Below are positions 1 to 64,000 of a stretch of 64,000 nt of DNA, in pieces. The notes beneath the pieces were generated by a model. It was given only the letters and a program-made list of their open reading frames with translations, made no database searches and was not told where the DNA came from. Source of the DNA: Setoptus koraiensis (taxonomy: Eukaryota > Animalia > Arthropoda); assembly GCA_048013815.1 (NCBI GenBank), contig CM106586.1:14694001-14758000 (forward strand). The letters run 5' to 3'. The translations under genes and the position numbers were made by a program. Positions within the stretch are counted from its first letter, which is position 1, and every line of letters begins with the position of its first letter.

Positions 1-1239
1 TTGTGGCTGTTTTGATTACTTTTGATATAGACTGACTGACTCGCCGACCAGGCGGCTCGCTGACCGAGTGAGCGGGTGACCGAATGAGCGGGCGACCGAG
101 TGAGCGGGTGAGTCGGGTGCGCGAGTGCAAGTCGAGTGGCAACTTTTGATGTTGTTGGCGACAAGTTGTTGTTGTTGCTGTTGTCAGTGTTATGAATGAA
201 CGGTTACGTAATCCAATTTGCAAATATTTGCAAGTGCAAGGCGCAGTTGGTCGTGTGTCAGCGGGCCTCAAGAGCTGGCACACTTGGCGTCGATATAACG
301 ATATAACAGCGTGCGATATGAGTGCCACCTACCAACCAGCGCCACGTGACAAGTTGGACGGGCCGGCGCACAATTTGGACCTGTCACGGGCCAAACAGCC
401 GGGCTAATCTACCAATTAAAGTGGGGCCCCGAAATGGATCGCGCGTAATTGCGTTCGTGCTGTGCGACGGCAGCGGCGCTATATCGGTGGCGGCGCTGTG
501 CGGCGCGCGCCCGTAAGCCGGGCCGGCGCGGCTGACACGCCGCGATCGGAAGTGATAGTGATGATAGGCGACATAGTGACCACCAAATAGACACGATAAA
601 CAAGTAGCGGCTTAGCCCAGATTGAGCCACCAGATGAGCTCACTCGATCATGGAGATGCCCGCAAGCCGCGACTGGCGGCCCGCAACTCGCGACTCGTGG
701 CCCGCAACCCGCAACCCGCAATCTGCAATCCGCAACGACGGCGACATGCAGCGGCGGCCCGCAACCCGCAACGACGGCGACATGCAGCGACGGCAAAGGC
801 GGCGACATGGCGACGGCGGCAACGATCCAACGATCGCCGGTATCCGCTGACTCGGGCCAAACGTTGTCGCGATCTGGCGCGCTCGTACGCAAGCGGGCAG
901 ACAAACCGTAGCCAGACGTAACGGGGCGCGTTCACCTTATTGCGCCAAATCTCATCTCAGCGCGCGGATAACGGGACCTGATGACGTAATCATCAACCAC
1001 ACAAACAGTGTGTGTGTCGCTGTGTAAGTCTCTGGGGCGACATTAGATCACAGACGGGCAAACGGGCGCAGAGAAACAAGTGACAGTGACGTAATCTCGC
1101 TATTACATGAGCTAACAAGTGCACACTGGCGCGCAGTCAGTTGAAAGTAGCTGACTCTCTTTGTCGCTGTCACGGCCGTTGGTTATTGGTTATGGTCGCC
1201 AGTGAGCACAACAACTTGCGCAACATCAACATCAGCGAC

Positions 1240-1340
1240 AACGGCGACGACAGCGACAACAACAACAGCGACAGCAACAACAACAGCGACAGCAACAGCG
1301 ACAGCAACAACAACAGCGACAACAACAGCGACAACAACAA
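1240..1340. repeat. Degenerate (AAC)n microsatellite with AGC/GAC/GGC variants; representative of dozens in the flanks
   Basis: aacaacagcgacagcaacaacaacagcgac...; similar tracts at 6700-6790, 8520-8610, 22190-22280, 48665-48720, 56995-57135 and 63880-63995. Confidence 0.95.
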
Positions 1341-2890
1341 ATTTTCTGCTCGTTTTAACTTGTAAATTGCTTTATCCGGCGCTGTTACGCAACACGCAAT
1401 TACGTAGCATGGGCATGACATAGTCTATCTAATCTTACGTAATGTCATCGGCCGGCCGCTTCTTTAATCTAAATTACATCTTGTTTTTGTTCCAGTTTCA
1501 GCCGAAACTGCGGCCCGTCGCGGCCCGTCGCGGCTCGGGTCGCGGCTTCAATCCCGACTCTGGTTGCGCCGACAGCGCCATTCAATTGCGGCGATTTACT
1601 TTTCAGACGCGCCACCATTCCGTGATATATAGTGATATGTGGCGATATGTAGTCATACGTAATCGTACGTAGTGTGTCGTACGTAGTGCGCCGTATGTAG
1701 TGGGCCAAGATATTGCGCAACGTATATTGTTGTTGTTGTTGTTGTTTCTGTCAACTCAATATTGTTGTGTGTCGAGTAAAGTGCAGTTGCAGTTGACTTG
1801 CCAGCGGCAACAATATAAACAACATGCAACAACAACAACGGCGGCAACAACAACGGCAGCAACAACAACAACGGCAACAACAACAACATTGCCTCTGACT
1901 GGCAACAAACTGCGCTCGCAACGGCCAGATTGACTCGCGTAACTCGTGCCAGTCTAACTCGTGCCAGTCTAACTGTGTCTAACAGTTAGACTAACTCGAG
2001 CCTCGAGCTCGATATTCGTTATAGGCCGCCGTTTGCTCACCGGAACTCGACTAACTATTACATGTGGTGCCATTATAGGCCCAATTTAGTAGCTAGCACT
2101 GGCTAGTGTTTAGTGGGATTAGATAGAGTGAGTTGCAACAAACATTGCGCAACTATCTATCATAAACTGCGGCCGCACTTTGCGCCAGCCCGCCAGCCAG
2201 TCATCGGGCCGGTCAGCGGGCCGGCCCGCTAGCGGGCGCCAGTGACAGCGCTTTTTAATCTAGTTTAATGTGTGTGTGTGCGTGTGTGCACTTTTACTTT
2301 GGTCGTCTCGCTGTCGTCGGCGCGTTTATATAGGAGCCTGCACGAGTTGTTGCCAGATAGACTCGGCAATGATTACGCAATGATGTTACTGGCTGCTTGA
2401 GACTACGGTTATATAATCACGGTAATGTATGTATGACACAACAACAACAACGACAACAACAGCAGCAGCAGCAACAACAACGACAAGAGCGGTTTGTGTG
2501 TCGGGTTGCGTCACCATGACAAGCCAGCAGCAATCACATCAATGGTTAGGCAAGCGTGACGATCGCTGCTGCTGCTGCTGCAACTGTTACATAACTCTGT
2601 TACATAACAAAATGTTTGAGTCAGTTGGTTGCAGTTAGTGGCCGCAGTGAGTAAGTCACCCAACGGTGCACTTAAACTCCAGTTACACATAATGACTCTT
2701 GTTGTTGTCGCTGCCGGTGCTGTTGTCGCTGTTGTTGTTGCTGTCGGTGCTGTTGTTGTTGTTGTTGTTGTTATTGCTGTTGTTGGCGCAGTTGTGTGGC
2801 CGCCTGTTAATCGCTGCTGCCCGTGAATCCATCAGTGGCTGCCGCTGGTCACATACGCGCAACCGACGCGTTGCTCATGAATCTCATTTG

Positions 2891-2891
2891 C

Positions 2892-2945
<54 letters not shown>

Positions 2946-2955
2946 GACAACAACG
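2891..2955. repeat. (CAA)n microsatellite, about 14 perfect units then degenerate
   Basis: Direct reading. Confidence 0.97.
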
Positions 2956-5900
2956 ACACACTGCGATGATACATTTGTGCGCGCGTTACGTCACGTTGCA
3001 AACATTTGTGCGCCGTTTGGGGCCACATAAACAACAGCCAGACCATTATGACCCCCACATATATCTGCTTATACACATACATATGGTGTGGCCAATGAAC
3101 AATAATCATCATCACTGCGCTCGTTCAATCTATCGCCGGCACGCACTGGCAAGTGTCGCCGGTTAGCTAATATGACCGGTGGCTAATGTCACATCTAGGC
3201 GCTCTACCTCTTCGCTGCCCCCTGCGCCACCCTTCGCTACCTTCCGTGAATACCCTGAACGGCAGTGATTGACCGGTCGGGTATTCACGGCGTTCATCAG
3301 GACGATGTCATGTGGGGCTCGATAATGCGCGTGCGATCGCAAAAACACCACTCTTGACAGCACGACTCGCGATGACACAACTCGCAATGACGCAACTCGC
3401 GACGCGACACTCGCGATAATAGCGCCCATAACGACCTGGCCACACCATTCAATTAGGCCCGACAATGAGGCTTCGACAGGTGCCCACACTGACCACTGGC
3501 AACAGCTGATTTATGGTCAGCTGGTCACTGCTGTCACTTGGTCGCTGTTGGCACTTGGTCGCTGTTGTTGCGACCGACGCGACAACATAGTTGCAGCGCC
3601 AGTAATCATGACGAATAAGCGCAGTTAACTGTCAGTGTGAGACCGTGATAACTTTATAACTTTGTTATTATCTAAACTGGCCACTCAATGCAATTAGAGT
3701 GGCCAGTCACACTTTTGCCGCTGGCTCGCATTTATTTATATATGTGGCCATTTATATCGCATTTGTTGCACCACTGACCACTCACTTGTGAGCGTCTCGC
3801 CGGCCACCAGCTGACCAACTGGGCCAATTGGTGCTGTCCGTGGTGCGCAATAATCTGTTTGTACCGGCCAAATGCCGCTGCATTGTCCGGCTGCCCGCGC
3901 CAGGTATGTCGAGGGTACCCGCTAACAGGTATGGCAGGTACGGCAGGTATAAATGAGAGTATCTGTTGTATCGGTTGTTGTAGCATAGGTGTCGTGTTTG
4001 CAGTTGCCAGCGGGGCTATATATTTATATAAGCGAATGAGCGAATGGCCGTAATCACAACAATCGCTATTATTTTTAGTTGTTAGTGTTGGCAAACTGGT
4101 GCTAGCAGCAAATTAACAGCAGTAGCGCCGCTTGCTGCCAGAAATAGATAATTTAATGTTGGCAGCGGTCGGCCTATACGGCCGCTGCGACCAGGCCAAT
4201 AAAAGGGCTACCCTCCCGGCCTAATGGGTATTATGGCGCTGCTGTTGCCGGTGGTTGCCGGTTGTTGCCGGTCGTCGCCGGTCGTTGGCGGTTGTTGCCG
4301 GTCGTTGGCGGTTGTTGCCGGTCGTTGGCGGTTGTTGGCGGCTGTTGCGCGCTAACGAGGCCGAGCGAGCCAGATACACGCCGGAGATGTTTGCGTGTCG
4401 AGCCGTGTCGTGTGTCGTAAAACACCCAGAACAGTTGTTGTTGTTGCTGTTGCTGCTGTTGTCGCTGTTGTTGTCGCTGTTGTCGTTGTTGTTGCTGGCG
4501 TGGCCAGTTGTTGTCGCTGTTGTTGCTGGCGTGGCCAGTTGTTGTCGCTGTTGTTGCTGGCGTGGCCAGTTGTTGCGGGCGATGACGACGACCAAAGTAC
4601 CGCTAAAATTAGATGGACTTGTTTGCCAGATTAATAATGCCAGCGCCAATAAGTGGCCGCAATCGGCTACAAACTTGCGCGCCCGATAGTGTCAGTTTGG
4701 AATGGTGCCCCCTGTTTGTTGCCCATATAAACACCTCGCGATTTTATGCTTTTAACTTTCGACTTTGTGGCTGCCATTAGCCACTGCGCGCCGGCCACTT
4801 GCTGCCTCTAGCGGCCAGTGCCAACTGCACATAAATCGACATAAATACTACTCTCCTTTTATACGTCTCCATTATATATCTGTATTTATATCTACGCACC
4901 ATGGATATATATACTACTATACTGTACATATATATATACACCGTATATCCATGAGATATCCATGCTAGCCGGACCAGATATAAATACGCCAGACGAGGCA
5001 TTTATTTATCCTGTTTACAACCATTGATCGGCCCTTTATAATCATGTCCGGCCTGATGTCTCTCTTAGGAGTGATGATCGTCATTTAACCGCGCGCCACC
5101 ATTTATAGCCCGGCACTCTAACTATTATAATGTGTTACAATGCTGGCACACAATTTTTTTAGCTCAGGCCCATTATAACCCAGCCACTTGTGCGCTGCCA
5201 AAGCAATAACAAAATGACCCTATGTGTGCTGGCCGAGCTTTGCGCGCCCCGTGACCTAGGTGGCGCTCGTTGGTATCTGGTCAACATTGTAAAGTGAGCA
5301 CGTACACCGAGTGCATAATTGTAACCATTAACTGCCAATAGCCAATTTGCCAATTTGCCAATTTGCCGTTTAAAGCCGCACCAACAACCCGAGTTGACCA
5401 ACAAGCCGAGTTGACCAACAACCCAAGTTGATTGAACCAACAGCCGGCCAACAAGCATGCCTAATAACCGGCCCTAATTGGCCTAACTGGCAAACAAGAG
5501 AATTAGTGTTGTTATTATCATTTGGACAATTGGCCAATTGGACAATTAAAAGCGACACAACAATGCTGGTGATTGATTAATCGCCACTGGACTCGCAGAG
5601 ATGAAGTGATCACCGTTACTGATGTTAGTTATTGTTTTTGCCATTGTGTGGGCCTTATTGAGTGGCGTCGATTGTGATATTGATGGGGATATCTCATAGT
5701 ATACATTAGATTGTGATAGTGAGCGCCGACCACCCAGCAGCGGTCACTCAAAATCATTTGGGCCAAATGCAAATAGCCAACGGCCGACGGTCAGTGAGTT
5801 GGATTGCCGCTGCGATCTATGGCGACCGTTGGCGACCGTTGGCGACCGTTGGCGACCATTGGCGACAAACAAAGCCAACAACGGCAAGTATGCAGATTAG

Positions 5901-8900
5901 CGTCGGATTAGCGCGACAACAACGGACACAAATTAGGTGGAACACAAGGTGAAAATTGCTCGTGTGAATGATTATGGTTCGAGATAGCCTCGGGTGCTTT
6001 ACCTGGCGCGCTGGTCACTGGATGTCGCACTGGATATAGTGATTTGGGATATAGTATATATTGGATTGTAGTGCGTGCAGCGGCCGGCAGGGCTCACTAT
6101 AATGCATTGATGTCTTGTATAATGTGTCGGCCAGAATTGGCGGTATCATGTCAGTATATTGGCCTCATATTGGCATGTGGTCACGTATCGTGTTGCGCGC
6201 CGAGATGGGGCCAGCGGGAGCAGATTGCGGTCGGCCCCAACCTATAATATGCGTAGAGTACAATATGTGTACTGTATTGTAATGAAACACATGCTCACTA
6301 GCGCCACCCAATAATCGCCGGCCACATCCTGGGGCCCGGCGCAATATTGGCTGGCGCATTATCGGCTGGCGCATTATTGGGTGCATCGAGCGCTGCGTGG
6401 GGTCTAAACAGCCAGCGTTGATTATTTAGCTATTGGCACCCATTGGTGGCGCGCTCGCCTGGTGACAGTGATCACAACTAGCGCGGCCCCGTGATTTGCG
6501 GTCACCTCTCGTGTTTGCAGAGTCGTGCTCGCATTGTCTTGACATGTCAAACAGTCAAACAGTGTCGTTCGGGCGACACCCACTGGTTGTGCGCGGTTGT
6601 CGGTGCGGACGAGCGCGCCCCAAAACCGACTCTGGTTGCAGTTGTGGTTGGCGCTGTTGTTGGCGGTGGCCGCTTGCGGAACCGCCGTGGTCGTTGTTGT
6701 TGTCGCTGTTGCTGCTTCTGTTGTCGTTGTTGTTGTCGTTGCTTCTGTTGTTGTTTTCGCTGCTGTTGTTGTTGTTGTCGTCGTCGGTGTCGTCGCGCCG
6801 GTGGCGCTGCGAGGAGGCGAGCCAGTGAGCGAGTTTGCAAAGTGAGCGAGTCTGCAAAGTGAGCCAGTTTGCAAAGTGAGCCGGTGACTGATGATGATAC
6901 ACGCAATGGGGCCAAAGAGCATTAATCAAATGCTAATCGGCCCCCATCAACAACCAGCGCCGGCATTGTTAAGCAAACCAACAGCACTCCTTGTTACAAC
7001 AATTGTCGCTGGCACAACCGCAACCAACTGCCAACAAATGGTGGCCATTGGTCGCATTGACAAGCGAATCATAACTACATAATCAATTTCGTCCACACGC
7101 ACCAACCGCTAAACCCGGCCCGCCCGTGCTGTTGAGGCCCGATTGTTGGCGGGTCCCGGCAGCACGAGACGCGGCCCGCCATCATTGACTTGATACGGCG
7201 GCGCGGCCGCCGATCGGGCCAACAACAACCAACTAAAAGTCCATCATTAGTGGGCCGGCCTCCCATCCAATCAGCGGCATGTCAGCGCCCGCTAAATCAG
7301 TGCTGCCGGGCTATCAGTGGGTGTCCTCGGTGAGCCCATCTCATTTGCCTATCATCACTCTTGTCGGTGTTCTGCCCGACAGTCGAGTCCGGCCGCTGTT
7401 GCAGCGGACTCGCGGCGCACCCGCAGCGGATTTAAAAGCCACCCATCGGCGGGCCATGTTTTGGCCATGTTTTGCCCGTGTTTTGCCCGTGTTTTGCCCG
7501 TGTTTTGGTCGTGTTTTGGGCATGTTTCAATGGCATTCGGGCCGCGTTTCGCCAGCGTTTCACTTGAATTCGGGCGATATTCCGGTGCGCATTACGGTGG
7601 CAGAATGGCGGTGGCAGCATTACAGTGATAGCATTAGAGCGATACTTTGTGATACTCCGGTGGCCAACAAAGTGGCCAGTATTTAGCCCCAGTATTTAGT
7701 ACGGGCCCCCGAACTGGCCGCCTAAATACTATTTAGTAAATAGTAAATAGTGGCAAATGGGGCCGTCGCGCGATGCCATACACGTATATCGTGTGTATGT
7801 AAATCAATCACCTTGGCGCCATTTATTAATGCGGCTACTTATGACTTGCGGTCGCAACTTGTCGGTTGGTGGCCATAATCCGGCCCGAGTCAGTGGGCCG
7901 CCGCTGGTCGGCCAAAACAACAACTAATGGGATTATTGTGGCCCTTCATTCATCACAATAATCACGGCCACCGCAGCGCCGGTGTCTCACGCGCAGCGCC
8001 ACTCGGCCCGAAACTGCAACAACGACAACTGCAACAACCGCAACAACTGCAGCAGCAACAACCGCGACAACTGCAGCAACAACTATTACAACCACTGCAA
8101 CTGTTGTAACTGGCGCCCGCGAGCGAATCCGTACCGCAACTTGTGCGGTTGCAACTCGCAACTCGCGACGACAACTCGCAACTGTGAGAACGCACGGCGG
8201 CCATTGAGAGCGGATAATCAGAGCAGATAAGCGGTGCGGATAAGCGGAGCCGCGCCACTAAGCACAGCGGATCAGCCAGAGCGGATAATCGGAGCGGATA
8301 AGCATGGCCGGCGGGATAATGGGACAACAGGAGCAAAAAACATGTTCCAGCATGTTGCAACATGCCCCAACTGTGTAATCGCGTAAGTGCGCACAATCCG
8401 CCGGCCGGCCCGTTGTTGCGCCCGTCGCTGGCCATTTGTCGTCAATTGCGGTAATCCGGCGCGTCGTTTGCGGCCCGGGCCCCTGCCGGCCCGCCGCCCT
8501 CGAACCTCGGCAGCGGCCACAACAACAGCAACAGCGACAACAACAACAGCGACAACAACAACAGCGACAACAACAGCGACAACAACAGCGACAACAACAG
8601 CGACCACAACAGAGACGACATGCGCAAGCGGTGGCCGCGCGGCCAAACAAGCGACAAACAAACGGCCGAGCGGCCGCTAATCTCGCCGGCAAATCCAATA
8701 ATGATCCCAATATTGGCTAATATCTCTCGGCCGATATAATGCGCAATTCACCGGCATTCATGCGCCAGCTACCGGCCAACAGAGAGCCGCCGCCAGCTAC
8801 CCGCCGCCAGATACCCGCTGCCTGATAGAAGAGCGAGCTCGCCCGACTGGCGGGCCCCACCGGCCGAGGCTCGCAAGCGGCTGGGGCCACGCCAATGACA

Positions 8901-9110
8901 CCGATAACGCCGGCAGCGCCGCCAATGGTGGGCGATTATCGCTTGTTTATGTTTCTTGGGGCGCACTGTGTGTTGGCTGTCATTGTTTGGCCACTCTGTC
9001 ACTTTGTCATCTCATCTGGTCGGCTAATCCCAGCGCTTTGTCAGCGCGCGGCCACCTTGACTCTGTCGCGTCCGAGATGATCGAGGAGTCGCCCCTATCG
9101 GCGAGTGCAC

Positions 9111-9195
9111 GAGTCGCTCTCGTCGGTGCGTCGGGAGTCGCTTTCGTCGGTGCGTCGGGAGTCGCTTTCGTCGGCGCGTCGAGGAGTCGCTTTTA
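9111..9195. repeat. Tandem 24-mer gagtcgctttcgtcggtgcgtcgg, about 3.5 copies
   Basis: Direct reading. Confidence 0.85.
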
Positions 9196-10937
9196 TCGAT
9201 GAGTCGACGAGTCGCGGACAGTCGGTGAGTTGCCAGTTGTCATCGGGTCGGCCCCGACTCGGGCCGGCGCGTCGGCCGGCGCAGTGCCAACGCGCCGCGG
9301 CGACCGTGTCAGGCGCGTCACTGGGCCTAATTTGCCGATTTGCGCCAATCTGCTAATTCGGCTAATGCCACTGAGACAGTCGGCTGCTCATTCGGAGTCG
9401 CGGTTTAGCGGGCTCTGGCGGAGTGCGTCGAAGGCTGTCGAGGGCCGGCGCTTCGGAGGGCGCTCGAGTCGACAGTTCGCGGAACGGTGCGCGAGCCGGC
9501 CGCCGGCCCGACGGCCAAGTGGCGCTCGCACAGTGGCAGCAACAGACGCGAGGGGCCCTAAACAAGCAAAGTAAATCAACCGCAAAGTAAGAGTCGGCGC
9601 TGGTCGTGATCATCATTTCATGCTTAAATGATAACAACTTAACGGGGCCAGCGCCAAACAATTACAGCCAGTTATGCTTGCCTCAATGAGCAAACGCGGC
9701 CAATTTAGTCCTTATCGGCGCTCTCAAACTCTCAGACTCTCAAACTCTCAGACTGTCGATGCTCTCAAACTCTCAGACTGCCATACCCCAAACTCTCAGA
9801 CTGCCATACCCTCGAACTCGCGGACTCTCGTACCCCCGAGCTCCCGACTCGCGCACTCTCCCTGTGAGAGTCTCGCCTCCGCAGACCCGCAGACTCTCGT
9901 ACCCGCTGACTCTCAAACTCCGGCATACCTCGGGCGGGCAGTCGCCGGGAGATATGCGGCCTATTTGCGGCGACCGGCGGCGGCCGCATGAGAGCCGCAC
10001 GCTACCGGTTGGTTTCATCGACTGGCACTCCAGTGGCATATCCACTCACTTTGTACGACACAATGGACACAATGGCGGCAGTAGCATATTTTGCCATTTA
10101 TTCACAGCGTCGCGAGCAGCCAGTGATCGCGCAAATTATCTGCTTCGATGTCCGATTATTGGGCCATGTCAAACGGGAGCTAGTTGTTGACAATTGCGAT
10201 CGCTGCCAATTGTGCCCCAGCCATGCGATATCTTTGGGCGGCTTTGTGAGGTGAGCATGAAATTGGATTGGAGTAGCAGACAGCGTGACACGCCGGACCC
10301 GACAGAGGCCTCTCTTTTCTATCCGAGAGACTCTCTCACAACTGAGCCACTCTGAGAGCGCTCACTTGTGACATATCCGTGACTTTCAACTGGCAACAAC
10401 TCTCTCTCTCTGTGTTGTTCTCTCTTGAATTCATTCGCTCAATTTGATTATATTTGATTATATTCCCCCCATTGATTGTATTATACACATACATACACGT
10501 ACATGTGACTTATGGACCGGCTAACTCGTGCACAATCGCGCCAACACAATCACTGTTGCCAGCATCATTTATGCAAATCGCCAGCTGCCCCTACGCTCGT
10601 CGGGTTGTCCGGCGCGTTTATTGCAGCGCCGCTTTCATTCAGTGTCCATTCAGTTTAGCACGCATCACTACTCAATCAAAGCGTTTAGTTTACTCGCCGC
10701 ACTCGCCCGTCTCGTCCGATCGGACCCGCCGGGCCCCGTTGCGGCCGCTCGGGCACTCGCTGCGGCCGCTCGGACACTCGCTGCGGCCGCTCCGGCCGCG
10801 GGGGCGACCGACCAGAGCTCGCCCGAGCGCCGGCCAGAGCCACGAGGGCGCCACAAGAGCGATAAGCGAGAGGGCCGACAAGAGGCGATTGATTGCAAGC
10901 CGCTTCGAATTAATTACGAGCTGGCCATTCAATCACA

Positions 10938-11126
10938 TCCATTCTTCGAATCAGTGAACTCGTTGCTCAATCTGAAGCGCAAATACAAACTGTTATTTCA
11001 GCACGACCCGTGTCTCTGTTCTGATGTTTGCCAACAATGAGCAAGGTACAATTAAATGAGGACGCAAGAAAAATATTGAACGTCATCATCGAAGCAAAAC
11101 AACGACAAAAATACATTAAACTAGAT
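10938..11126 (+). pseudogene. Decayed duplicate of the Rictor 3' end (inverted copy of ~28494-28760)
   Basis: Reads FFESV----NSLLNLKRKYKLLFQHDPCLCSDVCQQ* versus Rictor FFESVEKVENSLLNLKRKYGLLFQHDLCLYSDVCQQL. It has a 12-nt deletion, a TTA>TGA nonsense change, a 61-nt deletion (original 28576-28636, AAT microhomology) and about 20 substitutions. Confidence 0.92.
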
Positions 11127-11360
11127 TGTCATCAATGTTAATATTTACTTATTTTTATTCATTTCATCGCATAAAGAATCAATGCTAATTATACAACAAT
11201 TTTGGGCTTCTTCTTAGACTTCTTTGGTTTGTTAGATCGACTTTTAGTCTTGCAAATGGGACAAATGGGTGCGTTCCGGTGTATCAATTGGTGACAATTC
11301 AAACATGTCTTCATCGGTGGCTGATGATGGCTCATCTGTCTCTGTTGTTGTTGCTGTTGT

Positions 11361-11391
<31 letters not shown>

Positions 11392-11765
11392 GTTGATGTT
11401 GTTGTTGCTGTTGAGTTGCTTGTTGGGCCGCTGCTGCCTGTTGCTGGGACAACACCGGCGTCGCTTGTTGGCCCGGCGCATGTTGAGCCTGCTGATGTGA
11501 TGGCGGTGCTTGTGGTGGTTGCTGATGGTGGTGGTGGTGGTGGTGGTTGTGTTGGTTGTTGCTGTTGAGATTGTGGTTGTTGTGGTGCTGCTGTCTGTGG
11601 TGGTGATGCAGGTGCTGTAATTGCTGTTGTTGATGTAGGTGCTGTTGGTGCAGTAGTTGTTGCTGATGTTGCTGTTGTTGCTGTTCGTGAATTTGTTGTT
11701 GCAATTGTTGATGTTGGACACACATGAGCACGTAGGACAACAAGGCAGGGTCCATCGGGTGCTGT
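10938..11765. repeat. Left arm of an inverted segmental duplication; partner ~27905-28760
   Basis: Direct reverse-complement alignment: 100% over 11154-11353 vs 28267-28466, about 97% in the poly-Q/H middle, about 80-85% in the Rictor tail and in the DPALLSY region. Confidence 0.95.
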
Positions 11766-12184
11766 TGTGATTGTTGTTGTTGTTGCTGTTGTTGTTGTTG
11801 GTGGTGGTGGTGATGGTGCTGCTGCTGATGATGATGATGATGAAGATGATTGAGGGCCAAGTGGCCGGCGCTCAGCACAGATTCGTGCTGGCCGGCCAGA
11901 CCGGCCGACACAGCGTGGTTGTTGTGGTTGGTGTTGTTGTTGTTGGTGGTGAGTAGCGAGGGCGATCTTGTCAGCGACATGAGGGGTGTTGTTGCGGTGA
12001 GCGCCGTTGGCATGAGCTGCTGCGGTGTTGCTGGCTGAGGGGGCGCCACTGTCTTGCCAGAGGTTGCGGTGGTGCATTTGCCCGACAATATTGACTCTAT
12101 TGAGAATGGGTGCTGGCGACGCAGCGGCGGCGACACCGACACCGCGTGCTCGGTGTCGCTTGGTGACAATTTTATGTTTATCAT
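11189..12184 (-). CDS. ZC4H2: ZC4H2-type zinc-finger protein, paralog B (331 aa): eh1 motif, poly-Q/H region, C-terminal C4H2 finger, single exon
   Basis: C-terminus [35 protein letters not shown] matches human ZC4H2 [36 protein letters not shown]. First ATG is at 12184 (the track start at 12307 is TTG). HPFSIESIL is an eh1 motif. AATAAA on the minus strand at 11154-11159. Confidence 0.75.
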
Positions 12185-12206
12185 GTTGACACTGCCAACT
12201 CGTGAT

Positions 12207-12290
12207 GACGACTGGTGACGACTGGTCAAGATTGGTGACGACTGGTGACGACTGGTCAAGATTGGTGACGACTGGTGACGACTGGTGGTG
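12207..12290. repeat. 30-mer tandem built from a gacgactggt subunit, just upstream of paralog B
   Basis: gacgactggtgacgactggtcaagattggt x2 plus a partial copy. Confidence 0.9.
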
Positions 12291-15200
12291 ACGATCGGCG
12301 ATGACAATTGGTGATGGCGACAACTAATTGTAACGAACGACGCTTGTAACTAATGATTGCCGATAATTAACGATAGGGGCCGCTATTGACCACAAGCGGG
12401 CTTGCAAGGGTGTACGAGCTGATGAGTTAATGAGCTTACAAACATATCTCGACTATTTGTATCGACTAACAGTGACGACTGACAACAATAATTAAATATA
12501 CTCGCCACTACTCAACTAAACTCTGCTCATCGCCGCCGTGCGCCAACAAAAGTAACTACACACACACACACTGTAAATAACTAACGCCACCTATACACCT
12601 AACGAGCGCGAGCATGAGCACTGACAAATTGTGTGCCTATATAGTGTGCACAGCGCCGCGCGAGACTATTCAATAGTCACTGGCGCGACACTATCACTGA
12701 TGTCAGTAGCGCTGAGCCACTGAGTGTGTGTGTGTGTGCGTGTGTGTAGTAGCTGTGGCATTTCGTGTGCGTGTGTCGCACAGAAGTCGCTCTCGCGTGT
12801 GCACGCTCAATCGACCCGCTCGCTGGCAGTGCCTGGCAGGCACACTCGACTCAATGCTCACTAACTCAAAATTGAGTTGTGCGCATCATCATCATGTTTA
12901 TCCGCTACCACGCTGGTGCCACTCAATATTCGCGCACATCGTGTTGTTTGTCCGGCTAACACCGGTTTCGTCCGCGAGGCGGCCCCTTTTATTTCCGCTC
13001 GCCGCGCTGGCCGGCTCGCCACGCTGGCCAGCTCGCCACTTTGGCAACTTTAGCGAGTAAAATGTAGCAATTGTGAGCAAAGTGCGCCACAAGCGCTGTA
13101 ATCATGCCGCCTTGTAGCGGCGCCGGCCGAGACAGTGCGGCGCCGCGCCGCTCGCGGACAAAACCGACAACACAGATTGAGCAGGCGGGCCGATTGTACG
13201 CTTGCTTCAGTGGCTCGCCAGAAAAGTGTCCACTTTGGCCGCTCGTCGGCCTATAGCGACACCAATTAGCGACACAGACAGAGCGGCGATATTGTGTTTC
13301 AACGTGCATTGTCGCCGGCGAGCTGATTTGTTGTCGTGACAACGATTTGTTGTTGCGAGAACGATTCGTTGCGACGAGACTATCTGGCTGTGCCATTATC
13401 GCGTCGCACAGCGGCCTGACAGAGGCGCAAGTGTGACTTATGGCGCTCACTGTGCAGCGAGCTGGCCAGCGTAGTTGGCGCAAATGGCGAGCTTGACAAA
13501 TGAATGAATTTTGATATTTGTCACGCTGGCCAGCTTGTGGCCGCACGCCGGAGTCGCCGGAGTCACTGGAGTCACTGGAGTTACGTAAGTCGCGCGCCAG
13601 TATCACTTGGTGGCCACAATTTACTGGCCAAGTGAAGCGGGCGCAGTTGAGCGCTGGCACAGCCAGCGCGCGCACTCTAGGCACGTAGACGCGTGGCGTA
13701 ACGCGTGCGTTGCACGTGCAAACTGCATCCCAGCGGGCAAGCTGTTTCCCCCGGCCGCTGCGAGCACTTGTTTTGCTGACCACAACAACACGCGGCGCTG
13801 CAAAACAAGTGAACTGAACAGAGCGACACTTGAGCCTAAGATAATAGAAGCGCCGCTCGCTGCAACTAATGATGATGCTTTAGTTAGCTGGCCGCTGGTC
13901 ACTGCTCATTGACGGGGCCCGCAAGTCACTGCTGGTCACTCAAGTATAAGTGACCAATGGCCTCTTGCGCCGCTGCCTCACTTATCCGCCTGCGTGCTCG
14001 CCTTGGTGCTCGCTGTTGTGCACAGCATACGGCATGCCGACCGCTTACGCCGTTGCCTGTGCCTGTGCCACATACGGCTAGCCGGATAATCGATTACGCA
14101 ATATGTTTTGCACGCTGGCGCCAGCACACTCATTTGCACGCTAACGCTCACACGTGGCCACTGGCGACAGTGCGTCGAGTGGGCGCGACAGTGTGCACAA
14201 AATATCATCGCTCATGGTGACATAACGCTCACGGTTACGCAACCGCTGACCGGCACTGTCCGAACTGCGACGCTGCTCACAGTCACAGTTGCGAGTCTGA
14301 ACAAACTGACGGTTGCAAGTCTGAACAGACTGACGGTCTGAAGCAAGACTGACAGTGGTGACGTAACAGCGATAGCCGCATCGCTAATGTCACCGCTCGC
14401 CACAAAGTCACCTGCTGACCAGCTCGAGCCAGCGTGTGCGCTGTGCCAATCTGATGAATTGTCGGCACAGCGGTCGGGCCAGACCCGCTGTCGCCGTTGT
14501 CGCCGCTGTTGTTGTTGCTGATGTTGTTGTTGCTGTCGCTGTCGCTGTTGTCGCGTTGGACGGAACTGGCTCGCCAGGTAACGCGCCAGGTAACGCGCCA
14601 GGCAGCCGGTGCTGCCGTTTACGTTGTTTATAACTAATCAAATGGAGGGATGCGCCTGTGCCCACTCTCTCATGTCGGCTTATGTCAGCTCGTCTCGGCT
14701 TGTCTCGACCTGTGACAGCCATTTGACAGTTTATAGGTGCGCTTTTTACAACTGACTTTACTCGCCACTCACAACTTGTCAGCCCTCGGAGATCGTCGCC
14801 AGTCTGGCTGCCGAGCTCGTCTCATCTGTGCCCCTGTTGCCGTGTTATTATAATGGCCGGCGACGCCCGAACACTCTGGCAACGAGCACTCCGGCAAGAC
14901 AGACTGGTCGCCAGCCATAGGCGCTGACAGCAATAAGAGTAATAAGAGTGAGTTAATAATTGGCAAAAGCTCCAACTGGACTGACCATTATTTATTATTA
15001 TCACTGCAACTGGGCGACTGTGCATTTACACTTTGCCAACTGCTCTACCTGAGCCCTTACCTGCGTCTGTATCTCTATCTACGTCAGACTCTGATCATCA
15101 GACTCTGATCGTCAGACTCTGATCATCAGAGTGTCCGAGCGTCTGACGAGTATTGAGTATCTGAGAGTATCTGAGAGTATCTGAGAGCATCTGTGAGTAC

Positions 15201-17363
15201 CTGTGAGTACCTGTGTCCGTATCGCTGGCCGGCCGACGAGCCGACGTGAGCGCGCCGCACAAATGAGAGCAACGATGTTATTATGATATTATTATGATAT
15301 TATTGTGATATTACTGTGATATTATCGCGATATTATCATGATATTATCATGATATTATTATGATGTTATCATCTGCCGGAGTGCACATGGCAGCGATCGG
15401 ACAAGTTCTCGATTTGTCGACAAGTGGCCAACTGTCCCGTCGCTACACCTGTACAGTGGTGTAGTGTCAACAAAAGCTATAAAGCCACACGGTGTACATA
15501 AAGGCATTATGATAAACTTTATCATGATGCCAGATAAGGGCATTTGTGTGGGCACAGGTATTTTACAGGTGTATTATACATTATACACAGCGACATTTAC
15601 TTGCTCACGACTTGTCAGTACGAGCTGTAAGGCGCAGATACACCAGGTATATCCTAGCTAGTACAGCTAGTACAGCTAGTACAGCTAGTACAGGTACTAC
15701 AGGTATTTTAGCTGGCACAGGTAATCAGGCTAGTAGAGCTAGTAGAGGTATTACGGGTATGTCGGGTATTACAGGTATGTGTGAGAGCTGTAATTGAGTG
15801 GGCCCGAGTGGAAGCGCGTGCGCGCTAAACTTTATGAAGATGTAACTTTTTGACTTTATTACTGCCAGTCATACATTAGGCCAGGTATGCGGCGAGTCAG
15901 CTGATTAGTGATAATTACCTGTTGGTAGTTAGCATCGTTTAGTGTCGGTTGGTATTGGTTAGTGTGAGTGTGAGCGGTGTCAGTGGTATGAGTAACATAA
16001 GTTAGTATGAGTGTTGACAGTGCTAGTTGTGCTGCTGCTGACTAGTAGAGATAAAGTAATTTAAGAGAGATATAATAAAGTTGCGCAATAGCTCGAGCGC
16101 AACACGGTCGCCATTGCGGTGCGCCCAGTGACAGCCGATAAAACGGCAGACACAGCGACGCACCGACCCACCGACACACACCGATAGACACAAACCGACT
16201 GACTCAGGCTGACAGAAACTGACTGACTGATACTGACTGACACTGCGACAGGTGAATCTTGTTTATGATTGCGCGTCATATAAAACGAAATCTGAATTAT
16301 CTAATTATCACCCCAACCGACTCATCAGCGTCGTCATCGTCGTCATTATCCTCGTCACCGGCGTCGTCACCGGCATCATCATCAGCGCCAGCAGCTGATC
16401 ACTCACTGACCACTCACCGGCGATGCGCCGGCCAGCACAACAGGTGAACTGACTTGCGAGTTGGCGAGTTGGCCCAATTGACTACTGCCACTCGCTGTCG
16501 GTGTCGGCCGCTATGGTCGCTGGTGCTGGCGCTGGCGCTGTCGTTGTTGGCGTTGTTGTTGCTGTCGCCGCTGTTGCTGTTGGCGTTGTTGTTGCTGTTG
16601 CCGCTGTTGTGGTCGGCGCAGACGGTGACACTTGTCGCTGCTTGCGCCGGCCATCGCACCATGCGACACTGCATACGACGCGGTGCGATAGCTACGATGC
16701 GACCATGCCCACGATGCGATGCCATAAATTGACGGCTGAAATGATCGGCTCGCAACAGTCCCTCTCACAAGTGAGCCCGAGTCTCGGCTCGGTCGCACCG
16801 TCAAGAATCGCACCGTCGCGACTCGCCACTCGCAACTGTCAAACTGCGCCTACCTGCGCTTCACCTGTCCGCAAACAACAGTTGGCGCTGGTGTCGTTTG
16901 TCGCCTAATGAGTGCGCCAACACACACACACTCATAATGAGTGACTCATTAGGCGACTTATTAGGTTCGAGTCGAATGGCATGTAATTTATGCGTTTTAT
17001 TTTAATGGTTGCGTTGTTGTGTGTGTTGGTTGTATATCAACACGGCGCTGCCAAATAGAGTTGCCATGGCGACTTAATCACTCATCGCGCTCACTGCTCA
17101 GCCTCGCTGTCCAGAGACTGTTGCGGCGAGCTTCACTTGACTGTAATGACTGCGCTGGGCGCACTCTATAGCGCACCTATCGACAGCAGTGGCAAACTCG
17201 CAAGGTAACTCACAGTGAGCTCAGGTAAGTGAGTTAGTTGTGGCCACTACTCGATAATATCAAGTCGTGCGATATTAATTGGCGACATCAACTTGATATC
17301 ATCGAGTAATTATCGCACAAATTATCAGCTAATGAGCGCGACAGACGCGCACACGACTCGCAT

Positions 17364-17437
17364 CACTGATCATCAGTGACTGATCATCAGTGACTGATGC
17401 GCCATCAGTCATGATGATCAGTCACTCATGATCAGTG
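17364..17437. repeat. Near-perfect 36-bp inverted repeat with a 3-nt loop
   Basis: Arms 17364-17399 and 17403-17437 differ by one mismatch and one indel. Confidence 0.92.
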
Positions 17438-18452
17438 TCCGGCCTGCGCAATCGCGGCACAGGTGAGCGGTCAGTTGCGCTCGCGCTGACCTCTGCCGTG
17501 CTCATGACGCTCATGACGCTAATGGCGCTAATGAGAGCCGCTGAGCGCGAGACTAGACAAACAAAGCGACAGCTATAATCTTTGTCAACACGCACACGTC
17601 TCATTTGTAAGCCAGATAATCGCATCAGTGCGCCGGCGTGCGCGTTGCACAAACGGATAAACGGCGCTCATTAAACGGATTGATTAAAGTCAATCCGCGC
17701 TTACGTGCCTTACGAGCCCAACAACTCGCCTAAGCTGTGCCCGCACATATTCGGCGCGCCCGCGCATATTCCGCCGGGCCGGCGCATTACGCTCGTTAGC
17801 TGCTCCGGAGCTCGCCGGCGCTGCTGCAAACCGGCGAGCTTCGGGCCGGCCAGCTCCGGGCCGGCCAGCTCACAACACGGACAGTCGGACTCCGCGGTCG
17901 AGCTCCGACGGAACCTCCGAGAGAATATTCACGAGAGAATATTTACGAGAGAATATTTACGAGACAAGCAAGCTCGAGAAAAACGCACGCGACGGTGTCG
18001 GCCGAGCGTCTCTGGCGAGCGCGGCGCGCGCTAATCCGCGACCGGCGGGTCAAGTGGTCAAGTGGCTGTAGCGCAAACAAACTCGCCAGACACCGGCGAT
18101 ACGCGCATTATCTGCAGTATCATCTATGTGTCTGCGGCCACTATCTGCGTGCATCTACAAGTGTCCGCATTAATCAGTGTGCGCAACTGTGCGCGAGTAT
18201 CAGTGGCCGCAACTGTCCGCGGGTATCAGTGACTGCAATTATCCGCATCAATCGGCGAGCATCCGCATTTATCTATGGGCACATCTCATGTTTATCTCGT
18301 GTATGAGCGAGTACGTGCGCGCATCTGGCCCCGGCGCGCACAGATTGACCGTGGGATTGTTTATGCTCGCGCCGCATCGGCGCGATTCAATTATTTAATT
18401 ATGCGAGCACTAATTATTTGCAGCGGCCACTCACTCGCCGATAGTGACCACT

Positions 18453-18555
18453 GGCCAGTTATTCGGCCAGTCATTTGGCCAGTCATTTGGCCAGTTATTC
18501 GGCCAGTTATTCGGCCAGTCATTTGGCCAGTTATTTGGCCAGTTATTCGACCAGT
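18453..18555. repeat. Tandem 12-mer ggccagtYattY, 8 copies
   Basis: Direct reading. Confidence 0.95.
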
Positions 18556-21500
18556 GGTCGCTGTCGGCCGGCCAGATATTTGGCCAATGGTCACTAGTGG
18601 CCAAAGTGCGCGCTGCCAGATACGCCAAATATAATATGATGCGACTGATCGCCACTGCACAGTGCAATATCGATCGATTTGCGGCCATTTGCGCCTGCTT
18701 GCGCCGGTTTGCGCCGGTCTGCGCCGACTGGGCACCTGAGCCACGCTCAATCTATCGCCTAATTAAAATCTCATGAGCGCCACGGGCCGACGGACCCGCC
18801 GACACACACACACACACGCACACACACTGACACACAAGCGGCCGACACGCTCAAGCTGCGCGGCCCGCGAATCAATTGCAATCCAATCAAATATAATCGC
18901 CTCGTCAAATTATCACCTCGAGCAGCCACAGCTCCAGCGAGCCTCCTCTATCCGCGCCGATCTGCGGCCGTCCGCGCCGTCTGCGGCCGTCCGGCGCTGC
19001 GCGCCATATAGCCACAGGGGCCGCGGCGGCGTATCCACTGGCCCAGGGCTACGTGCCCGACGGCCGGGTATCGCCGGCACTGCGACAATGTCAATTGTGG
19101 TGCCAGCGACAATGCCGGCGATAACGCCGGCGATAATGCCAGTGATAATGACAGCGCCAACTAGAAACAACACTAATTAGAAACACACACACACACGCAC
19201 AATCGAGTGTTAATTGTATCAATCATCGAGCCAGCGGCAGCGACTCGGGCAAAGCCGCACGAAGCCAGAGAGAGCCAGAGAGAGCGGCCTCCAGCGGGCC
19301 GGCCCGTTAGCAGCGCCGGGCAGCGCCCATATTGTCGCCAACATGATTGATTGGCCATGCTTGAGATGATAATTAATTGCTGGCGATGCGGCGCTGTCGT
19401 TGTTGTTGGCGTCGTGGTCGTGGTCGTCGTTGTCGTGGTTGTTGGCAAACAACATTAGTTCAGCGACAACAGCGACAACTTCCACTCGCTTGTACGTGCT
19501 GCCCGTTTGTGCCCCCTGGTCTGTTGTACGGCTGCACGTGCTGGTGCCCGAGCTGGTCGCTGTCAAACGGAGCACATAATGATAATTTAAATATAATTTG
19601 CTCAGACAAACGAGCGGCCGGGCCGCGCCCATCGCCTCAATTAATGCGTGCTCATGCACAGCGTGCCTCTTTGTTGCTCGCCGTTTGTTGGCCCCCTTGT
19701 GCCGAGCGTGCCCAGGGCGCCCATTGTGCCCACTGTGCCCGTTGTGCCCACTGTGCCGCCGCCAGGTGATGAGCCGTCCAATTGATGCTAATTGATCGAT
19801 CAATACCGCTGATTGGATGGCCGTCGCGAACAGTCCGACACGCGGCCGACAATCCCGCCAGCGAGCGGGCGAGATTGTTGCCAGCGAGCAGCCGACAATG
19901 TTGCCAGAGAGAGACGAATAAATATATATGAAGAATGGAACAAAAGTGACCCAAAACCGGCCACTGTCGAGCGAGATAATTAGCAGGCACAGCGAATATG
20001 TTAATTATTAGCATCATAATGCCGATGCCAACTGCAAACCGGCAACCGGCCGAAGCGAGAGCGCCCCTGGCGGACATGCCGTAAATGGGTGGTTGGTCAC
20101 TCTTGACTGGCGAGCGCGACCGTCACCGGCGATCGGCGCAAAATATCGCCAACTGTCATCCGATTTGCGACATACCAACAGTGACACCGTCACTGTCGGC
20201 TTGCCACTGCCGCGCACCCGTCATAGCGACTCATGGTATGAATTGTGGTCGTCGCTGCGGTTGTCGCTGACGCTGTTGTTGTTGCTATTGCTGTTGTTGT
20301 GGTTGTCGGCCAGTGTGGCCAGTGTGGCCATTGTGCGCCGGTGGCCACTTGGAATGCCGGCGCGCACGAAATTCCAATCGCCGGCCATTCCGACGGCCGG
20401 CCCAGGTGACCCCGGCACCGAAAGCGCAAACTGCAAACCGCAACAACAGCAACAATTTTAATTCTTTAGCCACGTACGTGCGTGCACGTGTATGCGGCTC
20501 ATGGCATCAATTGATCATTTAGACTGGCCGCAAATATCCGTTCGGCATATTTGCGGCGCTGACAAATATGCCGCTAGCGCGAGCTATTATGGCCATTATC
20601 GGGCTCACTGGCTAACTTGCTCATTTGGCTTATTGTTTGGCTTGTTGTTTGGCTTGTTGTTTGGCCCGCACGGGCCACGGAAGCACCGGCTCGCCGGCCC
20701 GCTGGGTGCCCGGCCGCCGACAACCGTCAAACGCTGAATCAGTCGACAAGTCGCACGAGCTGAATCGGCGAATATCCAATCGGCCGAATATCCAATCGGC
20801 CGAATATCCAATCAGCTGAATATCAGTTGGCGCGGGGATTAGCGCGCTTCGAACGGGCCGGTCGGCGCTGGATTTTGTCCCGTTTTATCCCGTTTCGTTT
20901 CGTTTCATTTCATTTTATTATCATCACCCAGTGACAACTCACTCCGCGGCCACCGCTCACCGCCGTGCGCCTGTGTTCGGCCACTACCTGTGCTGACCAC
21001 TCTGACAGCACAGACACTCTGACAGAGTCCGGCTAAAAATAACCACGTGCTTGCACGTTGACCAGTGCTGCCAATGTCAACAGCGCACAAGATAATACGA
21101 TAATACCACGCCAACAGCCACAACTGGGCGAGGCCTCATCAAAGGGCCGCTCCAGCAGTGCGCCATTGGTGCATAGGTGCACTCGCGGCGGCAACGCGCA
21201 CAGATTTAATGCAGATTTAATCCGCCGCTATCAACAAGTGACCGGCAACACGCCAGCGAGAGCCGGCGCTCACTTTGCTCACTTTGGCCCCTCATTGTGC
21301 ACACTGCGCCAAACAGCCGCGTTGCCAGCGGGCCGTTTGCCTGCCCGAGCGGCTCCACTTCCGCCGCCGCCGCCGCCGCAGCCGCATCTGAAATCTGTGC
21401 GCATTATTATTATTTCGAGTGTCGATAATCGACACTCTCACAATTGTTAATCGCATGGCGCGACTGCAGCGGTCGCCCTGTAACCTAGCGGCAACGGCAG

Positions 21501-24500
21501 CACAAGTTGCGTAAGTTGTGCACTGTGCGCACCTCATAAGCGCCCTCCAATGAACCGCCGCCCGTTTCCGGTTGCAGCAAAGTGCACGCGCACTGTGCAC
21601 TTATCGCGGGGCACAGTGGCGCGCCCACTCGGGGCCCGAGCAACCCTTCTATTGTGGGGCCCCATTATATATTTATATCATGTCGTATTACGCCATTGCA
21701 ATATTATGCTATTATGTCGTGCCAATATCACGCTATTACGCCAGTATTTATCGATGCCAGTGCAGTGGTCCGGCGGCAGTTGACACTGCGCTGATTTGCT
21801 GGCGCAGTGCTGACAACTATCGATGGCGAATTCCGCAATTCACGTGTGGATAAACAGTCACGAGCGCGGATATGTGCGCATCTGCTCATCCGTTCACTTG
21901 GAACGGGCGCGGCTTTGAGTGAGACGGATCCATCAGCGGATTGGCGATTGTTGTTTCCGGTGATGACAACTCACTCGCACGCGCGTTCACTTTATTATGT
22001 AATGTGTTCTACTTGTCACAACAGCGGCGCAACAACGACAACAACAAGGGCAGCAGCAGCAACAACAACGACAATTGCGATTGCAACTGTCGAGAGCCGC
22101 TTGCGACGTGTGGCAATTGGAGCGCGATAGTGGCGACGCAAAAAGTGACATCGCCACGGCGCGATTGTTGCCGTTGTTGTCGGTGCTGTTGTTGTTGCTG
22201 TCGCCGTTGTTGTTATTGTCGTTGTTGTTGTTGTCGCTGTCGCCGTTGTTGTTGTTGTCGTTGTTGTTGTTGTCGTTGTCGTTGTTGCCGTTGTTGTTGG
22301 ATCAGAGAGCCAGTCGCCACTATCAGTGGCCATTACCAACTAATCATCTCGCCACTTTAATGTTATTCACGTGAATGCCGCCACTAACAACGCGCCACTG
22401 GTTACAGCGAGCCAGTCAAATGGATATTTGAATATTGCTGCGCTCGGGCATAAAACGCGATTCAAGAGTGCGCATTTGAATATTATTAAACTGATATAAT
22501 TAAATTGAATTAAATCGTCGGCGTTCGCATTGTCTGGCGCTGTTTGCGTTGCGCCCGACGCCCACTCGGCGCCAGCGAGCGACTGGCACACAACTTGCAC
22601 AACTTGCAAAACCGACAGAACCGACAGAACCGACAGAACCGAAAGAACCGACAGAACCGAGAGAACGCAAACTGCTGACGCGCGCCGACTAGATGATGAT
22701 CCGCTTTCGCGTCGGAGTTCGCATCGGAGTTCGCATCGGAGGGCTGGCACCAAAGAGTGATCGCGCACACAAAGAGCAACTTTTTTGCAACCGCAATTGG
22801 CACTCGCAACTCGCACCGCCGGCAACTCTGGCGCGCCCCATCGATTTAAATCGATGCCACTCGAAGTGGGGCCCCGCCGACAACGCCGGCGCGACTGGCA
22901 ACTCGAGCAGCACGAGCAGCCACTTGCACCTCTGGCTATGTAATGATGCAACAATGATATTTGATAGTTGTTGCTGTTTTGGCGACTATCATCGAATCAT
23001 TGTCGCTGCCGCTCGTCTAAAAATAATCCATTTCGTCTGGTTACGATGATGGCGACGATTGCTTAATGCGATTACATTTATTATTTCAGCAGCCAGCAGT
23101 ACATTACGCAACTTATGCATTGCGTTGCAACTTGTGAATTAGGCGACTTGTGTGTATTGCGCAACTTTTGTGTATTTTTGTGTATTACGCAATTTGTGTG
23201 TGTTGCTCCATATCGGTCGGCACGCAAATTTGACTGCGTACGGTGTCGACATTGCGACATTGCGACAATGTGACATTGCGACATTGCGACATGGTGCCGA
23301 CAAATACACACATATTATGCAACCGGCTGCATATTACACACATATTTGCTTGGCTTGCTTCGCGTTGCACGCACCCTGGCGGCCTATATTTTTGACACGA
23401 CCAACAAACAGATTAAATTGAGATATATGTATAAAACACACGCAACGTGCCATTATGATGCAATCATTGCCACGTCTTGTTTACACTGGGCCGCATTATA
23501 CTGACTATACTTGTGAGCCGTTGAACCGTTGAGCCGCATTGTGCGCCGGTGTCAACAGTAAACATTGCGTAATGTCCGGTGAACGAGCGAGTCGAGTTGC
23601 GCAATGAACTCAACTCGTTCGCGCCAACTAATCGCAAACGCGCGCTCACAGCACGCGCCACGCGCCACCACGCACTTGACCAGCCAACTGGCCAACTGAC
23701 CACTGAGATGATACAATGCCAAATGATGACGCAACCAAATGATGACGCAACCCAAATGATGATGAAATAAACACACACACAAACACACAACACAGCCTAT
23801 ATGTGTGTGCCATTATATTGTTATTATACTGTCTGTCTGTCTGGCTGGCTCACACCGTAACTGGCGCCGCTGTTGTGACTCATTTGGTCTGGCTGCGGTG
23901 AGTCACGAGGGGGCGCTCAATGGTGCTGGTTACGCAAAAGTTGCAAGTCGATTTATACGCGATACCAATAGTAATAATAACTATACTTTTGCGCGTGTTA
24001 TTTGCAGTGCGCCCCAATGATACTCTCAATATGAGAGTCTGGTGTTTGCTTGTTTGCCGGCACATAAACGGCGCATATAGCACATATACGGCGCATGTAG
24101 CACGCTCACTGTTTGCCCCATCAAATGGCAGACAGTGCAAATAACTGAATAATAGTGCGCCGTTGGTTGGTGTACGGTATTACATGATGCTCGCGGTGCA
24201 CGTGCCCCGCGCAACTGTGCCACTTCCTGTTCAGTCTGGGTGCACGCCGGCAGCACGTGCGCCCACTTGAATCGGTGAGTGGGCAATTTGTAAGTGTGCG
24301 CCAATGGGAACAGAGCAGCGTAAGTCGTTGCATGATTGATCTACAAATAATCACTTGACTGTGTGACTTTTGGGGGCGCCACTTTCGTTGCGCGATGGCT
24401 GGCTCGGCCGACAAGCCAGCAATTCTGCCAGAAGAAGACTGGCGTAGCGAGCCAACATTGCGCCAGCTTGTGTGCCGTTGATGACCGGCTGTCGATTGGA

Positions 24501-25624
24501 AAGACGCGGCGCAGCGCGTTGATTGGAAAGACGCGGCACACAAATTGGCACAAATTGTCAAATTGTCCGGACAGGATTGGCAGGCGCAGGTGAGCACAGG
24601 TAAATATAGGCACAGGTGAGGCGCACAGTTTGCACGCCAGTGGCTCGCTGCAGAAGAGCGCCGGTGGCTGCTCGCTGTGGACGAGCCGAGCTGGGGACAG
24701 AGACGGATATTCGTTTAGAGATTATAGGGTATTAGTTTAGCGATAGTGAGCACAGTCGACGAGCATGGCGCTGCTGCCCGCATCGGCCAACAACAAACCG
24801 GAAACGCTGGATACACTCAAACGAAGGGCGAAATTCTTACGCGTTCTTTGCGCGCACGTTGTTGGCCCGTCGCCGTGTGTGTGTGTGTGTGTGTCGGTGT
24901 CCTGTCTAGCTGGCATGTTTATTGATTGTGTGACTAGAAAACAGGCAAAACAAACTTTGCGAAAGACTTTGCGTGTCGCACTGCAAACAACAACAATTGT
25001 CGTCATGTTTGCGACTATTGAGAGACACACAACTCACCTTGATTCACTAATGCCACTAAATAAAGTGAGTGCAACAACTAGACCCGGCAGCCGCTAACGA
25101 GCGACAACAACCGCCAACAACCGGCTCGCAAGCGTTGGAATGGGCTGATCTCGTCAATGAAAAGCCGCCGTCTCGTCTTGTTGTTGGCGCTGTTGTTGCT
25201 GCAAGCACTCGCTGCTCAGGTGACAAGAATGGAAATTTTGGAAGCAAACATTTCTGGCTAATCTCGTTCTTACCTGTCGCGCTGTGGCTCGATCGGTGTG
25301 ACTGTGCGCCGATATTGTCATTTGGAATTATAATCATGGCGAGAATTAGCATATCATCATCAGTTATTCAGTTGTTTGTGTGTTGTCAAATTGTTGAGCC
25401 GTGTTCGGTTAAGCCGCTCTCGCTCTCTCTCTCTCTCTCTCCTTCTCTCTCTCTCTCGCTCTGTCTCTCGCGCGCGGCAAACAACCGTTGAGAGTGGCAA
25501 TAAAATACTGCACAACATGATGAGCTTTTGTATCAATCAGGCAAATGGAATTATCCATCAATGGATCGCTGCTTGGCTCTCGGAATGGATTATTTTCAAC
25601 TCTGTGCACCGACAAGCGACAGCG

Positions 25625-25625
<1 letters not shown>

Positions 25626-25687
<62 letters not shown>

Positions 25688-25700
25688 GCAACAGCAACAG
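25626..25700. repeat. (CAA)n microsatellite, about 20 perfect units
   Basis: Direct reading. Confidence 0.97.
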
Positions 25701-27789
25701 CGACGTGCCACGGCTAATCATGATCACTAACTAACTTGTTAGGGCTGCCTGTTTGGCTTGCCTCTGGGCTCGGCCTGCTAACAACTGTAGCCAACTTATA
25801 GACCTATAATCCATCAATAACAATGCCAATGACAATGACAACAATAATTTAATCATGTTGCTAACTAATGCCAACTATCTGAAATCCAATCTCTCGCTCT
25901 GCCATCCACTGATTATACTCGCATCCAATCCAATCACAACTGATTTTGTCAGCTCAACTGATCATAATGATAATGATATTGCCATTATCATTATCTTTGC
26001 CTGCCTGCCTGCCTGCCAGCCCGTGCGATTTGCATGCTTTGCTAGTCTCTAAAGGTAACTCTTTATTTGTTAAAATCATTTGCATACTTGTCTGCACTTG
26101 ATCATTAGCTGCAACCTGATGACAGCCGACTATACGACGGATATGGTAGCTCACAATACGTGCCCATACACGAGCATGTACATGCTTGTATATGGGCTGC
26201 TATATATTGCCATATATTGCAGCTATACAACCAGCTATATATGTGGACCGCCAAGCGGCTGTTCCCTCAACTAGTTTCAGATGTGACTCGCACCAGGGCC
26301 CACTGGTCAGTGTGTGCGATTTGTGCGCTCTGGCGGCCGAAGCAGGCGCTTTTATGTGCACATTATAATGCACATAAAAGTGGGTCGCGAATCGAGACAA
26401 GTGCGGCGACAGTGAGTCTGGCGCGCACATTGCATATTATATATAATATATAATCTATGATATATATCGTATATTGTTGTTGTGTATTGTTGTGTGTTGT
26501 TGTGTATTGTGGTGCATGTATATGCCAGTATATGTGTGTCGTTGGTATATATACACCGATATGTGCCGACGGCTCAGCGGTGGCGGAATGGTCGCGACTC
26601 GCCAATATACTGACAATATTGTAAGGATATGCGAGCATATAGGTTTGCTTACGTAACACGTTCAGGCGGCCAGCGAGCCGAGGTGTCAATTTGTCGAGCA
26701 GCCAGCATGACAAATGATGGCCGGTCATCATCATCAGTGGCATACGGATCATGCGAGCAAACGATATCACGTCTCAAGTGATATAATCGATGTCGCCGGC
26801 CAGCATCACAAGTAAGTGCGCGAATAAGGCGCTCAGTCGACACAAGCACACAATTGACCGTGTCCGCTGTTGGTCGAGTGTCAAATTATTCTCGTTACGC
26901 AATTACTCAACTGGTCCCAGCACGTGCACCCAACTATGTAACTGTGTCCACGTCTGGCCAGATAATGCTGCCAGACACTGCCAGATACTCTCGGATACTC
27001 TCAGATACTCCCAGATACTCCCAGATAATACAAATGCCACAAATAGCAAATGGCACAAATGGTTAGTATTCCGACGTGACCCTCACTCGGCGAGCCCCAC
27101 TTTTTCTTGTTGCTCGCGTTGTTGTTGTTGTTGGTGCTGTCGCTTTGGCCAGTGGCTTTGTTGCTGCTTGTTTGCGTTGGTGGCTCCCCTTGGTCGCATC
27201 GTTTGCTGGGTCCCACCGTCATCTGGCCTTTGGCTCTGGGACAACTGTATCACCTCCGTGCTACAATAGACACTACCGACAGCAACAACAACCAGCCACA
27301 ACAACAACCAGCCACAACAACAACAGGCTACAACAACAACACCAACAGTGCCAAAGTCGACGTGTATCGCGCAGTGCCCCCAGGCGTGAATGTCGCCAAC
27401 TACGCCTTCGCGCGGCCCCTCCGACGACCAGAGTGCGCACAAACCACTCTCAGGCGCTACCCGTGGTCGGGTTTGCGCACCAAAATAAACATAGGCCACT
27501 CGTGATGGTCGCCAGTCGAAATAAACACACTCGAACGTCCCATGCGAACTGTGTTTATTTCGAAATTCGAAGCGAGCAAGTGCACCAATCGCAGCCCAAT
27601 CGCCCATTTGCAAGTTGTCGCGACCTATACACGAGTAAATTGTCACTCGCATCATATCATCATTACATTATATCACTATACAGCTTTCATACAGCTTTCA
27701 TACAGCTTTCACTAATCATATCATACATACTCGTTGTTATCAGCACAATTGATTGATTTTTTGTTTAAAATTTTTAAATATTTCTAACA

Positions 27790-28431
27790 ATGACCAACTC
27801 CGACAAGTTGTCCTTCTCCATTGAGAACATATTGTACAATAAGACATCCACGTCGCCTATATGCCAACAACAACTGCAGCAGCAGCAGCAACAACAACAA
27901 CAAAGGCACCCGATGCAATCAGTGGACCCCGCCTTGCTGTCCTATATGATTATGTGTGTCCAGCATCAGCAACTGCAACAACAAATTCACGAACAGCAAC
28001 AACAGCAACATCAGCAACAACTATTGCACCAACAGCACCTACATCAACAACAGCAATTACAGCACCTGCATCACCACCACAGACAGCAGCATCACAACAA
28101 CCACAATCTCAACACAAACAACAATCACCACCACCACCACCACCATCAGCAACCACCACAAGCACCGCCATCACATCAGCAGGCTCAACATGCGCCAGGC
28201 CAACAAGCGACACCGGTGTTGTCCCAGCAACAGGCGGCAGCGGCCCAACAAGCGGCTCAACAGCAACAACAACAACAGAGACAGATGAGCCATCATCAGC
28301 CACCGATGAAGACATGTTTGAATTGTCACCAATTGATACACCGGAACGCACCCATTTGTCCCATTTGCAAGACTAAAAGTCGATCTAACAAACCAAAGAA
28401 GTCTAAGAAGAAGCCCAAAATTGTTGTATAA
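27790..28431 (+). CDS. ZC4H2: ZC4H2-type zinc-finger protein, paralog A (213 aa): N-terminal eh1 motif, poly-Q/H region, C4H2 finger, single exon
   Basis: Same C4H2 finger as paralog B; LSFSIENIL eh1 motif at residues 7-15; in-frame TAA at 27775-27777 upstream of the ATG; AATAAA at 28461-28466. Confidence 0.85.
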
Positions 28432-28493
28432 TTAGCATTGATTCTTTATGCGATGAAATGAATAAATATAAGTGTATTCATATTGATAACAAT

Positions 28494-31400
28494 CTAATTT
28501 AATATATTTTTGTTGTTGTTTTTTTTCGATGATGATGATCCCATGTTCAATATCTTTCTTACGTCCTCATTTAATGGGTCGAATGTTATATCAAGGAACA
28601 ATTCTTGCAAGAACCTTCTTGATAGTAGAGGGAAATTGTAAGTTGCTAATTGTTGGCAAACATCAGAATATAGACACAGGTCGTGCTGAAATAACAGTCC
28701 ATATTTGCGCTTCAGATTGAGCAATGAGTTCTCAACCTTTTCCACTGATTCGAAGAAGGACGAACTAAAATTGCCTGTCACCAAAAAGTATGATAGACGT
28801 AAAACCTCACGTCGCACTTGTGATAACTGAGAAGGTGTAAAGTTTGCTCCTAACATACTTATAGGCTCGTTAGCTAATTTCGAGGTCACAGGCGTATTAG
28901 CCGAGGGTGTACCTTCATGATGTGATTGAATGGGAACATTATTGTTGTCAGCTATTGCTTTAGATGTGGTTGTTGGAGCATTCACAGAAATAGGTCCACT
29001 CGCACCACATAAACTGCCTATAATAGAGTCTCTATCACTTTCGGATCCTGGCACTTCCTTGATATTTGATGAGATCTTTCTTGTTGTTGCCAATCTAGAC
29101 GATGATGGTGCCGAAACGAATGGTGTTGAAGTTGATATTGGTATTTGTAGCGATGGTGGCATATCTGACACGTTATTATTATTGTTTGGCAAATTGCAAC
29201 AAAAAAGACAATTAGTTCTCTTATGCGTATCATTGTAGGTGCAACTAGAAACTGTCATATTGCTGTTTAGATGTGAATTCATTATGGCTGATCCTCTCAT
29301 GTTGTTTGTAGCCGATGTCGATTGACCTGAGGCGACAGTGGACGACGACAAGTAGTTATCCGATGTAAGACCAGCGACAAGGTTAAGCTCTGGACCATTA
29401 GTGTTGTTGTGTGCAACAGATTCGGAACGATTAGTTGAATCTTGGATGTTTAGATCTTTGTCATCAGGCTTAACTAGAACCTGATCTAAATTAAGGGGCA
29501 AGGCTAGCCTTTCTTTTTGCATTGCGATCCAATTCTTTGTTTTCAAATGTTCGGCTCCTTCCTCGGTTGAAGCTAATAAGCCCAGAGCGTTGAAGGCTGT
29601 GCCTCTTAAAGACAAAACTTTCGAATATCTTGCAATATCGACAATTACAGATATAATCTCGACCTCGTCTAACAACTGGTAACCTCCTTCACTAGATCCC
29701 ACGTGTCCAATTACCCATAAGGCTGCTTTTAGTTTCAGAACATTCAATTCGCTAGTTTCCAGGTCGCTTGGAGGAGATTTTATGATGTTGTAAAAGGGCT
29801 CCAATAAATTCCTATTCACCAATATTTGTACACCGTCGGCATGTTGAGCTAACTGGCCGTACAAGTGACATGGTAAGTCAGAATTCTTCGTCAAAGGATT
29901 TATTTTGTCGATTCTTCTTCCATACCGGCCATCCTCACTTTTCTGATGGTAAGTCAATGAGTTGTTCAATACATCTTCCACTATCTTGACGTATCTATAA
30001 TTGTATATTTTTATCCACTTGTTTAATTCATAATCGAACTCAGTGATTCTTTCGAGGAGTTGTTCGCCAGTTGATTGAATGGAACCGTTCACACGATAGG
30101 TTGGCGATAGATCACTAGCATTATCAATTGAATTTTGCACTGATGAGGATGTCATATGGTCAAGAACTAGAGGACTAGAATTAAATTTATGAGGAGTTTC
30201 CATCAAATACTTCAAACCCGTTATAGTTGAGGCAAATCTACACAACAGAATCACACCACTGTCACCACTTGACCTGAGAACCTGTATGATGTCCGTTTTA
30301 ATAAACTTGCAACGTAATGATGAGCTATTATCATCTTGCAACTTAGCTGAATGTTGTTGTTTTTGATTTTTTGATGTTGTACCATCGAGTATGGGGGATT
30401 CTGTCGTACTTATAGGTGTAATGATATGCCTTAGTGCAATCAAACCTTCAAGATTCTCATTGAGATCACAAGCCTCGTCCAGTATTTCGGCAGCCGAATG
30501 ATGCACAATCCTACTTGAATTATTCAACTGTCTAACCAATAATTCTATACACCAAGTGGAAAAATCTTTGACTTTTGCTCTCAATAAGACACGGATGAAA
30601 TTTGTTGCATAGATACGAACATTTTCCTCGGGGTGTTCAAAAAGAAACTTTTCCAACAGTTTACGCGACCCGTTAAATTCTTTGGTATAGTCGAAACATG
30701 ATATTATGAGCCTAACGTGCACCTCAGCTGGCGAAGATGGATTCTGGATAGATAATTGTATCAAGTTGTTTATTAGACTAATGATACCTGTCTTGATTAA
30801 TAGTTGATAGCCTTTTGTTGTGCTAGATAACCGGCCAATGAAAAGGAAATAACTGCTACTAAGAGTGCTGATCAATTTTGACGAGCTTGTCATGTCACAA
30901 GTAGGCAAATTTTGACCATCTACCAGAGACATGGATTGTGCTATATCATTCAATAGTTCCTCTAAGAAATCTGATGTTTTTGAATCTTCGCATTCAATAA
31001 GAAAATCAATCAAATGACACCCGGTTTCACAATATTGACGTGCTCTTTCATTGTTGATATCTACTGTTGAGTATTGATTTGAGGAGGGCTTGAAAAAGTG
31101 TATTAGACGCTTTATGAAGGTTTTGTGCAATTGAGTTGAGAGTGTCTTGAGAGACTCGCTAGGACGATTTAATGAACAACCAATAACATACCAATCCCAT
31201 TCTTGCCAATCTTGCAACATAGATTGTTGGGATTGATGGTGCGGAGCTGGTAGTTGCTGTTGTGGTTGCACATTGCCGGTAAACTCTTGATCTGCATTGG
31301 ATAGATTCATCAATTTAATAGTAGCTTGGAAGGATTTATCTCCTTTATCTGGGCGAATGTACTGCTGGAATTTCATTTTGCCAATAGCAAATTTCGAATA

Positions 31401-33066
31401 AAGAGTAGGAAAATGGCCTCCTTGCGGAGAGGTTGGGGTATTCTTTGTTGGTGTCTTAGCGGTGCCTTGACTGGACGGAGTAGAACTATTAGATGATGCA
31501 TAATTGGCTGATGATGGTTGATTATTTAAGGCTGACGTAGATGGTTGGTAGTTTGGATAGAGAGGCAAACTAGGTGGCCTAATGCTAGGATGCATAATAG
31601 ATGATGATACCGATGATAATGTGGATGTGGAAGATGTGGATGACATAGATGATGATCGAGTTGATGTGCTCTTAAGATGATTGCTACTCTTTGCTTTTGG
31701 ACTGGGGTTGCAAAATTGCAAGATCTGACTCAAAAATAGACTACATTTTGGCAATGATTCGGATGATTTTTTCAAACCATGTATCCTATCAAGATTCGTA
31801 AGGGCTGCATTAGCTAGATCACGGTGTTCCTCTGATTTGGAAGTTGCTGCGGCTATTAAAGTTGGTAATGATAAATATTTACTTATACAATCGGGCGGTA
31901 GATATTTACTTGATAGTTGAAGCAACTGTCCAAGTAATATTGTCGCTCTAAAAGAATTTTCCTGGCTAGACGAACTTACAATAACAACGCTCAAAGCATT
32001 AACTATATCACAATGAAAGAGAGCTAACAATAGTAAGGCCATGTAGTTAGTAACCAAACTCATACGACTCCTGGTTCGTACAGGGGATAGGATACATTTC
32101 GCCTCATCAACAACAAATGCATCATGTATTTTCCAAGAATCTCTTGATATTTGATTGATTTCCAATGATTTAAGACCAACTTCAAAATTATTGGTCCAAT
32201 CTGGTAACGGTAGTGACAGTAACTCTGAAACCAAATCAATCAATCTACGCCTAATTTCATTGTAAGGCAGGTAGAGCATACTAATCAAAGATTCTAGACA
32301 GTTTTTTGAAACGGTATCCTTTGGTGGTGTCTGATCGTTGAGATAAACTAAACCAGGCCATGAACGCAATATTGAGATCAGTGTATTCTTTGCCGTAGTA
32401 AATCTATTTTCTGGATTCTTATTCTCCGATGAATCACTGTAAGCTATCCTTCTATCTGCCCTTTGGTGTTTGTTCATATGCGGATGCCTAGGTTTTTCTA
32501 TTTTCTCATCAAATAGAGGTGCTGTGTAATGAGAGTCAGTGAATGGCGCAGCAAATATTTGCATGTCCAAATCGCCCCGTATCAGTTGCCTGTATTTCGG
32601 CCAGTTAAGCATGTACAATAATGTCGATACGAGGCTCTCTGATATACTGTGAGGTTGATTATATGGAGCGAGGGCCGCATGTAATATTATGTTAAAGGCA
32701 CGATTTCTGGTATCTATTGTTGCAGCTTCAGGATTCAAAATAGCTAGCTCGGCCAACAGAGCCCAGCACACCCTAGTAAGATTATCCTTATGGGGTATGC
32801 CATCTTGAGCTATCGCGATCATTGATCGTGTAAATGCCCTAGGAAATAAATGTGGTGTGATAGATAGTATCTTTCGAACTAATCTGAGTGCTTGATGGCG
32901 CTCCTCATCGTTACCCAATACAACATCAATAGATCTAACAATTAATAAATGTAAATTAATCTTGAGGAGAGCTTGAACGGCTTGCTCATCTTTCAATAAA
33001 TATCTTATTGCACGTAGACCGGCTGCTCTGACCTCATATGTTTCGTGGAATAGGGCCGTCCTTAAA
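28494..33066 (-). CDS. Rictor: Rictor (TORC2 subunit), main exon 2; whole protein about 1578 aa
   Basis: LRTALFHETYEVRAAGLRAIRYLL matches human CLRLALLNEAKEVRAAGLRALRYLI. Also LKAALWVIGHVGSS, SLRGTAFNALGLLA, and C-terminal Zn ligands HKRTNCLFC and DLCLYSDV...RRFLQELF. Acceptor ...catatcatcag at 33067-33069, phase 2. Confidence 0.97.
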
Positions 33067-33205
33067 CTGATGATATGAAGCGACGTATAATAACAACAAT
33101 AGTATCATGCAAGTTGATTGAGAGAGAAATCAATGTATTTGTTAGATAATACTAATAGCGATACGAGGGCATCAGGTTTTGACTATTGTGACCATCATTA
33201 CTTAC

Positions 33206-33369
33206 CAGCAGAGGATCTCGCCTAAGGTCAATCTAGATTTTGACGGATCGCATATCGCAGGGCATGACTGAAGCAGCCGGCAGAAACTATTCAATGATGT
33301 CAGATTGTGTTTCTTCGAGGATGTAGAGACTAGAGATATTAATAGATCTAGCACTCTTGTTTCCTCCAT
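33206..33369 (-). CDS. Rictor: Rictor exon 1 (MEETRVLDLL...TLGEILC), followed by a 139-nt GT-AG intron 33067-33205
   Basis: Donor TG|gtaagt at 33205; phase 2 joins to give ILCC-LRTAL. HNLTSLNSFCRLL resembles human KLGHLNNFTKLL. A possible acceptor (ctcttag) just before the ATG leaves room for a short upstream exon. Confidence 0.85.
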
Positions 33370-33829
33370 GGCTAAGAGATGAGTAATTCATAAAATGTGG
33401 ATACATCCATATCATTCATGATATATCATAAATGGTTAGGGAAAAAGTCAAGATATTTGTTTTTTACCAATTCCTTCATGTACCGTGTGATCGCTTTCCA
33501 ATGTCCAAAACATCAATGTGATGACAATCCGCTAGGTGCGCTCGCGACGCTCTACAATGTACAGGGAAGTTGAGTGTGTTTCGTTAAATGTTTCTTTTTT
33601 CTCGATTGCCCCATTCAGCGTGCACAGGATCGTGAGCAGTTTTTGATGCCATGATCTACTCTATTGCTGACGGATTCGTTCTTGGGCAATTGTAGTATAT
33701 AACGATTTCGTCAACTGCACTCTACCCGAATGATGAAAGCGTAGAAGCGCCGCCCTCGTGGGACGTTTTCGCATCGACTTTTTGGACACTGGAAAACGAC
33801 CACACAGTAGAGGCAATATTTATTGTTTA

Positions 33830-33850
33830 CCAACTTTGCGCGCATGCGTG
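33830..33850. promoter_or_regulatory. GCGCATGCG NRF1/Ewg-like motif between the CTCF 3' end and the Rictor start
   Basis: Sequence gcgcgcatgcgt at 33838-33849 in an otherwise AT-rich spacer; motif match only. Confidence 0.3.
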
Positions 33851-34021
33851 ATGCGTGAGCGCTGAATTTAATATTAAATATTAATTGTTTTTTTTTAATT
33901 TTTTTTATTTATTATTATTTTAATCCATTTTGTTTTTCTTCATGTTATACAATAATACACTACACATTACCTAGTGCCTACATAGGTGTTCCCTCTTTTC
34001 TCTTTCCTTAGCAATAAATTT

Positions 34022-35971
34022 TTAATTTACATGTGTGGCTGGTATTGACAGAATTGCCTCATCTTCTTCATCATCATCTTTAAACCCAAAACACTCGCTA
34101 ACATCCTTCTGTTTTTCCAAGTGCTCTCTCATTTGCTTCTCAACCTCACTCATAGAAGTATCATGTACAATCATAACTGTTTGTTTATTTCCTGCCGGTG
34201 TTGTCGCTGACACCGTTGCACCTAAGGCAGATCCGCGGCTACCATTTGAAGCTTGAACAGTAATCGTAGAGTTAGTTGTTGCAGTTGTCTGCGATGAGGA
34301 CTGCTGATTAGTTAGGGTTGCATTAGCTGTTCCTCTGGCGGCACTCCTTGTGGATCTCCTCAGAGGTGTTGATGGATGCTCGGTAGTTTCCGGTTTATTT
34401 GTGGGGGCATTTTGGGCTTCGACCAGATCTACTCTGTTAGGGTCTGCTTGCTGATCGCCCTCTGGCTGGTTCTCTGCAGGTAATGGCACAACTTCGTAAA
34501 CAACAACTTGACCTTCGCCATTAACTTGCAAGAGTTGATTGTTTTGCGGATCATAACTGAAACTAATTGTCTGCTGGCCAGTCTCATCTCCTTCATATCC
34601 ACTTGCGTCACCTATGATTGCCGCGGACGAATCTTCATCTTCTTCATCGGAGCCAATCATTTGCGAATCATCCATATCTGTAAGATTTTTTGATGCATCA
34701 GGGTCATGGGTAACCATGTGACGCATTAAATTGCCTTTGTGTCTGAATGCTTTGTTACAAACGCCACATTCATGAGTTTTCTCTCTAGGTGTCGGTGGTA
34801 CATATGATGGATTATGATACAAGTTGCGATGTCTCTTCAACAATTGTTTTTGTCTAAATGATTGATCACACTCATCGCAAGAAAACGGTTTTTGATCGGT
34901 ATGTATGAGCATGTGTGAATCTAAATGACGAGATGATACCGAAGAGTATGAGCACAGCTCGCATTTGAAACATTTTTCTCCTTCATGTGTTTTAAGATGC
35001 AATTTGTATTGGTATCTATCAGGATATGCTTTATCGCAGCGTTTACATGTTAGAGGTTTCTCGGCCGTATGTAGCTTTTGAACATGTATACGTAAATCAG
35101 TTTTTCTACCACAAGTTGCTGGGCATTTGTCACACCTGTAAACAGGCTTATTACCGGAGTGTATAAGCCTGTGGGCCTTAAGTGAGTTGCTTTGTGTAAA
35201 TCTGGCGTGACACACATTACACTCGTACGGTTTCTCTCCAGTGTGAATTCTGAGATGTCTTTTCAACTTATATGTATCTGGACTTGCATAAGTGCAATGC
35301 TGACATTGATAAGGCCTTTCCCCAGTATGACATCGCATATGTCGTTTTAATTTTGACAACTCAACACTGGCGTAATCGCACTCAGAACAAGCGTGAGGTT
35401 TTTCGTGCGTATGCTTGTACCTAACGTGTCTAACTAATTCTCCTGAAGTTGTAAATTGCGCATCACAATCTTTACAATTGTGAGGTCTAACACCAGAGTG
35501 AGTATTAACATGATTTTGTAATGATGCAGCCGTTTTAAAGCCACGCTCACAAATACCACAACGATGTGGCCTATCCTCCGAGTGCGACTTCATGTGACGT
35601 GACAGCAAGTATCTCTTGTGTGTAGTATAATTGCAATAGTTGCACACATGCCGGTCAGAGGATCCCCTTTTGATCTTGCGCTTCTTGGAAGCGGTGGAAT
35701 TATTGATGGTATCTCCAGCGGTGTCCATATCATCTACTTCCTCATTGAGGTCCTCTTCGTCCTCATCTTCGTCCTCTTCGTCTTCGGCGTCATCGTCGTC
35801 AATGTGGCCCTCGGCATGATCAAAATCATAGATAGACGAATCATGGGGTTGTACCGTTGTTGCAGTTGGTTGCTGATACTGTTGTATTTGGGCTGGTATC
35901 AAAATAGTGGCGACGGGGCCAGCTTGTTCCTGGGTTTGTTGCGCATTGTCGTCCTGCTGCTGTTGATGCAT
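34022..35971 (-). CDS. CTCF: CTCF insulator protein, 11 C2H2 fingers, coding region intronless
   Basis: Eleven fingers with CTCF-diagnostic helices (FTTSGELVRHVRYKH, YASVELSKLKRH, YASPDTYKLKRH, FTQSNSLKAH, CGRKTDLRIHV, FRQKQLLKRH) and an N-terminal SIYDF cohesin-binding YDF motif. ATG at 35971; the track start at 35974 is GTG. Confidence 0.98.
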   Translation of the reverse strand: MHQQQQDDNAQQTQEQAGPVATILIPAQIQQYQQPTATTVQPHDSSIYDFDHAEGHIDDDDAEDEEDEDEDEEDLNEEVDDMDTAGDTINNSTASKKRKIKRGSSDRHVCNYCNYTTHKRYLLSRHMKSHSEDRPHRCGICERGFKTAASLQNHVNTHSGVRPHNCKDCDAQFTTSGELVRHVRYKHTHEKPHACSECDYASVELSKLKRHMRCHTGERPYQCQHCTYASPDTYKLKRHLRIHTGEKPYECNVCHARFTQSNSLKAHRLIHSGNKPVYRCDKCPATCGRKTDLRIHVQKLHTAEKPLTCKRCDKAYPDRYQYKLHLKTHEGEKCFKCELCSYSSVSSRHLDSHMLIHTDQKPFSCDECDQSFRQKQLLKRHRNLYHNPSYVPPTPREKTHECGVCNKAFRHKGNLMRHMVTHDPDASKNLTDMDDSQMIGSDEEDEDSSAAIIGDASGYEGDETGQQTISFSYDPQNNQLLQVNGEGQVVVYEVVPLPAENQPEGDQQADPNRVDLVEAQNAPTNKPETTEHPSTPLRRSTRSAARGTANATLTNQQSSSQTTATTNSTITVQASNGSRGSALGATVSATTPAGNKQTVMIVHDTSMSEVEKQMREHLEKQKDVSECFGFKDDDEEDEAILSIPATHVN

Positions 35972-37380
35972 CACAAATATCTAGTCTTAATAGCCTGCTA
36001 GTATTATGGATGAAATTGAGAAAAATGTAATCTATTTATATGCGGATAGGTATGTGTGATATATACGTATGTGTGTATGGTTGTGCAAAATATGTACGTA
36101 TGTATAAATATTTTCTGTAATTGGTGTGTGTGGTGAGGTGTAGTTTAGTAATAGTTTTTGTATTGATAATATTGATAATAATAGACAATGATGTTCATCG
36201 AGCGTTGCCAGTGGTAATAATTTAAGTATTATGATTCGGCCACAATTGGTTGTTGGTTGGCGTTGATTCGACAAAAGATAGTGTGCGATGATAAGGATAA
36301 TTAATTATAAAAGATGACGATAATAATATATCTTCCAGTGGTGATAGTGTAATACGATTTCGCTCGTTCTATTTTCACTCACACAGATGCATGGAAACAC
36401 CCATGAGCGACTTGAATTTGGTGTGTACAACATGTACTGTAGAGGGCATGGCGCTTCCAGTTGTGTGCGCCAGCTTAAGGGAGGACAGGCAGGCAGGCAC
36501 AAAAGCAAAATGGCGGCGGCCACCTTCAGTTACAGTCTGTAACTCACAGTTGGTGTTTGTGTGTGCGGATGGAATGCACACACGACAATTGCTACCAACT
36601 AAAATTAGTTCCGAATCGAAGCACTAGAGAGTCACCAGTGCACAACGCACAATACTGTTGCGCGGCGCGCATATTGAAACGGGGATAGCCAATTGCTGGC
36701 TCCTATGTGCATGCATGTGCTTCAGACACTGCTTACCCCGTGCGCAAGATGCAACTACAGCAGCATGCTGTATATGCGAAAGGACACACACAAATCGCCA
36801 TTTGTGTTCGAATTTGGCGCAATGCGCACTAGGATGACTCAAAGTGACTAACGATTGTGTGATTTGGCAAATCCATTGAGCAGTGTTGCCTTTACACTGT
36901 GTGGCAGTGGCTGCTGAACTTAGCGCAAATCTCACAGTTACTCATTTCGTGCCCCCCGCCACTCGGGTGTCGTACCCCGGTGTACGGAGCGCGGGTACTG
37001 GCTGTTTCGGCCCCCACAAACAAGAACATTCTTTTGGCGGTTGTAGTCTCTCTCGCCCCATTGGGCATTGCACACAACAACTCACGACTATCGCTCACCC
37101 AAAGTTCCCAATGCAAAAGATTGCAGGCTGCACAGAAGAAGCGCCGATGCACAGCGCTACACAAGCCATGTGTTGGTGTGTAGTCTGCAATTCTGTAAAG
37201 GGTGTTTCATTTCAAACGCACAAAAGCATTAATAAGGCTGCGGCTGCCTTGCACAGTGCATTTTTTTTCGATATTTGTCGATGCACTCTGGACGTTACAG
37301 TGGCGATATTTATTTAAATATCTATATATTTCTACATATATAAATAGACTGCACCACTCTCAATTTCATCCATAATAACA
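35972..37380. promoter_or_regulatory. Bidirectional promoter region between head-to-head CTCF and Top1, probably with a CTCF 5'UTR intron (~35995-36382)
   Basis: Divergent gene orientation; minus-strand donor gtgagt at 36377-36382 and acceptor tagcag near 35995; GCGC-rich patch at 36655-36835. Confidence 0.55.
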
Positions 37381-39390
37381 ATGGCCAGCTCAAAAAAAGA
37401 AAAGAAGGTCAAAGACAAGAAGGACAAAAAGAAATCCTCGTCGAAACGAGAATCCTCCTCCAGTAGCCAATCGCCAAAGAAGAAACGGGTCAAGACCGAG
37501 GAACCGCAAGAGCACATTTGGAAATGGTGGGAAGAGAAGGCCCTGGATGCCGGTATTAAATGGCGCAGCCTAGAGCACAAGGGGCCCGTGTTAGCGCCCG
37601 ATTACGTTCCTCTTCCCGACAGAGTTAAATTCTATTACGATGGCAAACCTTTCAAGTTGGCCGAACCAGCAGAGGAAGTGGCCGGTTTCTATGCGCGCAT
37701 GCTTGACCATGAATACACCAGTATGGAAACGTTCAATAAAAATTTCTTCAAAGATTGGAGGAAGGAAATGAATAAACAAGAAAAAGACCTAATACAGGAT
37801 CTCAAGAAGTGTGATTTCAAAGAGATGGCTGAGTATTTCAAAGAAGAAAGTGAAAAACGCAAAGCTATGTCCAAGGAAGAAAAACAAGCCATTAAAGCGC
37901 AACAAGATGAAATTACCAACGAATACGGTTTTTGTGTTGTTGATGGACACAAACAAAAAATCGCCAACTTCCGTGTTGAACCGCCAGGCCTATTCCGTGG
38001 CCGTGGTCAGCATCCAAAAATGGGTAAACTAAAGAAACGTATTAGGCCTGAAGATATTATTATCAACATAGGCAAACAAGTACCTAGACCTGAAGCGCCT
38101 CCCGGTCATAGATGGAAAGAGGTTCGTCACGACAACACTGTCTCGTGGCTAGCTTCCTGGACAGAAAATATCATGAACAACGTTAAGTACGTCATGCTTA
38201 ATCCAAGTTCCAAGGCCAAAAGCATGAAAGATTTCCAAAAGTATGAAAAAGCCAGAGAGCTTAAAGAGCATGTCGATCTTATAAGAAAAAATTACACCAA
38301 TGACTTTAAGGCCAAGGAAATGTTGATTCGACAAAGGGCTGTAGCTCTTTACTTCATAGACAGATTGGCACTTCGTGCCGGCAATGAAAAAGACGAAGAG
38401 CAAGCCGATACCGTTGGTTGCTGCTCTTTGCGTATTGAGCATATCAAACTAACAGAAGAAATTGATGATAGTAGCGATCTCTCTCAAGGTGACACTATGT
38501 CTGAGACTTCTAGCCCAATTAAACAAGCAAAGGTCAAGAAAGAAAAAGATAGTAATAGTACAATGAACGATAGCCAAAATCACAATAATAGCAACAATAA
38601 CTCCATTGACACTTCCATGAATCACACAAATAAGAAATTGAAGAGTGAAAATAACGGTGAAACATCTCATAATATCAAATATATGGTTGCTTTTGACTTT
38701 TTAGGTAAAGATTCAATTAGGTACGAAAACAAGGTTCCCGTAGAAAAGCGCGTTTATAAAAATCTAAAACATTTTATCCAAGGAAAGAGTCAGACGGATG
38801 AATTATTTGATCGATTAACTACATCATCATTGAACAAGTACCTCAATTCTCTCATGGATGGTCTGACAGCTAAGGTATTTCGTACTTACAACGCCTCTAA
38901 GACATTGCAAGATGAACTCGATAGGAGAACAGACCCCAAAATGACTCCAGCGGAGAAACTACTCGCCTACAACAGAGCCAACAGAGCTGTCGCTGTATTA
39001 TGCAACCATCAACGTGCTCCCCCCAAAACGCATGACAAACAAATGGAGAACCTTGAACAGAAGATAAAGGAAAAGGAAAAACAAATAAAAGCCACCAAGA
39101 AAGAACTCAAACAGGCCAAGAAAGATGGCGATGCTAAAAACAAAGAGAAATTAAACAAACGTCTCGAAACATATAAGACACAACTCCATAAATTAGACAT
39201 TCAACGTGCGGACAAATCCGAGAATAAGACTATAGCTCTGGGAACTTCAAAGTTAAACTATCTAGATCCCCGTATAACGGTCGCATGGTGCAAGAAATAC
39301 GACGTGCCCATCGATAAAGTGTATAACAAGACGCAACGTGAAAAATTTCTATGGGCTATCGAAATGGCAGGACCAGAATATAAATTTTAG
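37381..39390 (+). CDS. Top1: DNA topoisomerase IB (669 aa), intronless
   Basis: WKWWEE, LEHKGPV, EPPGLFRGRG and all catalytic-pentad motifs: ALRAGNEK, FDFLGKDS, TAKVFRTYNAS, LCNHQR, SKLNYLDPR. Confidence 0.99.
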   Translation: MASSKKEKKVKDKKDKKKSSSKRESSSSSQSPKKKRVKTEEPQEHIWKWWEEKALDAGIKWRSLEHKGPVLAPDYVPLPDRVKFYYDGKPFKLAEPAEEVAGFYARMLDHEYTSMETFNKNFFKDWRKEMNKQEKDLIQDLKKCDFKEMAEYFKEESEKRKAMSKEEKQAIKAQQDEITNEYGFCVVDGHKQKIANFRVEPPGLFRGRGQHPKMGKLKKRIRPEDIIINIGKQVPRPEAPPGHRWKEVRHDNTVSWLASWTENIMNNVKYVMLNPSSKAKSMKDFQKYEKARELKEHVDLIRKNYTNDFKAKEMLIRQRAVALYFIDRLALRAGNEKDEEQADTVGCCSLRIEHIKLTEEIDDSSDLSQGDTMSETSSPIKQAKVKKEKDSNSTMNDSQNHNNSNNNSIDTSMNHTNKKLKSENNGETSHNIKYMVAFDFLGKDSIRYENKVPVEKRVYKNLKHFIQGKSQTDELFDRLTTSSLNKYLNSLMDGLTAKVFRTYNASKTLQDELDRRTDPKMTPAEKLLAYNRANRAVAVLCNHQRAPPKTHDKQMENLEQKIKEKEKQIKATKKELKQAKKDGDAKNKEKLNKRLETYKTQLHKLDIQRADKSENKTIALGTSKLNYLDPRITVAWCKKYDVPIDKVYNKTQREKFLWAIEMAGPEYKF

Positions 39391-39868
39391 ATGATCTTCA
39401 ATATATGTCATCAACGTGTACATAATCTTATGAAAACGTGATTGCTTCAATTCAATCATCTATCGAGACAGAAGATTGAAATATACAAGATTCTAAGTAT
39501 GAAAATATACCATGCATTAAATAATATATATAAAAAGATATCTAGATCAAATAGGAATATCATTATCTAAAATTTGTAATGAGATACTCGATGAATTGAA
39601 ACTTAAATCTCTAAAGACGATCTTAAATCTCTATACATGAATGAACGAACAAATAAATTTACACTTTGTACAATGTGCACGAGTTGAAGAGAATATTCTA
39701 GTATGCGAAATTTGAATTTTTATTTATAATAATTTGCATCTGATGTTTATAAACAATTTTCATCAAGGTGAACAACATGGTGAGCTAAATTCATATGGGC
39801 CTTGGTGTGCTTTGGCCAATGAAAGAGGTAAATAATGTGTAGATACTAATAGTGGACCAGAACTAGCA

Positions 39869-40114
39869 CTAGTGTTTGTGTATTTGCTCGAATCTCTGAC
39901 CGCAATAGCCGCATGTGTGCACCCCATGGTCTAGGTTGATGAAAACCTTTGGGTGTCCTAAGGCTGGCCTTCCTCCATCGCAAGATACAATCCTGTCTTT
40001 GGTTTTAATAACGGGTTGTTTGCTAACAAGATCTATTGCTGCTTTTGGAGTGGCTATTTTGACCCTTCCGCCCATGAAACGGATAGCCTCCTTGCCTGTT
40101 TTAACCAGGGACAT
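39869..40114 (-). CDS. NDUFS6: NADH:ubiquinone oxidoreductase 13 kDa-A zinc-finger subunit (81 aa as read)
   Basis: AIDLVSKQPV...VSCDGGRPALGHPKVFINLD...TCGYCGQRF matches NDUFS6 (zf-CHCC). Minus-strand AATAAA near 39719-39724. Confidence 0.95.
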   Translation of the reverse strand: MSLVKTGKEAIRFMGGRVKIATPKAAIDLVSKQPVIKTKDRIVSCDGGRPALGHPKVFINLDHGVHTCGYCGQRFEQIHKH

Positions 40115-41465
40115 GATGATGATCTTTTTAATGAAGCCGAATAAATCAATTAAACTAGATGATGGCTCTTGATGATTTTGTTAGCCTGAGAAAATGTCTT
40201 CATATGATGGTGAGATAATTCTCATGATTATCATTGAGAAATAAATAATAACATGAGACATAACACAAACTTGTGCCGACGACTTGCGCGAGATGGCGCG
40301 TAAGTCGCTTGAAAAGTTTTCGGCGGCCTATTTCAAATGGCTGGCAAGTTTTTGAAAACTTTCGCGGTTCTATCTGGCGTATCTTGCGGAATATGCTCTC
40401 TCGTGGCAAGGCATGAATATAAAGCTCAAGTCTGACACCTTAATAGTTATCAATGTCATCACGTGCCTTGCTACTGATACATAGAGTGTAATAATGGAAT
40501 GTTGCTATATTTTGATTTGGCTGGTTCTCAGAATGGCTCAATGAATTGTTTGTTTGTTTTGTTTGGTTGTCTTGGACTATTCATGATGAGACACAATCTT
40601 AGGTTTGTACGTATTTGTGGTGTGTGTGTGTGTGTGTGTGTATAATTACAATTGAATTAAATGTGTGTATGGTCAACAATTAATATATAATAATATTTAT
40701 ATATACATATATAAATATGTATATGCAAATAGGAGCGCGTACAAGAATGCGACAGAAACAATACTAACAATTGCTAACAAGTGGTTGTGTTGTTGTTGTT
40801 ACGCAATGGCTATACAAATAACCCGACAAACATTGATCGATGTTGGCCCCGTTGTTTGTCTGCTCGTGCTTGTGTTGGGACCGACAAGCTTGTGAGTGAC
40901 CAGAGAGACGGGTTTTTGTTTCGAGGGCTCTGTAGTTGTTGTTGTTGTTGTTGTTGTCTAATACTGTCTCTGGCATTGTTGGCCCAAACAGCTTGTGCTA
41001 TCAGTATCTACCATTTCTTGCTCTCTCATCGTATATATAAAAATAAATATTTGATTTTCAATAAATAGGCTTATTTTTCTGTTCTATTCTGTCGTGTAAA
41101 TAAATAAATAAATAAATATTCATGTGCATTGTCCTAATAAATAATAGAGTAAAAAAAATAAATAATTATGTTGCTGTCGTTGTGTGTTGTTGGTGGTCAT
41201 CATAGAGCAAAATGATCAAGTATGATGATTGCCTTCGTTGATTTGATTCAATGAGATTTGATTTGTCCATCGAGATAGTTGATAGTTGGAAATTGTTGTT
41301 GCTTTGTTCTAGATAATAATTAATGTTGTTGTGTTTCTTTTTTTAATCATCCCACAAGATGATCTTTTGTGATGAAGAAATGGCTACTATTATTATTGTG
41401 TCATACATATTGTCTTTGTCCATCTATGTCTAGTTGTAAACAAACAATGCAATGATGATAAACAA

Positions 41466-41632
41466 TCAATGATAATTGCTCGAGGCTTTGATGGGGCTAA
41501 TCCTAGTGTGTCTTCTTGTGGTAAAATAGGCTATTGTGCAAACATACAAAATAAATAACAATGACACGGCAATAATCAGAGCAATCATGGTAGTGCCAGT
41601 TACACAATGTGTCTGTAAACCATTATAACGGG
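41466..41632 (-). CDS. nompA: ZP-domain gene, terminal exon: transmembrane helix and short cytoplasmic tail
   Basis: Acceptor ccccacgcag, phase 1; encodes ARYNGLQTHCVTGTTMIALIIAVSLLFILYVCTIAYFTTRRHTRISPIKASSNYH*. An alternative in-frame acceptor exists at 41704. Symbol is tentative. Confidence 0.75.
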
Positions 41633-41793
41633 CTGCGTGGGGCCAGTCGCGATTGAATGTCGGATGAAAATATATTTCATGGAGAGAGAGAGAGAGGTCA
41701 GTGACTAGATTGATTCAGTCAGATTCATTCGGTAACGGGACGATGCGGATGTTGCCCGTCTGACCGTACTGGGCGCAACCGGCCGAAACTTAC

Positions 41794-42022
41794 CTTTGTT
41801 TTCCGGCAATCTTAATGACTTTGGTGCGGAGGGGTTGGCCGCTTGGCCCTCTTTCATATCTAACACCACTATCTCTCTACTAAGTGTCATATCGTCAAAT
41901 TTGGTGCTATTGCCAGCGCTATTGCCATTGCCATTGTCATTGCCGGTGTCGTTGGCATCGACAGAACGACGCTTTCTGCCCCACGCCTCAACTTGTTCTC
42001 TGCCGCCAATATTGCAAATAAC
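41794..42022 (-). CDS. nompA: ZP-domain gene exon: last ZP cysteine, furin site and external hydrophobic patch
   Basis: aatag|GTT ... AAA G|gtaagt; encodes VICNIGGREQVEAWGRKRRS...DDMTLSREIVVLDM...PENK. Phase 0 continues CEP of the previous exon. Symbol is tentative. Confidence 0.85.
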
Positions 42023-45000
42023 CTATTATGTTGTACAACAATAACAACAAATATGAATGGGTGAGAATATAATAAGATGAAATCGGTTATTAATTTATTC
42101 GTGTCATGATGTTATGATGTTAAATGAATGTTGCCATGATGTGTGATGAATAGTGTCGGAAATAATAGTGCGAATAAGAGGCAAGATTGATGATGCCGCA
42201 ACGATGATACCATGACTATGGCACCATCACAAGCGAGCGCCCACTCGACATCAAGTTCACAAGAGCAGCGCCGGAATAGACTATCGTCTCGTCGGAATTT
42301 TTACAAAAATATCCATCGGCCGGAGTCAAATTTCAATATTTTGCCTATTATAATGCAGCAAAGTCAGCCCAATGATGATAACGACCATGATGGGCAGCCT
42401 GCAATTAGGAGAAAAGAACGATACGATGCTAAGGCAAGCTGTTATAATGCAACATGCATTATATAACAACATGCATCAACAACAACGAGCCGTCACGACA
42501 ATGACGCCAAGCTCGCCAACTCATATTGCACACTGGTTAATATTGTTGCAGTAGTGATGTATATTAATGAAGATAATGCAAAAGTATGCAACTAGCATTA
42601 TGATGCAAAATTAGCATTGCTTTAGCTGGCCAATATCAACTGGCTGACAACATTTACCGGCAGCAAATATTGTCAGCCAGTTTGTCGGCCAGGCAATGAA
42701 CTACATTTTGCATCTCAAGACACTCTCAGGATATTCTCAAATGAGTAGAGGGGAAAACACGAGGAAAAAATGATTGATACCTGTTCAATTATGTTAACGT
42801 CATCGTACATGTTAGCGTATGACGATGATTCGTGCTCGTTACGACAGGCCGCCCATCCGACAAGATTGATGCTAAATGGAAACATCAACATTATCAGATG
42901 ATTGACAATCTGATTATCGAATGGTCACTTGTAGTTGAGTGGCTAGAACGGAGCGCCTAATGTGGCCATTTGCAGATGCCGTTTCGCCCCGACGAGACAT
43001 TGGCAATATTAATAATATATATATATAATAATATTGTTAATATTTATGCTTTGCACCGGCCCAATCGAGCCAAAAGTCAGCGCATGGGTCAGGCGAATAA
43101 TAATTGAGGGCTACCGATGATGGCTGCAAATAATGATCAATTATCATCAGCTATCTATCATAATGATGCTGCTATTATTGTTCTTAATCGCATACAGGCC
43201 AGCAAGAACAAGCGAGATAATGTAGAGAGCAATGAGAAACCGGACCTGATTCGCTGATGATAGATTGCAACATGTAGAGACAGATCAAACACTCGGCCAC
43301 CAAATACCAATGATAATTGTTGCTTAGTCCCGTCTGACCGTTGCCGGCGCGTCCGGCTTTAATTTGAAAATTAAAGCCTAAATTAGTGGCTGCAATCGGC
43401 CACTTGGTCGCTAGTACGAATACGAATACTTGGACGAATACGAATACTCGGACGAATACGAATACTTGGACGAATACGAATGCGAATGTGAGGACGAATA
43501 CGCGGACGACCGTGAAGACGGCGGAGTGGCCAATCGGAGTGACCAATGCGCCAATTGGGGGCGCATATTACGTAAAAAGGGCTGCAGGCCGGCAATTGTG
43601 CCAGCCGATTTGCAGACTGTCGACTGCAAACCGTTGGCGAGCAGACCGTTATTACGCTATTATTACGTCGAGTCCGTGATACCGCCAGCCAGCTATTGGC
43701 TCATGATAATTAGGATGTAGACATGAATATCCGAGCACAAACATGTGAACGTAAACATTCAAATATGAATGTCTTGTTAATATAAACATGCAAGTGCGAA
43801 CATGTAAACGCAAACATCTAAATGTGAACATGTCACTATAAATATCCAGATATAAATATCTAAATACAAGACGTGTGATAAGATTTGTGCTAGCAAGCGG
43901 AGCTGGCGCTGTCGGGTCTGGTCGCAAACGATCATTAGCATTCACGATGGAGTTGATTGTTGACACTAGTATGCGTGTGTCTCAATTAGTCAACTCCAAC
44001 AACGACAACAACTCCAACAACGACAACAACTCCAACAACGACAACAACTCCAACAACGACAACAGTGGCTAAACGCAGACAAAGGCACTTGTTGCTGGTG
44101 CTCCTGTGTGAACTGCAAATGCCCAATGGCGACTAATGGTCGCCATTGGGCCATTATTACGTAATAATAACAAACAACAGCCAACTGTGAGATGATTGAG
44201 CCCAGAAAGTGATTGTTGATAGCCGCCGTTGGCGTGCACTTGGCGTCTCTCGCATTGTCGGTCGCAAGCTCGTCAGCTGTTGCAGCATTGGGCTTGTCGT
44301 CGGCACTTGGCGGATCATTATGACGCAACGAGTGGTAGCGTATAATATAATATCTCAACTGTGCCGCTGCTGCTGCCAGTTGAGATATTATATCATTGCG
44401 TAACATCACAGATTGCGTCGGGCCGGCAGCAGCAGCGGCGGCGACGGCAGCAGCAAAAACTCGAGTTGAGAGCATTCAGCATCCAGCTATAACTCAACAC
44501 AACTGCATCAAATGGTTGCCATATTGGACAGGTGAATGCCAGCGGCTGTGCTAATGGACGCCATTCACCTGGCCACAATTTGACGCAGTGCACTAGGCAA
44601 ACTGTTGCATAACTAATAATAACTGAATGACTAATTGAGATATCACATTACAGAAATAATAATAAAGAGCAGAGAGAGAGACAGAGATAATAAAAAAATC
44701 AGACATCATTATTGGTAATAGTTATTTTTTGCTTCGTTCCATTGTGATGCTGCTATGGCCGTTGACTTGCAATAAGTGCCGGCGCACGGCGAGCCCCGAC
44801 AATCATTTTGGTGAAATTGTCTAGTGCTGTGTGTTGTGGCTAATGCTGGCCGGCATTATGTAACTGCAAACCTGGCCCAAAGTTATATAATACAGCCAAA
44901 TAAAAGATACGACCAAATAAAGACACATACGCCAGTGTTGTACACGTTGTCTCGAGCACACATAAACGGGTTAACAACACGACCATGTTTATCGCCGCCA

Positions 45001-46171
45001 CCGGTCACACCGAGACCATTACGCCGACCATTCATAGCTCTTTATTGGCAAGCTATTATGGTAATCATCAGAATCAGTATAACAGCGACACCTGATACCG
45101 TTTATTGGCAGTGGCCAAATTGGGCTTTAGCGGTCAGCGCGACTCACTGTTTGCACACTCAAAGCGCAAAGCAACTGGACACAAGCAACGAGACGTCTTA
45201 TGGGGCCTTGTTACGAGAATCGTTGTACATGAGACGACACACTAATGGCTTTTGGCTCGTGAGCCAACGTTGCCAAACAAATGGCGACGCCACGCCAATT
45301 GATTGTGCGAAACGAGCGCCATAAAAATGATTAAAATCACAGCGAGATAAAAATTATTAAAATAACAGCGAAATAAAGAATGATTAAAATAACAGCGAAA
45401 CGAGGCCAAGTGTATTATGCCAAGTGTGCCCAGAATAATGAGCAATAACGCCTTCATGATACCAGTATCACAAGGGGTAATATCACGGTTAATGTCGGCT
45501 GACAGTGGATGCAAATATCAGCATGATTTGATCCTGTGCCAGCCAACATGACACAACAAAACATGACATAACAAAACATGACATAACATAACATAACACG
45601 CCGTAACATATGCGACAACAATTACGTAACAACTATGCGCACTATAATGGCAGTGGCACGATGACACTATAGTTTGACTATAGTTTGATATAGTCAAACT
45701 ATGTATGTCGTGGAAACACATGATCGTGGCGACATCTGACGACATCATGATAGCATCATGGGGCGACATTGTGGGGCGATATCGCGGGCCGACAGCAATG
45801 GGCGACTGAGCGATACGAGCGATTAGCTGATTGGCACATGGAGCTTATTACGTGACAATTCAGACGTTATTCAGGTCATTTGTTGCGTCTATGAATTGGC
45901 GCGACTCGGCGATTTCAAACGCATGATGCAGCCTGTAGCTGTATCACACAGGTACAGCCGTATGTTACAGAGGCAACACGGATACCGCACCGCATGCAGT
46001 TGGCGCTTCTTCTGGCGGCCTCTGTCCGACTCTGCGGGCTTCTGGCGCGTCGGACTCTGCAAGCTTGTGTCCGCTTGTGTCGGCCGAATTGGAGCCGGCG
46101 CAACAGGTGTAGTGCGGCAGTCGCAGACACAATGTTCAAGTGTCACACAAGCAGTGGTTTTAAATTGTAAA

Positions 46172-46208
<37 letters not shown>

Positions 46209-47164
46209 GGCATAAAGGCATAGAGGCATAGAGGCATAGAGGCAGCTCGCAAGACACTGACAAAAACTAAAGTCTAGACAAGGCAAGTTGCTGTTGTTTG
46301 TAGTCACTTTGTAACTCACTCGCTCGCCATTTATTGGCCCACTGTCACTGTGGCTACAGGCTATCGAGTGACGCAATAGTTGCATCACAAGCGAGCTGCA
46401 GCACATAATAAACAATCTGTGTGTGTGTAGGGTATGGATCACAATTGTGATTGCTGCTGCTGTTGCTGCTGCTGTTGGCTGTGTCGGCCGCGATCGGCAG
46501 TCGGCGCTGAGCCGCTGGACACAGGCGACATTGCTGACAATTGAATGGCCGGCGCCAGTTACGAGATGATCACAATGATTTGATTATCTGTGAACATGTG
46601 TGTTGACATCGCAGTTTGCTGTCATTGTGTGCGCAGCATCGTCGACAAAATGACATAACAACACCGACACCAACAACAACAACACTGTGCACGACGACGA
46701 CAACAACAACAACAACACCGTGGACAACGACGACAACAAAAAGAAGCTCGATTCGCTGTTGTGCTCGCTTGCTTTTCTCTCAGTGCGTGTGTGTGTGCTC
46801 GCCTGACAGTGTCAGCCTGACAGTGTCGGCCTGACAGTGTCAGCCTGACACACCTGACACAAGTCAGCTGACTTGTGTCAGTTGAGTCAGGCGTGTGAGA
46901 CACATTTATTGAAGAGTGTTGGCTAGTTGTGAGAACTGCGCTCACAACGATCAGCTGGCCGTGTCAGCTGTTGCAACAGCTCGATGCTCAATTTGACAGA
47001 ACTCTGACTGACTCACAACTGACAAACAATCGGCTGACTGTCGCTCGCCGCTAACCAAACTTCAACTGGCCACGCCGGCACCGGCTACCGACCGGCGGAT
47101 CTCGTACGCCAACCGACAGCGACCATGTCGATGTGCAACCACTGCCCGTCGGCGGCCGATATCC

Positions 47165-47270
47165 ACATATCGACATATCGACATATCGACATATCGACAT
47201 ATCGACATATCGACATATCGACAAATGCACATATCGACAAATGCACATGTCGACATGCCGACATGTCGAG
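47165..47270. repeat. Tandem 8-mer acatatcg, 7 perfect copies then degenerate and palindromic copies
   Basis: Direct reading. Confidence 0.95.
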
Positions 47271-49127
47271 ATGAGTCGCCGGAACAATATCATCGACAGC
47301 GCACACATGTTCACATACGAATAAATCAATCGCAAGTTGCATCACACACACACACACACACACGCACTTGCTAGAAAACACACACACACACACACACACG
47401 GCAACAGGTGTCTTACGACGGCGACGGTGCGCACAACTGTGACAGGGCCATCAATTGCGGCTAGCCAGCCAGTCAGCTGATCGATGCAGCTCACTGGCAG
47501 AAGTGGATCAATGCAAACATAACGCTTGACCAATTGACAAACAATGCGCTGTTGCGTCTGTTGCGTCATCTCTCTCACTCTGGCCATTGCGTCATCTCTC
47601 TCACTCTGGCCATTGGGTCTCTCCTGCGGCCGTTGCGTAATGGGCCAGCAGTTCGTGTGCAAATGCCAACACTAATCTTGTCACACACTAATCTTGTGTC
47701 TGTATCTTGTGTCTAATGTGACATATGGCTGCGCTGCAATGACGCAACGCGCCGCTAGCCGTCAGTTGGTCAGTTGGTCAGTTGCGTGCGGCCGAGACTG
47801 ATTGAATTGATCGACTAAATCGCGCTGTCAGAGGCGAATGGCGCGGCCAGCAGCTCGCAGGCTCAGAAGCGAATCGGACGGCTAAACGGCACGAATACGG
47901 TCGGCGAGCAGTGGACATTGTTCGCGCCGAGTGATCGCGGCCGAATTGCGCCGGCTCGAGCGGCTTCGGCCGGATCGGAGCAACGCGGCGCTGCTGGCCT
48001 GAGAGCGTTTACGCGGCGCTGGCATGAGAGCGCTTACGCGAGGCCAGAAAAAAGTAAATTGCTGTCCAGGTAACTGAGCCAATTCGATTATGTGTTTCGC
48101 TTTTGTTTGGCGGCTGTTGCGGCGCCCACTGGCCTATTGCGCAACTGTTACTCAATGGCATCGAGTGGCCGCAGCATCGAGTGGCCGCAGCATCGAGTGG
48201 CCGCAGCATCGAGTGGCCATAACATCGAGTTGCTATAACATCGAGTGGCGATAGCGCTGCGCTTATTGGATTGAGCTGGCCACTCGGTGGCATTGTGATA
48301 GCTGCTCGGGCCACCCTGGCGCTACAACGGCCAACAGGTAACAGGTCATTTTTTGCCGATGAGCAGTGGTCATGGCCGCGTTGCGCCATGTTCAGTCCTA
48401 ACTAACAAGTGGTTGGCGAGCAACTAACAAGTGATTGGCGAGCAACAGGTGAGCTAGCGAGTGACCAACAATGCGTCTAGACAGTGCTGGCAACTGGCGA
48501 GTCGCCATTCACAGTGAGCAACAAGTGTCTGTTTTGTTGTGAGCACGCAAACTTTTGCTTGCACCATTAACCCATCTACTGCTACCACTTTGCTGCTTGA
48601 CTATCCCTGATAAATCCGCCACTAATCTGCTCCGCTGGCCAATTGCTGTCGCTGTTGCGGCCGCAACAACGACAGCAACAACAACGACAGCAACAGCGAC
48701 AGCAACAACAACGACAGCGACGAGCGCCTGCTGCATGCAATGCGAATCCGGCCGGCGGCTTGGTGATGCGCCGACGATAAACAGTGGACAGGTATTGTGA
48801 TTGCTGCGTCATCAATCAGCATCATTAGAGAGCGACAGAGCAAAGCAACCAACAGAGATTTTTCAGAGAATTTTCGCAACGGCCGACAGCGACGTTCGGT
48901 CGGTGGTCTGGCGGCCAACACTGTTATTATTGTTGTTATCATCATTATTGTTATTATTATCGGTGTTGGTGTTATGCAACAGCAGCGCCGAATAATGGCC
49001 GGCGGGCGACGCGCACTGGGCCGGCCTTTGGCGTGGCGAGGGCCACGAAGCGCTCGATCAGCGCGCCAGTCACTGGAAAGGCCGCGTTAGAAAGGCGCAA
49101 TTTCTTCGGGCCAGTTTCTCCGTTTCC

Positions 49128-49246
49128 AATGTTTCGCCGCTTCGAATGTTTCGCCGCTTCGAATGTTTCGCCGCTTCGAATGTTTCGCCGCTTCGAATGT
49201 TTCGCCGCTTCGAATGTTTCGCCGCTTCGAATGTTTCGCCGCTTCG
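49128..49246. repeat. Tandem 17-mer aatgtttcgccgcttcg, 7 perfect copies
   Basis: Direct reading; no spacers between units. Confidence 0.97.
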
Positions 49247-50907
49247 AAATGTTTCTCCGTTTTGAAACGTTTCTCCGGCTCGAGCTCGAATGTGCCCTCG
49301 AAGCCGCATTTCGAACGCACTCCGACGGCTCGTCGAGCGCTCGCCGAACGCACCGCTCGCCTCGGTGTGCCGCCGCTGCCGATGCGCCGTCTGCCTGCTG
49401 CGGACGACGGCATGAGCATGAAAAGAAAATAAAAATAAAGTCCAACATAAAGAAGAGCTGAGAATTGCGTGCTCGAGCCGGCGCATTCGCTCAGGTGACA
49501 CCGGCGGCCGGCGAAGCCATTGAGGCGTGCTCACCGGTTGCGCATCTGCGGTGCGCGCGTCTGCTCGGTCGATGCTCGCCGCATCCCGGCCGGCGCAAGC
49601 CGAACAATGGGAGAGGCGTCGGCCAGAATGGGAGAAATTTTTATTTTTTGTTTATTATTTTTGCCCGCTCGTTTCCCTCGGCCGGCTGTCGCCCGAACGC
49701 AGCCGCACTGCGCATATATTCGAGCCGATTCGAGCCGATTCGAGCCGAATTGCACAGATTCGCGGGCCTAGTGCCGCCAGCGAACACACATGACGATGAC
49801 ACACGAACGGTGTCTAGCAGCCATGATATATCACGTATCAGGGTCACTTGGTCAGTTGTGCCGCGTCCATTATGACAGCACAGCGATCAGCTGTGCTGTG
49901 CCCATTGTGACAGCTATGACGTCGCAACAGCTGAGCGCCGACGCTCGTGAGCCAGGCTGCTGCACGCCACCGGCGGCCACAACAAAACACAGTCAACAGG
50001 TGAGGGCTTTCGCTCTCACCTGTTGTCGACGAGACACTGTAAATAAATGTATAAATAAACTCGTGACGCAACTCAACCTGTCTGGCTCACGCCGAGACCC
50101 ATAGAGCACTGGACGGCGACTCCGTCAGCTGACTGGTCACAATGGGCAACACAAAGGGCTCGCCAGGGCATATCTAGGTGAACAAGTGCAAGTTTGCATG
50201 CAAATGTTGCCCATGAATGAGGTCTTCATTGCCAATGTAACGCATAATCATCGCTGCCAATTGAATTGAATGTCTTCTTCACGCCGGCGTTCGCTGTCGC
50301 TGTCGCCGGCGTTCGCTGTCGCCGGCGTTCGCTGTCAATGGCGTTCGCTGTCGCCGGGCCAAGCTGGCAAGCTCGCCGCGGCCGTGAAAAGCCATGAAAA
50401 CAATCATTACCAGTGTCCCTGTTGGCGGCGCACAATGGCTAACGAGCCGCCGGCTCGATATCGAGCCCGTTAGACGCATACGCAAAAAATGTGTTTGTTT
50501 GCTTGCTCGCTTGTTTGCACAATGCGCACACATGCCATTACGCAACAGCATTATGATTTGACGTTATGCAACATCATTATGCAACTTTGCGCTGGCTGTC
50601 ATCATTGTGCAACGTTGGTCGGCCTCGCCAGCCGACCAGCCGCCATTGTCCAGACTCGCGACCATTGTGCCGCCAGACAGCAAAGTTGGCCAGCGCGCGG
50701 GTGGCTTCGCATGACACAGTGGCCAGTTGAGCCACTCCGATATTATGCAACATAATATTATATGTTGCGTAATATATCTCGCTATTTATAAATATGGTTG
50801 CAGCAACTTAATCACACAGCCAACGCTGGCCACTGGTCACTCGACCTTGGCCAGCGCTGGCGCTTTTTTAAGAGTAAAAAGTGACACTTGAGCTGGACAC
50901 TTCAAAC

Positions 50908-50997
50908 AAGAGTGACCAGTCGAATAAGAGTGGCCAGTCGAATAAGAGTGACCAGTCGAATAAGAGTGACCAGACGAATAAAAGTGACCAGTCGAAT
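50908..50997. repeat. Tandem 18-mer aagagtgaccagtcgaat, 5 copies
   Basis: Direct reading. Confidence 0.93.
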
Positions 50998-52556
50998 AAA
51001 AGTTGTCGCACAGACACAAACGGGCCGACGAAAATGATCATTGCGTCATGAGCCCGTCATAACATTGCATCATGTTTGTCATCGGGCTCGATTGTGGCGT
51101 CATTTGTGTGTCAATCGCGAGACGGACGCCAGCGAGCCCAGGTGACAACAGCAGCAGCATCAACCGCGCCGACCCGCGACAGCTGACCCGCGACAGCTGA
51201 CCGGTGACAGCTGACAGACGGCGCGTCGAGCGACAGTCGCCTGACTGGCACACAATTTCACTGCATCGAAGTATATATATCATCACGCTGACACAGCCTC
51301 ATGATTTCGAATTTCTGCTCGAATTTCTGCTCGAATTTCGCCTCGAGTTTCGGCTCGAACGTCGGCTCAACGTCGCCTCGAATGTCGCCAACTTGGGCCA
51401 CAATTTAGTCGCACAATTTACCGCTAGTCGCACTGGCCAACATGGCCAACTGGTGCGAGCTCGATGTGGTCATTATGACAAGTGATTATGACAAGCTGGC
51501 CAGCGTGTCCACTGGCGGCCGTCAAATGAAAAGTGGCGCGAAAGCGGACAGTTTTTGTTTTTGGCACTGGCCAGTTGTCGCCAGTGTGTGCGCAGTGTCA
51601 CTCGGACTGACCACTTGCGCCACTTGCGCCGCTTGCGTCACTGTAACGGCTAACTGTCGACTGTCGCGGCTTGTAACGGCCGCTGCGGCGTCGCAAGCCG
51701 CCACTGTGTCGACTTTTGCTGGCTCATCACTCGCACTCGCTTCAGTGACTGAAACAATGCCACAACAACGCCGACAACGCCGACAACGCCGACAACGGCG
51801 CCAGCCAAGACAACGAAGACGGCAAAAAGCGGCGCATCACACTTACCTGTGCGCCGCCGCCGCCGCCGCATTTACCTGTGCGTGAGCTGGCCAGAAGAAG
51901 GGCCGAGCGCACCGTTTGCCGTCACGCTTGCGTTTGGCGTCGCCATGCATTGTTTGTGATGACGCAACTATTTGATGACGCAACTATTTGCATGCTGTTG
52001 TCGCTATATTGCGTTACGTTTGCGTTTATTATTATTGCGCAATCTGTCCACCGACTGACCGACTTGCTCACAGTGGGCATTGCGTAACAATAATCGCGCC
52101 ACTGGCGCCACAAGCGCCGCAAGTGACAAGCGCCGTGTACGGGCGCAAGTGCACAGGGTTGGGCCCTTTCCATGGCCCCGTTTCGCGGCCAATAGTGTAC
52201 GGGCGTGACATCGGCATTGAGGGCAATGGTTGCCAGCATGCAATTTGGCCGCCGCAAGTCGCGCCGCCAACACGCCGATTTCCGACGACGGGATGTTCGC
52301 GGCTGTTCGCGGATATTTGCGGTTATTTGCGGATATGCGCGGCTGCTCGCGGTCGTTCGCGGAGCGAATAATTTTCGGAGCGACTAATTGAAAAATTAAT
52401 CGAGCGCGCCAAAAGTGTTGCCAAAAGTGTGCCAAAAGTGCCGCCAAAAGTGAGTATTCACACGTGAATATCCCAACGGTGGCCATCAATTCGAGGGATT
52501 GGAATGTTGCGGACAGGTAAATTGATCAGCCGATTAATGATTGCATTGTGACTTAC

Positions 52557-52947
52557 CGGCTCGCATTTGCCTATGCAATATTTGACGTTGCACTGGAATA
52601 TCACGCCGTACGATTCCGTGAAGCGGAAGGCCTCGTAATTGCTCTCGAGCGCGTTGTTGATTTGCATGAAATTTGGAAAGATGGTGTGATCCACGGGACA
52701 CCCGTTTTCGTCTATGATCTCAAAGGTGGAACGGGCGTCCTTGGCCATGGCCACGCACGATCGGGCAAATATTCCGTACGGGGTATTCTCGGGTATCTCT
52801 ATTCTGAATGTCAGCCGGTCGCCTATGCGCACAGTGCTGGCCTCGCGCCCGTCCGCCGTCAAAATGGTTATTTTGGGTAGCGGGGCATCGGGCGACGATG
52901 TGATGTGAATGGTTTCCGGGTCGCGCATGTCCGCGTCGAAGTTGTCC
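52557..52947 (-). CDS. nompA: ZP-domain gene exon: ZP-C subdomain
   Basis: aacag|G ... CCG|gtaagt; encodes DPETIHITSSPDAPLPKITIL...TVRIGDRLTFRIEIPENTPYGIFARSCVAMAKD...GCPVD...YEAFRFTESYGVIFQCNVKYCIGKCEP. I recall this as closely matching insect NompA-type ZP domains; orthology needs a search. Confidence 0.93.
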
Positions 52948-54472
52948 CTGTTGTGCGGCGGCGTTGTTGTGTGCGGCATTTTTTTGTCGGGTCGTGCGGC
53001 ATTTTGTTGTCGGGTCGTGCGGCGTTGTTGTGTCCGGTCGGGTATTTCCGGTGACAAGTGATGGATGAAACGAGAGTTAGCATTAGCGTTGTTGTTGTTG
53101 GCTCGTGGCAAGTGTCATGTGGCACGTGGCAGCAGTGGGTAGTTGGTTGACACTTGAACTCGGTCACTCGCTCTGTCTCGGCGCTGTCTCGGCGCCGTCT
53201 CGGCGCTGTCAGGTGACCCCTCGCATGCGACACACACATATCGCCGGTTGTTGTTGTTGTTTGCAGAGCGGCTAGCAGCGTTACGTAATGCCAACGTCGC
53301 TCAGTGCACTCGTTTGTCAACGGCAACAGGTGCATATTTGCATATTACGTCTTGTTTAGTCTGGCCAATTGTCTGTCGCCCTCCTTTGTGTGCCCCCCCC
53401 CCGGCAATTAGACGTCTTATTGAAGCGACTCACACACACACACTCATAAACGTCATAATGTGACGTTTGCTCACATACGTATTGTCATGTACACACAAAT
53501 GTCGTCGCAACTAGACTAATTGCGTCATCCTCGTTGTCAGCTCCACAACATCGGCTCAACAACATGATAATAATTCACCTGTTGCTGCCGGTGTCTGGCT
53601 ACAGCGTGTTGACCAGTGATGGCGAGTTGACCTGCTGTCACTGCTGCAAACAACTGCTGCAAACAACCGCCAAAATAACTGCCAAAATAACTGCCCAAAT
53701 AACTCCCACCGAGCTCATTTGCATAACACACACACACTGCGACTGTTTGTGTGACTAGCCCGCAACAAAAAGTGATGAATGCGCCAGTGACAAAATTGGC
53801 TCATTCATCATTGTGTTTATCATTGTGTTTGTGCTCAACAAGCAAGACCATTTAATTGATAGTCTCATAATGAGTCTCATTTGCATTTATGCGCCTGCAC
53901 AAGTGGCCGGCGAGCGCAAACTCATTAACTAACGAGCGCAACCATCTAATTAACTGCGCACTGCCCGCTGTTTCGGCCTTTGCCTCGCTCTCTCTCTCTC
54001 TCTCATATATCATTAGCCACTGTGCTCGGCTAATGATGATGGATGGCCACTCGCCAGTCCACTCCACTGGCTACTCCATGTCGCTCGTTTATTAGGCTGC
54101 CCGCTGACATTTTCCAATTAATCTCAGTGGGCGCATCGATTGGGCTCGCCACAAGCGAAAGTCGCTGGCTTCTGTGGCACGCAAGCCGCATGAGAGCGAC
54201 TAAAAATAAATAATTATATTTGCAAACTCACATCTATCTACTCGTCGGCTCATTTGACTCAAACGATTTGAGGGCCAATTTGACAGCTCACAAGCTAACT
54301 ACCATCAGCTGACCAGTTCGACGCAACTCGACAATGTCAGCTCGACAATGTCAGCTCGGCAATGTCAGCTCGGCAATGTCAAGTTGACGTACCGGCAACA
54401 GGGCTTGACATTCGTTTGACATGTTACGATCTTGTGACAATTACGTAATGCGTGTTTGTGTGTGTCACTTAC

Positions 54473-54606
54473 CTGACTGGCATCATTCCGAACGACACGT
54501 TGCGAGAGGCTGTCTCGTAGGTGCATCTGACGTGATACACTTTGTCCGCTTTGGTGAGCACAACATTGTGGTGTTGCAGCACTATGGTGTTGGTGTAAAT
54601 GCCCGA
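54473..54606 (-). CDS. nompA: ZP-domain gene exon: end of ZP-N; upstream exons not found in the window
   Basis: cacag|TCG ... AG|gtaagt; encodes SGIYTNTIVLQHHNVVLTKADKVYHVRCTYETASRNVSFGMMPV. Phase 2 matches the next exon. Confidence 0.92.
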
Positions 54607-55016
54607 CTGTGATTGTTTTGTGCGTTTGGGGTATTTACGGTTAGTCCGATTTGCGGCGCCGTGTCGTTTAGTCCAATTTGCGGTGCCGTGTCGTTCAGTC
54701 CAATTGTAGTCGTCGTTTGTTTTTATTGTTTGTGGAGCATCGATAATGGTGTGACGCAACATTGCGACATTAGACATTGAATGGAAACAAGAAGAGGAAG
54801 CGGTGAATTAGCATGGCTTGCAGCATTGGATGTGCAGCGGTGAGCGCCGGGAGGAGGTCATGATTCATTAATCCGGCAAGTGGTCTAAGTGGCGGCCAGT
54901 TTACGCGACACCGACACCAAGTGCGCCTCAAACAGCAACAAGTGCACTTCTAAAGCAACAACAGCAACAACAATTACAACAGCTACAGCCACAGCACCCG
55001 CTCAATGCAACCTGTT

Positions 55017-55072
55017 GCTACCTGTCGAACGCTACCTGTCGAACGCTACCTGTCGAACGCTACCTGTGGAAC
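55017..55072. repeat. Tandem 14-mer gctacctgtcgaac, 4 copies, each containing CAGGTAG on the minus strand
   Basis: Direct reading. Confidence 0.93.
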
Positions 55073-58000
55073 GCGACCGGCTGTCGGACGCAACCGGCTG
55101 TTAGGAGCAGCCGGCAAGCGTGGCGGCGCCAGCGAACCATCGACAGGCGATCACTGTTATTAGTGTTATTATTTATATTATGATCGCATTAGCATCGTTT
55201 AACGTTGTTATTACGCAACACACTGCGCTGTCTGTCTGGCGCTTTGTTTGACGCCAATTTGAAAATTGCAAAACCGTTCTCTGGCACAACCATTTTGCGG
55301 CCATCAGTCATTGCTACCAATCGTACCGATGACAGCGACACACCAAACACACAAATTACGCAATACCTGTAATTCGCCCGTAATGCACCTGTCGTACGGC
55401 TCACCTGTCGCAGCAGGTGTACAGGTGAGCCTACGACAATCAATAATCGTCTTGCCATCCAAGCACCATAGACACATAGTAGTAGACAGGGCACGGGGCA
55501 GCCAATTGCGCAACAATTCGCTCTGTCACCCGTTGTCCGATTGCGACAGATTGTTTCTGGTTTTGTTTGGCAACGCGACAGTGGTTGTTAATATTATTTT
55601 GAGCGCGCGATATGTCCGACAAATGTCAAATGTCGTTGTCAAATTCTCTATTTTGGTGCCGCTATTTTGGGCGCACCGTGCGCGCCAACAGCCGTCAACT
55701 GGCGCCGGTCAACAGCTTGCGAGGTCGTTTTTTTCGGGCCGCCGTTTACGCTAGCTTCCTGGCCTAAACGTGACACGGTGCGTCAGCGTTGCATTGTCAC
55801 CTCTATTCAATTATCGCTGAAATTATCACTGGAATTATCTCTGAAATTGTCTCTGAAATTGTCTCTGAAATTGTCTCTGGAATTATCTGTGAAATTTGGT
55901 GCAAAATTTGGTGCAAGCGACAAAAATAGTGACAAGTGCGCCGATAATTGCCGCCGCTCCAATTGCTGGCGACATTGTGGCCAGACGGAAATACAGAATT
56001 ACTACATTTTACTGAATTAGCCAATCCAATCATTTGCCATATTTCGCCGTCCATCACTTGTCGCTCGCCAACTGGACTGGCAATTATCGTTCGTTTAGTG
56101 GCGCTGGCAATAGATTGCGCAATTATAAACCGCAAACGAATCAACTGTTGTTGGCCACTTTGTGTCGCTGCCGGACACACACACACAAAAGAGGAACAAA
56201 ACAAAATGAGAACAACAGGTTGCAATATGGGCACTAGTTAGGCCAATATCGCACACACACACACACACACACATTTCGCTGTCATTGACAGCTGACAGCG
56301 GCTGCCGGCTACCGGCTGACACAAAACAGCTGACAGCCGACAACTGACAGCTGACAGTTAGCGGCGAGCCAGTTAGCAGCGAGCAGAAAATGAAAACAAC
56401 ATTGGTCAACTCGAGACATTGGCCATGATGATTTCATCATCTTTTTATTATTATTTTGTGTGCCACTGCTATGCAATCTATTATGTAACACACAGACTGT
56501 GTGACATGCCATTGTTACAACACCAGCAGCTGATTGGAATTAGCGCTAGCGCTGGCCAACGGCAACAACAACAACAACAACAACAAAAGATGATGGCGCA
56601 ATGTGACCGATGGACACAATATTGTTGGTATTGTCCAGTTGTCCGGCCGCTGCCGTCAACATCAGCTGATGCTGTTGTCAGCTGATGTCGCTGTCAGTCG
56701 CTGCCGTCAGCATCAGCTGATGCTGTTGTTGGCCGATGTTGCTGTCAGCTGATGGTGCCCATGTCGATTCATCGGCAGCCGATGACGCTGGCCGCCAACG
56801 TCAATTGTTGTCCGGCTAATCAGGCTAATTGCACAAGTTGCGCTGTGTTTGCTTTGCCAGCGGCCGCTTGTCGGCCGGCCCGAGCTTGCTGGCGCTGTTA
56901 CCCGACGCGAACACTTGAAACAACGACGAGCACAAATCCCTTTGTTGCCGCGGCAACAGGACGTCGCGACGCAGCCATTGCGCAATATAGTTGTTGTTAC
57001 GCAACAACGGGACCCGCAACAACACCGACAACAACGCCAACAACAACGCCAACAACAACGCCAACAGCAACAACAACGACAGCACCGACAACAACAGCAA
57101 CAGCAGCGCCAACAACGCCAACAACACCGACAACAGAAGCATGAAAGATGGCCAAAATGGCCAAAATGCCAACGATAAACAGTGTACGTTGTCAACATTG
57201 TTACAAGTGTCAAGTCACGATCGCCTGCGCCCGTTCGGCCGGCCCGCGGGCCGCCTGTGGCGAGCGGGCCGTTGGTGCGGCGGCCGCAGCCCGCAAGCGA
57301 GTGTGTTTGTCAATCAGTCTAATCAGCGGGCCGGTTGGCGCCGGACAAACATGTATCACGACTGGGCAAACACTGGCTGCTATCACACACACTAGCGCTG
57401 CTATTAGCATAACATGCAGCTCGGGCCGGCTGCCGCTCCGCTCGGCATAGATGCGCGGAAATCAATTTCGCGCCTATTATCCCATTACACGAGCCTAACA
57501 GTTTCGCGGGCGAGTGTCGGGCCGGCGCAGCCGGCAGCACAGCGAACGCCACAAGTCATACCGGCTGTATAATGCAGCCTGTGTAATACAAGCCAAAGAG
57601 CCTGTGTAATGACGCTCGGGCGAGGGCTGCCGCTCGGGCGACAAGACGCGGCCGGCAGCGAGCGGCCGGCGGCGAGCGGGCCGAGCAGCATTTAATTGAG
57701 CTCGGCACAATTTATGCAAGTTGGCGTCGGCGCGGATGTGCCAAGTGGCTGGCATCATCGACACCATCAACAGGTTGCCAGTTGGCCGAGTTGCGAGACG
57801 ACGCACTGGCGTTTTGTGACGCAACAACCACTCGCCAGTGACTGACAGCGGCGAGACTTTCTTGTGTCCGTCTCTTCTCACCTGAGCCACTAGCTGACAG
57901 CCACTAGCACAGGTAGCTCAGGTGAGCGCCGCGCTGATCAGCTGAGCCGCTGGCCGATTAGTTTATAATTTTGCGCTGGCCGCTGGCTGGCCGACGCAAT

Positions 58001-58639
58001 GTACGCCGGTAAATCGACGAAATATAGGCTAGTGAGTTTATTGGTTAGTCGGGCCGGCCGCCGTCTTGCGCCGAGCGCGGCCGACGGGCAACCAACAAAA
58101 AGTGTTTAGTGTGCGCTGCAAGTGGCCGGCTCACTGGCGCTCAGTGGCTCGCTCGGGCCGCTCCGAAGCGGCCGCCGCTTCGGCCCAGCCGCTGGCATCG
58201 GGTCGCCGCGCCGCGCCGAGTCGGCGCCGTCGCTGGCAGCGCTGGAGACGATCGGATAAAATCAAAATCAAAACACGGCGAGCCAGCGAGAGAGATTCGC
58301 CTAAAAGAAGAAGAAGAAGCGAAACGCTCTTTTGTTGTTTGTATGTATATTGGCTGTTGTTGTCGATGCTGCTGCTGTTGTTGTTGTTGCCACCATGTTA
58401 CGTCACTCCAAACAACAACTACTGTTGTTGTCGGTGTTGCTGCCGCTGTTGTTGTCGGTGTTGTTGTTGTCGGTGTTGTTGTTGTTGCGCAACACACACA
58501 ATGCACTCACGGCCATTTGCTCTCGATTTGGTCCCTTGGCTGCTCACTCGCTGCACTTGTTGTTACGTCATCAGGCCGCATCAATCGGCATCATTCTGTT
58601 GCCGTCCACCTCGCCGAACCATCCACCGACGTTTGTGAG

Positions 58640-58676
<37 letters not shown>

Positions 58677-61104
58677 GGCAGAGGCTACCTGTCGACTTTT
58701 GCGGTGCAAACATGCCAAGACAACACTGTCGGCAGAAATAATCTGGCAGAATCGCACAACAAACTATTGTTTTGCGCTCGATCCGCTCCGCTCATCGGCT
58801 GCCCGTTGGCCGGCGGAGGTGCGTGTGCTCACGGTCGCTCTCCCGATCGCAATCGATCCGGCCGCCCGATCGGTCTGTTGCAGCGATGTGGGCATCACAG
58901 CCCGCTCGAACCGGCCCGAATCTGTTTGACGCGCGGCCCGCTACCGTTGAATCGTTTCATTTGGCTCCAATCATTGCAGTCCAATGGCAACGGCGATGCG
59001 CCAAGATTGCGCCTGACGCAAATCTGGTGCGCTGCCCGAGCGCCTCGCCCGAGCCGCTCGGGCCGAGCAGCGTCTGTCCCGAGCAGCGGGTGCGCGACAA
59101 ACTAAACGCCGCCGGAGGCCAGTTTCTCGCGCCAACGCGAGCAACTTCCGCCCGACGCGAATCGTCTGACTGTCGGCCTAATTAGAGTTGCTGCCTAATT
59201 AGCGGAAGTTGCGCAATAGAAGAGAAGCGTTGATTTGAGAATGCGTCGATGCGCGAATTTGCACGCTGGTCGCTGGATTCTGGCCGCTAGTCGCTGGACT
59301 CTGGCCGCTAATCGCTGGACTCTGGCCGCTAGATTGCGGCGGCGAAAATCGAAGCGAAGCGTCGGCCATGTCGCAATAACTGCAGCTCGCCGCTGTGTTC
59401 CGTCCGGCCCGCTGCTGCTACCCACGGGTACAGCATGCAGTATTAGGCACATGTAGTGTTGCCAGATATTGCGTACATACATTGTTGCCGGGTTCTCAGC
59501 GCGCCGTGGGCAGCGCTCGAGCCAATGAGAGATTTCGCTTCTTTGTTCTTGATTTGTTGTTGTGCGACCCGCTCGGCGCACACGACGATTTGTGAGTGTG
59601 TGTGTCGTCGCGGGTGCCTTCGATTGCGAAGCTTCTCGGCTCGAAGCTTCGATCGCTCGAAACTCGCAGCCGAGAAGCTTCGAACGGCGAGCCGCGAAGC
59701 TTCGAAACTCGCAGCCGACAAGCCGACTAGCCGGCTAGACGAGCCGTGTGCGAACGGTGCGCCAGTTGCAATGGGCTCAATTGTGTCTCGATTTGATGAT
59801 TGTGCGCATTCTTCGCCAGTGGCAGTTGCGTAACGTTACCGCCAGAGAAGGTGCAACAATCAAACGGACAGACATGCAATTGACTTTGACCGACTTTTGC
59901 CGACACTTCGGACACGGCGAGCGCATCGGCGAAGGGACAAATTTGTTGGCTTCGGTTGCTCGCTGTTCGCTTGGCACTTGTGGCATTGTTTCGACTGTTG
60001 TTGCGGTAGTGGCTTGCTGCGAATTTGCGAGTCGCTCGCCAGAGTGTCCCGTCGCCGGTGTCGTGCAAATTGGAGCTGCGTCAAAGCGGCGCTCGGGCCG
60101 CCTCGTCGGGCCGCCTCTTCGGAACGTCGGGCAGCGTCCGTTGTGTTTGCGTCCGTCTCCGCCCGTCTCAGTCGGTTTCCGTCGGTGTGCGGAAGGCTCG
60201 TTGCGGCTCGCGGGACGCGGGCGAGACCCGAGCGGAGCGACACCCGAACTGGCAAGCCCGAAAACGGAGCCGTCAGAAGCGAGAGCGATAAATGAGAGGC
60301 GGCAATCGCGAGATTCTCGTCCACTCGAGAGAGTAGCCAAACAATGGCTATCATATCCGCTGAGATCGGGCCGTCTGCGAGATTGACGGACGGGCCGGGA
60401 AGCGCGCACAGCGTCGAGCGAAGCAGACAGAGAACCGCGCTACCTGTGCGCTTCTGTCTGGCGCTGGATGCGCCGCGGACAGGCACAGCGGAACGAGAAC
60501 GGTGCTTCAGGTGGCTTCAGTGGCTGCGAGCAGCGCCGCTGACCAACTGACCGAGCGGCCTGACCGGCCAATCAACAAGTGCCGGCCGCAATCTGAATGG
60601 GTCTGCTGCGGCGCGGTTGCATCGGCGCCAGCCGCTCACTCGGCTACCTGTTGTCGTCCGTTACCTGTCCGCTTTGTTTCGCTGCGTCCGGCTCTGTGTT
60701 GTTGGCGTGCTGTCGTCATAACTGTCGGCTCGTTGCGCAAACGGCCCGAACCGCCACCGACCGCCGCGGCACCGGCGGTACCGGCAGCAGCGGCCGCACC
60801 GGCGATGCGAGATTTCCGGCGGTCGCGCCGAGAAAGTTTGGCCGGCCGCTTGTGGCTGCCCGCTGGCAGCGCAAACATACATTGAAATTTATCTAATGAA
60901 TTGTTGCACGATATTAGGGGCACTATTTGAGGCGCCCCTTGCGGGCCGGCCACTGCGAAATGGGCGCGAAAATGGCGGCGAAAATGCCCGTGAAAATATT
61001 TGCGATATTGCGAGGCATTGCGAGGTACCGCGAGAAGCCGAATCGATTGCTCGTCCGAGTTTGTCGCTCATTTTGATTCATTTCGTCCCTTCTCTTTATT
61101 GTCC

Positions 61105-61175
61105 AACCAAAAGCATTATGAACCAAAAGCATTATGAACCAAAAGCATTATGAACCAGAGGCATTATGAACCAAA
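61105..61175. repeat. Tandem 16-mer aaccaaaagcattatg, about 4.5 copies
   Basis: Direct reading. Confidence 0.92.
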
Positions 61176-63100
61176 GGCGACCGCTGACGCGCAAGCGGAA
61201 GTTTGCCCACAATCAGGCTGCGGCCGCAAATCGAAAAGTTTGTTTGTGGCCGCGCACCGTCAAGCGGTGGCCGGCGAAACAGTTACAACGGTCAGTGGCC
61301 GCTAATCAATTATCGGGCTAATTAATTATCAGCTTGCGTTGTTTGTTTACCTGGGGGCTGCAAACAGCATGATGAGCATGAGCATTGATTGGTTGTTGCG
61401 TCACTTGTTCAATGGACGGCTCGTTGTTGACCGGCGTACCTATAACTGGACTACAACAACTGCAACAGCTACAACATAACAATCGTATTACGTTATTGTT
61501 CTTCTCAAATTGGCAAATTGAGAGAATTGTGGCCGCTCGGAGCTGACCAATTTAGAGAGAGAGAAGAATTTATTGCCAGCACACAGAGCGAAGCAAGTTA
61601 GGCAAGCATGACAGCAGCGCTCATATATCAATTGGTGATGAGCGGCAAATAGCGGTCGCTTCTCTCGCCGGCCATTACACAATATTGGCACAAACAAACT
61701 TTTCGGCCACCGCTACCTGTCCCACAATTGTTTGTATTGGCCTCGGCGTCGTCGTCGGCGTCGTCATCGGCGTCGTCGCCGGCGTCGTCGGAATCGGCCA
61801 AAATCGTCAAGATGCGGCCAGAACCGGCCGGAATCAGTGAGAACGGACCGCAGTTGGTCAGTTGCGCCACTGTCGTCCGCCCGAAAGACTCGTCTGTCGG
61901 CAACCGAAACTCGGCTTTGCTCAGCTCAACGCCACCGGCCAGCGCTCAAATAAATGAACGCCGCGCCGGCCGTTATTTGTTGACCGTTACTTGTTGTTGT
62001 TTGGTACCGCTATGGCGACCGACGGCGGCCAGTGGCGGCCGTAACGGTCGCATCCGCCGCTCGTCACCAATTGATATATCACACTGATATAATGTATCGA
62101 TGTATTACATTGATATATCGCATCGATGTATCATATCGATATATTACATTGATGTATCATATTGATTTATTATGTCGATTTGTATTGATTTTGTCGATTT
62201 TTGTATTTGGTGGCCGACATTATCCGCACGGCCGCTGACCTTGCACGGCCGCCGGCGCGCACCGACTGAGAGGCCGCCACTGAAAATGGCTGCAAGTGGC
62301 CGAAAATGGCTGCAAGTGGCCGAAAATGAGCGCCGGAGATGGCCATTGTTTTCATTTGCGGCGGGCGCCCGTCGCTCAATTACAAGGCCCGATTTTTTGC
62401 CCTGGCCGCCAGCCTACATTACGTAACGTGGGCAAGAAAAAATGGCTCCGTTGCGTGTCGGCCGACCTCTTAACAGCGCCACCAAAAACGACAGCGAGCA
62501 AAAAAGGCACAACAAATATAATAAGTGGCGTTGTTGCGACTTTTTGCATAATTTGCAATTGTTTTACGACCACGACGACCACGGCCGGCAAACGGCCGCT
62601 TAAATAGCCACTGTGCCACTGCTATTCGACCGGCTATCTGACGGGATATTCCACTGGCCATTTGACGGGATATTCCACTGGCTTTTTAACTGGATATTTG
62701 ACTGGCTTTTTACTGGATATTTGACTGGCCAATGCACAGGCGCAGTGCGCTTTGCCTCGAAGGCCGCCGCTCAAATTGGCCGGTGTCAATTTGAATAGCG
62801 GCAGTGCGCCGATTGGAATTGAATGTCGGCTTGCACAGAGTGATATGGCAAGAAAAAATCAGGAACAAGCGCCGAAAAAACACTTGTTACTCAAAATAAA
62901 TTATATCTGATATTGCAGCATGCGTCTAATTTGGCATTGAAACAAAGCCGACAAGCGTCGGCTTCGAAATCGATACCGCGCCGCAATAATAAGGTTAGCA
63001 CCGGTGCACAGGTAACAACAGGTAACAAGGCGAATTATTGAGGGCCGACAAGACGCCGTGTTATGCGCAGGTAATTTGATTGTGCGATGCGATTGATTTT

Positions 63101-63179
63101 TTTCTATCTCTTGTTTCTATCTCTTGTTTCTATCTCTTGTTTCCATCTCTTGTTTCCATCTCTTGTTTTCTATCTCTTG
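63101..63179. repeat. Tandem 13-mer tttcYatctcttg, 6 copies
   Basis: Direct reading. Confidence 0.92.
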
Positions 63180-64000
63180 GCCAGTCACATAGACACTGTA
63201 AGCGGACAGGTGAGCGGACAGCGGAAGAGTCAGTTGCTGTTGTTGCTGCAAAACACTCGATCGGCAAAAACTCAGCCAATCCAATCTCACCTGTACCATG
63301 TGCCTGCTGTAGTAACTGGCGTAATTATGACGTAATTACGCGCTAGTTATTATTTCAGTTTCAGTTGCAGCCATGGATAGAATAGAAATGGAAATGACGC
63401 CGCTCAATCGCTGGTCGCGCTTCCAGTTGGCGCGTCGCTTCAATTGGCCCCAATATCGACGTGATGTGATCATGCGACTCATATCCTATGCTGACTCATG
63501 ATATATATGTGAGGATATGTGGACAGTGAGATGCATGCGGATATTGGAAATGGCGCAACGAGTACAAGTGTCGGCGGCGGGTGCCAGCTTGCTTGTTTGG
63601 CGGATCAAGATCAAGGTGAGTCAATCACCTGGATGCACACGACGCAGCAAATTATATTTTCGGCTGCCGTTGTCCATTGTCGACCAATTGGCAACAACGA
63701 CAACAACAGCAACGACAACAACAACGACAACAAGTTTACTGGCGAGTCGTATTCACAACGACCTATTCACAGCAACAAGACGAGAGCAACAGGTGACAAC
63801 AGGTACAACTTGAAGTTATACTCTCCATTCGTGTGCTATTGATATTGCGCACAGCGCAACACACCTGTCGCTGGCCGCCGACAACAACAACGACAACAAC
63901 AGCGCCAACAACAGCGGCAACAACAGCAACAACAACAGCAACAACAACAACAACAACAACAGCAACGACTACAACAGCGACAACAACAGCAACAGGTGAC

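Follow-up and report, generated by a model that had tools for sequence, protein, structure and literature searches.

Within the stretch of the Setoptus koraiensis genome analyzed here (64,000 nt; hereafter, the window), two genes encoding proteins of the same zinc-finger family lie 16.9 kb apart in inverted orientation and share a segment of 200 nt in which not a single position differs and one edge of which coincides with an AATAAA hexamer. This raises the question of how the segment came to be shared. An earlier note had proposed repeated, 3'-anchored conversion templated by mRNA or cDNA, with arm-to-arm conversion at the DNA level being named as the alternative. Were the former reading true, the stop at the poly(A) signal would be a footprint of the reverse transcriptase-mediated recombination thought to strip introns from eriophyoid mites, and the locus would provide rare, direct evidence of RNA-templated recombination in the germ line of an animal, as well as a way into the origin of intron-poor mite genomes. 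The evidence considered below instead suggests that the patch is most probably the product of ordinary interlocus DNA-to-DNA gene conversion between the inverted paralogs.

The first of the two genes, paralog A (11192-12184, reverse strand), is predicted to encode a 331-residue protein, reading from a putative start codon, that contains an eh1-like FSIESIL motif (12086-12106), a poly-Q/H stretch and a C-terminal zf-C4H2 finger (PF10146, 74.2 bits). Paralog B (27790-28428, forward strand; 213 residues) presents a similar arrangement, comprising an eh1-like FSIENIL motif (27814-27834), poly-Q/H and a C-terminal zf-C4H2 finger (78.6 bits), such that both copies score above the Pfam gathering threshold of 34.5 bits. 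In each case, the match spans only positions 104-240 of the profile. Accordingly, both copies resemble ZC4H2 proteins in the finger and the region that precedes it, yet profile positions 1-103, corresponding to the N-terminal coiled-coil, are unmatched, with the eh1-like FSIExIL motif and a long poly-Q/H stretch being found instead. Paralog A also contains some 100 additional residues between eh1 and poly-Q. Both genes are uninterrupted (i.e., intronless) open reading frames across the region of homology and both are under purifying selection. Genome-wide, these are the only two zf-C4H2 loci in the 48.7-Mb, two-contig assembly. A third copy serving as donor was considered and rejected on these grounds, the remaining DNA matches corresponding to CAA/CAG repeats. 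In a word search of a protein collection with the finger region, the nearest proteins were ZC4H2 of flatworms and a tardigrade, sharing 65-75% identity in the finger, while no eriophyoid orthologue was found by that search.

Examination of the shared segment confirmed its literal description in the earlier note, namely, perfect identity across the finger and 35 nt of 3' flank through AATAAA. Nucleotides 11154-11353 (arm A, gene on the reverse strand) are the exact reverse complement of 28267-28466 (arm B, forward strand), with 200 of 200 positions matching and 0 differences, and the same inverted pair was listed by a repeat finder. In a gapped alignment, 11147-11353 and 28267-28473 are identical at 206 of 207 positions. 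The tract includes the last 54 codons of both genes, which encode the finger (CLNCH...CPICK), the TAA stop codon (11189-11191 in arm A; 28429-28431 in arm B) and 35 nt of 3' flank, with the AATAAA hexamer at its 3' edge (11154-11159, reverse strand, in arm A; 28461-28466, forward strand, in arm B) representing a candidate poly(A) signal. Approximately 132 of the 200 sites are non-synonymous, while some 66 are effectively neutral (30 synonymous sites and the 35 nt of 3' flank). Silent and non-coding positions were also homogenized, as 0 of the 30 synonymous and 0 of the 35 flanking sites differ. Beyond AATAAA, the first base is mismatched, six matches follow and a 2-nt indel is then encountered; as such, 0 differences in 35 non-coding nt within the tract contrast with 5 differences in 30 nt, together with the 2-nt indel, immediately outside. 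At the 5' edge of the tract lies a 51-nt CAA/CAG (poly-Q) length difference, revealed by gapped alignments and present only in arm A (11354-11404, reverse strand).

Going 5' from the tract, raw identity falls through values of 100, 96, 94 and 81%, while at the hexamer it drops from 100 to 85-90%. Raw identity, however, mixes coding and non-coding positions, and silent sites were counted per segment by the Nei-Gojobori procedure. In arm B coordinates, silent differences amount to 3.5 at 5.2 sites (0.68) in 27877-27913, 7 at 10.3 sites (0.68) in 27923-27975, the segment encoding DPALLSY, 2 at 20.7 sites (0.10) in 27976-28113, 2 at 14.3 sites (0.14) in 28121-28196, 3 at 16 sites (0.19) in 28197-28266 and 0 at 30.3 sites in the coding part of the perfect tract. 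Across the aligned 3' flank, 22 of 203 neutral positions differ (0.11; 23 of 210 by a site-wise count). This profile is one of three steps and not a gradient. The oldest recognizable layer, termed T0 (arm B 27864-27975, forward strand; arm A 11702-11801), is 81-83% identical, with silent divergence of about 0.68. The coding part of the second layer, T1 (arm B 27976-28266, forward strand; arm A 11405-11701), is 97% identical, with 7 differences at 51 silent sites (0.14) and a dN of about 0.004. The perfect tract itself comprises the youngest layer, T2. The step at about position 27975 is sharp (7 of 10 silent sites as compared with 7 of 51; Fisher p=0.0007), while within the middle zone silent divergence shows no rise toward the 5' end, albeit on tiny counts (0.19, 0.14 and 0.10 going 5'). 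The identity values in the earlier note thus call for some correction, the middle being 94-96% identical and the DPALLSY zone about 83%, with only eh1 common at the protein level further upstream, and the steady decay that these were taken to describe does not hold.

The position of T1 relative to the hexamer bears directly on the nature of the template. The two arms can be aligned for approximately 290 nt beyond AATAAA, to position 10942 in arm A and 28757 in arm B, at about 89% identity (stretches of 61, 30, 97 and 15 nt being 85, 90, 90 and 100% identical, respectively, with indels of 2, 8, 61 and 12 nt). Thus, while the base that follows the hexamer differs, as had been noted, the 80-85% identity previously given for this region understates the homology, which is clear and reaches 85-90% over some 200 aligned nt. 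In arm B, this 3'-flanking part of T1 (28467-28757, forward strand; 89% identity to 10942-11153 of arm A) consists of a 27-nt spacer, followed on the opposite strand by the stop codon and last 87 codons of Rictor, a gene with an open frame of 1500 codons (28494-32996, reverse strand; Pfam RICTOR_N, RICTOR_M and RICTOR_V) that is convergent with paralog B. In arm A, the corresponding spacer and Rictor tail (10942-11153, forward strand) persist as a decayed relic containing a premature stop codon and deletions of 12, 61 and 8 nt that break the frame. The distal piece of the Rictor tail alone was detected in a genome search with an E value of 7.7e-30. Past positions 10942 in arm A and 28757 in arm B, and at the other end past 11801 in arm A and 27864 in arm B, a search for further homology returned nothing above shuffled controls.

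Neutral divergence is statistically indistinguishable on the two sides of the hexamer, with 7 of 51 silent sites differing in the T1 coding part and 22 of 203 sites in the 3' flank (Fisher p=0.62). The higher raw identity of the 97% zone reflects purifying selection (dN of about 0.004), and the case illustrates how comparing raw percent identity between a coding and a non-coding side (97% as opposed to 89%) can give the false impression of a gradient. The coding middle and the 3' flank belong to one and the same older layer, formed at the DNA level and extending across the poly(A) hexamer. An mRNA encoding the zinc-finger protein would not normally carry DNA from the tail of Rictor, such that the arms share homologous DNA beyond the transcript. 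Equal neutral divergence on either side of AATAAA, together with the Rictor relic, thus indicates that the older layer crossed the transcript end and was DNA-templated. An origin of arm A by retrocopying of a long Rictor transcript was also entertained and rejected, given that the far end lacks an A-run and that paralog A retains its own eh1-bearing 5' half.

Whether T2 is more than a chance stretch within T1 was addressed by placing the 30 observed neutral differences at random across the combined T1 and T2 zone, weighted by neutral weight. T2 contains 0 differences at about 66 neutral sites, where some 7 would be expected, as compared with 30 differences at about 262 neighboring neutral sites. 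The probability of a difference-free window of this weight is 0.0008 if the window is specified in advance and 0.018 in a scan. The case for T2 as a real event is, therefore, reasonable but not overwhelming. Homology on both sides of T2 is present but more diverged (94-96% on the 5' side, 81-83% further 5' and 85-90% on the 3' side), which argues against T2 simply reflecting a recent duplication. At the 5' edge, the 51-nt CAA/CAG heterology may have stopped heteroduplex extension or may have arisen later by slippage. At the 3' edge, T2 meets an A/T-rich spacer, with several poly(A)-like hexamers distributed over the two strands. The earlier note had the identity stopping exactly at the poly(A) signal. 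The visible edge does coincide with AATAAA, but exactness is an over-reading, since the true end of the tract is only bounded, falling anywhere from the last position at which the copies had differed beforehand to the first difference still present, with an uncertainty of roughly 10-20 nt upstream of 28466 at a divergence of about 0.11-0.17. Nor does the hexamer alone define a transcript end. AATAAA or ATTAAA was found within 200 nt of the stop codon in only 14 of 32 long open reading frames sampled in the genome, and AATAAA was accordingly rejected as a reliable marker of 3' ends. In animals, cleavage typically takes place 10-30 nt past AAUAAA. A cDNA complete at its 3' end should extend to the cleavage site and hence have erased the differences at 28467-28488; these differences were retained, with identity ending at or before the hexamer. 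No poly(A) remnant or A-run was found at the 3' edge of the tract.

Eight other pairs of nearby paralogs in the same genome, a small and non-random sample, were aligned, their perfect tracts were placed relative to open reading frames and the genes were checked against Pfam. These tracts are 52-949 nt long and are set in diverged backgrounds. In an inverted pair encoding an XRN-type exonuclease, 650 nt are identical, beginning 20 nt upstream of the ATG and continuing into the 5' coding region, with near-identity extending about 165-185 nt further upstream. The head-to-head RanBP1-like and PAP2_C-like genes share 301 nt (80 nt upstream of the ATG and 221 nt of coding sequence), while the inverted mTERF and ribosomal L13 genes share 200 nt (90 nt upstream and 110 nt coding). 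Internal tracts were found in an inverted EGFR pair (118, 155, 138 and 949 nt, the longest ending some 610 nt before the stop codon), in a direct nuclear-receptor (zf-C4) pair (465 nt) and in an inverted pair of genes encoding proteins of about 1500 residues without a Pfam match (72 and 86 nt). A tandem CtBP-like pair presents a mosaic of 100%, 87-94%, 100% and 80-89% identity, in which the 3'-most tract extends 24 nt past the stop codon, is followed by a 4-nt indel and 28 identical nt, and has no AATAAA at its edge. An inverted SelK pair showed nothing more than weak, short runs of 52 and 60 nt. In sum, three of the eight pairs are 5'-anchored, with tracts starting 20-90 nt upstream of the ATG, three are internal, one is a mosaic and one shows only weak, short runs. 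The expectation that conversion tracts across the genome end at transcript 3' ends is not borne out in this small, non-random sample, in which 3' anchoring was not seen. Nearby duplicates in this genome evidently undergo frequent conversion at the DNA level, and the locus considered here, together with the eight pairs, suggests frequent short-range conversion in a compact genome.

As a separate observation, the RanBP1-like/PAP2_C-like pair (L019:4398-4698 and 5938-6238) and the mTERF/ribosomal L13 pair (L020:2786-2985 and 6794-6993) each share an identical 5' leader and N-terminal codons within a head-to-head inverted repeat (301 and 200 nt, respectively), and in both cases the 5' module is common to genes that are not paralogous.

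What these results mean for a transcript-derived template depends on the layer considered. For repeated, 3'-anchored conversion via mRNA or cDNA, as originally proposed, the outcome is negative, given that the older layer spans AATAAA at equal neutral divergence and runs some 290 nt past it, that the layers are nested, that silent divergence does not rise in the 5' direction, that a poly(A) remnant was not detected and that the eight other pairs are not 3'-anchored. A narrower version holds that T2 alone was templated by reverse-transcribed mRNA, or by RNA directly, from the sister paralog, with the transcript end setting the 3' bound and 5' truncation occurring in the poly-Q region. T2 does lie wholly inside the presumed transcript and reaches into the 3' flank as far as AATAAA, with 5 differences and an indel in the 30 nt that follow, and a source of reverse transcriptase is at hand, with at least 58 RVT_1 matches in the genome, many in long open frames and many reverse transcriptases intact. 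Such a source is necessary under this reading, yet does not discriminate between the models. In the related tomato russet mite, greater retention of 5' introns was described as "potentially a consequence" of reverse transcriptase-mediated intron loss, with an alternative also being offered (PMC7738191). The claim that such recombination is the favored model for 3'-biased intron loss in that mite is thus fair in direction but worded somewhat more strongly than the source. As both genes are intronless, cDNA and DNA templates would leave the same product. Moreover, identity stops at or before the hexamer and not at a cleavage site further downstream, no A-run remains, the true end of T2 may be located as much as some 20 nt upstream of a hexamer that is itself only a candidate poly(A) site, the older layer demonstrates that DNA-level exchange operates at this locus, and tracts sampled elsewhere are 5'-anchored or internal. 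In its likeness to reverse transcriptase-mediated intron loss, the locus offers a youngest tract that occupies the 3' portion of a gene lacking introns and terminates in its 3' flank, in an intron-poor mite genome with reverse transcriptase genes. Unlike such events, no intron was removed, no poly(A) trace is seen, the older layer enters a neighboring gene, the layers are nested and share no 3' anchor, and the tracts sampled elsewhere in the genome lie at 5' ends or within genes. A transcript-derived template for T2 is hence considered to be very unlikely.

Two further readings dispense with a recent exchange altogether. In the first, the two copies truly differ within the 200 nt and were homogenized by consensus building or short-read polishing, short identical paralogous segments being precisely the places at which true differences may be overwritten by mis-mapped short reads. 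However, an assembly of 48.7 Mb in two contigs suggests that long reads spanned each arm along with its unique flanks, adjacent stretches diverged by 4-5% were left intact, and the perfect tracts in other pairs, ranging from 52 to 949 nt, have sharp and irregular edges. Such an artefact would be very unlikely. In the second, T2 is simply a stretch of T1 that by chance contains no differences, aided by strong constraint on the zinc finger. That non-synonymous sites make up about 132 of the 200, that the finger is 65-75% identical to its flatworm and tardigrade counterparts and that the scan probability is only 0.018 all speak for this reading, but about 7 neutral differences were expected and none was seen, and silent (0 of 30) and non-coding (0 of 35) sites are equally clean, as compared with 5 of 30 in the adjacent stretch. 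Chance coupled with constraint is the least likely of the readings weighed here.

DNA-to-DNA conversion, by contrast, accommodates both layers. As read from a single assembly, the nested layers and the neutral-site tests support at least two rounds of conversion upon an old inverted duplication. The earlier note is, therefore, supported in positing more than one round of conversion between the paralogs, and the arm-to-arm exchange which it had offered as an alternative is the better reading, as the older layer crosses AATAAA into the Rictor relic. The history proposed would begin with an old duplication, of which T0 would be the remnant, with silent sites in the 5' portion now near saturation and only eh1 surviving further upstream. 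T1 would correspond to a DNA-level event of about 730-780 nt, from approximately 27976 to 28757, running from locus B to locus A. This direction is suggested by the Rictor tail, which is native at B and broken at A, and which likewise points to a DNA template. The event would have carried not only the gene's 3' half but also the intergenic spacer and the final 87 codons of the convergent Rictor, with neutral divergence now standing at about 0.11-0.14. T2 would be a recent patch inside T1, no longer than 200 nt, that left the two copies without a single difference across the zinc finger and 35 nt of 3' flank. With T2 nested in T1, the two layers do not share a common 3' anchor. Mechanistically, homologous repair between the arms, i.e., ectopic (non-allelic) conversion, is envisaged, with the edges of T2 presumably reflecting interruptions in homology, namely, the 51-nt CAA/CAG difference at the 5' side and the already diverged, indel-bearing spacer at the 3' side. 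A pure DNA model can explain the coincidence of the T2 edge with AATAAA only as just that, a coincidence, in a spacer dense in A/T-rich hexamers.

That adjacent inverted paralogs undergo interlocus conversion has been amply documented, the outcome being identical open reading frame cores with diverged flanks, and mosaics in such inverted pairs arise from several events or from later mutations (PMC3966223). The present locus resembles the known cases, such as the hsp16 modules and hsp70 pairs of C. elegans, Drosophila duplicates and the arms of Y-chromosome palindromes, in presenting a short, fully identical tract, silent sites included, within older and diverged homology. The arms are likewise close, inverted and on one chromosome, several layers or a mosaic are seen, and divergence is higher in the flanks than in the coding core (PMC3966223). 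Nothing essential differs, with the relic of a convergent gene, the edge at a poly-Q microsatellite and the short arms (about 860 nt) being local oddities. As such, the locus represents a tidy, layered case of a known kind of event, ordinary gene conversion at the DNA level. It follows that dates derived from the divergence of these paralogs, or of the Rictor relic, would record the history of conversion and not the age of the duplication.

Several additional features of the region were noted. The stop codons of paralog B (forward strand) and Rictor (reverse strand) are 62 nt apart (28429-28496), and the only poly(A)-like hexamers downstream of the Rictor stop codon are AATACA at 28478 and CATAAA at 28450 (reverse strand), both of which lie within the 3' flank of paralog B. 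Given these positions, the transcripts of paralog B and Rictor probably overlap tail-to-tail. By way of the identical tract, the Rictor 3' UTR would also be complementary to paralog A mRNA. Across the Rictor relic and spacer (10942-11153 vs. 28467-28757), arm A contains G or C where arm B contains A or T at 16 sites, with the reverse being seen at 5, while the GC content of the surroundings is 0.53-0.57 at arm A and 0.39-0.48 at arm B. Finally, CAA/CAG-type trinucleotide runs occur all across the window, and minisatellites with short units are found in GC-rich stretches at 12193-12302, 18441-18572, 47143-47278, 49097-49265 and 4228-4357, with units including a 10-mer resembling TGGTGACGAC, the 12-mer GGCCAGTTATTC, the 8-mer ATATCGAC, the 17-mer GTTTCGCCGCTTCGAAT and the 10-mer CCGGTNGTTG.
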